A stretch of DNA of 64,000 bases from Myxococcota bacterium (lineage in GTDB: Bacteria > Myxococcota_A > UBA796 > UBA2385). Below are positions 1 to 64,000 of this stretch, piece by piece. The notes beneath the pieces were generated by a model. The model did no database searches. It was given only the letters and a program-made list of their open reading frames with translations, and was not told the DNA's origin. The translations under genes were made by a program, and so were the position numbers. Numbering within the stretch: the stretch's first letter is position 1; every line of letters begins with the position of its first letter. The stretch is taken from NCBI GenBank assembly GCA_044344255.1, contig JBIJDH010000010.1, positions 64,001-128,000 on the forward strand, read 5' to 3'.

Positions 1-231
1 CGCGCCAACCTCGTGTCCCAGCGCCGGGTCGCCTACGACGACCACCTCCGCTGGCTGGGAGACGTGGTGGCGGCCCACACGAGCGGAGATCACGCGACGG
101 TCACAAGGCTGAAGGCCGGCTTAACCGACCGCAACCACCCGACCGTCTGGGCCGAGATGAAGCGCCAGCGACAGGACCTGCCGGAGGTGCGCAAGTTGAT
201 CGCCGCCGCCCCGGAGGTCCTGTCCTGGTGA
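1..231 (+). CDS. C-terminal fragment of a hypothetical protein (runs off the left edge)
   Basis: Frame 1 is open from base 1 to TGA at 229-231 with normal codon usage; no recognisable motif. Confidence 0.5.
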   Translation, partial: RANLVSQRRVAYDDHLRWLGDVVAAHTSGDHATVTRLKAGLTDRNHPTVWAEMKRQRQDLPEVRKLIAAAPEVLSW

Positions 232-366
232 GGCGCGGCCCCCGCCTCCGCTCCCCCCGCCAAATCACGCCCCGCTGACCTGCGCCGGCTGGTGGGCGGG
301 CCGACTTCCGGGTAACGGGGACGCCCTCCCGGGCATCCGTCGCCCGGGCTCGCCTCAGGAGGCACC

Positions 367-2328
<1,962 letters not shown>

Positions 2329-2389
2329 GCTCTACCGACTTCCCTTCTTCGCCTCCTCCCTCCTGAACTCTCTCCTGAACGAGCAGTCC

Positions 2390-3664
<1,275 letters not shown>

Positions 3665-3673
3665 GGGCGACGC

Positions 3674-5839
3674 TCAGTAGCGGTAGGTCTGGACCTCGAT
3701 GAACCAGGGCGGGCCCCCGCCCTGGGCTGGGGCGTGCTGCGCGTCGAGCCAGGCCTGCATCGAGGAGGGCGGCGGGCTCACGATGAAGCGCAGCTCCAGC
3801 CGATCGCCGCCGCCGCCCAGGTAGACGAAGTTCGACCACAGGACCCACCACTCGTGGGCCTGTCGGCCGCCCGGGCCCACCTCGTGCTGGCGGCGGAGCT
3901 CCCCCACCGGGGCGACGAGTCCGGCGATGCGCGCGTAGACCTCGAAGTGGCCGACCGGCGCCCCGCCGAGCGGCAGGCGCTCGGGCGCCGCGAGCGGCAC
4001 CGCCCCGTACACGAGCTCCAGCGTCGAGACCGCCTGATAGGGCGTGCCGGGGCGCGGGTCTTGCCGGGGGGCCGATCCCGCCGCCTCCCGCCAGGTGGTG
4101 ATGAAGGGCGGGTGGGCGCCGGGCGCGAGGGTGTGGGCGAGGTCGTAGTGGTGCCACTGCTCTCGCCAGACCACGGGACCGGCGACGGGGCTGTGGCCCG
4201 GCGCGGCGAGCCCGGCGGCGCCGACCGGCGGCGCCCGGGTGACCCAGGCCGCGATGTCCCCGGCCGCCCCGGCGCGGACGAAGGCGTCCTGTGAGGCGTC
4301 GTGGGGCACGCGAAGCCCCGGGAAGACCGGCCGCGACGGGACCCAGTGGATGGGGTGGGCGTGCAGGGTCACCGGCGGGAGGTTCGGCAGCGGGTGCTTG
4401 CGGGGGATGCCCGCGCCGAGCCGCACCTCAGCGAGGTCAGGGGCGTGACCCACCGTGGCCCGCGGCGCCCCCGGCAGGCGGTGGGCGATGCGGCTCACGA
4501 AGCGGGTGAGCAGGTGCCCAGGCGTGGTCGGGCCGGCGCGCAGCCACTCCCGGAGGTCAGCGGGGGAGAGGTCGGGCCGGTGGGCGGCGTGCTCGTGGCC
4601 GAGCAGGGCGAGCGCCACCCCCGCGATGATCGCGGCGGCGGCGCTGGTCCCGCCGAAGTCGTCCCGACGCTCAGCGTCGAGGTGGGCCGGGCTCGGCGCG
4701 AACACACCGAAGGCGGCGCCAGGGGCCGAGACCTGGGCCCCATGCGCGAAGACATCGACCCTGTCGCCGTAGTTCGAGGTCGAGAGCACGGAGTACGGCG
4801 GTCGCGGGCCGGTGGCGCCCACGAGCACCGCGCCCGAGTCGCCCTTCCAGGCGGGGTGGCCGAGCGGGAGGCCGAGCTCGGCGGGGTGGTCGAGGTCGAC
4901 CCGGCCGTTGCCGGCCGCCTCGATCACGGTGTAGCCGAGGCTCACGGCGAGGCGAATGGCGTGGAGGTCGGGCGGCTCGACCTCGGTGGGGAGGCCCGGC
5001 CCGCGCTGCACCTCGAGCAAGATCACGGCGCGGCGCTCACCGGGGTGGAGGAGCGCGCAGAGGGCGTCGGAGACGTGCTCGGCGGAGCCCGTCGCGTGGT
5101 GGTAGCACGAGGCGAGGCGGAGGGCGGCCTTCGGGGCGAGGCCGATGAAGCCGGCGTGGTCGTCGGCCGCGCCGATGATCCCGAGCACGGCGGTGCCGTG
5201 GTTGGCGGCCTCGAGCTCCTCGTGGCGGGGCGAGTGGACCTCCCCGGCGTCGTCGCCCACGAGGGCCGCGGGGATGGCGCGGCCGACGAGGTCCCGGTGC
5301 CCGCGGCGCCAGCCCAGCTCGACGTCGTAGAGGGTGGCGCCGAGCCCGTCCATGCCAGGGAGGGCCGCGACCGCGCGCGCCCCCACCCCCAGCGGGGCAG
5401 CCTCCAGGTAGACCTGCTCGTTGGCGTGCGGATCATCACCGGGGGTGGTGGTCGGCGCGGAGACGGCCAGCTCCTGCCAGACCCGGCTGACCCCGGGCGC
5501 CGCCCGCAGCGCCGCCAGCAGCTCGAGCGCGAGGTGGGGGACGTGGCGGATCCACACACGGTAGTAGGCGTTCAAGCTTCTCAGCGGCGGGAAGGGGCCG
5601 CTCGCGGCCGCCTGCTCCAGGGCGGCGACGTCGGCGAAGCTCCGGTGGCGGATCAGCCGCTCGACGAGGGGGGCCGGCGGGGCGGCGGCGGGGCTCCCGG
5701 AGCGGGCGTGAATGAGGTCGTAGCGCACGTCCACCGCGGCCTGGAGGCCCGCCCCGGCGTGGGGATCGGGGTGCGTCACCTCGACGATGAGGTCTCCGCT
5801 GAAGAGGGGCGGCGCGAGCGGTCGGCGAATCACAGGCAT
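3674..5839 (-). CDS. S8 (subtilisin-like) serine peptidase with C-terminal extension
   Basis: Catalytic triad contexts YDVELGW, HGTAVLGII and FGGTSAAAAIIAG; oxyanion motif EAAGNG. Confidence 0.85.
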   Translation of the reverse strand: MPVIRRPLAPPLFSGDLIVEVTHPDPHAGAGLQAAVDVRYDLIHARSGSPAAAPPAPLVERLIRHRSFADVAALEQAAASGPFPPLRSLNAYYRVWIRHVPHLALELLAALRAAPGVSRVWQELAVSAPTTTPGDDPHANEQVYLEAAPLGVGARAVAALPGMDGLGATLYDVELGWRRGHRDLVGRAIPAALVGDDAGEVHSPRHEELEAANHGTAVLGIIGAADDHAGFIGLAPKAALRLASCYHHATGSAEHVSDALCALLHPGERRAVILLEVQRGPGLPTEVEPPDLHAIRLAVSLGYTVIEAAGNGRVDLDHPAELGLPLGHPAWKGDSGAVLVGATGPRPPYSVLSTSNYGDRVDVFAHGAQVSAPGAAFGVFAPSPAHLDAERRDDFGGTSAAAAIIAGVALALLGHEHAAHRPDLSPADLREWLRAGPTTPGHLLTRFVSRIAHRLPGAPRATVGHAPDLAEVRLGAGIPRKHPLPNLPPVTLHAHPIHWVPSRPVFPGLRVPHDASQDAFVRAGAAGDIAAWVTRAPPVGAAGLAAPGHSPVAGPVVWREQWHHYDLAHTLAPGAHPPFITTWREAAGSAPRQDPRPGTPYQAVSTLELVYGAVPLAAPERLPLGGAPVGHFEVYARIAGLVAPVGELRRQHEVGPGGRQAHEWWVLWSNFVYLGGGGDRLELRFIVSPPPSSMQAWLDAQHAPAQGGGPPWFIEVQTYRY

Positions 5840-5969
5840 ACTAGCTCCACTGATTGGAGAGTCGCCCGGTTCGGCGGCCCCTCACACCCGCGGGAGGATA
5901 CACCGACTGGGGCGCCTCGCGAGCCGCGCCGCGAAGGCCGACCGACGGCGCCCGCAGGAGCCGCCTGAG

Positions 5970-6533
5970 ATGCCGCAGTTCGTCGAGCCGACGCTCCAGG
6001 CCCTGCTGCCCCTCTCCCCGGCCGCCCTCGCGCGGCGCATGGCCGAGGGCCACCGCCTGCCGGCTGACCAGCTCCCCCTGGGCTGGTACCGCGGCACCAG
6101 CCTCGGCCTGTGGGCCTGGGTCGAGCGCCTCACCTGGAAGACCTTCGCCAAGACCGTCGTGCGCGACCCCGAGGGGCTCCGCGGCTTCAACGTGCGCCTC
6201 GAGCAAGACGGCCTCGGCGCGCCGCCCCGCCCGCGCGGGCCGCGCCCCGTCGTCTTCGGCCACTACGGTGTCGTCGACGCCCCGGACGGCCTGCTCATCG
6301 ACTACGGGCTCGGCGGAGGTCCGCGGCTCGACCCCGGGCGCCTCGTGCGCGACCCCCTCGTCGCCCTCCGCCCGGGAGACCCGACGCTCCTGCTCGGGCG
6401 CTCGCTCCTCGACCTCGGCCTCGGGTGGGCCCCCACGCCGAGCTTCTTCCTGCTCGAGTACGTGGGGCCCCTGCCCGAGGCGGTGGAGGCGGCCGGTCGA
6501 CGGCCCGCCCTCGCGCTCAGCTCCCGTACTTGA
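5970..6533 (+). CDS. Hypothetical protein
   Basis: ATG at 5970 preceded by AGGAG; globular-looking sequence (YRGTSLGL, WKTFAK, FGHY, LIDYG). Confidence 0.65.
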   Translation: MPQFVEPTLQALLPLSPAALARRMAEGHRLPADQLPLGWYRGTSLGLWAWVERLTWKTFAKTVVRDPEGLRGFNVRLEQDGLGAPPRPRGPRPVVFGHYGVVDAPDGLLIDYGLGGGPRLDPGRLVRDPLVALRPGDPTLLLGRSLLDLGLGWAPTPSFFLLEYVGPLPEAVEAAGRRPALALSSRT

Positions 6534-7140
6534 CCGAGCAGCCGTAGGCCTTGGTGCTGGGCTTGGCGACCGCGCGGCCGGCGGCGATGTCGGCGAGGGC
6601 CGCGGTGACGTGGTTCGTGACCGCGCCCTCGCTCTTGCCGAGCGGGGCGTCGTCGAGGGCGCCGGCGTAGGCGAGGTTGCCCTTGGGATCGACCACGAAG
6701 AGGTTCGGCGTGGTGGTGGCCCCGTAGAGGCGGCCCACCTGGCCGGCCTCGTCCTGGAGCACGGGGTAGCCGATCCCCCAGTCCTGGACCGCCTTCTTGT
6801 TGGCCTCGACGCCGTGGCCCTGCTTGCCCGGGGCGCCGGAGTTGACCGCCAGCCACACCACGCCGTCGGCCAACGCCTTGGCGGGCTGGGCCTTCAAGGG
6901 GCCCTCGCCGTGCGCATAGACGACGAAGGGGCAGCCCGGGTTGAACCACTCGAGCACCACGGTCTTGCCCTTGTAGGCCGACAGGCGCACCTCCTTGCCG
7001 TCGAGGTCCTTCAAGGCGAAGTCGGGAGCCGGCGCGCCGACCGTGGCGACCGGGGTCGCGGCGGCGGCGGGCGCGCCCGCGGCGGCGGTGGGCCCGAGGG
7101 TGGAGAGGGCGAGGAGGGCGGAGAGGAGGAGGTGCGTCAT
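6517..7140 (-). CDS. Secreted redoxin (AhpC/TSA, peroxiredoxin-like thioredoxin fold)
   Basis: Signal peptide; APDFALKDLDG, VVLEWFNPGCPFV, YAGALDD and C-terminal GCSVKY. Confidence 0.88.
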   Translation of the reverse strand: MTHLLLSALLALSTLGPTAAAGAPAAAATPVATVGAPAPDFALKDLDGKEVRLSAYKGKTVVLEWFNPGCPFVVYAHGEGPLKAQPAKALADGVVWLAVNSGAPGKQGHGVEANKKAVQDWGIGYPVLQDEAGQVGRLYGATTTPNLFVVDPKGNLAYAGALDDAPLGKSEGAVTNHVTAALADIAAGRAVAKPSTKAYGCSVKYGS

Positions 7141-7946
7141 CGCGAGGGCTCCGGGGGAGAGGGAGGGTCGAGGTCGAGGGTGAAGGCGGCGGCTGAAGGC
7201 CCGGTGCCGCGGCGGAGCAGGAGGCGGGCGCCGGGCGGCAGGGGCCCGGAGAGGGTGGCGTCGAGCCAGAGCTCACCGCCCTCCTCGCGGAGCGAGGGCC
7301 GCCAAGCGGCCTCGAGCGGCTCCGTCGGGAAGACCGCGAAGGGGCCAGGGCCCGGGAGGCGGACGTGGAGGCCGCCATCCCTCTGAACAGCGCCACCGCT
7401 CTCCGCGAAGGGCCGCGGCAGGCGCGCGCGGTAGGGCCCGAGCGTGTCGGTCCCCGCCGGGGCGCCCGCGGCGACGGTGACGAGGCCAGACACCCGCCCC
7501 TCCCCGCGCACGCAGCGCTCGCGGCAGAGCAGCCAGCTCGCCTCGGCCTCGAGGGTCAGCGGCCCGGCGGGGGCGGCGCTGACCGTGAAGAGGAAGCCGG
7601 CCGAACCCTCGTAGACATAGCTCAGCAGCCCCTCGGCCTCGTGCCGCTCCGGGGCCGGCCAGCGGGGGCCGGCCGCAGGCGCGCCGCCCGCGCGCAGGGC
7701 CACCTCAGTGGAGAGGCCGCTCTGGCCGGGGTTCTCCCAGTAGATGTGCCAGCCCGCGGGGACGTCGAGCAGGACCGCAACCTCGAAGGGGGCGCCCGCC
7801 GCGACGACCGGGGCCTCGGGCAGGAGCCGCAGGCCGACGGGCGGGGCCTCCTCGACCGGCCCCGCGGCGACCGCCGGGGCCATCCCCCCGATCAGCGCGG
7901 CGCCTGCGAGGGCGAAGGGGAGCCAGGCGGTGGACCACGACAGCAT
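7137..7946 (-). CDS. DsbD N-terminal (Ig-like) domain protein
   Basis: GWHIYWENPGQSG and WLLCRERC motifs; signal peptide; 4-nt overlap with the redoxin gene. Confidence 0.8.
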   Translation of the reverse strand: MLSWSTAWLPFALAGAALIGGMAPAVAAGPVEEAPPVGLRLLPEAPVVAAGAPFEVAVLLDVPAGWHIYWENPGQSGLSTEVALRAGGAPAAGPRWPAPERHEAEGLLSYVYEGSAGFLFTVSAAPAGPLTLEAEASWLLCRERCVRGEGRVSGLVTVAAGAPAGTDTLGPYRARLPRPFAESGGAVQRDGGLHVRLPGPGPFAVFPTEPLEAAWRPSLREEGGELWLDATLSGPLPPGARLLLRRGTGPSAAAFTLDLDPPSPPEPSR

Positions 7947-8070
7947 GACGCTCCGGCTAGCGCGATCGCGCCCCCGCGCAAGGAGGGGCGCGGCGCCGCG
8001 CGCGCCTCCGCGGCGTCCTGTCCACCACGGCGATGTCGACGTCGTCGATCGGGTCGAATATCTTTGGCCG

Positions 8071-9666
8071 ATGAAGCAGAACGGCCCACCGAGACAGATC
8101 GACCGCCGGGGACAGCTCGGGGTGCTGCTCAGCGGTGCCGCGGCGCTCTTCGTGGCTTGCGCCGATCCCCCCTGCGCCAAGGGCGAGGCCGGCTGCGAGG
8201 CCCCCGCCGGCTCGGGCGACACAGACAGCGGCGGGGCGCCGGGTGAGGGCGACAGCCTGCCCTTCACCGTCGAGACCTTCGCCTGCACGGCCCCCACCAC
8301 CCTCGGCTGGAGCCTCCGCTCCACCCCCACCGCCGTCGAGCCGCCCCGAGAAGACGAGGTCTTCACCCAGGGGGCCGGCGGCGTGGCCCTGCTCGACAAC
8401 GGGGCCGGCGCCCTCCTGTTCTGGGCAGACCTCCGCTACGAGGCGCACGCGCTCACCCTCGGCGAGGCCCTCACCGACGCAGCCGCCCTGCCCACCCTGG
8501 TCGGGGTGCGCTCGATGTCCATCGCCGACCTCGAGGGCGACGGCGAAGACGAGCTGCTCGCCTACTTCGGCGGATCGGTCCAGGTCGTGACCGACACCTC
8601 CGGCGCCGCGCCGCAGAGCCGCTCGGCCATCCCGCTCCGCCCCGGACCCCACGATCTCAGCCCCGGCTACCTCGACGACGACGACACCATCGACCTCTTC
8701 GCCACCTACTCCCTGCCCGACGAGGAGCCGGCCGCCCAGATCTGGCTCGCCCCCGGCCTCGATCTCACCGGCGAGAAGACCGAGGTGGCCGACGACGCCG
8801 GCGGCTGGGGCAAGACCTTCGACACCACCGTCCTCGACCTCGACGAAGACGCCCAGCCCGACGCCTACATCTGCAACGACAAGGGCCACGAGGTCGCGCC
8901 GAACGCGCTCTACCACAACACCGGCGGTGACTTCGTCGAGGGCACCCACCCCGCCGGCCTCGACCTCATCACCCACTGCATGGGCTCCGACTGGGGAGAC
9001 CTCGACGGAGACGGCCGCCTCGACCTCGTGATCGGCGACGTCGACCGAATCTGGCTCCTCCAGAACGACGCCGAGATCGGCATGATCGACGTGACCCACA
9101 GCCGCTGGTCGGGCACGGTGGCCGCCGACCAGATGTACTGGGGGATGAGCGTCAGCGACCTCGACAACGACGGCCGGACCGACCTCCTGATGCCGACCTC
9201 CTGGTTCCTCGACGGCACTGAGCAGCCCTGGCCCGTCCGGCTGGCGATGCAGCAGGCCGACGGCCACTTCGAGGAGCAGGGCGCCGCCTTCGGCCTGCCC
9301 GAAGAGACCGACGCGCGCACCGTCATCGCCTACGACTGGAACGCAGACGGCGTGCTCGACCTCGTGTTCGGCGACGGGCAGCGCAGCCCCTGGATCTACG
9401 AGTCGAACGGCTGCACCGACCAGCGCTGGCTGACGCTGCGCGGCCCCGAGGGCACGCGGGTCGAGGTGGAGGCGGGGGGTCGCCGCTTCGTCGCCCTCAT
9501 CACCTCCGAGTCGAGCTTCGCCTCCGCGCGGCCGCGCAGCGCCCACATCGGCCTCGGCGAGCTCGACACCATCGACCGTGTCACCTGGCACCTGCCCTGG
9601 GCCGCGCCCGTCACGGTCGAGGGGCCCTTCCCCACGCGCTCCGTGCTCCGCTGGACCGGCCTCTAA
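8071..9666 (+). CDS. CRTAC1/ASPIC-UnbV-type FG-GAP repeat lipoprotein
   Basis: Repeated DLDGDG/DLDNDG/DWNADG motifs; C-terminal AHIGLG (ASPIC/UnbV-like); lipobox-like LFVAC. Start is uncertain. Confidence 0.8.
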   Translation: MKQNGPPRQIDRRGQLGVLLSGAAALFVACADPPCAKGEAGCEAPAGSGDTDSGGAPGEGDSLPFTVETFACTAPTTLGWSLRSTPTAVEPPREDEVFTQGAGGVALLDNGAGALLFWADLRYEAHALTLGEALTDAAALPTLVGVRSMSIADLEGDGEDELLAYFGGSVQVVTDTSGAAPQSRSAIPLRPGPHDLSPGYLDDDDTIDLFATYSLPDEEPAAQIWLAPGLDLTGEKTEVADDAGGWGKTFDTTVLDLDEDAQPDAYICNDKGHEVAPNALYHNTGGDFVEGTHPAGLDLITHCMGSDWGDLDGDGRLDLVIGDVDRIWLLQNDAEIGMIDVTHSRWSGTVAADQMYWGMSVSDLDNDGRTDLLMPTSWFLDGTEQPWPVRLAMQQADGHFEEQGAAFGLPEETDARTVIAYDWNADGVLDLVFGDGQRSPWIYESNGCTDQRWLTLRGPEGTRVEVEAGGRRFVALITSESSFASARPRSAHIGLGELDTIDRVTWHLPWAAPVTVEGPFPTRSVLRWTGL

Positions 9667-9679
9667 GCCTGCGCTTAAG

Positions 9680-10684
9680 TCAGCGCTGCCAGGGCATCCG
9701 CGCGGGCTCGGGGAAGCCGGCGCCGTGGCGGTCGAGGAAGTGGAAGGTGTCCTCCCAACAGCGCCGGGCGCCCTCTCGAAAGGCGAAGGCGTGGAAGGCG
9801 TGGAATTCTCCCGGGTAATAGACCGCCTCCGCCGGGGCCCCGAGCGCGGAGAGGGCCAGCGCCATTCGCCGGGTGTCGGGGAGGAGCGGGTCTGCCGTGC
9901 CGACCGGCAGAAAGCAGGGTGGCAGCGGCCGATCGGGAGCCGGGGCCCGCTCCAGGAAGACGAGGGGATCGGCGAGATCCAGGGAGGGGTGGCCGACCTC
10001 CGAGCCCATGCCCAGATAGGCCTCCTCCACCTCTTCGAGGCGGTCGGCGAGGAAGCGGGAAAGCCTCGGCTTCCGCCGCAGGAACCGCTCCTGATCGCTC
10101 ACCTGGAAGACCCCGCAGGCCGGGACCACCGCGCGGGGCGCGGCCCCCGCGGCGAAGGCGGCGGCGGCGTAAGGCTCGGGGCGCTGCCAGCAGAGCGCCA
10201 CCATGAGCGCGGCGACGAGGTTCGCGCCGGCCGACTCTCCGGCGAGCACGATCCGATCCGGGTCTCCGCCGTAGGTCGCGGCGTGCTCCCTCACCCAGGC
10301 ATAGGCCGCGCAGACGTCCTCGATCGCCGCCGGGTAGCGCGCCTCGGAGGCCAGTCGGTAATTGACCGTGAACACGACATAGCCGCGACGCGCGAAGGCG
10401 AGCGCCATCAACCAGTGGGTGTCCTTCGACATGAACCGAAAGCCGCCACCGTGCACATAAAACACCACCGGCAGCGGCGACCCACGCTCTCCCACTCCCA
10501 CTCGGCGATAGACGTCGAGCCGGTGGGCCTCGGCGCCGCCCGATCGATAGGCGATGTCGTGCAGCCGCTCGAGGCCGTGGCGGCTCGGCCGCGCGTCGGG
10601 GTGAAAGGTGCCGAGCCAGGCGCTGGTTCGGAAGGCGTTGTCTACGATCGTTGCGCCGAGCTGGCGGCGGGCGGCGTTCCACAT
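9680..10684 (-). CDS. Alpha/beta hydrolase, hormone-sensitive-lipase-like esterase
   Basis: HGGGF oxyanion motif, VNYRLA, GESAG nucleophile elbow, GTADPL and HAF. Confidence 0.9.
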   Translation of the reverse strand: MWNAARRQLGATIVDNAFRTSAWLGTFHPDARPSRHGLERLHDIAYRSGGAEAHRLDVYRRVGVGERGSPLPVVFYVHGGGFRFMSKDTHWLMALAFARRGYVVFTVNYRLASEARYPAAIEDVCAAYAWVREHAATYGGDPDRIVLAGESAGANLVAALMVALCWQRPEPYAAAAFAAGAAPRAVVPACGVFQVSDQERFLRRKPRLSRFLADRLEEVEEAYLGMGSEVGHPSLDLADPLVFLERAPAPDRPLPPCFLPVGTADPLLPDTRRMALALSALGAPAEAVYYPGEFHAFHAFAFREGARRCWEDTFHFLDRHGAGFPEPARMPWQR

Positions 10685-10732
10685 GGCCCGGAGGCTACGA
10701 CCTCCCGTCCCCGGCCGCAAGCCGGCGCACGC

Positions 10733-10776
10733 CCGTGATCCAGACTCCGTGATCCTGACTCCGTGATCAAGACTCC
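10733..10776. repeat. Three tandem 14-bp units CCGTGATC(c/a)(a/t)GACT
   Basis: ccgtgatccagact ccgtgatcctgact ccgtgatcaagact cc, read directly. Confidence 0.75.
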
Positions 10777-10982
10777 AAGCTCTGCTGGAGCTTCTCGGGA
10801 TCTCCCTGCAGATCGAAGAGCTTGCCGCAGCGTAAGCAGACCGTGCACCGCACGAGCCCGCCCACGTTGAAGACCTTCTTGAGCGTGGGGCTGCGGTCGA
10901 GGCGGACCGCCATCCCCTCGAGCTGGGCGGGCTCGAGGCGCTCGGAGCCGCAGGCGGGGCAGACGGGGACGGGGCTGGACAT
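10767..10982 (-). CDS. Small zinc-ribbon protein
   Basis: CPACG and CLRCG Cys pairs in 71 aa; GGAG RBS. Confidence 0.7.
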   Translation of the reverse strand: MSSPVPVCPACGSERLEPAQLEGMAVRLDRSPTLKKVFNVGGLVRCTVCLRCGKLFDLQGDPEKLQQSLES

Positions 10983-11053
10983 GGGGGCTCCGGGTTATCG
11001 GCTCGCCTATCCCGGAGCCCACCGACACACCGTGGACCGGGAACAGACCCCGA

Positions 11054-11410
11054 TCAGCGGCGCCGCGAGCCGCCGGAGCGGGATGACGACCGGGCGGCCT
11101 CCGGGGCCTTCTTCGGCGGGGTCGCGCCGTCATCGGGGGGCGGCGCGTCGTCGCCGTGGTCGCAGTGTTCGTGGTGCCCCTTGTCTTCGTGCTTGTCCTC
11201 GTGCTTGTCCTCGTGCTTGTCCTCGTGCTTGTCCTTGTGGTGCCCCTTGCCCTGTCCACGGTGCTGGCCGTGGTCGCGGTGGTCATTCCCGCCGCCCTTG
11301 TGCTTGCCCTCGTGCTCTTGTCCGTGAGACTCGGGGGGCCGGGCGAAAGCAGCGGCGGGCGCAAAGGAGAGGGCACAACAGAGGGAAAAGACCAGCGAAC
11401 GAGCGGTCAT
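11054..11410 (-). CDS. Small secreted His/Lys/acidic low-complexity protein
   Basis: Signal peptide ending AFA; (HEDK)n tract encoded by a 12-bp repeat at about 11180-11236. Confidence 0.65.
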   Translation of the reverse strand: MTARSLVFSLCCALSFAPAAAFARPPESHGQEHEGKHKGGGNDHRDHGQHRGQGKGHHKDKHEDKHEDKHEDKHEDKGHHEHCDHGDDAPPPDDGATPPKKAPEAARSSSRSGGSRRR

Positions 11411-11523
11411 CAGAGCTCCAGGTTGAGGGACCCGCCGTGGGTCGCTCAGTGGCCTGACGAGGCCGGCGGCGACTTCATGCGAAGGGCATCGAAGATAAAT
11501 CCGAGCCCCCCGCGCGGCGCGCC

Positions 11524-12531
11524 TCAGACCGCGAGATCGAGGCGCTGCAAGGCGCCAGAACGCCCATCTTCTCCCACCCAGACACCGGTGTCGCGGACCG
11601 CGCCCAGCGCCTCCCGATCGGCCCCGAGGAGGGTGAAGGGGGTGGACGCCCGGCCGAGGTAGAGGGCGCCGACCCCCTTGCTGGCGAGGCCGACGAGGCG
11701 GCGCTGCCCCTCGGGCCCCGGCTCCCAGATGCGCAGGCGGTTCCAGATCGGGTCCGCCTCGTCGATCCAGCCATTGTGATCGGCGTCCGCGCGGGCGAGC
11801 TCAGCGAAGCCGTCCCCCGTGGAGGGGCCGAGGAGCTCTCCGCCGTCATCGGCCTCGCCGTTGCCGTTTCGATCATCGACGAGGAAGCCCGCGCCCGCCG
11901 CCAGGGTGGGCACGGCCTCGGGCGCGCCGTCCATGTCGAGGTCAAAAGCGAAGCGGGCCCCCTCGAGGTGGGCGCCCCTGCCGGAGAGGTCGATCACGAG
12001 CGGGTCCTTGAGGGCGGCCCCGGCACGGACATCGACGCGGTGGACCTCGGTGAAGCTGCGGCTGAGGCGGAGGTCGACCGAGATCTCGAACTGCCGCTGG
12101 TCAGCGGTGCGGATCACCCCCCGGGCCACGAAGACCGTCGACTCCGAGACGGTGTGCCGATCTTCGCGGCTGTAGTGCATGCCCCAGGCGCCCGCACCCC
12201 GCCCCGAGGTGGCGGACGCGGTCGCGGCGATCAGGCGGTCGAGCCCGCGCTGGGTGTCGGGGTCCACCTGGAGGTCCCGCGGGTCAAAGAGGTTGATCTC
12301 CTCGCCCGTGAGCTCCTCGATCAGCATCTTGAGGATCAGCGTCTTGAGGTCATGGACCTCGTCCTCCTCCTCGGGCTCGTTCACCCGGTGGGTCTGGGCG
12401 ACCGGGCTCAGCGAGACCTTGTCGGCCTTGGGGAGGTTCGGGCGCCAGACCTGGAGGTGCTCTTCCCGGCTCCAGGAGTCTTGAGCGGAGTGGGCCGAAC
12501 CGAGAGAGACAGCGGAGGCGGTGATGCGCAT
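11524..12531 (-). CDS. Conserved hypothetical protein with Ca-binding-like DxDxDG motifs
   Basis: DPLVIDL, FDLDMDG, DRNGNG, GFAELARADADHNGWIDEAD. Confidence 0.75.
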   Translation of the reverse strand: MRITASAVSLGSAHSAQDSWSREEHLQVWRPNLPKADKVSLSPVAQTHRVNEPEEEDEVHDLKTLILKMLIEELTGEEINLFDPRDLQVDPDTQRGLDRLIAATASATSGRGAGAWGMHYSREDRHTVSESTVFVARGVIRTADQRQFEISVDLRLSRSFTEVHRVDVRAGAALKDPLVIDLSGRGAHLEGARFAFDLDMDGAPEAVPTLAAGAGFLVDDRNGNGEADDGGELLGPSTGDGFAELARADADHNGWIDEADPIWNRLRIWEPGPEGQRRLVGLASKGVGALYLGRASTPFTLLGADREALGAVRDTGVWVGEDGRSGALQRLDLAV

Positions 12532-12603
12532 GGGGACCTCATCGGTTGTATCGGCTGCCCGCTGGCTGCGACTAAGGTGGCAGGCCCAGGGTAGAGTTCA
12601 CCC

Positions 12604-13368
12604 ATGCCGCCCGCCCCGCCCGGTCACCGACGATCTCTGCTCCACCGCCCCGCCCTCGAGCTCGTCGCGGGCACCGCCCTCGACGAGGCCACCCTGCGCG
12701 AGATGTGGACCCTCCGCTCCCTGATGATGGACCTCAAGCCCCACATCAGCCCCGAGGTGGACTACGCGAAGTACAAAGCGCGGGTTCAGATCTCGGACTC
12801 GGTCTGGCTGCAGCGCGACGCGCGGGGAAACGTCACGGGGACCTTCTGCCTCAACGTCGATGAACGCGAGCAGGACGGTGTCCCCTACCTCTACCTCGAC
12901 ACAGAGTACGGCTTCGTACACCCGGACGCGCGGAAGAGCGCCGGCATCCCCCGGTCCGCGCTGCTCTGCACCCTGGAGAGCCTCCTCCGGAAGCGGGTGG
13001 GGCGGATCTACCTCGGTGGGGCCTGCTACCCCGCCACCTTCATGCTGGCGGCCAACGCCACTCCTCGCGTACGCCACCGCTTCGTGCCGATGGACCCCTG
13101 GGAGGAGGCCGCGTTCGTCTCGGCCGGTCGAGACTGGTACGATATGGACCCTGCCACCGGCCTCGTCTCCATGCGAACCTTGCCCCGCGCCCCCCGCCGA
13201 ACACCCCCCTCCAATTTGGCCCTCCACGGCCTCTTCGACGACTACCAGCGCGTTAACCCCGACTGGCACCAGGGTGTCGGCCTCTTCACCTGGATCCCGA
13301 TGGACGCCGGGACCCTCCGTACGGTGTTCGACATGCTCTGGACCCGATGGCGGCGAGGTCGACGATGA
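12604..13368 (+). CDS. Hypothetical protein, possible GNAT fold
   Basis: A beta-strand run followed by FVHPDARKSAG resembles the GNAT motif A context; ATGA overlap with the next gene. Confidence 0.65.
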   Translation: MPPAPPGHRRSLLHRPALELVAGTALDEATLREMWTLRSLMMDLKPHISPEVDYAKYKARVQISDSVWLQRDARGNVTGTFCLNVDEREQDGVPYLYLDTEYGFVHPDARKSAGIPRSALLCTLESLLRKRVGRIYLGGACYPATFMLAANATPRVRHRFVPMDPWEEAAFVSAGRDWYDMDPATGLVSMRTLPRAPRRTPPSNLALHGLFDDYQRVNPDWHQGVGLFTWIPMDAGTLRTVFDMLWTRWRRGRR

Positions 13369-14753
13369 CAATGCAAGGGATCCTCCGCTCCGCCGTCGAT
13401 GGGCGCATCGGCTACGCCTCCATCAACGCCTACGGCTGCCACGATCGGCCGGTCGAGCACATCGCTCCCCTCGGCTCCTGCACGGCCTCCACCCCGACGC
13501 TTCAAGGCTGGGAGGCCGCAGAGAAGCTCTGGGAGTCGCTGCGCGAGACCAGCCCCTGGGCCGCCGCCCAAGGGCTGCGAGACCGCCTCGCCACGACCTG
13601 GCGCCTCCCCGCGCAGTCGAGCGTGGTGCTCATGCCCTCAGGCACCGACACCGCCCTCCTCGCCCTGGCCCTCGCCCAAGACGCGCTCGGCCGGCCCGTC
13701 ACCAGCCTGATGACCTGCGGAGGCGAGGTCGGGAGCGGCACAGCGCTCGCCGCCTCCGGTCGACACTTCTCTCGCTGGCCCCCCCTCGGCCCCAGCCTCC
13801 CCGCCGGGAGCCCGATCAACGGCCTCCTCCCGGCCGAGGTCCAGGTCGTGCCGGCCCGCGACGCCACCGGGGAGCCCCTGTCCGACGCGGCCTTCCACGA
13901 GGCCGTCGATCACCACCGGGCGGTCGCACGACAGAAGGGCCACGCGCTGCTCCTCCACCACGTCCCCTGCTCGAAGACAGGCCTCGCGGCGCCCGAGCCG
14001 GCGCGCTGGCCGGCCAGCGATGGCCTGGTGCTCGTAGACGCCGCCCAGGGCCGCTGCTCCCCGGCCCAGCTCGGGGAGTGGCTGCGCCGCGGCTGGATGG
14101 TGTCCCTCACGGGATCGAAGTTCTTCGAGGCGCCGCCCTTCTGCGGGGCGCTGATCCTGCCCCTCGGGCTCACCGCCACCCGCCCCCTCCCGCCCGGCCT
14201 CAACGCCTACCTCACCGGAGCCGACCTCCCTCGCCGCTGGCCCACCCTGCCCGGCGAGGCCGCCAACCCCGGCCTGCTCCTCCGCTGGGCCGCCGGGCTC
14301 CAAGGTATGGAGGCCTTCCACGCCGAGCCCGAAGAGGGCATCTCCGCCGCCCTGCTCGCCGTGAATCGCCTGGTCGAGCAGGTCTTCACCGGCTCGATCG
14401 CGCACCTCCTGCCCACCCCGCACCGCGCCGGGCCGGCGCCCATCGATCGGCTGCCCTCCTTCTTCAACATCGAGCTGCCCGAGCTCCACGGCGAAGCGGG
14501 CGAGGCCCGCGCGCTGTGGCGCGTCCTCCGCGAGCGCCGCCCCGGCTGGCACATCGGTCAGCCCGTCTCCCTCGGCCACTCGGGGCGGATCGTCCTCCGT
14601 GTCGCGCCGGGGGCCTCCACCTACCGCACCATCTCGAACGAGCTCCGGCAGAGCAGCACGAGCCCGGCCCTCGACCGCCTCGAGGCGCAGCTCCTGGGCC
14701 TCCACGCGACCTTGGAGTCCCTGTGCAAAGCCGACCGCCCCCGGAGCGCCTGA
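13365..14753 (+). CDS. PLP-dependent fold-type-I (class V aminotransferase-like) protein
   Basis: PSGTD, LVDAAQGR and TGSKFF (putative PLP-binding Lys) followed by PPFCGALILP. Confidence 0.7.
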   Translation: MTMQGILRSAVDGRIGYASINAYGCHDRPVEHIAPLGSCTASTPTLQGWEAAEKLWESLRETSPWAAAQGLRDRLATTWRLPAQSSVVLMPSGTDTALLALALAQDALGRPVTSLMTCGGEVGSGTALAASGRHFSRWPPLGPSLPAGSPINGLLPAEVQVVPARDATGEPLSDAAFHEAVDHHRAVARQKGHALLLHHVPCSKTGLAAPEPARWPASDGLVLVDAAQGRCSPAQLGEWLRRGWMVSLTGSKFFEAPPFCGALILPLGLTATRPLPPGLNAYLTGADLPRRWPTLPGEAANPGLLLRWAAGLQGMEAFHAEPEEGISAALLAVNRLVEQVFTGSIAHLLPTPHRAGPAPIDRLPSFFNIELPELHGEAGEARALWRVLRERRPGWHIGQPVSLGHSGRIVLRVAPGASTYRTISNELRQSSTSPALDRLEAQLLGLHATLESLCKADRPRSA

Positions 14754-15976
14754 GCCCGGCCGCGCTCTCCGCGCTCTCCCGCAGGGTGATCGCCGCCGGC
14801 GGCCTGCCCGAGGGCGCGGTGATGGTGCACGATCTCGACTTTCTGCAGGCGCGCCTCGCCCGCCTCCAGGGGCTGCTCCCGAGCGCCCTCCACGCCGTGG
14901 CCGTGAAGGCCAACCCCGTCGTCGCCCTGCTCGAGGGCCTCGTGGCGGCCGGCGCCGGCCTCGAGACCGCCTCGACCGGGGAGCTTGCGGTGGCGGCGGC
15001 GGCGGGCTGCCCGCCGGAGCGCGTGGTCTTTGACTCGCCCGCCAAGACCCCGCGCGACCTCCGCGCCGCCATCGACGCCGGCCTCCGCCTCAACGCCGAC
15101 AACCTCGAGGAGGTCACGCGCCTCGCCGCGCTGTCACCCTCGGGCCGCGTCGGCCTCCGCGTGAACCCCGAGGTGGGCGCCGGGAGCATCGCCGCCACCA
15201 GCGTCGCCGGGCCGCGGGCGCGCTTCGGCGTGCCCCTGTCCGCCGAGGGCGCCATCACCGAGGCCTTCCGACAGCACCCCTTCCTCGACGGCCTCCACGT
15301 CCACACCGGCTCCCAGGGGATGCCGCTGGACCTGGTGCTCGAGGGGGTGAAGCGGGTCCTCGCCCTCCGCCAGCGCCTCGAGGCCGCGCTCGGCCGCGCC
15401 ATCCCCACGGTCGACGTGGGCGGCGGCGTGCCCGTCGCCTACACCGGGGACCACCCCGCCTGGTCCGTCGAGGAATGGGCCGATGGCCTCCGCAGCGCCG
15501 GCGCCACCGCCGTCCCCGAGCTCATCACCGAGCTCGGCCGCTGGGTGCAGGCGCCCGCCGGCTTCGCCCTCAGTCGGGTCGAGTACCTCCGCAGCGTGAA
15601 CGGGCGCACCATCGCGACGCTGCACGTCGGCGCCGACCTCCTGCTGCGCCGCGCCTACGTGCCCGCGCAGTGGCCGGTCGAGGTGGTGGCCCTCGACGAG
15701 GCGGGGGGGCTGCTCGAGGGGGAGCTTGAGCCCGTCGACCTCGTCGGCCCGCTCTGCTTCGCCGGCGACGTGATCGGCGAGGCGGTGACGCTCCCCCGCC
15801 TCCGCCCGGGCTGCGTCGTCGCCCTCCGTGAGGTCGGGGCCTACACCCTCTCGATGTGGTCGCGCCACTGCAGCCGGCCGATGCCGGGAGTGGTCGGGGT
15901 GCGGGGCGAAGAGGTGCTCACCCTGCTCGCCGCCGAGTCGCCCGCCGATGTGGCAGCGCTCTGGTCTCGGCGCTGA
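14723..15976 (+). CDS. Diaminopimelate decarboxylase-family (fold III PLP) decarboxylase
   Basis: AVKANP (PLP Lys), ETASTGEL, FDSPAKT, GLHVHTGSQ, DVGGG, ELGR and GPLCFAGD. A GTG start at 14723 after GGAG is assumed. Confidence 0.85.
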   Translation: MQSRPPPERLSPAALSALSRRVIAAGGLPEGAVMVHDLDFLQARLARLQGLLPSALHAVAVKANPVVALLEGLVAAGAGLETASTGELAVAAAAGCPPERVVFDSPAKTPRDLRAAIDAGLRLNADNLEEVTRLAALSPSGRVGLRVNPEVGAGSIAATSVAGPRARFGVPLSAEGAITEAFRQHPFLDGLHVHTGSQGMPLDLVLEGVKRVLALRQRLEAALGRAIPTVDVGGGVPVAYTGDHPAWSVEEWADGLRSAGATAVPELITELGRWVQAPAGFALSRVEYLRSVNGRTIATLHVGADLLLRRAYVPAQWPVEVVALDEAGGLLEGELEPVDLVGPLCFAGDVIGEAVTLPRLRPGCVVALREVGAYTLSMWSRHCSRPMPGVVGVRGEEVLTLLAAESPADVAALWSRR

Positions 15977-16044
15977 GGCGACCGCGAGGGCGTTAGAGCC
16001 GCACCTCGCCCGCCCGCCTCCCGCGGGCCCAGCCGGAGCCTGCC

Positions 16045-18396
16045 GTGAGCACGATGGACTACGAGAAGCTCGGTGTCTTCTACCTCGGACGCCCGGTTGA
16101 CCCTGTCACCGGCGCCGTGCGGCCCGAGCCCCTGCTGCTCGCCTCGCGGGACCTCTGCACCCACGCGGTCTGCGTGGGGATGACGGGCAGCGGCAAGACC
16201 GGGCTCTCGGTGGCCCTGCTCGAAGAGGCAGCGATCGACGGCATCCCCGCCATCGTCATCGACCCCAAGGGAGACCTCGGCAACCTCGCGCTCACCTTCC
16301 CCGCCCTCGACGCCGCCTCCTTCGGCCCCTGGGTCGACCCCGACGAGGCGGCGCGGCAGGGACTCGAGCCCGAGGCCTGGGCGGCGAAGGTGGCGGCGAG
16401 CTGGAGGGCCGGCCTCGCCGAGAGCGACCAGACCGCGGCCCGCGTGCAGCGCCTGCGCGAGGCCTGTGAGGTGTCGATCTACACCCCCGGCAGCCGCGTG
16501 GGCCGGCCGCTGGCGATGCTGCGCTCGCTCGTCGCCCCGCCTCCTGGTCTGGACGAGGAGGTGCTCCAGGAGCGTGTCCTCACCGCGGTCTCCGGCCTGC
16601 TCGGCCTGCTCGGCAGTGAGGCCGATCCCTTGACCAGCCGCGAGCACATCCTGCTCTCCCGCCTCGTCCACGCCGCCTGGGCCGAGGGCCAGGACCTCGA
16701 CCTCGCCGCGCTGATCGGCGGCATCCAGAAGCCCCCCTTCAGCCGCCTCGGCGTCCTGGAGCTCGAGTCCTTCTACCCCGCGAAGGAGCGCTTCACCCTC
16801 GCGATGTCGCTCAACAACCTCCTCGCCTCCCCCGGCGCCGCCGCTTGGACCGAGGGAGAGCCCCTCGACGTCGCGCGGCTGCTGCACAGCCCCGCCGGCA
16901 AGCCGCGCATCTCGATCCTCTCGATCAGCCACCTCTCCGACGCCCAGCGCATGTTCGTCGTCTCGACGCTGCTCGGCGAGCTCGTGGCCTGGATGCGGCA
17001 GCAGCGCGGCACCAGCAGCCTCCGCGCCCTGCTCTTCATGGACGAGATCCAGGGCTACTTCCCGCCCACCGCCAACCCGCCCAGCAAGCCGCCGATGCTC
17101 ACCCTGCTCAAGCAGGCGCGCGCCTTCGGCCTCGGCGTGGTGCTGGCCACGCAGAACCCGGTCGATCTCGACTACAAGGGGCTGTCGAACTGCGGGATCT
17201 GGCTCATCGGCCGCCTCCAGACCGAGCGCGACCGCGCCCGCCTCACCGACGGCCTCTCCGCGGCGGGGGGCCCAGACAAGGCCACCCTGGACCGCCTGCT
17301 CTCCGCCACCGGCAAGCAGGTCTTCCTGCTCCACGACGTGCACCGCGCCGGGCCCGAGCTCTTCCGCACCCGCTGGACCCTCTCCTACCTGCGCGGCCCC
17401 CTCGGCCGCGAGCAGGTGCGGGCCCTCACCGCCGCAGAGGGCGCGCCCTCGACCGGCGGCCTCGCCAAGGCCCGCGCCGCGGCCCCCTCGACCCGCGAGC
17501 GGGGAGGGGCGACCGGCGCCCGGCCCGTGCTGCCCCCCGGGCTCGAGGAGCGCTTCCTCCAGGGAGACACGGAGGGCGGGGCCTACCACCCCGCGGTCTT
17601 CGCCTCCGTGAAGGTGCACTACGCCTCGGCGAAGGCCGGGGTGGACCACTGGGAGGCGCTCTCCCTCGCCGCCCCCTTCACAGACGACGGCGCCGCCCCC
17701 GACTGGGCCGCCGCCGAGGCCCTCTCCGCCGAGCGCCTGCTCCCCGCGCCCGAGGGCACGCTCCCCTTCGGTGAGCTGCCCCCCGCCGCCACCCAGAAGA
17801 CGGCCGGCGCCGCCTGGAGCAAGTCGCTCGCGGCCCACCTCTACCAAGAGCGGCCGCTCTGCCTCTATCAGTCGGTCGAACCTCGGCTCCTGTCCCGCCC
17901 AGGCGAGACCGCCGGAGACTTTCAGGCCCGCCTCTCCCTCGTGACCCGCGAGGCCCGCGACGCGCTGGCCGACCGCCTCCGCGACAAGGCCACGACGAAG
18001 CTCTCAGCGCTCGACGCCCGCCGCGCCCGCGCCGAGGCCAAGGTGGCGAAGGAGGAGTCCCAGGCCGACGCCGCCGTGCTCCACACCGCCGTGAGCTTCG
18101 GCTCCACGCTGCTCGGCGCCCTCTTCGGCCGAAAGACCTTCTCGAGCGGCAACCTCTCCAAGGCCGCCTCCACGGTGAAGTCCGCCGGCCGGGCCAATGA
18201 GCAGCGCTCCGACGTCGAGCGCGCCCGGGCCGAGCTCCTGGAGGTCGAGCAGGAGCGGGCGGCCCTCGAGGCCGAGCTCGAGGCCGAGATCGCCGCCCTC
18301 CCGAGCGCGCCGCCGGTGGTCACCGAGCTCAAGGTGGCCCCGAAGAAGGCCGACACGACGGTGGAGCGCGTCTACCTGCTCTGGCGGCCCGCCTAG
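16045..18396 (+). CDS. HerA/FtsK-superfamily ATPase with C-terminal coiled coil
   Basis: Walker A GMTGSGKT, IDPKGDL, Walker B LFMDE, and KQARAFGLGVVLATQNPVDLDYK. Confidence 0.85.
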   Translation: MSTMDYEKLGVFYLGRPVDPVTGAVRPEPLLLASRDLCTHAVCVGMTGSGKTGLSVALLEEAAIDGIPAIVIDPKGDLGNLALTFPALDAASFGPWVDPDEAARQGLEPEAWAAKVAASWRAGLAESDQTAARVQRLREACEVSIYTPGSRVGRPLAMLRSLVAPPPGLDEEVLQERVLTAVSGLLGLLGSEADPLTSREHILLSRLVHAAWAEGQDLDLAALIGGIQKPPFSRLGVLELESFYPAKERFTLAMSLNNLLASPGAAAWTEGEPLDVARLLHSPAGKPRISILSISHLSDAQRMFVVSTLLGELVAWMRQQRGTSSLRALLFMDEIQGYFPPTANPPSKPPMLTLLKQARAFGLGVVLATQNPVDLDYKGLSNCGIWLIGRLQTERDRARLTDGLSAAGGPDKATLDRLLSATGKQVFLLHDVHRAGPELFRTRWTLSYLRGPLGREQVRALTAAEGAPSTGGLAKARAAAPSTRERGGATGARPVLPPGLEERFLQGDTEGGAYHPAVFASVKVHYASAKAGVDHWEALSLAAPFTDDGAAPDWAAAEALSAERLLPAPEGTLPFGELPPAATQKTAGAAWSKSLAAHLYQERPLCLYQSVEPRLLSRPGETAGDFQARLSLVTREARDALADRLRDKATTKLSALDARRARAEAKVAKEESQADAAVLHTAVSFGSTLLGALFGRKTFSSGNLSKAASTVKSAGRANEQRSDVERARAELLEVEQERAALEAELEAEIAALPSAPPVVTELKVAPKKADTTVERVYLLWRPA

Positions 18397-18412
18397 GCCG
18401 ACGGGCGCTCGC

Positions 18413-19966
18413 TCAGCCGTGCCCCGCCCCCTCCTGTCGCGCCCCGACGAGGGGGGCGAGGGCGCAGACCCCGGCGGCGAGCAGATAGCCGAGGGCCAGC
18501 CTGGGCGCGGCGCCGAGCCCGATGTCGAGCGCCGTGTCGATCGGCGCGCCGTCGGGCGACCAGCGCCAGCCGTGCATCACGCCGAGGTAGGACAGCCCCG
18601 CCGCCACCAGGAACCACACGGCCGCCCGCCGAAATTGCCCCTCGATGATCGAGACGGTCGCCCCGGCGAGCAGCATGGCGGTGAAGATGAAGCCCTGCTC
18701 GAGGCTGAAGAGGCCGTCGGGCGGGAGGTCGGCCAGCGCGAGCTTCTCCCCCCAGGCCGGCCCGCTCGTCACCCCGGCGGCGCGGCCGGCGCTCTTCACG
18801 AGCAAGGCGCCCCAGGCGGCCACCCCCGGCAGGAGGCCGATGACCACGGCGGGGGCGTGCCGGTGCGGGGTGGCCTGAAAGGCCTGGGCGGTGATGACGA
18901 TGCCGATCCAGATCACGATCGCCATGCCCGCCTCGATCGGCACCGCCCAGGAGATCCAGCCGAGCGTGCCCGTGAGGCAGACCACCGTGACGAAGAGCCC
19001 GTTCAACCAGGAGTAGCCCACCCGAGCGCCGAGGGCCTTCCACCCGGGGTGGCCGATGTAGATCGTGGTCGGGAAGCAGGAGCCGAAGAGGGCGGCCGCG
19101 AAGCCGCCGAGGCCGTTGGCCGCCAGCGAGGGCATCGTGGCGAAGCGGTCGCCGGCCGCCTCGGCGCTCTCGAGGTTCTGGAGCGAGCCCACCACGTTGA
19201 AGAGGCCCATCGGCACGATGACGGCGAGGTACTGGAGCAGGAAGCCGCTCTGGAGGCCGGCGAGCAGGTCGCCCACCACGGGCACCGGGAGGTGCAGGGC
19301 CGCGGCGGCGGGCGGCGTGGCCCCGGGAGAGAGGCCCGTGGCCCAGCTGATCGCGGTGCCGAGCGCGATGGCGACGAGGCCGCCCGGCACCCCGCCCTTG
19401 AAGCGGAAGTTGCCGAAGTAGACGAGGGAGACCACGGCGAAGGAGGCGAGCCCCACGGCCGGGTGGGCGAAGGTACGAAAGAAGAAGCCGAGCGAGATGA
19501 AGCTGAGCGCGATGCCGGCGAGCGTGCTGAGCAGGGCCGCGCGGGGCACGAGCCGCCGCAGCCGCTCGGCCACGAAGGCCCCGCCGAGCTCGATGAGGGC
19601 GCTCCCGAGGCAGGCCACGAGCCCCGCCTGCCAGGCGGCCTCGGCGCTCCCCGTCTGCAGCTTCACCGGCAGCATCACGAGGAAGACATACGCGAAGACG
19701 CTCGGCGTGTTGATGCCGTAGGGCAGCGCGCAGACGTCGTCGCGGCCGGTCTCTCGGGCGAGCTTCATCGCCTGCCAGGAGTAGAAGAGGTTGCCGGCGA
19801 GGATGCTCACCGCCGCGCCCGGCAGCACCCGCCCATAGAGCAGCTCGTCCGGAAACCCGAGGACGTAGCGACACAGCGCGTCGATCACCAGGAGCTGGAC
19901 AAGGTTGTCGAGGGCGAGGCCGAAGAAGCCGTCGAGATCACCACGCACGAACCATCGGGCTTGCAT
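18413..19966 (-). CDS. NCS2-family (AzgA-like) nucleobase permease
   Basis: About 12-14 hydrophobic segments; [32 protein letters not shown]. Confidence 0.85.
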
Positions 19967-20039
19967 CGACGCGCTCCCCCCAAGAGACCGAGAGGGCCGA
20001 CTCTACCCGAGCCGCGGAGGCGGTTGGAACCATCTGATC

Positions 20040-20228
20040 GCCCTTCGGGGCCATCGTTTCGCCCTTCGGGGCCATCGCATCGCCCTTCGGGGCCATCGCA
20101 TCGCCCTTCGGGGCCATCCCACCGCCCTTCGGGGCCATCGCACTGCCCTTCGGGGCCATCGCACTGCCCTTCGGGGCCATCCCACCGCCCTTTGGGGCCA
20201 TCGTTTCGCCCTTCGGGGCCATCTCCCT
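20040..20228. repeat. Tandem array of nine 21-bp units (GCCCTTCGGGGCCATC plus 5 variable nt)
   Basis: Counted directly. Each unit contains a GCCC-loop-GGGC hairpin; the loop is TTCG in eight units and TTTG in unit 8. Confidence 0.95.
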
Positions 20229-20270
20229 CCTGGGGATTGCCCGGCGGCCTCCGCCATGCGAGACCGGAGC

Positions 20271-20819
20271 ATGACCACCCACATCGCCCTCCTCCGCGCC
20301 GTCAACGTCGGGGGGACCGGCAAGCTGCCGATGGCCGCGCTCCGGGAGGCCTGCACCGAGGCGGGCCTCGCGCGGGTCAGCACCTACATCGCGAGCGGCA
20401 ACCTCCTCTTCGAGAGCCCGCTCTCGGCCCAGGCCGCCGCCGCCCTCGTGACGGGCATCCTCCGCGAGCGCTTCGGCCTCCTGAAGAACGAGGTGATCCT
20501 CCGCTCCCTGGCCGAGCTCGAGGCCGTGGTGGCCAACAACCCCCTGCCCGAGGTGGCCCTGGCGCGGCCCAAGCTCTATTACGCGAGCTTCCTCCTCGGT
20601 CCGCCCCGCCCCGACGCCGCGAGCTTGCTCGCCGCCTGGCCCGGCCCCGAGCGCATCCTGCTCGGAGACGGCTGCGCCTACATCGACTACCCCGAGGGGG
20701 CCGGCACCTCGAAGCTCACGCCCAGCGCCCTCGAGCGCATGCTGGGCACGCCCTCCACGGCGCGCAACTGGAACACCGTCACGACGCTGCTCCGCCTCGG
20801 ACGGGAGGTCCAACCCTGA
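20271..20819 (+). CDS. DUF1697-family protein
   Basis: IALLRAVNVGG, TYIASGNLLF and TARNWNTV; GGAG RBS. Confidence 0.88.
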   Translation: MTTHIALLRAVNVGGTGKLPMAALREACTEAGLARVSTYIASGNLLFESPLSAQAAAALVTGILRERFGLLKNEVILRSLAELEAVVANNPLPEVALARPKLYYASFLLGPPRPDAASLLAAWPGPERILLGDGCAYIDYPEGAGTSKLTPSALERMLGTPSTARNWNTVTTLLRLGREVQP

Positions 20820-20883
20820 AGGACAGGGCGCGGCGAGGCCGGCGGCGGTCCGGGTGAAGCGCGGCTCCAGGCGCCGATCGCCC

Positions 20884-22443
20884 TCAGCAGCCGATGACCT
20901 GAACCACCCTCCCCTCCACCTCGACCTTCCGCTGGAAGATGCGCTCGGACCAGGGAGCGGTGCTGCGGAGGTCGAAGAGGATGAGCCAGCCTTCGTCGAG
21001 GCCCGACGTGTCGAGGTAACCAGCCAGTTGGAGGAGCCCCTCCTCCTCCGTCTCCGTGTCCCGGCGGAGCTTGAGCTCGATCGCGTGCCGCTCCCCCTTC
21101 CAGGTGACGAGGAGGTCGAGGGCGCCGCGGCCGAGGCCATATTCGCGGTCGATACGACCGCCCCCGTTCACCAGGCGCTGGAGGAAGGCCATCATCAAGA
21201 GGTGGGGGCCGGACTCCCGGTAGTGAAAGCCCTCGGCGGCGAGGTGGCCGTCCTTTCGCCAGAACTGCTGGAAGGCCGTCATCAGCACGCCCATGTCCAG
21301 GCTGCCGTCGGGGCGGATGTAGCGGGCGGTGGTGGGCGGCAGCGTCACCTGGATGGCCCAGTTGAGCACCCGCGGGATCACCTCCCGGTAGATGGGGTTC
21401 GCGATCTCCACGCCGCTCCCTCGGCGCACGAGGAGGCCGAGGCCGAGGAGGTACTGGAGATCGTCATCGAGGAGGTCTGTGTTGGGTCGCTCGCCCGCGA
21501 TCATGGGGTCGAGCACGCGGCGGACGCGGTCTTCATGCAGGCGGGCGACGAGGGAGTCGATGTGGGAGCGCCGCTCCTGGATAAGGGTCTCCCTCGCGGC
21601 CTCTACATGTTCCACGGTGACGGGGAGACCGCGGTCGCGGAGGTCCGAGCCGACGATCTGGTCGGCGAGGGCGTTGGTGAGCCAGGGGTGGCCACAGCCG
21701 AGGGCGTAGATGCGGGCCACGGCATCGGGTTCGAAGGGCTGACCGGTGGCCGTTGTGTGCTGGGCGAGCAGCTCGGCCACCTCGGCCTCGGTGAAGGGGA
21801 CGAGGGTGGTGGCCTCGGCGGTGATGTTGAAGGGGGAGGCGGTGCCGAGCCAGGAGAGGGTCCGGCGGTCCTCCTGGCGGAGGGTGTAGTCCCGAACCTG
21901 CCGCTGACCGATCAGGACGATGCTCGCGGGAAACGGGCTCTCGGCGCGACCGATGTAGCCCTCCCGGAGCTGCGTCAGGAAGGAGACCATCGCCGTCCCG
22001 ACCAGCCCGTCGGCCTCGTCGAGGAAGAGGAGCAGCGGTGGCCCTGGCGTCTCGGCGAGCCGCCGAAGGTAGCCGTGAATCGCCCGTGACGGATCGTCGA
22101 GCAGCTCCTCCACCTCCATCTTGGAGGGGAGGGTGAGCGCGGGAAGGTAGATGGTGAGCGCGTGCTGGAAGGCCCCGAGCACCGTGCGGAAGGCGGGGGC
22201 CGGATCGGGCTGCTCTCGGGCAGACTGCAGGTCGACCCACACCGCCCGGAAGCGCCCGCTCGCGTTGTAGTGGCGCATCATCCACCGCGCCGAGGTGGTC
22301 TTGCCCACCTGCCGCCCGGCGTGGAGCGTGAAGTAGCGGTGGTCCTCCACGAGCTCCATGACGCGGCCGAGCCGGCGCTCGGGGGGGAGCATGTAGTGCT
22401 CCCCGGGGATGCAGGGGCCGGCGATGTTGAAGCCTGGGCGCAT
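20884..22443 (-). CDS. AAA-type P-loop ATPase with C-terminal PD-(D/E)XK nuclease-like domain
   Basis: FNIAGPC start, AGRQVGKTT Walker A, FLDEAD Walker B; C-terminal REYGLGRGALDLLV...IELK...QLAGYL. Confidence 0.85.
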   Translation of the reverse strand: MRPGFNIAGPCIPGEHYMLPPERRLGRVMELVEDHRYFTLHAGRQVGKTTSARWMMRHYNASGRFRAVWVDLQSAREQPDPAPAFRTVLGAFQHALTIYLPALTLPSKMEVEELLDDPSRAIHGYLRRLAETPGPPLLLFLDEADGLVGTAMVSFLTQLREGYIGRAESPFPASIVLIGQRQVRDYTLRQEDRRTLSWLGTASPFNITAEATTLVPFTEAEVAELLAQHTTATGQPFEPDAVARIYALGCGHPWLTNALADQIVGSDLRDRGLPVTVEHVEAARETLIQERRSHIDSLVARLHEDRVRRVLDPMIAGERPNTDLLDDDLQYLLGLGLLVRRGSGVEIANPIYREVIPRVLNWAIQVTLPPTTARYIRPDGSLDMGVLMTAFQQFWRKDGHLAAEGFHYRESGPHLLMMAFLQRLVNGGGRIDREYGLGRGALDLLVTWKGERHAIELKLRRDTETEEEGLLQLAGYLDTSGLDEGWLILFDLRSTAPWSERIFQRKVEVEGRVVQVIGC

Positions 22444-22536
22444 GGGATCCTCTCGCCCTGGCCCTAACGACACGATGGCCTGGGTGCTCCAACCCCGAGC
22501 CTCTCCCCCCGAAGGCCGCTGCCCCACGCCCTTGAC

Positions 22537-23850
22537 TCAGGCGACCCTTCGCCGCCGGAGTAGGAGGAGCGGCAGGGCCAGCAGCCCGGCGGTTGGTCCG
22601 AAGCCGGAGGAGGCGCAGCCACCGCAGGCGGCGCCGCCCGAGCCCGACTTTGGCGGCGCGGCGTTGGAGCCGGTGTCGCCGGTGGGATCGGCGTCGGCGT
22701 CTCCGTCCGCATCCCCGTCGGCGTCGGCATCTCCATCGGCGTCCGCGTCGGCATCCCCATCCGCGTCGGTGTCGCTGTCCGCGTCGGCGTCTGTGTCCGC
22801 GTCCGCCTCGCCGGTGTCCGGATCCCCGGTGTCGCCGGGGATGGTGGGCTCGGCCATCTCGTAGGCGCCAAGGTCTGCGATGGCGATTCCGTCCCCGTCT
22901 CCGTCGAGGGGGCGAGCCGTGCCCTCGTGGTCGATGAGGACGGCGGTGCCCACGGCGGCGTCGATGGCCGGGGAGCCGGGGAGGAGCTGGAGGTCGTCGT
23001 TGGTCCAGTCGCCGTCGTCGGACCAGTCGACGAAGAGGGGGTCGGCCTCGATGTAGTCGGTGCCCCAGTCGACGCAGTCACTGCTGACACAGGCCCCGTT
23101 GTCCCAAAACAGGTTGTTCGACAGGTGCCAATCGGCGGCGTCGTAGGGAGGGTAGGTGCCCAAGGAGTAGCCGGTCGCGCCGACGAAGATATTGTCGGTG
23201 AAGGAGACGTCGTTCATATTCGGGCTGCCGATGAAGTGCCCACCGTTGCCCACGAAGGTGTTGTTCTGGACATCCAGGCTGGAGCCGCCCTCGTCGTACT
23301 CGAACGATTCGATCCCGGAGTTGTTGCCCAGGAAGAGGTTGTTCTGAATGGTGCCAGTGACGGACGCGAACTGAATGCCCCGGTCGCAATCCTCGAAGGT
23401 GGAGGAATCCACCTCGAAGAGACTCATGTATTCCGTGAAGATGCACACGTTGGTGCCACTACCATGGAATCCAACATGCTCGACCGTCACCTGGGGAGTG
23501 GCGCCACCGAATGTGGTAAGGGAGAGCGTGCCATCCCCGACGACTGGATCGGCCTCAAAGGTGATGCCAGAGACCAGCGCGCTGCCCTTGAAGTACAGCC
23601 CGAGGGTGGCATAGGCACCGCTGAAGGTCACTACCACCTGCTCTTCCCCATCGCCGACCAGCTCGATAGTCTGACCAGCCCAGGAGTCCTCTTCGATGAT
23701 GTATGCGCCCGATCGCACCTCGATTCGGACCTCGTCCGGCGCGTCCGCCAGAGCATCGGCCAGCTCGGTGTAGTCACCACCGCCTGCGGGATCGACGACG
23801 AGCGTGGGAACAGCGGCGAAGAGCGAAGAGCTGATGAGGAGGTAGAACAT
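22537..23850 (-). CDS. Secreted right-handed beta-helix surface protein with Asp/Ala linker and MYXO-CTERM-like tail
   Basis: Signal peptide; NNLF/NNTF/DNIF beta-helix repeats; LLPGSPAIDA...DLGAYE; (DA)n tract; C-terminal CGGCAS...LLALPLLLLRRRR. Confidence 0.8.
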   Translation of the reverse strand: MFYLLISSSLFAAVPTLVVDPAGGGDYTELADALADAPDEVRIEVRSGAYIIEEDSWAGQTIELVGDGEEQVVVTFSGAYATLGLYFKGSALVSGITFEADPVVGDGTLSLTTFGGATPQVTVEHVGFHGSGTNVCIFTEYMSLFEVDSSTFEDCDRGIQFASVTGTIQNNLFLGNNSGIESFEYDEGGSSLDVQNNTFVGNGGHFIGSPNMNDVSFTDNIFVGATGYSLGTYPPYDAADWHLSNNLFWDNGACVSSDCVDWGTDYIEADPLFVDWSDDGDWTNDDLQLLPGSPAIDAAVGTAVLIDHEGTARPLDGDGDGIAIADLGAYEMAEPTIPGDTGDPDTGEADADTDADADSDTDADGDADADADGDADADGDADGDADADPTGDTGSNAAPPKSGSGGAACGGCASSGFGPTAGLLALPLLLLRRRRVA

Positions 23851-25431
23851 CAGTTGATCAACTCTGCGAAGTAGACGGCCGGGGTGTTGACGCCGTTGAT
23901 GCAGGTCATGGCGGCCCCATCGTAGTTGGCAGCCGAGCCTGCGTCGAAGAACATTCCCTCCCGAGGCGTGCTACCGTCGAGATAGGTGAAGACGTCTACG
24001 TTGGCCATGCAGTCGGTGTCGAGCGGCGTGTCATAGATGTCGTCGAACTTGAAGGTGGGATTGGGCTGGCAGTCGAGGCAGTCTTCGACTGTTGGCGATG
24101 AGGACAGGTCGGTGACATAAAAGGTGGTCAGCGTGCCGGCATTCCAGGCCTTCGCATAGACCTTGAAGTCGTCCGTGGCCCCGTCGGGGAGGGGGACCAC
24201 ACCCGGGTCGTGGTAGTCGGCGATGAGGGCCTCGGGGCAGCCTGAGCCGTCCAGGCTCACCACCCACTCCTGTCCTGAGGCATCCCAGGTGGCCAGCAGG
24301 ATGTCATTTTTGTTGTCGTTGTCGGGCAGCGTGGCTTGGCAGGTACCGTCCTCCTCGTCGTCCCCTTCGCCGGAGAAGAGCACCATCGGCTCATCCACGC
24401 TGAGGTCGGGGGGGCCCAGCACCATGTACTCCCAGGCCCACCGGCCGTGCAGGGCGTTGTCCACCTCGGAGCAGCCTGCGGTGCCGTCGGCGCAGATGGC
24501 CACCTCGCCGACCCCCGACCAGTCGCAGACCCCGGGATTCCCGGAGTTGCAGGTGAGGTCGTAGAGCCCGAAGTCGTCGCCGATGTCGTCCACCGAATCC
24601 ACGGAGACCACGTGATTGTCGGGAAACCAGGATCCTGAGCCGGGGTGGTTCTGCGCGAGCAGGCGCACGACGTCATCCACGCCATCGTTCACGGGCAAAG
24701 CATAGGGATGACCAATGTACTTGAAGTCGTCCACGGCGGTCTCACTCTGGGCCACCGGCACAGGCGGGGCGAGCCAGGTGGCGTTGTTGAAGTCCTGCCA
24801 ACCCGATGTCGTCGCGTACTTGTACTTGATCGTGTGATTGCTGGAGTCCTCCCAGTACATGGCCAGGTGATCGTCCCGCGTCCACCCGCTCGGGTAGAAG
24901 AAGACCGAGGCCGCCCCGGGCCCCTGCTGGGCGTAGTCCGTGGTGGAGGCTGCGGTGACGCCTGTCACCAGCCAGACCTCGGGTTCGGTGGAGAGGATGT
25001 AGGTGTCGTTGGTTGGGCTGTCCTCGGCGTCACCCAGCAGGTCCGTACAGCCGGAGTCATCGCAGGCGTAGATCTTGAAGTAATACTCCCTGTCCGCCCG
25101 GTAGACGAAGGTGTTTCGGCTGGTGTTCACCGCGGGGGCGTCGAACTGGATCCCGTCGGTGGGGGAGGTGGGCGTCCCGGCATCGTTCAGCACGATCCGG
25201 TACTTCTGGAGAGAGAAGCTACCGCAACTGGAGGCCGCCGCGGCCCAGGACACCGTGAAGGCCGCCGAAGAGCGGGGGTCGTGGGTGACCGCGGCGAGCT
25301 CCGCGTCCCAGCCACAAGCCGCGTGGGCGGAGCGCGGCACGACCAGCGTCAGGAGGCTACCGGCGACAACGACGAGGCAGCGAGGCAGCGAGGCAGCGAG
25401 GCAGCGAGGCAGCGAGGCAGCGAGGCAGCAT
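23850..25431 (-). CDS. Secreted Cys/Asp-rich hypothetical protein; 5' end frameshifted by an octamer repeat (candidate phase-variable gene)
   Basis: Long ORF 23850-25340. The RBS-bearing ATG at 25431 is out of frame because of 7 copies of CTGCCTCG; 2, 5 or 8 copies restore the frame and signal peptide. Confidence 0.7.
25373..25428. repeat. Perfect simple sequence repeat (CGAGGCAG)x7
   Basis: Counted directly; 56 bp, immediately adjacent to the minus-strand ATG at 25429-25431. Confidence 0.97.
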
Positions 25432-25758
25432 ACGACGACTCCGAGAGGGCTACGTGCAATATCGAAGACTCACGCCCCAATCCTATATGACCGCGTAGTC
25501 CCCGTCTCACCCGAAACCGTCCCGCACACCTTCTTGACAATAACTGACAGTCGCTTACGGCAGAACCTGCCGGCCAACCCGCTTCCCAAGCGTTGAGGAC
25601 GCGAGAGCCCGCCCAGCGCCTCGCCGACAGACACCGGACCCGGTCCGCCGAGGCCTATGGCCCCTCGCTCACGCTCTACAAGATGGCCACGGTCAGCGCC
25701 GAAGAGGACGGCGCGCTCCGACCCCGCGCCTCCGCGCATCGGGGCAACGTACCGCCGC

Positions 25759-26358
25759 TCAATCCAGCAGCTCCACGTCCACCGAGCCTTCCACCTCGTC
25801 CGGCCTCTGGCAGCAGCCGCTCGTCGCGCCGTCGACGCCCGCGCGCACGGCCCACTCGACGGTGACGGGGGCGTCGCCGATCGCCTGGAGTTGGTACTCT
25901 ACGACCGCCTCGCAGGAGGAAGCGCCGTCGGCGCAGGTGAGCTCGAGGTCACAGAAGATCCACTCCGGGGCGCCGGTGTCCGAGTCCTCCCTCTCGATCT
26001 CGATCTCGCAGGTGCGGGTTGTGTCGCCCACCACCTGACCGTTCACGCGCACCCCAAGCCCCCCGCCAACGGTTGAGCCGCCTCCCGCCCCGGAGAGACC
26101 GTTGACCCGCAGGCCCACCCACCAGTAGGACACGCCCAGCTCATTCTCCATGGCCGTACGGAAGCGCAGCGAGGCCGGCTCATCCGGACTGAGCACGATC
26201 GTCCCGTCCAGGTCTTGTACCAAGCCCCAATAGGGCAGCTTGAAGGCCATCCCCACCGCTGCGGCGAACACCAGCGCCCACGCTCTGCGCCGACTGTCAC
26301 CGGCCCCCCGTCGCGCCTCCACGCGCGGAGCGGAGCGGTTCGGGTCTCTACGGCTCAA
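25759..26358 (-). CDS. Hypothetical exported or membrane-anchored beta-rich protein with Cys pairs
   Basis: N-terminal hydrophobic segment followed by beta-strand-like sequence; start uncertain. Confidence 0.5.
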   Translation of the reverse strand: MSRRDPNRSAPRVEARRGAGDSRRRAWALVFAAAVGMAFKLPYWGLVQDLDGTIVLSPDEPASLRFRTAMENELGVSYWWVGLRVNGLSGAGGGSTVGGGLGVRVNGQVVGDTTRTCEIEIEREDSDTGAPEWIFCDLELTCADGASSCEAVVEYQLQAIGDAPVTVEWAVRAGVDGATSGCCQRPDEVEGSVDVELLD

Positions 26359-26418
26359 GGGCTCACCTCTGCATCTGTGGCGTCGGAGCTCAGCTCTCCC
26401 CCACCGTCTATCTGGGGC

Positions 26419-29268
26419 TCAGCCCAATCGCCGCTCCCAGGCCCGCAACAGCGGCTCGAGGTGCCCGCGCAGGGCCTCCTTTACGGAGGGGACCACGGCG
26501 TCGGTGCGCGGGTCGCGGACGGTGCCGCCGACGATGCCATAGGTGCGCGCCAGCTCGAGCTCGGCGGGCTCGGCGAGGCCGGCCTGGAGGTCTGCGCCCA
26601 GGCGGGAGAGGGTGGGGCGGTCGGCGCCGTGGAGGACGTGGCTGAGACCACGAGCCGGGAGGTCGATCCTCAGCCGACAGCGGCGCTGGGCGAGGAGCCG
26701 GCCCCGGACATGCCGGGCGTCCTCCACCTCGGCCCGGTGGGCGCCGGCCCCGCCGCGGGCGGGGAAGACCTCCACCCGCGCCCGCTCGACCTCCCCGTCG
26801 TTCACCCGGCGGCGGTGGAGCCCCCGCTCCATCTCGAGGATGCGCAGCACGCCGGGCCCCTCGACCTCGAGCACCGCCGAGAGGAGCTGGCCGTTCTGCT
26901 CCTCCTCGGCGGCGACCGAGACGCGGAGGCCCTGGCGCGGCAGCCAGGCGGCGTACAGCCCGACGAGCTCGGTCAGCCAGTCGCTGGCCGGGCTGAGCGG
27001 GTCGCCCGAGCTCAAGTACAGCCAGGCCGCGGGGATCGAGAGCCCATCGCCCACCTCGGCGGCGCGGCGGCCGGCGGCGGCGGACTCCTCGATGAGCCGG
27101 GCGAGCTCCTCCAACGGAGGCCAGGCGCCGCGATCGACGAGCGCACCGAGGCGGAGCGCGGGCTCGGCGAGGCGGGCGTCGGTCTGGATGCGGGCGTCGA
27201 GCGAGGCGTACCGCTGGAGCAGGGCCTGGGCGGCCTCGGCGTCATCCCAGAAGGTGGGGGCGTGGCTCTGCTCGATGAGCGCCGCCGCCTGGCTGACCCG
27301 CGCCGCCGCCGCCTCGTGAAGCGGCTCCCAGCGCTGCGCCTGCTCGCGGGCGGCCGCCTGCAGCTCCTCTTGGTCGAGGTGGCGCGGCCGCTCGCCCACC
27401 CGGAGCGTGGCCTTGGGCTCGGCCTGGGGCAGCACCCGCACCTGCACGCGGTCGGCCCGGATGGTGACCTGCAGCCGCGCGCCCGAGCTGCGCTGAGAGC
27501 GCACGATGGCCTCGGCGACGGCGCCCGCGACGTCGCGCTCGATGACCCGCCGGAGGAAGCGGGCCCCGTAGAGGGGGTGGTAGCCGTGGGCCGCCAGCCA
27601 CTCGACCACCTCGGGCTCGAATTCCACCTTGTGACCGCGGTGTCGGATGCCCTCTCGTTGCAGCAGGCCCGCGAGCTCCCGCTGGGCGATGGCCCGGATG
27701 TGGGCGCGGTCGAGCGGGTGGAAGTGGACGATGCGGTCGAAGCGGTTGAGCAGCTCGAAGGCGAAGCTCCGGTGGAGGCGCCGGTCGAGCTCGGCGTCGA
27801 GGGCGGCGAGGTCGGGCACGCCCTGAAAGCCGATGCCCTTCTCTCGAAAGACCTCGGCGCCGGTGTTCGAGGTGGCGATGATGATGAGGCTGCGGGCCGA
27901 GATGGTGTCGCCGGCCCCGTTCGTAAACTGCCCCTCATCGAAGAGCTGCATCAGGGCGTTGTGGACCTTGCTCGTCGCCTTCTCGAACTCGTCGAGCAGC
28001 AGCACGCCGAAGGGGTGGCCGCGCAGCCGCTTGGCCAGGGCGCCCACCTTGTTGTCGGGCGGGTAGCCGTTCGGGTCCCCCATCAGGTTGTTGAGCCCGT
28101 TGTCGTCGGCGAAGTCGGTGAGGTTCACCCGCACCATGCGCTGGCGGTCGCCGAAGAGGTACTCGGCGAGGAGCTGGGCGGTGTGCGTCTTGCCGACGCC
28201 GGTGGGGCCCACGAAGAGGAAGACGCCGAAGGGCCGGTTGCTGTCGGTGAGGCCGGCCTTGATGATGGCCACCATGCGCATCACCGCCTCGACCGACTCG
28301 GCCTGCCCGAGCAGGCGCTCCTCGAGGAAGCGGCCCATGGCGGCGAGATCAAGCGGCTCTTCGGGATCGACCAGCCGCGAGGGCACCCGGGTGGAGGCGC
28401 TGAAGCGGGCCACCACGTCCTTCGGCGTGACCACGAGGGGGGCGGCGTTGGGGGAGGGGTCATCGCGGGCGGGGAGGAGGTCGCGGGTCTGGCTCAGGAG
28501 CTCGAGCACCTTCCGCGGGTAGGGCTTGTCGCCGAGGAAGCGCCCGGTGAGCTCGATGGCGATGTGCTGGGCCTCGGCGTTGACCGCGCGGTGGCTGCGG
28601 CCGGCCTGCGTCTCGCTCCAGCGGGCGACGATGCGCTGCAGCTCGGTGCCCTTGGGCTCGGTGACCGGGATGAGCAGCAGGGTCTCGGCCAGATCGCTCG
28701 AGAAGTCGAGCATCTGCTCGAGGTCTTGCAGCGCCCCCTCGCCGAGGAGGGGGAGGCCCGACTGGACGAGGAAGCGGTAAAGGATGGCCTCCCAGTCCAT
28801 CCGATAGGCGATGTGGACGTCGCGGATGTAGACGATGACGCCAGCGGCGGCGAGGGCGTCGAAGAGTCGGTGGGCGAACTCGCCGGCCTGCTCGCGGTCC
28901 TTGAACTGGGTGGAGATGTTGCGGAGGCTGAGCTGCACCACCCGGCGGTCGCGCAGCACCGCCGCACCCTGCCCGGCGAGGGCCCGCCGCACGACCTCGT
29001 GGATGATCACCGTCTTGCCGATGCCCGCCTTGCCGACGAGCACGGGCGAGCGGGCCGGCGTGATCGAGAGCATCTCCTCGACCTGCCGCACGGTGTCGTC
29101 GACCTCGAAGGCCGGGCTCAGCCGCCCCTCGCGGAGGGCGGCGCTCAGGTCTTGATCGATCCACCGCTCGATGTCGACCGGCTTGTCGTCTCGCGCCCCG
29201 CCCGCCCCGCCCGCCTCGCCCGCTTCGTACTCTTGGAGGTCCTCCTCCTCTTCCCGCCGCTTGCCCAT
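26419..29268 (-). CDS. ClpA/B-like double AAA+ ATPase fused to a release-factor-2-like (PCRF) C-terminal region
   Basis: GKAGIGKT; RPFGVFLFVGPTGVGKT, LLDEFEKA, IIIATSN, IGF, ELLNRFD, YGARFLRRVIE; then FWDD, DWLTELVGLYAAW, ERGLHR, RTY and VRDPRT. GGAGG RBS before ATG 29268. Confidence 0.88.
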   Translation of the reverse strand: MGKRREEEEDLQEYEAGEAGGAGGARDDKPVDIERWIDQDLSAALREGRLSPAFEVDDTVRQVEEMLSITPARSPVLVGKAGIGKTVIIHEVVRRALAGQGAAVLRDRRVVQLSLRNISTQFKDREQAGEFAHRLFDALAAAGVIVYIRDVHIAYRMDWEAILYRFLVQSGLPLLGEGALQDLEQMLDFSSDLAETLLLIPVTEPKGTELQRIVARWSETQAGRSHRAVNAEAQHIAIELTGRFLGDKPYPRKVLELLSQTRDLLPARDDPSPNAAPLVVTPKDVVARFSASTRVPSRLVDPEEPLDLAAMGRFLEERLLGQAESVEAVMRMVAIIKAGLTDSNRPFGVFLFVGPTGVGKTHTAQLLAEYLFGDRQRMVRVNLTDFADDNGLNNLMGDPNGYPPDNKVGALAKRLRGHPFGVLLLDEFEKATSKVHNALMQLFDEGQFTNGAGDTISARSLIIIATSNTGAEVFREKGIGFQGVPDLAALDAELDRRLHRSFAFELLNRFDRIVHFHPLDRAHIRAIAQRELAGLLQREGIRHRGHKVEFEPEVVEWLAAHGYHPLYGARFLRRVIERDVAGAVAEAIVRSQRSSGARLQVTIRADRVQVRVLPQAEPKATLRVGERPRHLDQEELQAAAREQAQRWEPLHEAAAARVSQAAALIEQSHAPTFWDDAEAAQALLQRYASLDARIQTDARLAEPALRLGALVDRGAWPPLEELARLIEESAAAGRRAAEVGDGLSIPAAWLYLSSGDPLSPASDWLTELVGLYAAWLPRQGLRVSVAAEEEQNGQLLSAVLEVEGPGVLRILEMERGLHRRRVNDGEVERARVEVFPARGGAGAHRAEVEDARHVRGRLLAQRRCRLRIDLPARGLSHVLHGADRPTLSRLGADLQAGLAEPAELELARTYGIVGGTVRDPRTDAVVPSVKEALRGHLEPLLRAWERRLG

Positions 29269-29335
29269 TCGGCCTCCGATCCGAGAGGGTAACCAGCGCG
29301 GGGAGCGGGGGTCGGCCGGGGCCCCCGCGGGAGGC

Positions 29336-31006
29336 TCAGGGGAGCTCGACCACGAGGCGGGCGCGGACGGGGAGGTCGTGGAGCTCGACCGCGGGGCTCC
29401 CGGGGAGCTCCACGCGCAGGAGGTCGATCTGCGCTGCGTCTCCGAGGCCGAAGTGGGCCTCGACGGGGAGGCTGGTCTCGAGGCTGGTGCCCCCGGCGAG
29501 GAGCCAGCGGGTCTGCACGCGGCCCCCCGCCTCCACCTGAACCCGGGCGCCGGCGCCGGTCGAGTTGCCCGGCGGCCCCTCGACCGAGACGGTGATCCAG
29601 GCGCGATCGTCGCAGGCGCCGTGCCACACCCGGGCCGGCGCGCCGCGGGGGGAGGTGACGAGGTCGAGGGCGCCGTCGCCGTCGAGGTCGAGCACGCCGA
29701 GGGCCCGCCCCTCGGAGGGGTCATCGAGGCCGAGCGCGACCCCCGCCGCCTCAAAACGATCGCCGCGGTCGAGCCAGACGGCGTCGGGCTGGCCGGCGGG
29801 GTTCGAGGCCGCCGCTGCCTCCTCCTCCGAGCCTTGCCCGAAGACCATCATGGCGTCGACGTCGCCGTCATTGTCGAGGTCTTCGAGGGCGTTGCCCCAG
29901 CCGGCGACCTGCGCGTCCTCGGGGCTGCGATCGAGCGCCATCGCCCGCCCGGCCTCATACCAGCTCCCGTCTCCGGCGCTCTCGAAGAGGCGGGGATCGC
30001 CCCAGTCGGAGATCAAGGCGTCGGGGAGGCCGTCGTCGTTGAGGTCGGCCCAGGAGACCCCCATGCCGGACATCACCACGTCGAGGCCCGCGAGCGGGGC
30101 GGCGGTGAAGCGCCCGCCCCCGTCGTTCAGGTAGAGCGTGTTCCCGCCGTGAACGGGCGCGATGTGGTTGACGATGTAGAGGTCAGGGTCCTGATCGTGG
30201 TCGACGTCGATGAAGCTCGCCACCTTGGTGTACGCGAGGAGGGCGGCCTCGGGGAGGCGTTCCGAGGCGTCCTCGAAGGAGAAGGCGCCGGTGCGGAGGA
30301 GCAGCAGGTCGCGCGGATCGTGGCCGTCTGTCCCGTCGTTGGCCTGGTAGGCGTCGAGGTCACCGTCTCCGTCCACGTCCACCCAGGCGACCGAGCGGGC
30401 CTTGGTGGCGAGGCTCGGCCAGCCGACGAGGGCGCCGAGGCTGAAGTAGCCCACGCCATCGTTTACGAAGAGGGAGGGCGCGCCCTCCTGATCGAGGGCG
30501 AGGATGTCGACGTCACCGTCTTCGTCGAGGTCGAGCAGCGAGGCGATGCGCGGGGCCACCGGCGGGGCGCCGAGCCGGGCCGCGGTCTCCTCGCGGAAGG
30601 CCAGCGCGCCGGGGCTGCCCATGAGCAACATCGGGCCGTCACCATGCAGGAGCAGCAGGTCGCGGGCCCCGTCACCGTCGAGGTCGGCCACCGAGAGGGA
30701 CTGCCCCGCGTAGACGAGCGTGTCCTGGGCCCGCAGGCCGGCGTCGTCGTCGAGCGGGGTGAAGGCGGGGTCGCCCCCTGTTCGCGGGGCGTCACAGGGG
30801 GCGCTGGGCAGCAGGTGGTAGCCACCTCCGCTCCCGCTCCCGCTCCCGCTGTCGGCGCCCTCGCTGCCCGCCGCCGGCAGCGCGCACTTCGGGCCGGCCT
30901 CGCCCTGGCAGGCGATCGCGGCGACACCGAGCAGGCCCCAGAGCCCGAGGCGGCCAGAGATGCCGACACGGGGTCCAATCGATCGCGAATGGGGGAGAAT
31001 CAGCAA
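29336..31006 (-). CDS. CRTAC1/ASPIC-UnbV-type FG-GAP repeat lipoprotein
   Basis: About seven DLDGDG-type repeats; C-terminal GARVQV...AHFGLG; lipobox-like AIAC. Start (TTG 31006) is uncertain. Confidence 0.8.
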   Translation of the reverse strand: MLILPHSRSIGPRVGISGRLGLWGLLGVAAIACQGEAGPKCALPAAGSEGADSGSGSGSGGGYHLLPSAPCDAPRTGGDPAFTPLDDDAGLRAQDTLVYAGQSLSVADLDGDGARDLLLLHGDGPMLLMGSPGALAFREETAARLGAPPVAPRIASLLDLDEDGDVDILALDQEGAPSLFVNDGVGYFSLGALVGWPSLATKARSVAWVDVDGDGDLDAYQANDGTDGHDPRDLLLLRTGAFSFEDASERLPEAALLAYTKVASFIDVDHDQDPDLYIVNHIAPVHGGNTLYLNDGGGRFTAAPLAGLDVVMSGMGVSWADLNDDGLPDALISDWGDPRLFESAGDGSWYEAGRAMALDRSPEDAQVAGWGNALEDLDNDGDVDAMMVFGQGSEEEAAAASNPAGQPDAVWLDRGDRFEAAGVALGLDDPSEGRALGVLDLDGDGALDLVTSPRGAPARVWHGACDDRAWITVSVEGPPGNSTGAGARVQVEAGGRVQTRWLLAGGTSLETSLPVEAHFGLGDAAQIDLLRVELPGSPAVELHDLPVRARLVVELP

Positions 31007-31114
31007 GCTTGACTCGCCTTGACCTAGACAAGGAATGTTGATTGTCAGGTTGTCCAGGACGTCCAGAGAGGCGCCGCGGTCGATGGTATCGCATGGCGTC
31101 GCCGCTGGGGTCCC

Positions 31115-32998
31115 ATGCTTCGTCATCTCACCGCCCTCTGTGTCTCGCTCACCCTTGTGGGCTGCACAGACTCCGCCAGCCCGGGTCACGCCGCTTGGGA
31201 GACGGGCGAGGTGGTGGGCTCGCTCGTGGTGTCGGCCGACGAGACGGCCCTCTATGCCCCCCTCACCGACGACGGGGCCGTGGTCCGCTACGAGATCGCG
31301 TCCAGCGCCGTGGGGCGGCTCGAGCTGCCCGGCGCGCCGACCCGCCTCGCCCGCCACGACGGCCGGCTGCTCGTGAGCCTGAGGGCCGATCGCTCCATCG
31401 CCGCCCTCGAAGAGGTCGACGGCGCCCTGATCGTGGTCGAGCACACCGAGGTCGGGGCCGAGCCGGTGGGCATCGCGGTGCGGGGCGACGGAGAGCGGGT
31501 CTATGTGGCCCTCTCCACCGAGCAGGCGGTGGTGGAGCTCGATCACGAGCTGCGACCCCTCCGGCGCTTCGCGGTCTCGGGCAACCCCGAGTGGGTCACC
31601 CTGCACCCGAGCGGCGAGCGGCTCTACGTCGGCACCGTCACCTCGGGCGCCTCCTCCATTGACCTCGCCCAGGACGAGCCCCTGGCGGAGCCCATCGTAT
31701 TGCCCGAGGTCATGGGCATGGTGAAGCGGGTCACCGGCGACATGGCGGTCAGCCCCGACGGCCGTCGCCTCGCCGTCCCCGCGATCTGGCAGGACGTGAT
31801 GCGGCCCTCCAACCACACCGATGAGGAGGCGGCGCTGATCGACCCCGCGGTCAAGTACGAGGAGATCGGCCTCGGCCTCACCGCCAACAACCCCGCCGTG
31901 GTCCTCTACGACCTCGACGCGCACGGCCTCCCCGCGGAGGAGGGCGTGGCTTTGTATGCGGTCGGCGAGGCCATCACCACAGCCGGCGAGGCGCCGCGGC
32001 CGGTCCGCAGCATCCTCACCAACGTCACCTGGGCCCCCGACGGGGAGACCGTGCTGGCCGCGATGGAGGGCTCCCGGGTGGCGGCGGCCCTCGACGTCGA
32101 TCCCGCCCACTTCGCCCCCTTCCTGAGCGGCCTGCTCACCGCCCCGCTCACCTTCATCGGCACCGGGCAGCAGGGCGTCTCCGGCATCGCCTTCCTGGGG
32201 GGACAGCGGGCCTTCGCGCTGCACTGGCTCGACCGCTCCCTCTCCGAGCTCGACTACCCGAGCGCCCGCGCCGAGCTCGACCTCCAGCGCGAGGGCGCCG
32301 AGCCCATGCCCCTCTTCGTCGACGCCGCGGTCTCGCTCGGCGCCTCCACCCTCGACCCCGTCGTCGAGGAGGGCCGCCTCCTCTTCCACGCGGCGGTCAA
32401 CCCCGTGATGTCGACCTCGCTGTCGGGCGTGTCCTGCTCCACCTGCCACGCGGGCGGGCGCACGAGCGGCATCAACACGATGGAGCGGGACCTCATCCCC
32501 CGGCAGGTGCCCTCCTTCGCCGGCCCCGTCTCCGGCACCGCACCCTTCACCTGGAACAACGACATCGCCTCGATCTCCGACGAGATCATGATCACGAGCC
32601 AGATCCGGCTCGGCGGCCGCGGCATCACCGAGGCGCAGCTCGCGGCCCTCGAGGCCTACATCGACTTCATCCCCGACGCCGACACGCCGGAGAAGGGCTC
32701 GCGCTCCCCCGCGGCGCTGCGCGGCGAGGCGCTCTTCAACCGCCAGGACGTCGGCTGCGCCGGCTGCCACAGCGGCCCCCGCTTCACCGACAACCAGAGC
32801 TACGACCTCTACCAGCTCGACGGCGTCAACACGCCCACCCTGGTCGGCCTCGTGGCCACCGCGCCCTACCTGCACGACGGCCGCGCCCTCACGCTGCGCG
32901 CCGTGCTCGAGACCACCCGCGGGGCGCAGATGGGCGACACCTCGATGCTCTCAACGGACGAGCTCGACGACCTCGAGGCCTATCTGCGCTCGCTCTGA
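31115..32998 (+). CDS. YncE-like beta-propeller plus di-heme cytochrome c (MauG/CcP-like) lipoprotein
   Basis: Lipobox LVGC; propeller repeats (VGAEPVGIAV); two heme motifs CSTCH and CAGCH; NTPTLVGL..TAPYLHDG. Confidence 0.85.
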   Translation: MLRHLTALCVSLTLVGCTDSASPGHAAWETGEVVGSLVVSADETALYAPLTDDGAVVRYEIASSAVGRLELPGAPTRLARHDGRLLVSLRADRSIAALEEVDGALIVVEHTEVGAEPVGIAVRGDGERVYVALSTEQAVVELDHELRPLRRFAVSGNPEWVTLHPSGERLYVGTVTSGASSIDLAQDEPLAEPIVLPEVMGMVKRVTGDMAVSPDGRRLAVPAIWQDVMRPSNHTDEEAALIDPAVKYEEIGLGLTANNPAVVLYDLDAHGLPAEEGVALYAVGEAITTAGEAPRPVRSILTNVTWAPDGETVLAAMEGSRVAAALDVDPAHFAPFLSGLLTAPLTFIGTGQQGVSGIAFLGGQRAFALHWLDRSLSELDYPSARAELDLQREGAEPMPLFVDAAVSLGASTLDPVVEEGRLLFHAAVNPVMSTSLSGVSCSTCHAGGRTSGINTMERDLIPRQVPSFAGPVSGTAPFTWNNDIASISDEIMITSQIRLGGRGITEAQLAALEAYIDFIPDADTPEKGSRSPAALRGEALFNRQDVGCAGCHSGPRFTDNQSYDLYQLDGVNTPTLVGLVATAPYLHDGRALTLRAVLETTRGAQMGDTSMLSTDELDDLEAYLRSL

Positions 32999-33081
32999 AG
33001 CAGACGGGAGCCTGACGGTGGAAGTCCGCGAAAGTGTCGGTCGGGACGGGCACCGATAGGAGAGCTCCGTCTGGAGCCCCG

Positions 33082-34467
33082 ATGTCCCTCCCGCCGCTCA
33101 CCGCCCCCCTGCGCACCATCACGCTCGTGCTCACGCTGCTCGGCGCGGGGCTCTTCGCCGCCGGCTGGGGCGGCCCCGCCTCGGCCCAGGCCACGGCCGC
33201 GACCACGCCTACGGTCACGGCCACGACCACGGTCGAAGCCACCGCCCAGGCCAGCGCCGCGCCCGAGGACGCGGTCCTGCGGCAGGCCGCGCTGTGGAAG
33301 ATCGCGCTCGGTGCGGGTGGCTTCCTCCTGGTGAGCGCCTCGCTCGGCCGGCTGCTCCAGCTCGGCGGCCTCCGGCAGCGGCTGCTCTCCCGCGCGGCCG
33401 AGTGGGAGGAGCGCCTCGCCGACCTCGAGGCGCCCCTCGACCGCCTCGGCCTCGACCGGGACAGCCTCCGCGCGCAGCTCGGGGCACCCCGCCAAACCGG
33501 CGCCCTGGCCGCCGAGGTCGCGGCCGACCTCGATCGGATCGTGGGCGAGCTCGCCGCCATGCGCACCCACATCGCCCGCTGCCGCGCGCCGGCGCTCGGG
33601 GGCTTCGCCCTACGCGCAGGGCCGCTCCAGGGCGCCCTCCTCGCGCTCGAGAGCCCCTTCGAGTTCGACACGGGCACTCTCCCCGCGGCGCTGCGCCTGC
33701 GGTCGAAGGGCGAGGTGCTCCGCCTCGCGGGCGCCACGCGGGTGGACTCGCTGCCCGGCGCCGTGGTCGAGCTCTCCCTCAAGATCAACCGCCTGCGGCT
33801 GGCCGCCGCGGCGTCCCACCGGAGGACCCGCGCCGAGCTCCCCTTCGACCGACTCCAGCGCTGGACCGAGCGCCTCGCCGCCCTCGGCCTCGCCCCCGCC
33901 TGGCTCCAGCACCACCCCCTCTGCGAGGCTGAGGCGATCGAGGCGGAGCTGGAGGCCGTCCGGCGGACCGATCCTGCGCGATGGATCGACGAGCTCCCCC
34001 GCACCCAGCACGCGGTCCGGGCCGCCGAAGAGCGGCTCCACGCCCTGACGGACAGCCTCGACGCGATCGCGGTCGTCCGCTTCACCCTGCCGGAGCTGCC
34101 CGACTGCGGGATCTCCCCCGAAGATGACCCTGCGCGCACGCTCGGCGACGCCGCCCGGGGCGAGGCACACCTCCGCCGCTCCCTCGAGGCGATCGAGCTC
34201 GAGCCGAGCATCCAGGGAGCGATGGCGCTCCTCAACCTCTACCGCCGCGCGCAAGCGCAGGTGCAGGCCATCGACGCGGCGGTCGCGCCCGCGCCTCCTC
34301 GAGAGGGCGGCGGTCTCTCGAACGTGCGCCGCTCAGTAGTGGGGCGGCGGCTCGTGGCCGGGGACACCCTCGGTGAGGCCGCCGGACTGCCCGTCCTGGC
34401 GGAGACCCTCCACCTCGCGGCGGAGCCGGAGCACCTCGTCGTAGAGCTCGCGCACCACGCCGTCTAG
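33082..34467 (+). CDS. Hypothetical membrane-anchored helical protein
   Basis: ATG after GGAG; two hydrophobic segments then an Ala/Leu/Arg/Glu-rich region. The 3' end overlaps slyX by 135 nt. Confidence 0.5.
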   Translation: MSLPPLTAPLRTITLVLTLLGAGLFAAGWGGPASAQATAATTPTVTATTTVEATAQASAAPEDAVLRQAALWKIALGAGGFLLVSASLGRLLQLGGLRQRLLSRAAEWEERLADLEAPLDRLGLDRDSLRAQLGAPRQTGALAAEVAADLDRIVGELAAMRTHIARCRAPALGGFALRAGPLQGALLALESPFEFDTGTLPAALRLRSKGEVLRLAGATRVDSLPGAVVELSLKINRLRLAAAASHRRTRAELPFDRLQRWTERLAALGLAPAWLQHHPLCEAEAIEAELEAVRRTDPARWIDELPRTQHAVRAAEERLHALTDSLDAIAVVRFTLPELPDCGISPEDDPARTLGDAARGEAHLRRSLEAIELEPSIQGAMALLNLYRRAQAQVQAIDAAVAPAPPREGGGLSNVRRSVVGRRLVAGDTLGEAAGLPVLAETLHLAAEPEHLVVELAHHAV

Positions 34468-34545
34468 CTCGGAGAGCTGGCGCTCCGTCCAGGCGAGGCG
34501 GGCTTCGAGGTCGGTGGTGCGGTCGTCGGGGGTAGGGTCGTTCAT
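34333..34545 (-). CDS. slyX: SlyX family protein
   Basis: DLEARLAW..RQLSELD coiled coil and C-terminal EPPPHY signature. Confidence 0.85.
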   Translation of the reverse strand: MNDPTPDDRTTDLEARLAWTERQLSELDGVVRELYDEVLRLRREVEGLRQDGQSGGLTEGVPGHEPPPHY

Positions 34546-35492
34546 CGGGGAGGGCTATCCCCGGGGTCGACCGGTCGGCCACGCCGGGCGACCGCCGAAC
34601 CGCCTGGGCGCGGGCCGGTGGGGACGAAGCGGAAGCCGAGGCGGAGCTCGAGGCCGTGGTCGTCGAGCACGTCCACGCCGCGCCCATCGCTGTGGCCGAG
34701 CCCCCCGTAGAGCTGCGCCGTCCAGCCGCTGTCGCTCAAGAGCTCGAGGCCGAGCTCGGCCTGTCGGGTGTAGGCCCAGGGCCGCGCGAGGTCGGGCCGG
34801 GCGCCGAAGTCTTCAGGGTGCAGGTCCTGGGCCACCGCCTCGACGAAGCCGGCGAGGTAGGGGGCCGCCACCCGCCCGACCGGCGCCCGCAGACCGACGT
34901 CGAGGGAGGCCCCCCACGTCTGGCCGCGCAGGCCGTGGGCGACCGAGGGGGTAAAGAACCGCACCGCCGGCACGAGCTGGAGGTCGAGGTGGTCGCCCGC
35001 GAGGGCGCGGCGGTGGCCGAGGCGGGCCCGCAGGTACTCGTAGGAGCTGAAGGTCTCGTTCACGAAGTACCGGCTCGTGACCGCCTCGCCGCCGTAGGCC
35101 CAGATCCAGGCGTCCCAGTCGGCGACGTGGTCGCTCTCGTGGACGTAGCCGAGCTCGGCCCAGCTCCGGTCGCGGCCGGGGGTGCGGGCGTCGAGGCCGT
35201 CGAGGCCGGCGAGCAGCCGCCAGCCGAAGCTCGCGCGGAAGCTCTGCCAGGGCACGGGCATGCTGTCATCGAAGTTGATGAGCTCGACGAAGCCGTCGAA
35301 GCTCAGGCCGAGGCGGACGCGGGGGCCCACCCGGCCCACGAGCAGGTTCGAGGTGCCCCCCATCGCCTCCCAGCGACCGCCGCTCACCGTGTAGCGGAGC
35401 TCGGGGTCGTCGGGGTCGAGGAGGGGCGCTGCGTCGAGCCAGTCGACCACCGGGTCGAGGGCGTCCCAGTCCCCCGCGTGGTCGAGGTCCAT
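34542..35492 (-). CDS. Hypothetical protein, possible outer-membrane beta-barrel
   Basis: Alternating amphipathic strands, YVHESDH motif and near-terminal LRLGFRF; lies between icd and slyX with tight spacing; no clear signal peptide. Confidence 0.55.
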
Positions 35493-35498
35493 CCCGGA

Positions 35499-37814
<2,316 letters not shown>

Positions 37815-37855
37815 TCAGGCTATCTTGAGGCCCCCTCACCCCCGACGAAGGTCCC

Positions 37856-38137
37856 ATGGCTGATCCCCACCGACCCGCACCCGACCTCGAGGCCCGCAGG
37901 CGGGCCCTGCGCGCCGATCTCAGCGATATGTTCATCGTGCCGCGCCGGATCGGCCTCGTCGGCTGTGCGCTGTCGGCCGTGGGCCTCATCACCTCGGGCG
38001 CGCAGCTCGGCCCTCAGGTGGTCGGCTCCTGGCTGCTCCTGCTCGCGAGCTGGACCCTGCTCGGCTGGGTGATCTACCACCGCAGCCGATACGCGAAGCA
38101 GGTCATGGCGACCTGGCCACCCGAACAAGAGAGCTGA
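37856..38137 (+). CDS. Small two-TM membrane protein
   Basis: 93 aa with two hydrophobic helices. Confidence 0.6.
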   Translation: MADPHRPAPDLEARRRALRADLSDMFIVPRRIGLVGCALSAVGLITSGAQLGPQVVGSWLLLLASWTLLGWVIYHRSRYAKQVMATWPPEQES

Positions 38138-38176
38138 GCGCCGCGGCCCCCGCGCCGCGGCCCATCGCGACCCGGC

Positions 38177-39226
38177 TCAGGGCGCGTCCGCGGGGCAGAG
38201 GGAGGCCACGTCGAGGTGGGTCTCCGAGCCCCACCCGGCCTCCACGGTGTCGGCCACGAGGGCGCCAGAGAAGGCGCCGAGCAGCCGCACCTGCCCGTCC
38301 GGCGCGTAGACGAGGGCGTTGATGAGCGAGCCGTCGTTGAGGCTGACCGTGCCGCCGCCGATCAGGTAGACGCGGAGCTGCTCGGGCGCGCCGCCGGGGT
38401 TCATCGAGGCGCCCCAGCTCAGCGTGAGGTCACCGGTGACATAGAGCTCGAGCGAGAGGCCGCTCGGGATCTCGAGGGCGCCGCCCTCGTTGGCGAAGTC
38501 GGTCACGAGCAGGCGGCTGTCGGCGGTGAGCGCGGCGGTGGAGCCGTAGCCGATACGCAGGCTGTCGAATTGGGCGTCCCCATCGAAGTCGTGGTGCTCC
38601 TCCCAGCCGAGGTAGAGGTCACCCGAGGAGGCGGGGAGGTCGGTGGGCGCGGCCACGGTCGGGAGGGTGGCGGGGGCCGGGAGCTGCACCACCCCGCCGC
38701 TGACCGATACCCCCCAGACCTCACAGTAGGCGGTGGCAGGGTCCAGGCCGACATAGACGGTGCCGCTCACCGTCGCCCCGTTGCTGAGCGCGCACTCCCC
38801 GGACCCGTTCACGGCGAGGGTGGCGTCGCTGCCGATGTTGCCGCCGCCGTAGTCCCCGATCGCGGCGTCGTAGCTGTCGAAGGCGGCCCCGTACGCGAGG
38901 GTGGCCGAGCTGCCCGCGATGAGGCCGTATTCGAAACAAAAGGCGGGGTCGTCGGGGGGATCCCCCCCGGTGTCGCCGGTGTCGGCGCCGCCGTCCGCCC
39001 CGTCCGCCCCGTCTGTGCCGTCGGTCCCGTCTGCGCCGTCGGCCCCATCGGTCCCGTCGGTCCCGTCGGTCCCGTCGGTCCCGTCGGTCCCGTCGGTGTC
39101 GATACCGCCGTCGCCTCCCCCTGCGATGTCCTCCCCGGCGCTACCCTCGATCGACGCCTTGGAGGCCCCGCAGGCGGAGAGGCCGAGCAGGAGGGGGAGG
39201 AGACAGGAGAGGTGCGGGGCTCTCAT
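38177..39226 (-). CDS. Lipoprotein with (DGT/DGA)n linker and C-terminal beta-solenoid adhesin-like domain
   Basis: Lipobox LSACG; 9-bp repeats at about 38990-39100; FDSYD, LYVTGD and ALVYAP..FSGALVA..HLD pattern typical of beta-helix domains. Confidence 0.7.
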   Translation of the reverse strand: MRAPHLSCLLPLLLGLSACGASKASIEGSAGEDIAGGGDGGIDTDGTDGTDGTDGTDGTDGADGADGTDGTDGADGADGGADTGDTGGDPPDDPAFCFEYGLIAGSSATLAYGAAFDSYDAAIGDYGGGNIGSDATLAVNGSGECALSNGATVSGTVYVGLDPATAYCEVWGVSVSGGVVQLPAPATLPTVAAPTDLPASSGDLYLGWEEHHDFDGDAQFDSLRIGYGSTAALTADSRLLVTDFANEGGALEIPSGLSLELYVTGDLTLSWGASMNPGGAPEQLRVYLIGGGTVSLNDGSLINALVYAPDGQVRLLGAFSGALVADTVEAGWGSETHLDVASLCPADAP

Positions 39227-39275
39227 GAGGGCCAGTGTACACCCGCGCGAGCGCCCCTCGGCCCCAGGGCGCCCC

Positions 39276-40472
39276 TCAGGCCCAGGCCACGAGCAAGAAG
39301 GTGGCGGCGGCCCCGAAGGCCAGCGCCGGCACCGCCCCGCAGAGGAACCAGTAGAGCTGCTCCTGGACGTACTTCCCGAACCAGCGCTCCACCAGCTTGT
39401 ACTGGAACATCCCGATGTTGATGACCATCGCGATCGCCAGCGCCGCGTAGTTGAGCGCGAAGAGGCGGGTGACCGTGTTGTCACCCGAGGCCAGCGAGGA
39501 GTACTCGGAGTTCACCGTGAAGTTGAGGGCGATGACCGCGAAGAGCCCGCCGATGACGATGTTGGCGAGCTCGAAGGCGTCCACCTCGAAGTCTCCCTCG
39601 TCGCTCACCTTTTGGAGCCAGATGGCGATCATCGGGATGAGGAGCGACGAGAAGAGCGGGATGAACAGCGTGGGGACCACGCTCATCCACAGCCGCTGGG
39701 CGTTCAGGCTGGCGATCACGCGGGCGTGCTCGCGCTCGTGCCACCCGAGGAGGGGGGCCGCGCTCAGATCGACGGTGCCGACGCTCCAGCCCCCGAGGGA
39801 GACGCCCTCCTGGGCGTGGCTGAAGGCGACGTCTTCTCCATGAAACTCGAGGCCGACCTCCTCGGTGGAGGCCTCGCGGACCACGACGGCCACCTCGAGG
39901 GCCTGCCGGTCGAAGGGGAAGCTCTGCTCGTCCAGCGTGGTCGCGAAGGTGCCGCGGGTGCGCTCGAGGAGCTCGATCTGGCCACCCTTGGTGACGAAGA
40001 GGCCCCGCTCTCGAAAGGCGGGATCGCCGACGAGGTTGTCGATCTCGACCCGCGGCGCGCCGAGCTCGGCGAGGGCCGCCTCTACCGCTTCGCCGTGGCG
40101 CTCCATCGGGGGCGCGCCGCGCCGCGTCCAGACGAGGCGGGTGTCAACCGTGGCGTCGAAGGTCTGCTCATTCTCGTCGATCCCGTCGAGCGCCACAAAC
40201 TGAACACCGACTCGAACCGGCAAGGCCTGCCCGTTCGCGCCGAGGGCGCCCGCAGGGGGCGGCGCCACCCGCGCGGCGACCGGGGCGACCGGGGCGACCT
40301 CCGGAGGCGCCGCCTCCGCCTCGACCAGCGGGGCCGCGATCTGGGCCGCCTTCGCTCCCTTCGCGGCCTTCGCCCCCTTCGCCCCCTTGGCGGCGTCCGC
40401 CCCCGGGCCGAGGGCGAAGAGGCAGACGAGGCCGATCGGGACCAGGGCGGCGAGGCGCCAGGCCCGCCTCAC
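39276..40472 (-). CDS. Prokaryotic pentameric ligand-gated ion channel (GLIC/ELIC-like Pro-loop receptor)
   Basis: Signal peptide; VRVGVQF..IDENEQTFDA..LVW; Pro-loop FPFDRQ; four C-terminal TM helices with Pro in M1. Confidence 0.8.
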   Translation of the reverse strand: MRRAWRLAALVPIGLVCLFALGPGADAAKGAKGAKAAKGAKAAQIAAPLVEAEAAPPEVAPVAPVAARVAPPPAGALGANGQALPVRVGVQFVALDGIDENEQTFDATVDTRLVWTRRGAPPMERHGEAVEAALAELGAPRVEIDNLVGDPAFRERGLFVTKGGQIELLERTRGTFATTLDEQSFPFDRQALEVAVVVREASTEEVGLEFHGEDVAFSHAQEGVSLGGWSVGTVDLSAAPLLGWHEREHARVIASLNAQRLWMSVVPTLFIPLFSSLLIPMIAIWLQKVSDEGDFEVDAFELANIVIGGLFAVIALNFTVNSEYSSLASGDNTVTRLFALNYAALAIAMVINIGMFQYKLVERWFGKYVQEQLYWFLCGAVPALAFGAAATFLLVAWA

Positions 40473-41590
40473 TTCTCACCGCCCGGCTCGCGGAGCGCCT
40501 CATACGCGCGGCCCATCTGCTGGAGCTCCTCGGGGAGTCCGGCGCTGTCGAAGGGCTGGCTGCGGTCGCCGCCGGCCAGGGCCTCGAGCCGCCGGGCGAG
40601 GAGCTCGGCCGGGCGGGTGAGCAGCCCCCGCACGCTGACGAGGATGACGCCCGCGCAGAGCACGGAGCCCACGAGCACCATGAAGCCCTGCCAGACCACC
40701 ATCCGGGAGGCGGTGGCCCGCGAGCTCGTGAAGTCACCCGAGACGGCGAACATGCCGATGGTGGTGCCCGCGTGGTCCTTCACGGGGAGGAGCACCACGC
40801 CGTAGGGCACGCCGAAGGCCTCGCGGACATAGTCCTGGCTCGCCGTGCTCGCGAGGTCGCGGTCGCTCACCAGGGCGGCCATCCGCTCGCGGTGGGTGGT
40901 GTAGAAGCGCACGTAGGGGCCCACCCGGTTGGCCTCGGTGAGCACGTCGCCGGCGAGGTGGGTCGAGATCTCGCGCAGCAGCGCCTCGTTGAAGAAGATG
41001 GCCGCGTCGAGGCCATAGGCCGACTTGATGCCGTCGATGATCGGGCCGTAGTCGAGGCCGAACTCGATGGTGCCGAGGTGGGCGCCCTCGCTGTCGGTGA
41101 TCGGGGCCACACCCACGATCGAGGCGCCGGAGCGGGAGATCGAGACGCCCTTGATCGGCTGGCGTCGCTCGTTGGCCTCGACGATCATCGGCCGGTAGGC
41201 GCTGAGGTCCTCGCCGATGCCGTCCTTCGGAGAGTGGAGGCGCAAGAACATGGTGGCGGGGGGCACGGCGATGGCGGCCTGGCGCACGCCGAAGCGCTCT
41301 TTCTGCACGCGGAAGGAGTCGCCCACGTCGGCGTAGAGCGCCTCGCGGTCGCCGCTCTTCATGGCCCGCCGCACGCCCTCGAGGCGGGCGTAGATCTCCG
41401 CGTCGGCCAGCGCCTTGTCCTCGGCGTCGGCGAGGGTCTTGGTGGCGACGGAGCGCATGAGGCCGAGGCGGTCGGCCTCGGTCTGGGCGATGAGGCCCGA
41501 GAAGAGGCGCTGCGTGGCCACCGCCGTCAGCACGAGGACGAGGACCACCGCCGCGATCGACACGGTCGGTGCGCTCTTCTTGAAGGTCAT
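40469..41590 (-). CDS. Membrane sensor: TM - dCache_3-like domain - TM - HAMP, with no output domain
   Basis: FLRLHSP..GEDLS.YRPMIVEAN, GVAPI, GTIEFG; second TM then RPAELLARRLEALAGGD..EELQQMGRAY and stop. Confidence 0.8.
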   Translation of the reverse strand: MTFKKSAPTVSIAAVVLVLVLTAVATQRLFSGLIAQTEADRLGLMRSVATKTLADAEDKALADAEIYARLEGVRRAMKSGDREALYADVGDSFRVQKERFGVRQAAIAVPPATMFLRLHSPKDGIGEDLSAYRPMIVEANERRQPIKGVSISRSGASIVGVAPITDSEGAHLGTIEFGLDYGPIIDGIKSAYGLDAAIFFNEALLREISTHLAGDVLTEANRVGPYVRFYTTHRERMAALVSDRDLASTASQDYVREAFGVPYGVVLLPVKDHAGTTIGMFAVSGDFTSSRATASRMVVWQGFMVLVGSVLCAGVILVSVRGLLTRPAELLARRLEALAGGDRSQPFDSAGLPEELQQMGRAYEALREPGGEK

Positions 41591-41773
41591 CCCACTCCCG
41601 AGGGCCGCGCGTGATCCGGGGCACCGCGGCAGCTATCCAACCCGGCCGGGGCGGGCCTCTCAGACCAGGACATGACTCAAGGCAGGCCTTGGGCCCTCGA
41701 CAGCGGGCCGACCGCGCGTTTGGGGTCGAGATCGCCCTGCCCGCACCGCCGGGCTCGGTTAGCCGCCGACCCC

Positions 41774-42889
41774 ATGGACGTTGACGCCTTCTCGAATGAG
41801 CTCCAGGCCCTCGGCGCGGCCCTGCGCAAGCAGAGCCCGGAGCGCGACGTGGCCCACCTTCGGCGGGTCTCCGCCGTCGGTCGGCTGTTCACCCTGATCG
41901 GCTGGGCCACGGCCTGGATCGCGCCCAACCCGGTGTCGATGCTCGGGCTGTCGCTCGGCCGCTTCGCGCGCTGGGTGATGATCGCCCACCACGTCGCCCA
42001 CCGCGGCTACGACCGGGTGGGCGGGCCGCTGGGCAAGCCCTTCGGGGAGGGCTGGCGGCGCTACATCGACTGGTTCGACTGGATCTACCCCGCGGCCTGG
42101 AAGCACGAGCACAACACGCTCCACCACTACCGCTTGAACGAGGCGCGCGACCCCGACCTCGTCGAAGAGAACCTCCAGTGGCTCCGCGACAGCAGCGCCC
42201 CGCGCTTCGTGAAGTACATCGTCACCGTCGTGGCCGCGCTGACCTGGAAGTGGGTCTACTACGCCCCCAACACCCTCGGTGAGCTGCACCGCATCGACGA
42301 CAATCGCGAGGGGCTCGACCGCAACGTCCGCACCTGGAATCCCCTCAAGCCGGCCGGGCGAGACCTCTACTTGAAGAGCCTCTTCCCGTACCTCCTGCTC
42401 AATTTCGTGGTCCCCACGGCGCTCGGCTACCTCATCTCCCCCTGGGCGGCCCTCTCGGTGCTGATCAACAGCGTCGTCGGCGAGCTCCTCACGAGCGTGC
42501 ACACCTTCGCGGTGATCGTGCCCAACCACGCCGGTCGCGACCTCTATCGGTTCACCGATCCCCCCCAGGGCAAGGCGGACTTCTTCCTCCGCCAGGTGCT
42601 GGGCTCGGTGAACTTCCGCACCGGCGGGCAGGTCAACGACTTCCTGCACGGCTACTTGAACTACCAGATCGAGCACCACCTCTGGCCCGATATGCCGATG
42701 ATGGCCTACGCCCGCGCCGCGCCGCAGGTCAAGGCGCTCTGCCAACGGTACGGTGTCCCCTATGTCCAAGAGTCTGTCTTCGCTCGGATCTGGAAGACCG
42801 TCCGGATCTACTCGGGTGAAGACTCGATGAAGGTGGCGAGCAGCGGCCTCTCCTGGGCGCAGGCCGACACGACCCCTCAGCGGGCGTAG
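41774..42889 (+). CDS. Membrane fatty acid desaturase
   Basis: His boxes HHVAH, HNTLHH and QIEHHLWP. Confidence 0.9.
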
Positions 42890-43998
42890 GGCTCGACCAC
42901 GCAGCGAAAGCCGATGGTGCCGTCGAAGTCGGGCAGATGCACGAGGGAGCCCTCGTCGAGCCCGCAGCCGCCGCCGGTGCCCGTGTACCAGGCACAGCCC
43001 CGCTTGTCCGGGACAGTGGAGCCGTCGTACTCCCGGGCGAGGGCCACCCTCCAGAGCGTGTCCGGATCGGCGAGGTCGACCGGGAGGAGCGCGACCGGGA
43101 TGAGCGTGTCGGTGCTGTGGTCTCGCTCGAGGTAACCGCGCGCGAAGAAGCTCTCGTGCGAGGGCTCGACCTGCGCCGAGGTGACGTAGAGGGTCCCGTC
43201 GGCCTCCGCGTAGACCGTGGAGGGGTGGAGCCCGGCGGCCTCGATTGACAGCGTCGAGAGCGACTCGAGCGCTTCGAGGCGGAGGAGCTCGTCGGTCGCG
43301 CCGGAGGGCACGATCTCGAGCGTCACCCCCTCCGCGGCCAAGGCGGCGAGGGCACCGTCGATGTCGAGGCGCTGCCCGGAGTCTGTCCACTCCCAGGCGT
43401 TGCCGATCTGATCGTAGACCCCGCCCTCTGTCCGGCACTCGGGCATCGAGCCGGTGGGCTGGAGCCCGTCGAACTGGAGCTCCCCCTCGTCGCTGAGCGT
43501 GACGCAGAGCGACTCATCGAAGGTCTCCCCCCACGGGAAGGCCGCGCCGCCGGCGCCGAGGACGCCGTCGCCAGCGTCCTCCCACTCGCTCGCCGTGGCG
43601 AGGTGCGGCGTGGCGTAGGCCCCCCCAGCGTCGTCGAGCACCACCCGCGCCTCACAGGCGGCCACCGCGTCGTCGTAGGTGATGCCTGTGATGGGCAGGG
43701 CCCCCGCCACCGAGGCGACGCTGGCGCCGGCCTCCGAGAGCTCGTAGGCGTCGATGCAGTAGGAGGGGCTGTCGCTGGGCACCGGCGCCATCCCGACGGG
43801 GCAGCCGTACTCAGCCGGAGGCTCGCCGCTGTCCCCCGGCGCCCCCGTGTCACCCCGGCCAGTGTCGCCACGACCGGTGTCACCCCTGCCCGAGTCGGCG
43901 TGGGCGGAGCCCTCCGCGTCGCTGGGCTTCGCCTGCATGGCCGGGCGCGCGCAGCCGAGGGGCAGCAGGACGAGGGGCCAGAGTCGGAGGGTGAGCAC
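42877..43998 (-). CDS. FGE-sulfatase (SUMF1-like) domain lipoprotein
   Basis: Lipobox [34 protein letters not shown] and IGFRC. Confidence 0.8.
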
Positions 43999-44050
43999 GG
44001 CCCATCCTACACCCCGGCACGGCCGCCGCGGGCGCACCCCGACGCGCGGG

Positions 44051-44923
44051 CTACTTTCCCTTGAACTCGATGAAGACCGCGTACCCGTCGATGCTCCCGA
44101 GGGTGCGCGCGTCGAACTCGAAGCCCCCACCCTCGCAGGTGTAGGTGGAGATCGAGGCCTTGGGGACGAAGAAGAAGCCGTCGGCCGCCGCCGACGTCGA
44201 GGCGTTGGCCGTGCCGCCGGTGGCGAACATGCCGTCGGCGCTGTCGGCGTCGGAGTAGTGAACCGGGTACTCGCAGGCCGGACAGGTGACCATGCCGCCG
44301 TCCATCGGCAGACCGCCGTCGTCCAGCACGCGGCCGGCCATGAAGCGGAAGGTCTCGTCGGTGGGGCCGTCGTAGCCGACGAGGTCTGCGATGTAAGCGG
44401 CGCGCAGCTCTTGAGAGACGACCCGCGCGGAGACGTCGGTGAGGGCGTCACCCGCGCCGAGGCCGGAGAGCATCTCGGCGCTGATGCCGGTGGCGGAGGT
44501 CATCAGGAGGTCTTCACCGCTGTCGGGGCAGTCATCGACCACGATGAAGGCGCCGATCGAGGGGACCTCCTGGATGCCCGCCACCACGAAGACGCCGTCT
44601 GCGCAGAGCTTGGAGGAGGCGAGGATGGTGGGCTCTTGCCCGGCGAGGGCCGGGGAAGGGTCAATCGCCGTGACGCAGGCGCCCTCTGGGACGGGGGTGC
44701 CGGAGTCCTGGTAGAAGGCCACGCCCTCGATCCGCACGCCGGAGGCGTACAGGCTCTCGTCGCCACAGGCCTGCACGATCTCGGGGCCGGTGTCCTCGGG
44801 GATGAAGTCCCAGACATAGGCGATGTCTCGACCCCAACAACCGCTGAGCAGCGCGAGCGCGAGGCCGAGGCTGGACAGGCGGCGGGAAGGGCGGCTGGGC
44901 AGGCTGGGGTCGGATGTGGTCAC
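44051..44923 (-). CDS. Hypothetical lipoprotein with carboxypeptidase-regulatory-like beta-sandwich segments
   Basis: Lipobox LSGC; IEGV..GTPVPEGACV and AGRVLD..G.PM.G..VT patterns; GAGGGGAG RBS. Confidence 0.65.
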   Translation of the reverse strand: MTTSDPSLPSRPSRRLSSLGLALALLSGCWGRDIAYVWDFIPEDTGPEIVQACGDESLYASGVRIEGVAFYQDSGTPVPEGACVTAIDPSPALAGQEPTILASSKLCADGVFVVAGIQEVPSIGAFIVVDDCPDSGEDLLMTSATGISAEMLSGLGAGDALTDVSARVVSQELRAAYIADLVGYDGPTDETFRFMAGRVLDDGGLPMDGGMVTCPACEYPVHYSDADSADGMFATGGTANASTSAAADGFFFVPKASISTYTCEGGGFEFDARTLGSIDGYAVFIEFKGK

Positions 44924-45066
44924 GTTAGCTCCCCTCGAACCGGCCCCCTATTCCAGGATTCGGTCCCCCGCGAGTGACGCTCGGGTGAATCGTCACACTT
45001 TCCGCGCCCCTCCTGCCTGCGGGGCGCACCGCGGGTTAACGGGCGCGCTCCGGAACGGGGGATCTC

Positions 45067-46614
45067 ATGACTTCGCAGCACACGCTTCCGCACGCACACG
45101 AGGGCGGCCAGCGCGCCCAGCAGGCCTCATCCGCAGAGGCCCGAGGCGCTCGGATCCTGCGCTCCACCACCCTGCTGGTGCCCCTCTTCGCGGCGGCGGG
45201 CCTCGCCCACGCCGGCTCGATCTCCGCCCCGGGCACGCTCGCCGGCCCCGACTCCGGCGCCGCCACCCCCGATCCCGCGGCCGCCTACTTCAACCCTGCG
45301 GCCCTCGGCGGCACGGAGGGCGTGAAGCTGATGATGGACACCCAGGTGGCCTTCATCCGCGTCGACGTCACCTCCACCCGCTACTCCCCCATCGGCGAGG
45401 CCGCCTGCGGGGACAGCTACGAGGCCGGCATCGACCCCAACACCTGCGCCCCCTACAAGGGCTCGAAGGCGCGGGTCCAGGTGCCGGTGGCCATGCTCGG
45501 CGTGAGCTGGAAGGTCATCCCCGACCGCCTCGCCCTCGGCCTCGCCATCTCCGACGCCTTCGTGGGCGGCGGCGACTACCGCGCCGGAGAGCCCGACAAC
45601 GAGGCCCCCTTCGAGGGCTCCCAGCGCTACGCCGGCGTCATGACCAAGATCATCACGCTCCACGCCAACCCGGCCGTGGCCGTCACCATCGTCGATGGTG
45701 TGCACGTCGGCGGCGGCGGCAAGATCATCTACGACAGCATCGAGGCCATCCAGGCGGCTGACCTCACGGGCACCGAAGGTTGGGACCCCGACCACCCCGA
45801 GGAGCCCTACTCCCGCGACTCCTACCTCGAGGGCAAGGCCTCCGGCCTCCACTTCGGCTGGGAGGCCGGCGTCTTCGTCAACCGCTGGAAGTACGCCCAG
45901 GTGGGCCTCTCCTACCACCACAACGGCGCCTTCTCCGCCGAGGGCGACGGCTCGCTCAACCTGCCGGACTCCATCGGCGCCGATCAGGACGCCAACGTCT
46001 CCTTCGACCTGCCTTTGCCCGACGTCATGATGTTCTGGGCCAACTCCCAGGTCACCGACAAGCTCATGGTGGGGGCCGGCGCCGACTGGCAGCTCTGGAA
46101 CAACTGCTGCGGCGGCGAGGACGGTGACATCATCATCGGCCTCACCAGCACCGACGACGGCGACGCCATCGGCACCGACGAGGCCGACGGGCTCGGCGGC
46201 ATCGTGGTCGACGACAAGCAGTATTCCCCTCGCCGCCTCTGGAACTCGGTCAACTACGGGGCCAACGCCGGCTGGCAGGTGACCGACCCCGTCTGGATCG
46301 GCGGCCGCGTCGGCTACAACCAGAACGCGGTGCCCGACTACGCCGTCTCCGCGACCAACCTCGACTTCCAGTCGATCGGCGTCCAGGCCGCCGGCCGCTA
46401 CAAGATCGGCAAGAAGCTCACCCTGGGCCTGTCCTACTCGAAGTTCTTCACCTTCGAGCGGACCATCACCGACTCCGCCTGGAACGATCAGCAGGGAGAC
46501 CGCGCAGGCTGGGACCCCCGCTTCACCCCCCAGGTGCCCTACAAGGCCGGCACCAACGGCACCTACAAGAGCAAGGTCGATGTGGTCGGCCTGCGGGTCG
46601 GCGCCGACTTCTGA
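45067..46614 (+). CDS. fadL: FadL/OmpP1/TodX-family outer-membrane transporter
   Basis: DPAAAYFNPAAL hatch motif, LPLPD, amphipathic strands and C-terminal Phe. Confidence 0.8.
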   Translation: MTSQHTLPHAHEGGQRAQQASSAEARGARILRSTTLLVPLFAAAGLAHAGSISAPGTLAGPDSGAATPDPAAAYFNPAALGGTEGVKLMMDTQVAFIRVDVTSTRYSPIGEAACGDSYEAGIDPNTCAPYKGSKARVQVPVAMLGVSWKVIPDRLALGLAISDAFVGGGDYRAGEPDNEAPFEGSQRYAGVMTKIITLHANPAVAVTIVDGVHVGGGGKIIYDSIEAIQAADLTGTEGWDPDHPEEPYSRDSYLEGKASGLHFGWEAGVFVNRWKYAQVGLSYHHNGAFSAEGDGSLNLPDSIGADQDANVSFDLPLPDVMMFWANSQVTDKLMVGAGADWQLWNNCCGGEDGDIIIGLTSTDDGDAIGTDEADGLGGIVVDDKQYSPRRLWNSVNYGANAGWQVTDPVWIGGRVGYNQNAVPDYAVSATNLDFQSIGVQAAGRYKIGKKLTLGLSYSKFFTFERTITDSAWNDQQGDRAGWDPRFTPQVPYKAGTNGTYKSKVDVVGLRVGADF

Positions 46615-46620
46615 GGCCCC

Positions 46621-47787
46621 ATGCGCGCCGTCCTCCTGCTCTGGCTCCCCCTCTTCGGCTGCGGCTCGGACGTCTTCGTCACCGAGAAGGGCCGCTGTGA
46701 CGGCCAGCTCCAGGAGACCGAGGGCGGGGTTGACGAGCCCTTCGACTCCGACGGCGACGGCTTCTTCGACGGGGCCAACCCCGACTGCGGAGAGACCTAC
46801 CCCGCCGACCGCCTCGACTGTGACGACGGCGACCCCGCCATCCACCCCGGCGCCGCCGAGCTCGGGTGTAACGGCATCGACGACGACTGCGACGAGGCCA
46901 CCGAGGACGACGCGGACGGCGACGGCGACGGCGTGGGGGTCTGCGCCGACTGCGCCGACGGCGACCCCACCCGCCGGCCCGGCGCCGCTGAGCTCGGCTG
47001 CAACGGCATCGACGACGACTGCGACGAGGCCACGCCAGACGAGGATGACGCCGATGGGGACGGCGCGAGCTCCTGCGAGGACTGCGACGACGGGGACAGC
47101 AACCGCGCGCCGGGGCGCGTCGAGATCCTGTGCAACGACATCGACGACGACTGCGACGCGGCCACGGTCGACGCCCTCGACGCCGACCTCGACGGGGCCA
47201 GCTCCTGTGAGGACTGCGACGATGACGCCCCGGACGTGCACCCGGGCGCCCTCGAGGTCCCCTGCACCGGCATCGACGAGGACTGCGAGGCCGCCACACC
47301 CGACGCGCCCGACCTCGACGCCGACGGCTGGAGCGCCTGTGAGGACTGCGACGAGGGGGACACCGCCGTCTCCCCCGGCGCCGAAGAGCTCTGCGACAAC
47401 GGCATAGACGACGACTGCGACGACGAGATCGACGAGCTCTGCGACGTCTCCTACTCAGACTCCTGGACCCTCGACGACACGATCCAGTATTCTTGCGTCT
47501 GGGGCCTCGTGTCGGTCAACTTCTCGAAGCTCAACATCCTCGACGCCCGCCCCGACATCACGGTGGCGCCGCCTTCGGGCTCGCAGCCCGGTACGATGAG
47601 CGGCAGCTTCACCGGCACCACGACGTTTACGGCCGAGAACATCCTCACCGGGAGCTGCGACGAGATCTATACGATCGAGGGCGAGTTCCCGACGGCCACC
47701 ACGCTGAGCGGCACCCTCTCGATCAGCTTCGTGGGCACCTGCTTCGACTGCACCGCCCAGTCTTTCCCCTTCACGGGCAGCCGCTGA
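46621..47787 (+). CDS. Lipoprotein with MopE-related putative metal-binding repeats
   Basis: Lipobox LFGC; five DxDGDG..DCDD..PGA.E.C.GIDDDCD repeats. Confidence 0.88.
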   Translation: MRAVLLLWLPLFGCGSDVFVTEKGRCDGQLQETEGGVDEPFDSDGDGFFDGANPDCGETYPADRLDCDDGDPAIHPGAAELGCNGIDDDCDEATEDDADGDGDGVGVCADCADGDPTRRPGAAELGCNGIDDDCDEATPDEDDADGDGASSCEDCDDGDSNRAPGRVEILCNDIDDDCDAATVDALDADLDGASSCEDCDDDAPDVHPGALEVPCTGIDEDCEAATPDAPDLDADGWSACEDCDEGDTAVSPGAEELCDNGIDDDCDDEIDELCDVSYSDSWTLDDTIQYSCVWGLVSVNFSKLNILDARPDITVAPPSGSQPGTMSGSFTGTTTFTAENILTGSCDEIYTIEGEFPTATTLSGTLSISFVGTCFDCTAQSFPFTGSR

Positions 47788-47829
47788 GCTCGGCCGTGGG
47801 GGCCCTCACCGGGGTCGTCGCGGGGGCCC

Positions 47830-48939
47830 TCACAGGTCGTCGCGGGTGATCTCCTCGTCGCCGCTGCCCACGCTCTCCGGCAGGCCGCTGCGCTCGACCA
47901 CCGTGTCGAAGCGGTCCCCTGTCCACGCCTCGAGCTCCACGAGGGCGCCCTCCTCGATCGTGAAGCGGAGCAGGCTGCGGGCGGAGGTGGGGCTGGTGCC
48001 GATGAGCTGGCGCGCCCCGTCGCCGAGGCAGGCGGTGGCGACGAGGCGGAGGTCCCCGCGGCGGCCGGGGTAGTAGGCGTGGTGGTGGCCGGCGATGAAG
48101 GCGGTGACCGCGTGGGCGTTCAGGAGGTCCTCGAGGTCGGTGTCGAAGAGGGCCTCGCTCTCTCTCCCGATCGCCACCGGATAGAGCGGAACGTGGCCAT
48201 AGACCACGCGCGCGCTGGCGGGGGTGGAGAGCATCCGATCGAGCCAGCTCAATTGTTCGCTTTCGAGCGGGCCGACGAGGGTGTCGTCGAGGGAGACGAA
48301 GAGCACGTCGCCCTGGAGGAAGGCGTAGCGGAATGGAAAATCAGCGCTGTCGACAAAATCGACCGCCGGCAGACGGTCGGCCCAGGCGAGGGCGAAGGCA
48401 TCGCGCTCCTCTGAGTAGCCGGAGTAGCCGCTGGCGTCGTGGTTGCCAGGGGTGACGGCGAAGGGGAGCCCGGCGAGCGCGAGGGGGTCAGAGACCGTCT
48501 CGTGGAAGGACGCCCACATCGCCGCGTAGTCGAGGCCGCTCTTCTGTCCGGCCACCATGTCGCCGGTGGTGAGCACGAGGTCGGGGGGATCGGCGATCAG
48601 GGCCTCCACCGCCCCGCTCACCTCGGCCCGATAGGCCGTGGAGCCATAGCTGCCGTTGAGGTCGGAGAGGACCGCCACCCGCAGCGGCGCGGGCGGCGGG
48701 GGAGGCTCCGCGGTGTCGTCGGGGCCGCCCGAGTCGGGCCGCGGGCTCGTGTCGCCGCCACCGTCCCCGGCGCCGCCGTCCTCCCCGGCGCCGCCGTCGC
48801 CCTCGCCTCCCCCTCCCTCACCTCCCCCGCTGGAGCCGCCCGGCAGGGCCCCCACGGGCTCGGGATCGGCGGTGCGCAGCTCGGCCACCCGCTCGGAGCA
48901 GGCGAGGAGGAGGGGCAGGCAGAGGCGGGCGGCGCGCAT
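47830..48939 (-). CDS. Metallophosphoesterase lipoprotein
   Basis: Lipobox LLAC; SDLN, TGDMVAG, PGNHD, GHVP and GHHH. Confidence 0.88.
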   Translation of the reverse strand: MRAARLCLPLLLACSERVAELRTADPEPVGALPGGSSGGGEGGGGEGDGGAGEDGGAGDGGGDTSPRPDSGGPDDTAEPPPPPAPLRVAVLSDLNGSYGSTAYRAEVSGAVEALIADPPDLVLTTGDMVAGQKSGLDYAAMWASFHETVSDPLALAGLPFAVTPGNHDASGYSGYSEERDAFALAWADRLPAVDFVDSADFPFRYAFLQGDVLFVSLDDTLVGPLESEQLSWLDRMLSTPASARVVYGHVPLYPVAIGRESEALFDTDLEDLLNAHAVTAFIAGHHHAYYPGRRGDLRLVATACLGDGARQLIGTSPTSARSLLRFTIEEGALVELEAWTGDRFDTVVERSGLPESVGSGDEEITRDDL

Positions 48940-48992
48940 CGTCCGAGTGTAGCCGAAGGTCGCCCCGCGGTGTCGCCCGGTGGGGGCACCGT

Positions 48993-50561
48993 TCAGGCGA
49001 CGTGGGCGAGGTCGCGCTCCAGGGCCACCCGCACCGCGCCGATGCCATAGCCGCGGCACACCACGAACCGCACGGACTCGGCGGTCGCTCGGCAGCGGTC
49101 GAAGACGTCGTGGCCCGCGAAGCGCTTGAGGAAGAGCACGAGGTCGAAGCGTCCGCTCTTGATCTGCGCGACGGCCGAGGTGACCGCACGAGGCGCCTTG
49201 TCGGGGATCGCTGGCCAGGCCACGGAGGCGAAGCCGAAGGCCGCCTGCAAGGCGTCGCGGGCGTAAGGGCGGGGGTCTCCGCCGACAAGGATGACCCGCA
49301 TGCCCTGGGTCTGTCCTCGCAGCGGCCAGTCGGCGGGGAGGGGCTGCTCATCGTCGGCCTCCGCGGGCGCCTCCCGGTCCCGCGCCGCCTCCGCCTGCTC
49401 CCGGTGCAGGGCCTTCCGCAGCGCCTTCCAAGGGCCCTCACCCGCCTGCCCATCGAGCAGGTCGGCGTGGCCGCGCAGCGCGCCGAGCAGGCGGGGCTCC
49501 TTGGCGGAGACGCCTCGCTCGACCAGGACCCTCAGGCAAGCCAGCGCCTCGGCGCGGCGGCCCTGGGCGAGGTGCTCGCGGAGGCAGCGGAGGAGGTCGT
49601 CGACGCTCCGCGGGGCCGGGGTCTTGACGGGCGCATCGCCGAGGAGGGCGTCCAGCGCGGCCTCGGCGGCGAGGGCGTCCTCGGCCCAGCCACCGCGACG
49701 GGGCCGGTGGTCCTTGGCGAGCCCATGGGCGGGCTGGGGCATGGCGCCCTTGGCCAGGGGGCGGAGCGCGCGCATCGTTCGGTCGGCGACCGCCCGATCG
49801 GCGACCGAGAGGGCAGGGAGATCGAGGACCACCCGGACGCGCGCGGAGAGCCACTCGAGCAGGGCGTGGCGGAGGTCGGGAGAGACCTGCGGGTCCGCCC
49901 ACTCCGAGGCGTCCACCGCCGCCCGAAGCGCCGTCACCTCGAGGTGCAGCGCGCCCCCGTCGGCGGTCTGTGCGCAGAGCGGACCGACCTTTCGGCGGAT
50001 GGCGCTGGCCGAGCGCGGGCCGGTGGGGACCATGGTGACGAAGTCTTCGCGCCGCGAGCCGTTCAGGCTCGCCGCCAACGCCGCACAGAGAGAGGCCCCG
50101 ACCGGCACGACCGCGGCGGCCGACGGGGGCTCCACGAGCCGCTCGGCCGCGGGGACCGGCGCCACGACCGGCTCCGCGACCGGAGCCATGACCGGAGCCA
50201 TGACTGGCTCAACAACGAGCGCCACGATGGGCGCAACGACCGCCCCGACGTCTGCCTCGACGACTGCCCCGACGACTGCCTCGACGACTGCCTCGACGAC
50301 CGGCTCCGGCTGAGCGGCGCGGAGGAGGGCGCCGAGGTGGGCGGCGCCGAGGGCCCGCAGGGCGTGGTCGAGCGCGTCCTGCTCTGCGGCGATGGCCCCA
50401 CGGAGCCGGAGCGAGGCCTCCGGGTCCAGGGCAGCGGCCCGAAGCGAGGTCGAGAGACGCGACCAGGCCTGTCTGGCCCGCGCCTCCGGAGTGGCCTCGT
50501 TCGTGGAGAGAGGGGATGGAGCATCACTCTGAAGAGGTTCGAGACACATTGCGACACACAT
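48993..50561 (-). CDS. Hypothetical protein with C-terminal DUF2325-like alpha/beta domain
   Basis: C-terminal VILVGGD...FDLVLFLKRFAGH...GYG; N-terminal low-complexity Val/Ala/Glu/Pro tract; start uncertain. Confidence 0.6.
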   Translation of the reverse strand: MCVAMCLEPLQSDAPSPLSTNEATPEARARQAWSRLSTSLRAAALDPEASLRLRGAIAAEQDALDHALRALGAAHLGALLRAAQPEPVVEAVVEAVVGAVVEADVGAVVAPIVALVVEPVMAPVMAPVAEPVVAPVPAAERLVEPPSAAAVVPVGASLCAALAASLNGSRREDFVTMVPTGPRSASAIRRKVGPLCAQTADGGALHLEVTALRAAVDASEWADPQVSPDLRHALLEWLSARVRVVLDLPALSVADRAVADRTMRALRPLAKGAMPQPAHGLAKDHRPRRGGWAEDALAAEAALDALLGDAPVKTPAPRSVDDLLRCLREHLAQGRRAEALACLRVLVERGVSAKEPRLLGALRGHADLLDGQAGEGPWKALRKALHREQAEAARDREAPAEADDEQPLPADWPLRGQTQGMRVILVGGDPRPYARDALQAAFGFASVAWPAIPDKAPRAVTSAVAQIKSGRFDLVLFLKRFAGHDVFDRCRATAESVRFVVCRGYGIGAVRVALERDLAHVA

Positions 50562-50653
50562 GGAGCCTCCGGGCTGTCCCGGTAGAGACACCTCCGCCCG
50601 GCCCCTCCGGACAGGCACTCTGCTGTTTTGTCGGCCGCTCCCCCCGACGCCGC

Positions 50654-51358
50654 TCAGCCCCGACGCGCCGCCTCCTCTGTGCGCAGCCGCTCCAGCCCTG
50701 CGAGGAGGAGCTCGAGGCCGAATTCGAGCGCGTGGAGGCCGTCGTGCTCCCCCGCCGCCACGAGCGCGGTGAGACGACGCAGCCCCGGGTGCTCGGCCTC
50801 TCGCAGTGTGGGCAGATAGGCCGCGGCCATCGCCTGGTACTCACCCGCCTGGAAGGGGAAGTTCAGCCGCTGCAACGTGAAGCCGTAGAGGTGGCTGTCG
50901 AGGGCGTTCCAGGCATGATCGGCGAGGGCAGGTGAAAATCCAGCCTCGAACAGGCAGCGGAGGGTCGCGTCGACGTAACGGAGCATCGCCGGGCCGACGT
51001 TGACCCTGGACATCAAGAGGCCGCAGGCCCAGGGGTGCCGTAGCAGGACCGCGTGCGCAGAGTGAGCGCGGCGACGCATGGCCTCGGCCCAGGGCAAGGC
51101 CACGCTCGGGACCTCGATCTCGGCCACGACGAGGTCGACGATGCCATCGAGCAGGTCGTCCTTGTGGGCGACGTGGTTGTAGAGCGACATCGCCTGGACG
51201 CCGAGCGCGGCGGCCAGGGCCCGCATGCTCAGCGCGGCGAGGCCCTGCTCGTCGGCCATCTGCACCGCCGCGCGCAGCACCCGCTCGCGGCTCAGCGGCG
51301 CGCGGGCGGCTCGGTCGATCGTCTCCATCGGCGCTGCTCCTCGTGTCCCCGCCTTCAT
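50654..51358 (-). CDS. TetR-family transcriptional regulator (TetR_C type)
   Basis: LSRERVLRAA..LSMRALAAALGVQAMSLYNHV.HKDDLL HTH; EFGLELLLAGL; TGATG overlap with the upstream gene. Confidence 0.92.
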   Translation of the reverse strand: MKAGTRGAAPMETIDRAARAPLSRERVLRAAVQMADEQGLAALSMRALAAALGVQAMSLYNHVAHKDDLLDGIVDLVVAEIEVPSVALPWAEAMRRRAHSAHAVLLRHPWACGLLMSRVNVGPAMLRYVDATLRCLFEAGFSPALADHAWNALDSHLYGFTLQRLNFPFQAGEYQAMAAAYLPTLREAEHPGLRRLTALVAAGEHDGLHALEFGLELLLAGLERLRTEEAARRG

Positions 51359-52389
51359 CAGAGGAGGACGACGCTCTTCCCGCGGCTGTGGCCCTGACCG
51401 AGGGCGCGCATCGCCTCGGGGAGCTCGTCGAGCCGGTAACGTCGCTCGATGACCGGGCGCACGCTCCCTGCGCAGCAGAGCTCGGCCACCGCGAGGAGAT
51501 CGGCCGGGTTGGGCTTGGCGATCAGCGGGACGAAGCGCTCCTTGTTCCAAATGTTGCTGAGCAGGCCGCCGATCGTGTCGAACATCGGCCCGACCCAGGT
51601 GTGCTCGGCCCCGCCCGCGCCGGCGACGAGGCGGCCCCCCGGGCGCAAAACCCCGCGCAAGGCGGCGTGGCGGTGGTTGCCGACGAGGTCGAGGATGAGG
51701 TCATAGCGGGGGCCGCCGCCAGTAAAGTCCTCCCGACCGTAGTCGATGACGTGGTGGGCCCCGAGCGAGCGCACGAGCTCGACGTTACGCCCACTGCAGA
51801 CCCCAGTGACCTCAGCGCCGAGCTGCGCCGCGAGCTGCACCGCGAAGGTGCCCACCCCGCCCGCCGCCCCGTTGATCAGCACGGACTGCCCGGCCTGGAG
51901 GCCGCCCGCGTCGCGCAGGCCCTGAAGGGCGGTGGTGGCCGAGACCGGCAGGCAGGCCGCGTCTTCGAGGCTGAGCCCCGCGGGGACCCGCGCGAGCTCG
52001 GCCTCGGTGGCCACGACGACCTCGGCGAAGCCGCCGCCCGAGAGCTCGCCCATCACCGCGTCACCGGGGCGGAGCGAGGCCACCGCGGGCCCGACGGCGA
52101 TCACCCGGCCGGCGACCGCCATCCCCGGGATGGGCCGCTTGGGGCGCATGAGGCCGAAGCCCGCGAGCCGCAAAAGGTACGGCGTGCCGGTGAGCAGGTG
52201 CCAGTCGCCCTTGTGCAAGGAGACCGCCACCACCTGCACGGCCACGCCGGCCGCACCGAGGGCCGGCCGCTCCACCATTTGGAGCCGTAGCCCCTCCGGC
52301 GGCCCATACGCGGACTGGACCATCGCGCGCATGGGAGCTGGCACCAAGGGGAAAGAAGACTCGGGGAGGGAGGGCAAGGGAGCCTGCAT
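51358..52389 (-). CDS. NAD(P)-dependent medium-chain dehydrogenase/reductase (quinone-reductase-like)
   Basis: MRAMVQSAYGPP, TALQGL, VLINGAAGGVGTFAVQLA, LGAHHVIDY and GKSVV. The start may be 52332. Confidence 0.9.
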   Translation of the reverse strand: MQAPLPSLPESSFPLVPAPMRAMVQSAYGPPEGLRLQMVERPALGAAGVAVQVVAVSLHKGDWHLLTGTPYLLRLAGFGLMRPKRPIPGMAVAGRVIAVGPAVASLRPGDAVMGELSGGGFAEVVVATEAELARVPAGLSLEDAACLPVSATTALQGLRDAGGLQAGQSVLINGAAGGVGTFAVQLAAQLGAEVTGVCSGRNVELVRSLGAHHVIDYGREDFTGGGPRYDLILDLVGNHRHAALRGVLRPGGRLVAGAGGAEHTWVGPMFDTIGGLLSNIWNKERFVPLIAKPNPADLLAVAELCCAGSVRPVIERRYRLDELPEAMRALGQGHSRGKSVVLL

Positions 52390-52450
52390 GGTCACTCTCG
52401 AACGAAGGGGGCGAGGAGGCGGACCCGAGGGTCGGCGGGCCGGAGAGCAC

Positions 52451-52498
52451 ACTTACAGCGTACACCTACGTTGTATACTTACAACGTATACCCGTCAA
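52451..52498 (-). promoter_or_regulatory. Putative TetR operators overlapping a sigma70-like promoter for the MDR-tetR operon
   Basis: Perfect inverted repeat TACGTTGTA-tact-TACAACGTA (52467-52488); direct repeat ACTTACA(g/a)CGTA(c/t)ACC at 52451 and 52477; minus-strand TTGACG-17 nt-TACAAC. Confidence 0.65.
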
Positions 52499-52578
52499 GG
52501 CCCCGGAGGCGACCCGCCTGCGGACCCGCTCGATCGCCCGCCGCGCCGGCCGCGTTAGCCCCGCCCCTCGGAGCTCCC

Positions 52579-53376
52579 ATGCGCGTCGTTTCCCTCACCT
52601 GCTCCAACACCGAGATCGTCTGCGCGCTCGGCTGCGCCCACCTCCTCGTCGGCGTGGACGAGCACTCCGACTTCCCGGCGGACGTGGTGGCGGCCCTCCC
52701 CCGCGTCGGCAAGGACCTCTCGGTAGACCCCGAGAAGGTCGCCGCGCTGCGCCCTGACCTCGTGCTCGCCTCGCTGACGGTCCCCGGCCACGAGCGGGTG
52801 GTGGCCGCCCTCCAGGCCCGTGGCCTCCCCCTGCTCACCCTCGCGCCCCGGTCGGTCGCCGACACCGCCGAGGACATCCTCACGATCGGCGCCGCCCTGG
52901 GCGTGCCCGAGCGGGCCCGCGCGCTCGCCCAGGCGCTGCTCGCGGCCATCGGCCCCATCCCCAGCGCCGCCGCCCCCGGGGCCCCGCGCATCCTCGTCGA
53001 GTGGTGGCCGAAGCCGGTCATCGCCGCCGGGCGCCGAAGCTGGGTGAATGACCTCCTGCTCGCCGCTGGCGCCGAGAACGCGCTCGGCGACCGCGACGTC
53101 GAGAGCGCGCCGCTGCACGACGAAGACGTGGTGGCCCTCGCCCCAGACGCCGTGGTCATCGCCTGGTGCGGCGTGCCCCTGTCCCACTACCGGCCGGAGG
53201 TGGTGCTCCGGCGGCCGAGCTGGCAGGGCCTGCGGCTCGTCCGAGAGGGGCGGGTGGTGCCCATCTCGGAGGCGCTCCTCGGCCGGCCGGGGCCGCGGCT
53301 CATCGAGGGGCTCGCCGCGCTGCGCAGCCTCACCGCGGAATTACGCGGCCGAGCCCCCGCCGTCTGCAGAGCCTGA
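52579..53376 (+). CDS. BtuF-like helical-backbone cobalamin/metal-binding protein
   Basis: MRVVSL..SNTEIVCALG, LVGVDEHSDFP, LRPDLVL and RPGPRL.EG; no signal peptide. Confidence 0.85.
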   Translation: MRVVSLTCSNTEIVCALGCAHLLVGVDEHSDFPADVVAALPRVGKDLSVDPEKVAALRPDLVLASLTVPGHERVVAALQARGLPLLTLAPRSVADTAEDILTIGAALGVPERARALAQALLAAIGPIPSAAAPGAPRILVEWWPKPVIAAGRRSWVNDLLLAAGAENALGDRDVESAPLHDEDVVALAPDAVVIAWCGVPLSHYRPEVVLRRPSWQGLRLVREGRVVPISEALLGRPGPRLIEGLAALRSLTAELRGRAPAVCRA

Positions 53377-53500
53377 GCAAGGCCAACAACGAGCTGGAGG
53401 CGACGGTCATTTATCTCATCGACGGGGCCTCGCTTCTCGAGGGGGCGGCCCTCGTCGCCACCGGCCGGGCGAGGGCAGCCGAGCACCCTCGCGCCGTCGC

Positions 53501-53911
53501 TCACCGCGCCACGTACTCCACCCCTTCGAAGGTCAGGGTGCAGCGCTCCGGCGCCCACTGGAGGTCCAGGACGGCGCCGCCCGCGGTCACGACGAGGCCG
53601 TCCTCCCCGCAGCTCCAGTCGCCGGACCGGCCGTAGTCGCTGCCGCTCCAATGCCAGGTGCCGTCGGCCTCGAAGCCCAGCACCCAGGTGCAGAGGACGA
53701 CGCCGTCGGGCCCGAGGCCGCACTCGCCCTCCTCGACGGAGTCGAAGGTGGCGCCGCCCTCCGCGGGGCAGGTCGAATCGGCGACGCCGGGGCAGGTGCC
53801 GTCGCCGCCCGGGCAGGTGGTGTCGCCCTCGGGGCAGGTCGTGTCGCCGCCGCCAGGGTGGGCGGCGGGGTCGTCACAGGCGGTGAGCACCAGCAGGAGG
53901 GGGAGGAACAT
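53501..53911 (-). CDS. Small Cys-rich lipoprotein
   Basis: Lipobox LTAC; four D.TCP repeats; AGAGG RBS before GTG. Confidence 0.65.
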   Translation of the reverse strand: MFLPLLLVLTACDDPAAHPGGGDTTCPEGDTTCPGGDGTCPGVADSTCPAEGGATFDSVEEGECGLGPDGVVLCTWVLGFEADGTWHWSGSDYGRSGDWSCGEDGLVVTAGGAVLDLQWAPERCTLTFEGVEYVAR

Positions 53912-54017
53912 CGGACACCTCTGCCGAGGACATAGACACCGGCAGAGGGTGCACCAAACGGGGTAGGCGCCTCACCCTGTCGTGGATGGGCGGCATCCCG
54001 TGTCGGGCACTGCTCGC

Positions 54018-55499
54018 CTATCGCCAGAGGCTGAACCAGCGCCGCGTCCAGCCGGACAGGGCGGGGGTCAATCGGCCCCGGCTCCAGGCCGAGGCCAGCT
54101 TGAAGACGAGCTCGGAGCGGGTCGGGTAGGCGTGCACGGTGCGCGCCAGCTCGGCGAGGCCGAGGCCCTGGGTCATCGCGAAGGTGAGCGGGGCCAGGAG
54201 CTCGCCGGCCTGCTCGGAGACGATGAGGGCCCCGCGCAGGCGGCCCCGCCGGTCGACCACCACCCGGCCAAAGCCCTCCGCCTCCCCGTCCGTGCGGCCC
54301 CGGTCGGTCTCACCCACGGTCACGGTAAAGACCTGGAGCCGGGGATCGCGGGCGGCCTCGGCGGCGGAGAGGCCGACGGCGGCGACCTCGGGCTGTGTGT
54401 AGGTGACACGCGGCAGCACGAGGCGGCTCCGGCGGGCCCGCCCGAAGGGGAAGAGGGCGTTGCGGAGCACGAGGCGCGCCTGGTGATCGGCGGCGTGGGT
54501 GGTGGAGCCCGGGCCGAGCACGTCGCCGGCGCCGTAGACGCGGCGGTTGGTGGTGCGGAGGTGGTCGTCGACCCGGAGCCCCGCCGGCCCCGCCTCCACC
54601 CCAGCCCGCGCGAGGTCGAGGTCGAGGTTGGGGGCGCGGCCGACCGCGACCAGCAGGGCGTCCCCGGCGAGGATCCGCCCGCCCGCGAGGTGGAGGTGGC
54701 GCTCCTCGCCCCGCCGCTCGACCCGAGTGACGGTGGCGCCGAGGCAGAGCTCTACGCCGTCCTCGGTGAGGCGCGCGGCGAGCAGGGCGCTGGCGTCGGG
54801 GTCCTCGCGGGAGAGCACCCGATCCTGCGCCTCGATGAGGCTCACCCGGCTCCCGAGCCGCGCGAAGGCCTGGGCCATCTCACAGCCGATGACCCCGCCG
54901 CCCAGCACCAGCAGGCGGGCCGGCCGCTCCCGGAGGGTGAAGAGGGCCTCGTGGCCGAGCGCGCCGGCCTCCGCGAGGCCGGGGATCGGCGGCAGCACCG
55001 ACCGGGCCCCGGTGGCGATGAGGCAGCGGTGGAAGCGGAGCGCCTGCCCCTCGACGGAGACCCGGTCGGGGCCGACGAAGCGCGCGGCGCCGAAGAAGAC
55101 GTCGACGCCGGCCCTCCGGAGGCGCTCGGCCGAGTCATGCGGGGCGAGCTCCGCCCGCACCCTTCGCAGCCGCTCCATCACCGCCGGGAAGTCGACCTCG
55201 ACCGCCGCCGACAGGCCGAGCGGGCCCGCCCGCCGCGCCGCCTCCGCCGCGTGGGCCGAGCGCAGCAGGGCCTTGCTCGGGACGCAGCCGGTCACGAGGC
55301 AGTCGCCGCCCAGCAGGTCGCGCTCGACCAGGGCCACCTTCGCCCCGAGCGCCGCCGCGCCGAAGGCCGCCACGAGGCCGGCCGGGCCCCCGCCCAGCAC
55401 GACGAGGGTATACCGGCCGGCCGGCGACAGGCGGGGCCAGCCCGGGGGGCGGCAGTGGGCGAGGAGGGCCTGGTCGTGCGGATCGTCGGCGAGGATCAA
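54018..55499 (-). CDS. Pyridine nucleotide-disulfide oxidoreductase (MerA/Lpd-like)
   Basis: GGGPAG, GGDCLVTGCVPSK, IATG, GGGVIGCE, GAGDV and HAYPT; no C-terminal Cys-Cys. Confidence 0.9.
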   Translation of the reverse strand: MILADDPHDQALLAHCRPPGWPRLSPAGRYTLVVLGGGPAGLVAAFGAAALGAKVALVERDLLGGDCLVTGCVPSKALLRSAHAAEAARRAGPLGLSAAVEVDFPAVMERLRRVRAELAPHDSAERLRRAGVDVFFGAARFVGPDRVSVEGQALRFHRCLIATGARSVLPPIPGLAEAGALGHEALFTLRERPARLLVLGGGVIGCEMAQAFARLGSRVSLIEAQDRVLSREDPDASALLAARLTEDGVELCLGATVTRVERRGEERHLHLAGGRILAGDALLVAVGRAPNLDLDLARAGVEAGPAGLRVDDHLRTTNRRVYGAGDVLGPGSTTHAADHQARLVLRNALFPFGRARRSRLVLPRVTYTQPEVAAVGLSAAEAARDPRLQVFTVTVGETDRGRTDGEAEGFGRVVVDRRGRLRGALIVSEQAGELLAPLTFAMTQGLGLAELARTVHAYPTRSELVFKLASAWSRGRLTPALSGWTRRWFSLWR

Positions 55500-55537
55500 G
55501 GGGGAGCCGCGGTCAGAGGGTCACCACACTGTGCAGG

Positions 55538-56155
55538 TCACCACTTTCGGTGTTTCCAGCAATCGACATGAAAGCGGGTGCCCCCATAGAGGCCGAGGCC
55601 GAGCTTCAAGGCCGGCCCCTCGAGGGTCCACAGCCGCAGCAGGGCCTCGTGCAGGCGGGCCCGGCTCCAGAGGCGCTTCGGCACCACATCGACGGCGTCG
55701 AAGTTCTTGTGACGGCTGCCGGGCGCGCCGCCCGCCCGCTCATTGAAGCGCGGAGTGCGAAAGGCGCTCACCACCACCACCGGCCCCACCTCGGGCACCA
55801 CCCTCTCCCGAAGCAGGCGCAGCGTGGGCGTGATGGCCGGCCAGTCCCCGCGGGGCGGCGCCGCCCAGGCCGGCTCGCCGACCTCCCGCCAGTCTGTCCC
55901 CTGCCGCCAGAGGTGCCAGGGCGGCACCACATCCGCGAGGCCCTGCTCCCCCAGGAAGGCCACGAAGTCTGCATAGTCGCGCTCGGCCCCCGCCTCGTGG
56001 GCCCAGGCCTCGAAGGCCGCCTCGGGCGGCAGGTCGAGCTCGGAGACGCGGGTGCGGTGCAGGCAGCCCGCGAGCAGGACCGAGAGCAGGACCGAGAGCG
56101 GGGGCCGCCCATGACCGAGGGTCGAGCGGGGAGCAGGGAATGGAGCAGCGCCCAT
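55538..56155 (-). CDS. Peptidase M15A (D-Ala-D-Ala Zn-carboxypeptidase-like) lipoprotein
   Basis: SAFRTP.FN..AGGA..SRH...AVD...FHVD Zn motif; LLAGC lipobox; start uncertain. Confidence 0.8.
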   Translation of the reverse strand: MGAAPFPAPRSTLGHGRPPLSVLLSVLLAGCLHRTRVSELDLPPEAAFEAWAHEAGAERDYADFVAFLGEQGLADVVPPWHLWRQGTDWREVGEPAWAAPPRGDWPAITPTLRLLRERVVPEVGPVVVVSAFRTPRFNERAGGAPGSRHKNFDAVDVVPKRLWSRARLHEALLRLWTLEGPALKLGLGLYGGTRFHVDCWKHRKW

Positions 56156-57172
56156 CGATGGTATCGTCCCGGTCGCCCAAGGGAGGCCACGCCCATCTCC
56201 TGTACCACCCTGTACCTCTGGCGCCGAGCGCAGGGCGACTGGAGGGTCAGCGTCGAGCGGTACGGAGGGCTGCCCACCGCCTCCCCCGAGGCGGCGCGCG
56301 ACCACCTGCTGCACCCCGCGCGGCGCTGGATCGCCGACGGTGAGGCGGTCGAGGCGGTCGGCCCCCACCACTGTCGGGGCCTGCTGCTCGATGAGCCAGC
56401 GCGGCGCTTCCGGGTCTATCGCTGTCCCGGCGACACGCTCGTGCACCTGCGGGCGGAGGCCCTGCGGCGGCAGCTCTCGACAGCGGCAGCCTGGGCGGGC
56501 TGGGACGCCGACCACGACCGCGGCGGACACGCCTCGCTCGCGGCCCTCGCAGGGCTCTCCCGCTCGCCACCGCCGCCGCTCCGGGCCCTCGAGGCCGCGG
56601 CCCTCGACGCGCTCCGACTGCGGCCCGTCCACGGCCCCGGGGCCCTCGACCGCGCGGCCTGGCGCCTCCAGTACCCCGACGCCGAGCGGTGGGAGGGCGG
56701 CGGGTGGCAGGCGAGCGCGGCCTTGAGCCTCGTCCACCCCGACGGGCGCTCCGAGACGCACGCGCTCTCCGCGGACGCGCCCTGGGCCTGCCTCCTCGCC
56801 GGTCCGTCCCTGCTCTCCGCCCTCGACCCTCGCGAGGCCTGCGACCCTCCCTTCGAGCACGCCCTCCACTGGGGGGCCCTCTTCGACCTGCAGGCGCGCG
56901 CCCTCCGCTGGTGGAGCGCCGACCCCACGCCAATAGGTTGGGCCGCCGCGATGGCGGAGGCCTGGCCCGGCTGGGCGATCTCCCCCGAGGCCGACCTCTA
57001 TCCGGGGCAGCTCGCCGCCGCGGGCGTCGATCCTGGCCCCCTCCGCATTGACCGAGCGCCCGCCGGTGACGCGCTCCGCGCCTGCCTCAGCCCGGAGGAG
57101 TGGGCCCTCCTCGACCGCGACCGCCTCTGTCCGGCCCCGGGTCGGCGCGCCCTGTCCGTCCACTTCGCCTGA
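56111..57172 (+). CDS. Hypothetical protein
   Basis: Trp-rich ORF filling the gap before the APH-family gene; the putative start overlaps the divergent M15 gene. Confidence 0.4.
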   Translation: MTEGRAGSREWSSAHRWYRPGRPREATPISCTTLYLWRRAQGDWRVSVERYGGLPTASPEAARDHLLHPARRWIADGEAVEAVGPHHCRGLLLDEPARRFRVYRCPGDTLVHLRAEALRRQLSTAAAWAGWDADHDRGGHASLAALAGLSRSPPPPLRALEAAALDALRLRPVHGPGALDRAAWRLQYPDAERWEGGGWQASAALSLVHPDGRSETHALSADAPWACLLAGPSLLSALDPREACDPPFEHALHWGALFDLQARALRWWSADPTPIGWAAAMAEAWPGWAISPEADLYPGQLAAAGVDPGPLRIDRAPAGDALRACLSPEEWALLDRDRLCPAPGRRALSVHFA

Positions 57173-57235
57173 GGGCCACCCCGGCCGGCGCCGGCGACCG
57201 GGTTAGTCCGCGCCCCCTCCACCGCGGGAGCGCCG

Positions 57236-58183
57236 ATGGCCGAGCCCTGGGAAGCGACCTTCACCCTCGACCTCGCCGAGCTCGGCCGCCTCATCGCGGC
57301 CGACCGCCCGGGCATGGGCCCCGGCCTGCGTGTCGTCGGCGAGGGCTTCGACAACCTCGCGGTCCTCGATGAAGGCGGCCTCCTCTGGCGTATCCCCCGC
57401 CGCGAGCCAGCCGTGCCGCTCCTCGAGGACGAGCTCCGCTGGGCCCCCGCCTTCACCGCACCCCTCCCCGTCGCGACGAGCGCGCCGCTGCGGGTGATCC
57501 GCCTGCCCGGACCGCCCCACCTCCTGGTCGCGTGCCGCTTCTTCGACGGTCTGTCGGCCGACACGCTCGTCCTGTCCGCGAGCGCCGGCGACCCCGCCGC
57601 CGAGGCTACGCTCGCGGGGCTCGCCCCCGCCCTCGGCCGGGCCCTCGGCCGCCTCCACGCCGCCCCCGCCCCCGAGGGCTGCCCCCTCGACCGCTTCCGC
57701 CGCTCCGACCTCCCCTATCGCCGCGATTTGCTGACCCTGGCCATCCGCGAGCTCGACCGAGCCGGGGGCCTCCCACAGGCCGACGCCCTCTGCGCGTGCC
57801 TCTCCACCCTCGCCGAGGCGTCCCCCTGGGCAGACGGCCCGCGCACCGTGCACGGTGACCTCCACCCCCGCCACGTCCTCCTCGACCGCGCGGGCCAGCT
57901 CCAGGCCCTCATCGACTGGGGAGACCTCCACGGCGGCGACCCCGCGCAGGACCTCTCTCTCCTCTGGACGATGCTCCCCCCGAGCGCGCGAGGCCCCCTC
58001 CTCGCGGCCTACGCCACCGTCCGGGGCGCGCCAATCGTCCTCGAACCGCTCCTCGACCGAGCCCGCTTCCGGGCGCTCCTCTACGGCGTGCTGCTGGAGC
58101 GCTTCGCCAGGGCCACCGGCGACCGCGCGATGGGGGCGGTGGCCGCGCGGACCCGCCGGGCGGTGCTGAGTGACGCGGGCTGA
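57236..58183 (+). CDS. Aminoglycoside phosphotransferase (APH)-family kinase
   Basis: GEGFDN, RIPRR, Brenner motif HGDLHPRHVL, IDWGD and GDPAQDL. Confidence 0.88.
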   Translation: MAEPWEATFTLDLAELGRLIAADRPGMGPGLRVVGEGFDNLAVLDEGGLLWRIPRREPAVPLLEDELRWAPAFTAPLPVATSAPLRVIRLPGPPHLLVACRFFDGLSADTLVLSASAGDPAAEATLAGLAPALGRALGRLHAAPAPEGCPLDRFRRSDLPYRRDLLTLAIRELDRAGGLPQADALCACLSTLAEASPWADGPRTVHGDLHPRHVLLDRAGQLQALIDWGDLHGGDPAQDLSLLWTMLPPSARGPLLAAYATVRGAPIVLEPLLDRARFRALLYGVLLERFARATGDRAMGAVAARTRRAVLSDAG

Positions 58184-58323
58184 GCGGGCGACGGTCCCCG
58201 CTGGGCCCCGCCCCGCCTCCGGCTCCCCGCCTTTGACTCCCCGCCGCTCTCCCACCATCTGGTAGGCTGCTCAAAGCCAACTCCAACCCCACTCGCTCCC
58301 CTTCATCCCGCAGAGCTCCCGGA

Positions 58324-58671
58324 ATGAACTCGCGCCGACCTGCCCGACTCTCGTCGATCCTCCTCTCGCTGGTCATGGGCACCTGCGGCGGCTGCAAGGG
58401 GGACGAAGGGCCAGACTGCGTCGTCCATGTGAGCGGCTACGTGGTCGATAACGGCCTGCTCCAACCCGAGGCCACCGTGACGGCCGTGGACGCCGACGGC
58501 GAGGAGCAGGTCGCGATCGCCGACGACTGGGGAGAGTACGCCCTGGAGCTCCCCTACGGCGACTACACGCTCAAGGCGAGCGCGTCCTGCCGCGACGGCG
58601 AGGTTGATCTCGAGCTCGACGACTGCGACGACCGGGTGCAGGATATTCCTGTCCGTTCAAACTGCAATTGA
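58324..58671 (+). CDS. Small exported protein with carboxypeptidase-regulatory-like domain
   Basis: Signal peptide with Cys; VSGYVVD..ATVTA..AD.WGEYAL.LPYGDYTLKAS. Confidence 0.7.
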   Translation: MNSRRPARLSSILLSLVMGTCGGCKGDEGPDCVVHVSGYVVDNGLLQPEATVTAVDADGEEQVAIADDWGEYALELPYGDYTLKASASCRDGEVDLELDDCDDRVQDIPVRSNCN

Positions 58672-58777
58672 CACCCGCCCAAGCGGCTGACCCACTCCGA
58701 CCGGGAGGATAGAGCCCACCTCCCGAGTGAGACGCGGCGCGCGCACCGCGCGAGGCGACCGGTGATACGCTCCCCCC

Positions 58778-59236
58778 ATGACCCCGCTCTTCCAAAAGCT
58801 CAACCTGAAACAACAGTCCGCGGTCGTCGTGCTGGGCGCGCCGGCGGCCTTCGAGGCGGCCCTGACCGAGCTCGCGGCCGCAGCGCCGGTGGTGATCCAC
58901 CGCGCGCCCGTGGCCGGCACGGACTTCGCCCTCGGCTTCGCCGTGACGCAGGCGCAGCTCGACAACCTGTCGGCGCAGCTCGTGTCGACAGACGCGCCCG
59001 ACCCGGTCCTGTGGGTGGCCTACCCCAAGGGCTCGTCGAAGGCCTACCGCTGCGAATTCAACCGCGACACGGGCTGGCAGGCGCTGGGCGCGGCGGGCTT
59101 TGAGCCCGTCCGCCAGGTCTCCATCGACGCCGACTGGTCGGCCCTGCGCTTCCGACGTGTCGCCCGCATCGCATCGCTCACCCGACGCCCGGCGATGACG
59201 CTCTCCGAGGAGGGCAAGCGCCGCACGGGCGGCTGA
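58778..59236 (+). CDS. Conserved hypothetical protein (DUF3052-like)
   Basis: KLNLK, LWVAYPKGSSK and QVSIDADWSALRFR. Confidence 0.75.
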   Translation: MTPLFQKLNLKQQSAVVVLGAPAAFEAALTELAAAAPVVIHRAPVAGTDFALGFAVTQAQLDNLSAQLVSTDAPDPVLWVAYPKGSSKAYRCEFNRDTGWQALGAAGFEPVRQVSIDADWSALRFRRVARIASLTRRPAMTLSEEGKRRTGG

Positions 59237-59265
59237 GCGGGCGGGCGCGAGGATATGACGACAGG

Positions 59266-59580
59266 ATGCCTCGTCGGATCCTCACCACGCTCCTCGTCGC
59301 CTACGCGCTCGCGGCCGGCGCCGCGGGGTGGGCCTCGGGGAGCATCCTGTGGGGCCTCGTGCTCGTCCCCCTCGCGATGGCGGTCGGCCCTGCGATGGGG
59401 CTCACCTTCCCGTTCCCGCTCGGGACGAAGCTCGCGTACCTGGGCGGGCTCCTGCTCGTCGTCGTGGTCGGCCTCGTCGGGCTGCGCTGGCGCGCACGCC
59501 CGGTGGGGGGAGCGGCCATCGTCACCGCCGTCGTCCTATGGGCGGTCTTGGGCCTCTTCGGCCTCGGGACAGGGACCTAA
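59266..59580 (+). CDS. Small integral membrane protein
   Basis: 104 aa, almost entirely hydrophobic helices. Confidence 0.6.
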   Translation: MPRRILTTLLVAYALAAGAAGWASGSILWGLVLVPLAMAVGPAMGLTFPFPLGTKLAYLGGLLLVVVVGLVGLRWRARPVGGAAIVTAVVLWAVLGLFGLGTGT

Positions 59581-60037
59581 GCGCACCGCCGATCGCCATC
59601 CGCCGAGGGAGCGCGGGTGCGCATGGGCGCTCCGCCGGTGAGGTGACCGTTCCGCGCCAGGGCACTCGGGTGAACGCCGGGGCACTCCCGAGGAGACTTG
59701 TCGTCGTACGCAGGGTTCACCGCGCGGCGGGCCTTGAGCCCCTCCGCCAGGCCTGCATCGCCGCCGATGGGTCCGCACCGCCGCGGCCGTGCGCACGCCT
59801 CTGTTTAAAACTGTTCCTCCGCCTGTGTGCCGGCGTCGACGACTCGCCAGGGAGACGGGGCCGCTGGACCTCCGTCCGCGGGCCCTCGCCGGGCGCCCGC
59901 GCGAATCGCATAGCTTCTCCCTATGCAATGTCACACCCTGTCGAGGAAGGGGGGCTCGGCACGAGCCTTGCAGAGGTGGGCGACGCGTCGCGAGCCCCGC
60001 TCGGCGGCGCGCCCCCTCCCACCCTGGATATCTCATC

Positions 60038-60835
60038 ATGCGCACGTCGATGCTCACCGTCCTCGTCCTCCTGTCCGCCGCCTGCACGCCCACGAAGGGA
60101 AGCGAGGGCGTTGAAGACACGGGCGCACCTTTGGACCCCGCAGACACTGGGGCGGCCGAAGAGGGAGGCGCCGAGTGGACCGTGACCGAGCAGGGCAACA
60201 GCATCGCCGATGTCCTCGGGGAGGAGCTCCGGAGCGACCACGACATCCGCCTCCGAGACGTCCAGCTCGACTGCACAGACGACGTTTGGAGCTTCGCGAT
60301 TGACACCAACGGCAGCAACGAGGAGAAGCCGGCCGATGGGGTGATCGTGTTTGCGTGGGACCTCGCGACGAATGACTTCAGCGGCGGCTGGTACGGCGAA
60401 GAGGTCGGGCAGGACCTCTGGTCGGCTCAGGTGGCAGGGGTCACCGATTGTGATGACCCTGGGTCTGTCAGCTTTATCGTTGTGCCCACCTACCTCGGCG
60501 CGATCGGCTCGCCAGAGGGCGTCGGTGCCCTTGGGCGAGTGAGCGGGTACTCCCTCTCCTCCACCGGGAGCCTCCCCGACGAGGTCATGTACCAGGTGGA
60601 GGTCCAAACCTCCGCCACCGCGGCTTCGTCGGGCACCTGGCTCCAGAGCCCCATTCTCGGCGCCGACAGCGCGAAGACCGCATTTCTCACGCCCGCCTGG
60701 GGATCGGGCAGCGTGGACACGGTATGGTCGGCGGAGGTCCCCTACGAGGGATACGCCAACGACGCGGACCTGAATCCTGTCCTGGGCGTCCTGCTGCTCA
60801 AGGACGGCAGGGCGGTCGGCACCGTCACGTTCTGA
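60038..60835 (+). CDS. Hypothetical lipoprotein
   Basis: Lipobox SAAC; DTG linker; acidic beta-rich domain. Confidence 0.65.
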   Translation: MRTSMLTVLVLLSAACTPTKGSEGVEDTGAPLDPADTGAAEEGGAEWTVTEQGNSIADVLGEELRSDHDIRLRDVQLDCTDDVWSFAIDTNGSNEEKPADGVIVFAWDLATNDFSGGWYGEEVGQDLWSAQVAGVTDCDDPGSVSFIVVPTYLGAIGSPEGVGALGRVSGYSLSSTGSLPDEVMYQVEVQTSATAASSGTWLQSPILGADSAKTAFLTPAWGSGSVDTVWSAEVPYEGYANDADLNPVLGVLLLKDGRAVGTVTF

Positions 60836-61000
60836 CCGGCCGCCGAGCTCGCCCCCTCCGAACCGTGGCCCGAGACCAGACCCTGCGGCTCCTCGACGGC
60901 AGGCGATGCCGCGCCACAGCCTATCCGCCAGGGCTTCCTCCCGGCCGAGGCGGGGAAGGGCTGACGGGGCGGAAGACCGGCCTGCGCGCCCCTCCCGATG

Positions 61001-62077
61001 TCACCGGGGACGTCTGGCTCCCTCGGCGGCCGACCCCAGGGCGCCTGACCCCTCGGCGGGCTCATGCGGCTCCACCCAGCCGGCGAAGGTCGCCACGAGG
61101 ACCCCCGCTACCTTGGTGGTGAAGCCAAGGTCAAGGGTGTCGAGGCGATCGGTGCTCTGGTGGTAATGCGCCAGCTCCTCGTCGCTCGTGCTGATGTTGT
61201 GGGCCTCCACACAGTCCATCGGGGCCAGAGAGGGCATCCCCGCCTCCTGGTAATTCGAGTGGTCGTCGCCGTAACAGTGTCGGTGATTGACCCAGTCCTT
61301 GTGGCTCACGCCGAGGGTATCCGCCACGCCGGCCATCTCCTCCACGAGGTGCTCGCTGTCTTCATCGCCGAGGATGTCGAAGGCGTCAGCCTCTCCGAGG
61401 GGCCAGTAGCCGATCATGTCGGGCGCGATGACCGCCTCGGCCACCAGCCCCTCATCGGCCATCTGCTCGACCAGCACGGCCGAGCCCAGGCTCCCCTGCT
61501 CCTCGGCCCCCGTAAAGACGATCCACCAGCTCGAGGCCGTGGGCAGCGGGCCCAGCAGGCGCCCGATCTCCAGGCCCACCGCGACGGCGCTCGCGTTGTC
61601 ATCGGCCCCGGGTGCCAAAGTCTCGGCCTGCTCCGAGGTGGAGTCGTAGTGGGCCGAGTAGAGGAAGAGCTCATCGGGCCGCTCCAACCCCGCCCTGCGG
61701 GCGATGATGTTGATCGCGGCGCCTCCCCCCGCGCCCATGAACGGCGCCTCCTCCACCTCGAAGCCGAGCGCGCGGAGCCGGTCGGCGAGGAAGACGGCGG
61801 CCTCGGCGTTGCCGGGGGTGCCGGTGTACCGCGTGCCGAAGCCCTCGAGCGTCTCGATGTCGGCGCGGAGGGCCTCCTCAGAGACCATGGGCGCGAGGGA
61901 GAGCGGGTCGACCGCGAGGCCGAGCCCGCCCACCTCCTCTCCGCCTGCGCCGGAGTCCGCCGCTCCCTCCCCCCCGGTCTCCGAGAGGCCAGACGGGCTG
62001 GACGCCTTGGAGGGGGCGCCTCCACACGCGACGAGGTGGGACAGGAGGAGGGAGGCGAGGAGGGGGCGGCGGCTCAT
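61001..62077 (-). CDS. M28-family Zn peptidase lipoprotein
   Basis: LVAC lipobox; SAHYDS, GADDNASA, GAEEQG, DMIGY and YHQSTD. Confidence 0.9.
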   Translation of the reverse strand: MSRRPLLASLLLSHLVACGGAPSKASSPSGLSETGGEGAADSGAGGEEVGGLGLAVDPLSLAPMVSEEALRADIETLEGFGTRYTGTPGNAEAAVFLADRLRALGFEVEEAPFMGAGGGAAINIIARRAGLERPDELFLYSAHYDSTSEQAETLAPGADDNASAVAVGLEIGRLLGPLPTASSWWIVFTGAEEQGSLGSAVLVEQMADEGLVAEAVIAPDMIGYWPLGEADAFDILGDEDSEHLVEEMAGVADTLGVSHKDWVNHRHCYGDDHSNYQEAGMPSLAPMDCVEAHNISTSDEELAHYHQSTDRLDTLDLGFTTKVAGVLVATFAGWVEPHEPAEGSGALGSAAEGARRPR

Positions 62078-62197
62078 AAGAGGAGCTTAGCAGGAAGGGT
62101 GCGCGGCGGTGGCGGACCGTGCCTCTATACGCCCAAGAGCGATATTCCGAGCATATTCTTCCCCCCGCGGGACGGTGGGAGGGAGGGAGACACCGCG

Positions 62198-63616
62198 TCA
62201 CACCAACCCGTCCAGGTCGATGTACCGCTCCGCCACCTCCGCGAGCGCCGCGAACGTAGCGGCCTCGGTCGCCTCGACGGGAACCCCTTCGTCGAGCCCC
62301 CGACGCGCGCGCAGCACCCCGACGAGGGCCGCGCGGACCTCCGCGCCGTCGAGCGCCCCGTGAACGTAAGTGCCGGCGACCAGGCCCACGATCGCGCCCT
62401 CCGGATCGTCCAACGCCAGGAATGGCGCCCCGCCCTCCACTCGCGTGCGCCCCTCGTGGATCTCGTAGCCCTCCACCGGCAGCCCCGCCGGGAGCAGCCA
62501 GCCGCCCGTCGTGACGCCGCGCACCGGCCGCACCCGCTTCTCCGAGGCGTACACCGTCGTGACCGGCAGCAACGAGAGCCCCGCCTCCGCGCCAAGGTGC
62601 GCGCCGAGCATCTGGTAGCCGCCGCAGAGCCCGAGCACGGGGATACCACGAGCGGCCGCGGCCACCACCACGCGGTCGAGCCCGCGGGCGCGCATCCACC
62701 GGAGATCGGCCACCGTGTCGCGACTGCCCGGGAGCACGAGGAGGTCGGGGTTGCCCACCGCACCTGCGTCCTGGACGTACCGCACCCCCACCCCTGCCGT
62801 GCGCGCCAGCGCGTCGAGGTCGGTCGTGTTGGCGACGGTGGGGAGTCGAAGCACACACACGTCGAGCGTCCCCACGTGGGAGCGTAGGGTGGCGGCGTCT
62901 TCTTCTTCGACGAGGAGGTCTCCCCGGTGGGGCACGACGCCGCGGACGCGCACCCCGGCGAGGGCCTCGAAGGGCGCGAGGCCGGGCCGCAGGGAGTCGG
63001 GATCTCCACGGAAGCGGTTCACGACGAGCCCGGCGACCCGCGCGCGGTCCTCCGGCGCCAGGAGCATCAGCGTGCCATAGAGGCTGGCGAAGACCCCGCC
63101 GAGGTCGATGTCACCCACCAGCAACACGGAGGCGTCCGCGTGGCGCGCCATCTCCATGTTGGCCATGTCGCCGCGCAGGTTGATCTCTGCGGGTGACCCC
63201 GCTCCCTCGATCACCACGATGTCCGCGGTGTGCGCGAGGCGCGCGTAGGCGGCGGTGACCTCCCCCCAGAGCTCGGCGCGGGCGGCCTGATAGGCGTCCG
63301 CGCGCATGGGGCCGCGCGAGCGCCCACACACCACCACGTCGGCGCCGGAGAGCCCCATCGGCTTGAGCAGGAGCGGGTTCATGTCGACCGTCGGCGCCCG
63401 GCCGGCCGCCCGGGCCTGCACCGCCTGCGCGCGCCCGATCTCGCCCCAGCCGTGCGGCCCCAGCGCGGGCGCCGCGTTGTTGCTCATGTTCCACGCCTTG
63501 AACGGCGCGACGGCCATGCCCCGACGCGCGAGCGCGGCGCAGAGGGCGGTCGCGACCCAGGACTTGCCGACGCCGCTGGCGGTGCCTTGGATCATGATCG
63601 CGGGGGGCAGGTGCAT
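62198..63616 (-). CDS. cobQ: Cobyric acid synthase
   Basis: IMIQGTASGVGKS, PFKAWNMSNN, MNPLLLKP, EGAGSPAEINL, GLCGGYQMLG, GYEIH and GTYVHG. Confidence 0.95.
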   Translation of the reverse strand: MHLPPAIMIQGTASGVGKSWVATALCAALARRGMAVAPFKAWNMSNNAAPALGPHGWGEIGRAQAVQARAAGRAPTVDMNPLLLKPMGLSGADVVVCGRSRGPMRADAYQAARAELWGEVTAAYARLAHTADIVVIEGAGSPAEINLRGDMANMEMARHADASVLLVGDIDLGGVFASLYGTLMLLAPEDRARVAGLVVNRFRGDPDSLRPGLAPFEALAGVRVRGVVPHRGDLLVEEEDAATLRSHVGTLDVCVLRLPTVANTTDLDALARTAGVGVRYVQDAGAVGNPDLLVLPGSRDTVADLRWMRARGLDRVVVAAAARGIPVLGLCGGYQMLGAHLGAEAGLSLLPVTTVYASEKRVRPVRGVTTGGWLLPAGLPVEGYEIHEGRTRVEGGAPFLALDDPEGAIVGLVAGTYVHGALDGAEVRAALVGVLRARRGLDEGVPVEATEAATFAALAEVAERYIDLDGLV

Positions 63617-63624
63617 GGCGGCGG

Positions 63625-64000
63625 TCAGGTAGGCCGGCTCCGATGAGACGGCAAACGCGCGCAGGCCCCCACAAACGCGTCCGCCATCCCCCCGTTCGAC
63701 CCGAAGTGCGCGTGTACGTACGTCCCGAGCACCCGCCCCTTCGCCCAGCCCTCCACCCCGGCGCCGCCCCACCCCCTGGTCTCGAACACGGGCGCGAGCG
63801 CGGTCGCTGCGAGCTCGGAGTGGTGAAATTCGTGCCCCTTCCAGCGAGTCCCCACCGGCCCGAAGAGGGTCTCCGCCGTCGTGACCACCTCGCGGTAGCC
63901 AAATGAGCGGAGCGCCGAAGTCATTCGCGTCGTGAGCGGCAGGACGCCGCACATGGGGTGCAGGCCGGCGGCGTCCTCGAGGGAGTCACCCAGGTACATC
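63625..64000 (-). CDS. cobB: Cobyrinate a,c-diamide synthase, C-terminal fragment (runs off the right edge)
   Basis: MYLG, GYREV, GHEFHHS and TYVHAHF glutaminase-domain motifs; directly upstream of cobQ. Confidence 0.85.
   Translation of the reverse strand, partial: MYLGDSLEDAAGLHPMCGVLPLTTRMTSALRSFGYREVVTTAETLFGPVGTRWKGHEFHHSELAATALAPVFETRGWGGAGVEGWAKGRVLGTYVHAHFGSNGGMADAFVGACARLPSHRSRPT

Follow-up and report, generated by a model that had tools for sequence, protein, structure and literature searches.

Phase variation driven by simple sequence repeats (SSRs) has been defined and studied almost wholly in pathogens. In Neisseria gonorrhoeae, the opa (P.II) genes carry a (CTCTT)n tract in the region coding for the signal peptide, according to the available text of PMC3899988. 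The criteria for SSR phase variation, as set out in the accessible part of a 2025 review (PMC11868660), comprise genetic variation at a single locus, an evolved tract, reversibility without selection, a rate above about 1 in 100,000, and mixed alleles in the population; the same part of the review points to a gap in knowledge about bacteria from elsewhere, ocean and soil among them. In Myxococcus xanthus, the yellow/tan phase variation is governed by an HTH-Xre regulator and involves 41 genes, as reported in the accessible portion of PMC8538405. We found no literature joining Myxococcota or myxobacteria to SSR-driven frameshift phase variation, most subscription papers and supplements lying outside the search. 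Here, we describe an octamer tract placed directly behind a start codon in a lake bacterium that is likely one of the Myxococcota. We give a probability of about 85% to the reading that this tract is a slipped-strand ON/OFF switch (an SSR contingency locus), now OFF, which would control a predicted secreted protein built of a fibronectin type III (FN3) domain and a propeller and possibly, via translational coupling, a surface-anchored gene. The mechanism is known and Opa-like, and the lineage and the gene family are new.

The tract lies on the minus strand of the window, that is, the whole 64,000-nucleotide stretch of DNA analysed. A Shine-Dalgarno-like GGAG (25442-25439) is followed by a 7-nt spacer, an ATG (25431-25429) and seven perfect CTGCCTCG units (25428-25373), an array of 57 nt for which TRF gives 7.1 copies with 100% matches. 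The ATG is likely the true start, as the orthologs P0002, P0012, P0027 and P0040 use an equivalent start position. With seven units, the ATG frame encodes an OFF-state product of 24 aa (25357-25431) and ends at TAG 25359-25357. In silico, two, five, eight or eleven units join the ATG to a 496-aa open reading frame (ORF), yielding 513, 521, 529 and 537 aa, and every other unit number within 0-11 leads to a stop inside 32 aa; the unit number by itself decides the frame at this locus. The frame of the 496-aa ORF is closed upstream by TGA 25472-25470 and contains no ATG, GTG or TTG before GTG 25340. The earlier note had described the ATG with its seven octamers and early stop, the joining of the long ORF by 2, 5 or 8 copies, and the lack of the three start codons between the upstream stop and 25340; sequence, TRF and translation bear out all of this, but the note overlooked an in-frame, non-canonical ATT (25460-25458, minus strand), from which a 536-aa frame including the signal core can be read and which is, by sequence, a possible weak alternative start bypassing the switch.

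Within the 8.18-Mb genome, a 16-nt tandem of two CTGCCTCG units occurs only at this locus. The tract is therefore not a chance repeat, since even the dimer is otherwise absent. No inverted arm was found near the array. A dispersed repeat element or a hairpin was rejected on these two grounds. A search of positions 22300-25800 returned no sigma-70 promoter or convincing terminator.

Immediately behind the tract, and out of frame with the ATG, the minus strand encodes the hydrophobic core (Kyte-Doolittle 11-residue mean of 2.55) and an Ala-His-Ala cleavage motif of a predicted Sec signal peptide (25320-25372). A simple scan of the in-frame alleles shows an n-region with 1-4 basic residues, the core at the same mean hydropathy of 2.55 and the AHA motif, so that the three elements of a Sec export signal (n-region, hydrophobic core and Ala-x-Ala site) are predicted in each. 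A similar junction of small residues and Cys follows the signal core in many homologs. The Sec signal peptide proposed earlier for the joined product holds up, as the relatives P0002 and P0012 use this start and signal peptide. Added in-frame units would lengthen only the n-region of the signal (24, 32 and 40 aa) and leave the hydrophobic core unchanged, so the 5- and 8-unit products would be exported as well.

The mature protein is predicted to consist of two domains. The N-terminal one (24981-25316, minus strand) is modelled by AlphaFold2 as FN3-like (pLDDT 92.6); FN3-domain entries fill its VIA-align list, and 4yfe aligns with a Z-score of 11.0 and an rmsd of 2.7 over 96 residues. The second (23850-24965, minus strand) is a predicted five-bladed β-propeller with a GH43/GH32/GH117-like fold, seen in the AlphaFold2 model of P0012 (pLDDT 89.1). 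Residues 145-517 of this model align with 3k1u over 269 positions (Z 22.3, rmsd 3.1, 8% identity). The model also matches 6n1b, the GalNAc deacetylase of F. plautii, with a Z-score of 20.0; we take the latter enzyme to be metal-dependent. The available part of PMC11762096 makes no mention of its fold or metal. The predicted fold is thus shared with GH43, GH32, GH117 and GH62 propellers and with 6n1b (Z 22.3 to 3k1u and 20.0 to 6n1b), but identity to them is 6-13%, with no Pfam or PDB sequence match, and this family has an N-terminal FN3 domain, many Cys and, as its best-conserved polar residues at the starts of blades, three His that may stand in for the usual carboxylates. Foldseek gave low TM-scores, with sialidases and other propellers at the top of its ranking, VIA-align being clearer, and ESM Atlas matches were all under 0.9, offering fn3, BNR and GH43 as leads only. 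Sequence searches of Pfam, NCBIfam and PDB assigned the window protein to no family; Pfam matched none of the 43 family members to a GH family at an E-value of 0.05, and no PDB sequence match had an E-value below 0.3. No paper on the family was found by title or abstract start.

His211, His298 and His377 (numbered from GTG 25340) are present in 40, 41 and 43 of the 43 alignment rows, respectively; in P0012, the conserved positions are His236, His323, His402 and Asp403, and the blade-1 position is variable. Across the 43 rows, the best-conserved polar residues are the three His with Asp403, Glu146, Arg106, Lys418 and eight Cys. At the C-terminus, almost all full-length family members also share a hydrophobic strand and a final Asn, which are conserved and form the last propeller strand in the model. 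The three His may ligate a metal in a site acting on glycans. The least certain part of our reading is that the propeller would be a metal-dependent, glycan-acting enzyme or lectin that helps to build or modify a cell-surface structure.

The propeller gene is followed by a second gene (22537-23850, minus strand) encoding a 437-aa protein with a right-handed β-helix (Pfam Beta_helix, E 4.8e-6), an Asp/Ala linker and a C-terminal sorting-type tail, which scores above the cut-off for Synergist-CTERM and below it for MYXO-CTERM. Its start overlaps the stop of the propeller gene (TGATG), and the two genes are likely co-translated, to judge from this arrangement. Sixteen of 20 family loci have a second gene starting at most 15 nt from the stop, with a stop/start overlap in nine. 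The partner is a β-helix protein with a sorting tail in the window, and next to the paralog on contig C43 a predicted lipoprotein containing MopE-type as well as FG-GAP repeats; at other loci partners were assigned to one of these two kinds by eye. The OFF state may also lower the downstream partner by polar control.

The surroundings of the operon hold several further features. Directly downstream (20884-22434, minus strand) lies a gene for an AAA ATPase whose C-terminus weakly matches a NucS-like nuclease (E 0.003); an unusual fusion, in which a ClpB-like double AAA protein ends in a PCRF (release-factor) domain, is encoded at 26419-29280 (minus strand), and a 783-aa HerA/DUF87-like ATPase at 16045-18396 (plus strand). 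A 21-nt tandem repeat of 9.2 copies with 90% matches occupies 20030-20223. A similar 21-nt array upstream of the C43 paralog (L002, about 3418-3645) suggests a dispersed repeat family.

Close relatives carry other unit numbers. The comparison of related genomes proposed in the earlier note brought up in-frame readings: the N-terminus of P0002 (85% identical) corresponds to the two-unit reading, with Ser replacing Cys at residue 5, and that of P0012 (89% identical) to the five-unit reading, in which a Cys-to-Ser change implies a unit that differs by one base. With seven units in the window, the unit number thus varies among relatives. P0027 and P0040 each have five partly degenerate units; the units of all four relatives were deduced from protein translations. 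Gene calls identical to the window protein (P0001, P0008, P0009 and P0011) start at GTG 25340 or further downstream. Automated annotation begins OFF alleles downstream and conceals the signal peptide.

The window stretch is present in at least 20 lake or freshwater metagenome runs from 18 studies (2020-2025). Four of the 20 runs were examined, none of them among the three flagged overall as possible sources. In all four, both flanking contigs enter the array for ~30 nt and then break, as expected at k=31, the value used for the contigs, if at least five units are present; the array is therefore not a one-off assembly error. No short allele was found in these runs, whose contigs are blind to counts of at least five units and lose rare variants, and no allele change at the window locus was observed within the species among same-sequence gene calls and the contigs of the four runs. 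The k-mer depth over the collapsed array corresponds to 9.1, 6.5, 10.3 and 6.4-7.4 units, only a hint at depths of 5-28 with foreign k-mers mixed in. Metagenome contigs scanned with the protein and with a 30-nt flank pattern gave no match, nor did genome contigs scanned with the window protein, records of this genome or of near kin being possibly excluded from both; no RNA dataset containing the stretch was listed. At 24483-24750, run X10 contains a second haplotype, ~9% divergent and at near-equal depth, which suggests inter-strain recombination within the propeller.

The host genome (G000), assembled from a lake metagenome, comprises 8.18 Mb in 83 contigs at 71% GC. Its two recA genes and its 42 MYXO-CTERM matches, of which 14 control genomes gave none, point to the Myxococcota; a look-up with RecA returned mixed phyla. 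Habitat and genome size suggest a free-living lifestyle. The genome encodes MutS and MutL, and a general repair-less mutator was rejected on that account.

Non-triplet tracts were sought throughout this genome, and 217 passed the thresholds used. A scan centred on start codons returned 47 loose candidates, with three clear cases, defined as a long tract of units of 4 nt or larger between the start and the signal peptide. These are the window locus and tracts on contigs C43 and C33. In the single family paralog of the genome (C43, 32% identity), (TCTCC)x6 closely follows a TTG preceded by GGAGG and is out of frame (C43:98579-98609); this TTG is also where P0155, 97% identical to the paralog, begins, there with a short tract that is in frame. 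The surrounding region (C43:95550-98612, L002/L040, minus strand) encodes the paralog and then a predicted MopE/FG-GAP lipoprotein, and upstream lie a partial duplicate of partner-gene DNA and the 21-nt array. On C33, an in-frame (CCCGCTCT)x5 follows the ATG of a gene for a Cys-rich protein, predicted to be secreted, that has RTX calcium-binding repeats and is unrelated to the propeller family; this gene precedes one for a MopE-repeat protein (C33:659-3912, L047, minus strand; tract C33:3865-3907). Shorter non-triplet tracts, all in frame, follow the starts of genes for predicted exported proteins at C64:67777-67792, C43:93720-93734, C17:75208-75219 and C2:167563-167574, and may be further switches or chance. 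Perfect tracts of 4- to 13-nt units stand just upstream of starts at C2:201700-201739, C14:57811-57836, C19:11085-11135 and C36:392196-392228, where they are possible promoter or ribosome-site spacing switches.

The propeller proteins (family 1) were then followed through the order. A profile built from 43 sequences found the family in 18 of the order's 154 genomes. Outside the order, it gave no match in 182 genomes of the class and 401 of the phylum, for which 3-8 candidates were scored per genome. The count covered loci whose N-terminus matched and whose upstream DNA was available, leaving out L032, L034, L035, L039, L042, L045, L054 and L056, which lack a full 5′ end or an N-terminal match, and duplicates; a perfect non-triplet tract is present in the 150 nt at the 5′ end of 16 of 27 loci (59%), and a triplet tract in none of the 27. 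The tracts fall into nine unit types: an octamer, a heptamer, three pentamers, a tetramer, CT, G-runs and C-runs. Among the 11 loci below the tract threshold, eight have an in-frame start led by a Shine-Dalgarno sequence, one has none by the pattern used, and the remaining two, L025 and L055, have weak repeats and are out of frame. No independent non-triplet tract lies in the 97 kb of family-1 flanks, where the single match belongs to a neighbouring paralog. In the host genome, the same thresholds and a somewhat wider interval give at most 89 gene models with a tract out of 6000. For the RTX-repeat proteins (family 2), of which 30 of 35 matches were examined, 13 of 30 loci carry a 5′ non-triplet tract (CT, C-runs or octamers), with eight tracts elsewhere in 88 kb of flanks; a 13-mer upstream of the L079 start was not counted.

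Tract lengths differ between close copies. Three paralogs in genome G143 have the same heptamer at 9, 5 and 5 units, and three versions of a G060 gene that are at least 99.6% identical (P0051, P0159 and P0160) have CT tracts of 27, 19 and 21 nt, the 19-nt length read from DNA and the other two from translation. Homopolymer and dinucleotide lengths in other assemblies may contain sequencing errors. In a quick tree (without the fragments L014, L017, L044 and L055), the unit types sit on separate supported branches, some beside tract-free sisters, such as L026 beside L040. The tracts appear to have been gained convergently, and unusually clearly so, with different units occupying one position on separate family-1 branches and in a second, unrelated secreted family.

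Held against the criteria of PMC11868660, in the part of that text available, the locus is a candidate for phase variation on two counts. Variation at a single locus is seen in a unit number that sets the frame, in relatives with 2, 5 and 7 units and in CT alleles of 19, 21 and 27 nt. An evolved, mutable locus rather than chance is indicated by tracts at 16 of 27 and 13 of 30 loci, against family-1 flanks (97 kb) without an independent tract and at most 89 of 6000 genes.

The coding sequences behind OFF tracts bear on whether the gene has simply been lost. The dN/dS ratios of OFF versus ON paralog pairs are 0.13, 0.15 and 0.16, beside 0.15 for an ON/ON pair and 0.11 for a tract-free pair (L076/L085 and L044/L014, misaligned or nearly empty, were dropped). 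Codon differences between the window gene and its second haplotype in run X10 are synonymous in 18 cases and non-synonymous in 6; L041 and L055, both OFF, are separated by 8 synonymous changes and 1 non-synonymous change. Ten of 11 OFF family-1 matches are free of internal stops, several of them being contig-end fragments, and nine of ten OFF family-2 bodies keep their RTX repeats. By this comparison, OFF copies appear as constrained as ON copies, and the OFF state would mostly not reflect decay. Such constraint sits poorly with one-way inactivation, under which the tract expanded a single time, OFF became fixed in the lake population and what is left is a recent pseudogene; mutable tracts would then mark easily lost genes instead of reversible switches. 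Consistent with that history, all same-species gene calls lack an in-frame N-terminus, the four runs yielded no short allele, the family is patchy (18/154 genomes), and some copies are damaged: P0027 has an internal deletion, P0040 a truncation, P0011/P0013 a break, L021 and L025 one stop each, and L076 is truncated. Yet long in-frame tracts exist (5 units in P0012, about 10 in L058 and 9 in L043), and the in-frame share of 5/16 in family 1, 3/13 in family 2 and 8/29 in total fits one-third (p 0.56, kin being non-independent, so that p-values overstate). The ON/OFF call refers to the start nearest the tract, L022 and L024 having further in-frame starts upstream. We consider one-way inactivation unlikely.

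Two other explanations concern the tract itself. The 7-unit allele might still make the exported protein, through ATT 25460 or ribosomal frameshifting, the tract then tuning its level; the ATT does open a 536-aa frame with the signal core, and upstream of the tract, other in-frame starts are available in some homologs. Initiation at ATT is rare and weak, orthologs begin at the ATG, and it is the ATG that GGAG precedes, which makes such tuning a very improbable account. Least credible is an artefact, either a wrong copy number in the assembly or neutral repeat litter that landed in signal peptides by chance. The genome does have 217 non-triplet tracts, but the octamer dimer is genome-unique with no inverted arm nearby, 59% of family 5′ regions have tracts, all non-triplet, beside tract-free flanks, and most tracts break the frame, which tolerated litter would not. 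Assembly error was the danger that the earlier note saw for its own reading: a 57-nt array with at least five units in all four runs stands against it, while the exact number is uncertain, the depth suggesting 6.4 to 10.3 units. Taken together, the in-frame alleles of relatives, the convergent tracts across the family and OFF copies that are not decaying favour the contingency locus that the note had proposed.

If the octamer tract is such a switch, replication slippage would add or remove 8-nt units at a rate sufficient to maintain both ON and OFF cells in the population, and one length in three would restore the frame. The population would then be a mix of cells with and without the exported protein and probably its anchored partner. 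By analogy, recognition of a surface structure by phages or grazers would be the likeliest selective driver. A far wider reading, which we offer tentatively and regard as rather doubtful, is that one order of uncultured, likely myxobacterial, environmental bacteria possesses a lineage-wide contingency repertoire: at least two unrelated families of Cys-rich secreted proteins would have independently gained different mutable repeats behind their starts, each gene standing first in an operon ahead of a surface-anchored partner, which would let cells exchange surface modules at random, and the propeller would be a new class of His-triad metal enzyme editing surface glycans against phages or grazers.

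At least nine unit types at one position provide strong comparative evidence that switchability would be selected without a host immune system. As the host occurs in at least 20 public lake and freshwater runs (2020-2025), allele frequencies can be tracked against phages, grazers and seasons, and what selects phase variation in free-living bacteria becomes directly testable in a lake host. The controlled protein itself belongs to a family without a name, and its predicted active site is unusual.

The locus can be compared with several described systems, as far as the accessible texts go. As in the yellow/tan variation of M. xanthus, phenotypic switching would occur in a myxobacterium, here by prediction; unlike the window locus, the yellow/tan system is described in the available text of PMC8538405 with no mention of a repeat-driven frameshift. 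With the mod methyltransferases of Haemophilus and Neisseria and with lic1 (PMC3899988), the locus shares repeats in the 5′ coding region, lineage-specific units within one family and alternative starts in other frames. However, mod and lic1 encode cytoplasmic enzymes and mostly have 4-nt units, whereas the present tracts head two secreted, Cys-rich families and have units of 1 to 8 nt. The resemblance to opa lies in a non-triplet repeat inside DNA coding for a signal peptide, a unit number that sets the frame, ON/OFF control of an exported protein and several tract-bearing paralogs. The window locus differs from opa in its 8-nt unit directly after the ATG, in a host that is likely a free-living lake bacterium without a host immune system to evade, and in units that vary between paralogs and genomes where opa has one shared unit. 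The opa product is an outer-membrane β-barrel; that of the window is a predicted FN3-propeller, whose switching we infer from sequence.

Follow-up and report, generated by a model that had tools for sequence, protein, structure and literature searches.

The closest described system to the gene pair reported here is a predicted operon of Rhodopseudomonas in which a stand-alone Cache gene accompanies an ART-LGIC gene (Tasneem et al., Genome Biol 2005, PMC549065), and the idea of such a pairing is therefore already in print for one bacterium. As in our pair, a separate Cache gene lies beside a pentameric ligand-gated ion channel (pLGIC) of simple architecture, and functional cooperation is proposed. 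The two sentences given to that operon, which concern a single bacterium and a hand-over model, describe no family, no transmembrane (TM) or HAMP segments and no gene overlap; the comparison is one of descriptions, and no named Rhodopseudomonas record was among the matches of our sequence searches. Prokaryotic pLGICs fused to MCP-N/Cache or PBP domains, described in the same paper, also combine a Cache-type sensor with a pLGIC but carry it within the channel chain, five per pentamer (PMC549065), whereas our pair has a dCache_3 sensor with two TMs of its own. Likewise, the N-terminal domain of DeCLIC is fused to the channel, while the sensor here is a separate membrane-anchored chain. We found no description in the literature of an auxiliary subunit for GLIC, ELIC, sTeLIC or DeCLIC. 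Table 1 of a 2016 census contains neither dCache_3 domains with ion channels nor a dCache_3 structure (PMC4822843), and our literature search for dCache_3 ligands found none.

Af1503-like archaeal receptors show the same TM-sensor-TM-HAMP-stop layout and lie near membrane transport genes, but have small STAC proteins and solute carriers as coupled partners (PMC4834066); in our system no such third gene was found among ORFs of at least 90 aa, and HAMP can be lost. The alpha2-delta protein of animal voltage-gated calcium channels is a separate, Cache-bearing channel subunit, a parallel drawn in PMC549065, yet it combines dCache_1 with VWA and belongs to another channel superfamily, making the likeness an analogy and not a homology of the system. 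CitA/DcuS carboxylate sensors and dCache_3 chemoreceptors and kinases share with our sensor the fold of the distal module, a candidate Arg/His pocket motif and an SFLRxH-type segment. The spacing in our sensor is Arg-x-His, compared with Arg66/His69 (Arg-x-x-His) in CitA (PMC5595915), and the core clade of our sensor family, unlike CitA/DcuS, has lost the second Arg and has no kinase or MCP output.

An output-less sensor gene overlaps a pLGIC gene

The window analysed is a stretch of 64,000 nucleotides from a Myxococcota bacterium, and all features discussed lie on its minus strand. The sensor gene (40469..41590, ATG start) encodes 373 aa. Its layout had been given in a preliminary description as TM-dCache_3-TM-HAMP-stop, which the open reading frame, the profile matches and two hydrophobic spans (residues 7-25 and 302-320, hydropathy) bear out. 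TM1 (residues 7-27, 41510..41572; hydropathy and AF2 model) follows a basic N-terminus that suggests an N-in topology. The periplasmic double Cache region (residues about 48-287, 40730..41449), delimited by profile match, fold comparison and alignment, is a double PDC module between the two TMs and scores 69.1 bits with the Pfam dCache_3 profile (PF14827, cut-off 25.7). TM2 (residues about 296-321, 40628..40705; hydropathy and alignment) contains the clade-conserved residues W300, Q301, G314 and R321 and leads into a divergent terminal HAMP (residues 322-368, 40487..40627) with 17.9 bits, below the Pfam cut-off of 25. The family profile matches the Af1503 HAMP structures (E 4e-8), the best PDB match of this HAMP, and the AF2 model finishes in two helices; a phmmer search of the PDB with the sensor gave no match. 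HAMP is the sole cytosolic part of the protein, and a cytoplasmic output domain (HK, MCP, GGDEF, cyclase) is absent.

The channel gene (39276..40472, GTG start) encodes 398 aa, and its overlap with the sensor stop is exactly as first described, with GTGA read at minus-strand positions 40469..40472. The junction is also spanned by contigs from runs X8, X15 and X16, none of them flagged as potentially the origin of this DNA, and no difference is listed there, which argues against an assembly error. In other strains (runs X8 and X15) the channel linker is 60 nt shorter, in frame (joint 40299-40363). No sigma-70-like promoter was found at the locus, one terminator-like site within the channel gene is at chance level, and one metatranscriptome yielded two 151-nt pieces, both within the sensor gene. 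The genome, 95% complete, encodes a second, paralogous pair (38% and 41% identical); it contains two dCache_3 matches in all, both channel-linked, and neither an MCP signalling domain nor a full-length dCache_3 receptor was detected in it.

The channel has pLGIC fold and motifs

Identity of the second protein as a GLIC/ELIC-like, Pro-loop channel was confirmed by sequence (GLIC, E 8e-13, phmmer) and fold (GLIC, E 1e-19, Foldseek). Profile scores are low, with 15 bits for Pfam Neur_chan_LBD, below its cut-off, and 37 bits for NCBIfam LGIC_1, far below its cut-off of 500; among the profile searches that had been proposed at the outset, dCache_3 lies over its cut-off and HAMP and Neur_chan_LBD under theirs. 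A predicted signal peptide (residues 1 to about 27, 40392..40472; hydropathy) is followed by an Ala/Pro/Lys-rich low-complexity linker (40242..40391, pLDDT <65), the extracellular beta-sandwich (residues 78-260, 39693..40241) and M1-M4 (residues 261-398, 39279..39692). The AF2 model (pLDDT 88.5) has the beta-sandwich domain followed by four TM helices, and hydropathy gives one N-terminal (7-25) and four C-terminal spans. The extracellular domain carries an FPFD Pro-loop, pre-M1 R260, loop C G243-W244 and loop D D110; the membrane domain carries M1 P272, E301 (-1'), N304 (2'), F311 (9'), F318 (16'), M4 P382 and a lengthened, acidic M1-M2 loop. The [F/Y]PxD Pro-loop, pre-M1 Arg and M1 Pro, which we take to be marks of pLGICs, are represented by P186 (67/67 channel rows), D188 (65/67), R260 (67/67) and P272 (67/67).

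The channel is about 16-20% identical to GLIC, ELIC, sTeLIC and DeCLIC and shares with them the fold, the Pro-loop, the pre-M1 Arg and the M1 and M4 prolines, with TM-scores of 0.72-0.82, depending on the target, to the single-domain GLIC, ELIC and sTeLIC. It differs from all four in having Phe at position 9', lacking Arg at 0' and showing a weak M2-M3 Pro and, in the core clade, the long acidic M1-M2 loop. The frequency of the M2-M3 Pro is 41% in core rows, 85% in distant linked rows and 97% in other pLGICs; the window's copy has Ser instead. M4 Trp379 was rejected as a mark of the clade, being present in 71% of other pLGICs. The window's channel also departs from otherwise fixed sites, with Gly for W138 of the WxP motif before loop A (Trp in 66/67 rows), Phe for R159 and a short deletion; these deviations recur in other assemblies and relatives.

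Aromatic and acidic agonist-site residues (W244, Y/H249 and D110) are kept in the channel, suggesting that it may bind an agonist of its own, and the whole linked clade retains a loop C Trp and Tyr/Phe/His as well as an acidic residue in loop D. Loop C aromatics are described as lining the agonist site of ELIC (PMC3119659).

The pair is conserved from both sides

Conservation of the pairing had been set beforehand as one of the tests, and it holds in both directions. The channel gene is next in 122 of 134 close sensor loci, the remaining 12 ending within 300 nt. Across three genome samples, a sensor lies upstream of 15/15 channel matches of at least 160 bits, 10 of them new and found independently of the sensor, and upstream of 0/43 weaker pLGIC loci. 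A sample of 401 genomes has a sensor beside 12/12 clade channels, and the whole output-less sensors among its 78 matches are exactly these 12 channel-adjacent ones. The -4 overlap is present in 104 of 119 scored loci and in 86 of 95 pairs, compared with about 30 expected. Screening ORFs of at least 90 aa across 55 loci of at least 6 kb brought up no recurrent third gene, and one channel query gave no plasmid match. In a quick tree, 46 linked channels are separated from 35 others by a branch with SH-aLRT 99; this tree used 33 of 65 core channels, with rows <230 aa dropped, 11 loci left out (three seed duplicates, eight weak or partial) and long branches flagged, including P0213. Distances among paired sensors and channels mirror each other (r 0.80; shuffle maximum 0.17), which indicates co-inheritance only, not contact. 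Inter-protein covariation over 67 paired rows (effective number 38) gave no signal, top inter- and intra-protein scores being alike.

Sensors of the family are uniform in length (367-401 aa, median 376, 67 rows) at 30-59% identity, and loci with a core pair include ones from Mesorhizobium and Bosea. The stop falls within 30 residues of HAMP in 127 of 129 close, uncut sensors, so the window's sensor is not truncated relative to its homologues, and the JGI label 'methyl-accepting chemotaxis protein' was rejected, no MCP domain being present. Because a channel follows in nearly all close loci and the others end too early, the output-less sensor is a family and not a truncation. Distant relatives often carry an output (48 of 76 representatives <190 bits have tails >100 aa), and HAMP is missing from 8 of the 12 linked sensors that are distant.

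One protein of 790 aa, P0213, unites sensor and channel; as a single sequence on one contig that retains a signal-peptide-like linker, it may represent a lost stop or an assembly error. Longer fused channels were sought between 808 and 2305 aa, a range that does not include the 790-aa size, with one weak unrelated match as the outcome. P0151 and P0176, seen as proteins only, have extra N-terminal helical sensor-like modules ahead of the same unit.

The distal Cache module retains a remodelled candidate pocket

The distal module has the CitA fold (2j80: Z 18.4, rmsd 2.0, 129 aligned) and is the most conserved region of the sensor. R117, R133 and E176 are invariant in 67/67 core rows and 10/10 distant linked rows, as in output-bearing receptors, and H119 is kept in 67% of core rows. 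Two pocket residues kept in output-bearing relatives are altered in the core clade, where E150 remains in only 24% and R159 is replaced by Phe in 70%. This second Arg of the RGK motif, placed by a weak CitA alignment (E 1.3), is present in 10/10 distant linked rows. The window's sensor lacks four further pocket residues (positions 106, 107, 108 and 114), and these losses together make ligand binding by this copy uncertain.

Core-clade sensors retain the HAMP motifs G322, P327 and E355, and their proximal Cache module has clade-specific N221-R222-x-G224 and R256. At matched distal-module identity (40-55%), the proximal module and TM2 are each 42% identical in core sensors, compared with 24% and 17% in output-bearing relatives, a contrast of one clade with mixed relatives that could reflect shared history. 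This unusual conservation of the proximal module and TM2, and the loss of HAMP in distant linked sensors, are new here.

A proposed accessory sensory subunit

Because an output-less sensor precedes and overlaps the channel gene in many unrelated bacteria, we give about an even chance to the reading that the two genes form a fixed unit in which the sensor is a dedicated accessory subunit beside the pentamer, relaying a small-molecule signal to the gate. Translational coupling would yield matched amounts of both proteins. Other Cache-HAMP receptors are dimers, as the sensor probably is too, and its docking surface would be TM2 and the Cache module nearest the membrane. A small ligand, for which the CitA-like distal module with its Arg117/His119/Arg133 pocket makes an anion the probable candidate, would shift the long helix and TM2, and this movement would open the pore or alter gating. 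Glu at -1' and the absence of Arg at 0' predict a cation-conducting pore in the core clade, with Phe9' and Phe16' forming a tight gate. HAMP was rejected as a required output in view of its absence from most distant linked sensors and is likely left over from an ancestral chemoreceptor or kinase, or else helps in dimerisation. This absence and the conservation of proximal module and TM2 make it likely that coupling is periplasmic or within the membrane, not through HAMP. Gating of the channel in trans, as the preliminary description proposed, is on these sequences a candidate mechanism. In its strongest form, which we advance tentatively and hold to be somewhat less probable than not, a captured dCache_3 receptor head that lost its output would gate the whole channel clade (at least five phyla) obligately in trans, which would make it the first auxiliary sensory subunit among prokaryotic pLGICs; it would act sideways through the proximal module and TM2, and a sensor swap would change the pore-opening chemical.

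Much of the same evidence would be expected if the sensor bound the channel for assembly, stability or constitutive tuning, like alpha2-delta, with the pocket mattering little for gating. Linkage, overlap and the heightened conservation seen in TM2 and the proximal module suit that role too, and it is favoured by a pocket that is remodelled in the core clade, more so in the window's copy, and by the channel's own candidate agonist site; the invariance of R117, R133 and E176, the distal module's place as the most conserved region and the added sensor-like modules of P0151 and P0176 point the other way, and we regard this role as unlikely but credible. Capture and concentration of a ligand that is passed to the channel's agonist site without allosteric coupling, the model of Tasneem et al. 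2005 (PMC549065), accords with the loop C and loop D residues kept across the linked clade and with the aromatic agonist site of ELIC. However, the Arg-rich sensor pocket would suit an anion and the aromatic/acidic channel site a cation, and ligand transfer does not need a conserved TM2, leaving hand-over quite improbable.

The sensor could also be merely co-expressed with the channel, making no contact with it; HAMP would relay the signal to a cytoplasmic partner encoded elsewhere, or the sensor would heterodimerise with a full-length receptor. Af1503-like receptors, which end in HAMP, lie close to genes for transport and have a small STAC protein coupled to them (PMC4834066), offer a precedent, and the core-clade HAMP keeps its motifs; against this, HAMP is missing from most distant linked sensors, the loci screened share no recurrent third gene and the genome yielded neither an MCP domain nor a full-length receptor, and we consider such signalling very unlikely. 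Decay of a former chemoreceptor or kinase, or a broken fusion, with an incidental neighbourhood in either case, might be read from the outputs of distant relatives, the deviations of the window's channel and the fused P0213. Uniform length at 30-59% identity, two-way linkage, the conserved overlap and the recurrence of those deviations elsewhere contradict it. The channel had been described as having its own signal peptide and the pair as not looking like a broken fusion, and the sequences agree with this: beside the predicted signal, a basic-then-hydrophobic start is found in 67/67 channel rows under a loose rule. Decay or breakage is largely refuted for the family and seems exceedingly improbable.

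Implications for bacterial pLGICs

To our knowledge, few bacterial pLGICs have a known natural signal or role, and the pair provides a direct route to both. If the accessory-subunit reading is right and the sensor acts laterally to gate or tune the pentamer, Cys-loop-type channels would have a new mode of opening, one with a bacterial parallel to the Cache-bearing alpha2-delta subunits, and orphan channels that are silent when expressed alone would find an explanation. In that case the pair could also yield the first ligand for dCache_3 and a modular ligand-to-current device.

The sensor and channel genes of the window are intact and overlapping

By ORF reading, the sensor gene (40469-41590, - strand; 373 aa) and the channel gene (39276-40472, - strand; 398 aa) share the four nucleotides GTGA at the end of the former and the start of the latter. 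The window sequence thus bears out the coordinates and overlap of a TM-dCache_3-TM-HAMP-stop sensor running into the GTG of a GLIC-like channel, as given in the preliminary description. By domain, the sensor matches dCache_3 at 69.1 bits in a profile search and shows two hydrophobic spans by hydropathy, HAMP gives a weak match of 17.9 bits that falls below the profile cut-off, and the channel ORF scores below Pfam and NCBIfam cut-offs while matching GLIC at E 8e-13 by sequence and E 1e-19 by fold. In the AF2 model of the sensor (pLDDT 94.1, built on 67 rows), a long helix at the N-terminus precedes two PDC modules, TM2 and a final pair of helices; CitA is the best structural match of the distal module (Z 18.4, rmsd 2.0, 129 residues).

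Contigs of three runs that carry no mark as a potential origin of this DNA cover the sensor-channel junction with no difference listed there; in two of the three, the channel linker is 60 nt shorter, in frame. The window's DNA is contained in lake and river metagenomes, the GC content of the pair resembles that of its surroundings, and the RNA evidence comprises two short pieces. Ordinary genes flank it: a divergent fatty acid desaturase (41672-42889, + strand), separated from the start of the sensor by 81 nt when the longest ORF is taken, and a monomeric isocitrate dehydrogenase assigned by domain match (35499-37733, - strand). A lipoprotein-like ORF with Gly-Thr-Asp repeats (38177-39226, - strand) lies 49 nt downstream of the channel, and a similar repeat protein is found near a second pair of the same genome (contig C36, L001 3795-4544); in a neighbour count over 55 loci of at least 6 kb, this ORF is not a conserved neighbour elsewhere.

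The sensor belongs to a family of output-less proteins

The sensor represents a family and not a truncation. All 11 other matches in the first protein search were 370-382 aa long. Two scans yielded 151 loci, near-duplicates included (at a 90% identity limit, 65 of the 95 complete pairs remain), with 134 at 300 bits or more and 17 distant. Among the 134 close sensors, 127 end within 30 residues past HAMP, five run into the end of a contig and two look frameshifted, so the stop after HAMP seen in the preliminary description is genuine. The 17 distant loci comprise 10 with long tails and no channel seen (at least 300 nt downstream being present in nine of these), four that are cut and three that are fragmented with a channel. 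When 149 cluster representatives were classed from protein alone, those at 190 bits or above included 45 output-less, 26 partial and two long proteins, and those below 190 bits 12, 16 and 48, respectively. By record titles, carriers fall into Myxococcota, Pseudomonadota (alpha, beta, gamma and Magnetococcales), Verrucomicrobiota, Acidobacteriota and Planctomycetota; single MAGs labelled Bacteroidetes and Clostridia also carry sensor loci.

Several representatives depart from the common architecture. P0199 and P0215 are output-less dCache_3-HAMP proteins with a conserved but different C-terminal end and may belong to another output-less family with another partner. P0151, P0176 and P0156 have either one or two additional helical modules at the N-terminus, resembling 4HB sensor domains as judged by eye, or a second copy of the entire unit in tandem.

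Sensor and channel form a strongly conserved two-gene unit

The two-gene unit is real and its pairing, taken in the preliminary description from a single locus, is conserved from both sides. The channel is the next gene at 122 of the 134 close loci; at the remaining 12, the sequence stops no more than 300 nt past the sensor. A channel-profile search covered three samples of 401 genomes, drawn from the orders of the Mesorhizobium and Polaromonas loci and from the window's phylum (where a stricter first look makes the counts a floor). A sensor lies directly upstream of 15/15 channel matches at 160 bits or more; five of these are seeds or from the window's own genome and 10 are new, forming a distant subclade. 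Upstream of weaker pLGIC loci, the count is 0/43 (L167-L213; several partial, two with less than 400 nt upstream). Many of these loci encode uncharacterised pLGICs of other clades. A broad sensor profile, scoring at most four candidates per genome, gave 78 matches in the Mesorhizobium-order sample: 12 channel neighbours, 64 open frames of at least 611 aa (with tails of about 300 aa in the 18 checked), one cut and one broken MCP. The order of the Methylobacter locus (201 genomes) gave 20 matches, three of them to complete short sensors that are each accompanied by the channel, and one weak short match ended 44 nt from a contig end. One branch of a quick tree splits 46 linked channels from 35 others (SH-aLRT 99).

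The gene overlap is likewise conserved across the family. Of 119 scored loci, 104 have the nearest in-frame channel start at -4 and 10 have it at -1. Because picking the nearest start biases this count, a random-frame control was added: 86 of 95 complete pairs lie at -4 compared with about 30 expected. The channel's own putative signal peptide, as previously described, agrees with a basic-then-hydrophobic start in 67/67 rows under a loose rule. No third gene recurs among the 55 loci of at least 6 kb, the commonest neighbours being generic kinases (nine loci) and ABC ATPases (seven) at varying positions. No close sensor was found in 40 relatives of the window's genome; this patchy spread, combined with the second pair in that genome, suggests transfer as a cassette.

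Conserved features of the sensor and channel

HAMP is dispensable for pairing, since eight of 12 distant linked sensors (L160-L163, L165, L166, L245 and L246) stop a few residues past TM2. These still overlap or adjoin the channel start, L161 with a -4 ATG in another frame, and the L246 sensor is a whole 337-aa protein in its NCBI record. The distal pocket is retained in altered form. R117, R133 and E176 do not vary across the core clade, the distant linked group and the output-bearing relatives; the distant linked group also retains E150 and R159, which have disappeared jointly from most core sensors. Position 159 aligns weakly (E 1.3) with the Arg of the CitA RGK motif. Arg66 and His69 are described as binding citrate in CitA (PMC5595915), and the ligand site of dCache domains as mostly in the distal module (PMC11804620). 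Given these parallels and the kept pocket residues, our guess is an anionic sensor ligand.

The channel family retains the Pro-loop, pre-M1 Arg and M1/M4 prolines. Aligned to other pLGIC rows, and in the prime numbering we assume to apply, the core pore carries Glu at -1' (97%), Leu 0', Asn 2' and Phe at 9' and 16'. Glu(-1') is associated with cation selectivity. A Gly-Trp in loop C occurs in both linked subclades (Trp 100% and 92%), as do another aromatic residue of that loop and an acidic one in loop D, a set absent from the 35 other channels. From motif spacing, we take these loops to fall on the ELIC agonist site. That site is described as lined by aromatic residues of loop C and a Tyr of loop D (PMC3119659), and this parallel, together with the loop conservation, indicates that the channel may have retained its own binding site, either for a cationic agonist or for a partner side chain. 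P0213 (790 aa; sensor 3-368, channel 456-785) unites sensor and channel in a single chain; it has a signal-peptide-like linker and is a singleton on a 5.9 kb contig. A separate protein, P0297 (819 aa), bears pLGIC transmembrane and SBP_bac_5 (PF00496) marks, a possible binding-protein-channel fusion.

The window's pair is a deviant member with a paralogue in its genome

Four otherwise near-fixed residues of the pocket region (106, 107, 108 and 114) are missing from the window's sensor. In the window's channel, Trp138 is replaced by Gly and Arg159 by Phe, and a short deletion follows Trp115. As close relatives (P0004-P0007, P0015 and P0020) share part of these deviations, the pair represents a diverged subclade in which the ligand may differ or function may be reduced. 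The paralogous second pair (contig C36, L001 6380-8673) has an ATGA overlap and shares 38% and 41% identity with that of the window. A whole-genome search of this 95% complete genome found no MCP signalling domain, and only the two channel-linked sensors match dCache_3, leaving no obvious receptor as heterodimer partner and agreeing poorly with a simple chemotaxis function for the sensor. The genome has three flagellin N-terminal matches and no detected chemotaxis receptor.

A putative accessory subunit of a pentameric channel

Tasneem et al. 2005 (PMC549065) describe, in the text available, a stand-alone Cache gene with a pLGIC in a predicted operon, in Rhodopseudomonas only, and suggest cooperation. 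A term search of the accessible text of Jaiteh et al. 2016 (PMC4795631) returned no mention of operon, neighbourhood, periplasmic, auxiliary or Cache. The accessible part of the 2016 Cache census (PMC4822843) bases its models on output-bearing proteins and does not list dCache_3 with ion channels. Af1503 is described as an output-less HAMP receptor near transport genes (PMC4834066). DeCLIC, as described, carries a fused domain on the channel chain whereas the window's sensor is a separate protein. The literature searched, mostly outside subscription journals, yielded no description of the sensor-channel family.

In matched pairs with 40-55% distal-module identity, the proximal module and TM2 are each 42% identical among core sensors, compared with 24% and 17% among output-bearing relatives, and clade-specific residues in this region include E202, N221-R222-x-G224, R256, W300, Q301 and R321. 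This constraint fits a partner-binding surface and could also reflect shared history; sensor-channel covariation was uninformative. We consider it probable that the sensor is an accessory subunit physically contacting the channel, a claim that spans two roles for the contact. The sensor would bind a ligand and then gate the channel in trans, or its contact would serve assembly, stability or constitutive tuning. Ligand-driven gating in trans, for which we infer binding, stoichiometry, ligand and gating, is the best single mechanism, though we regard the case for it as evenly balanced. The pair extends the known sensor-plus-pLGIC theme as a variant, and the two pairs of this genome constitute a natural test of partner specificity.
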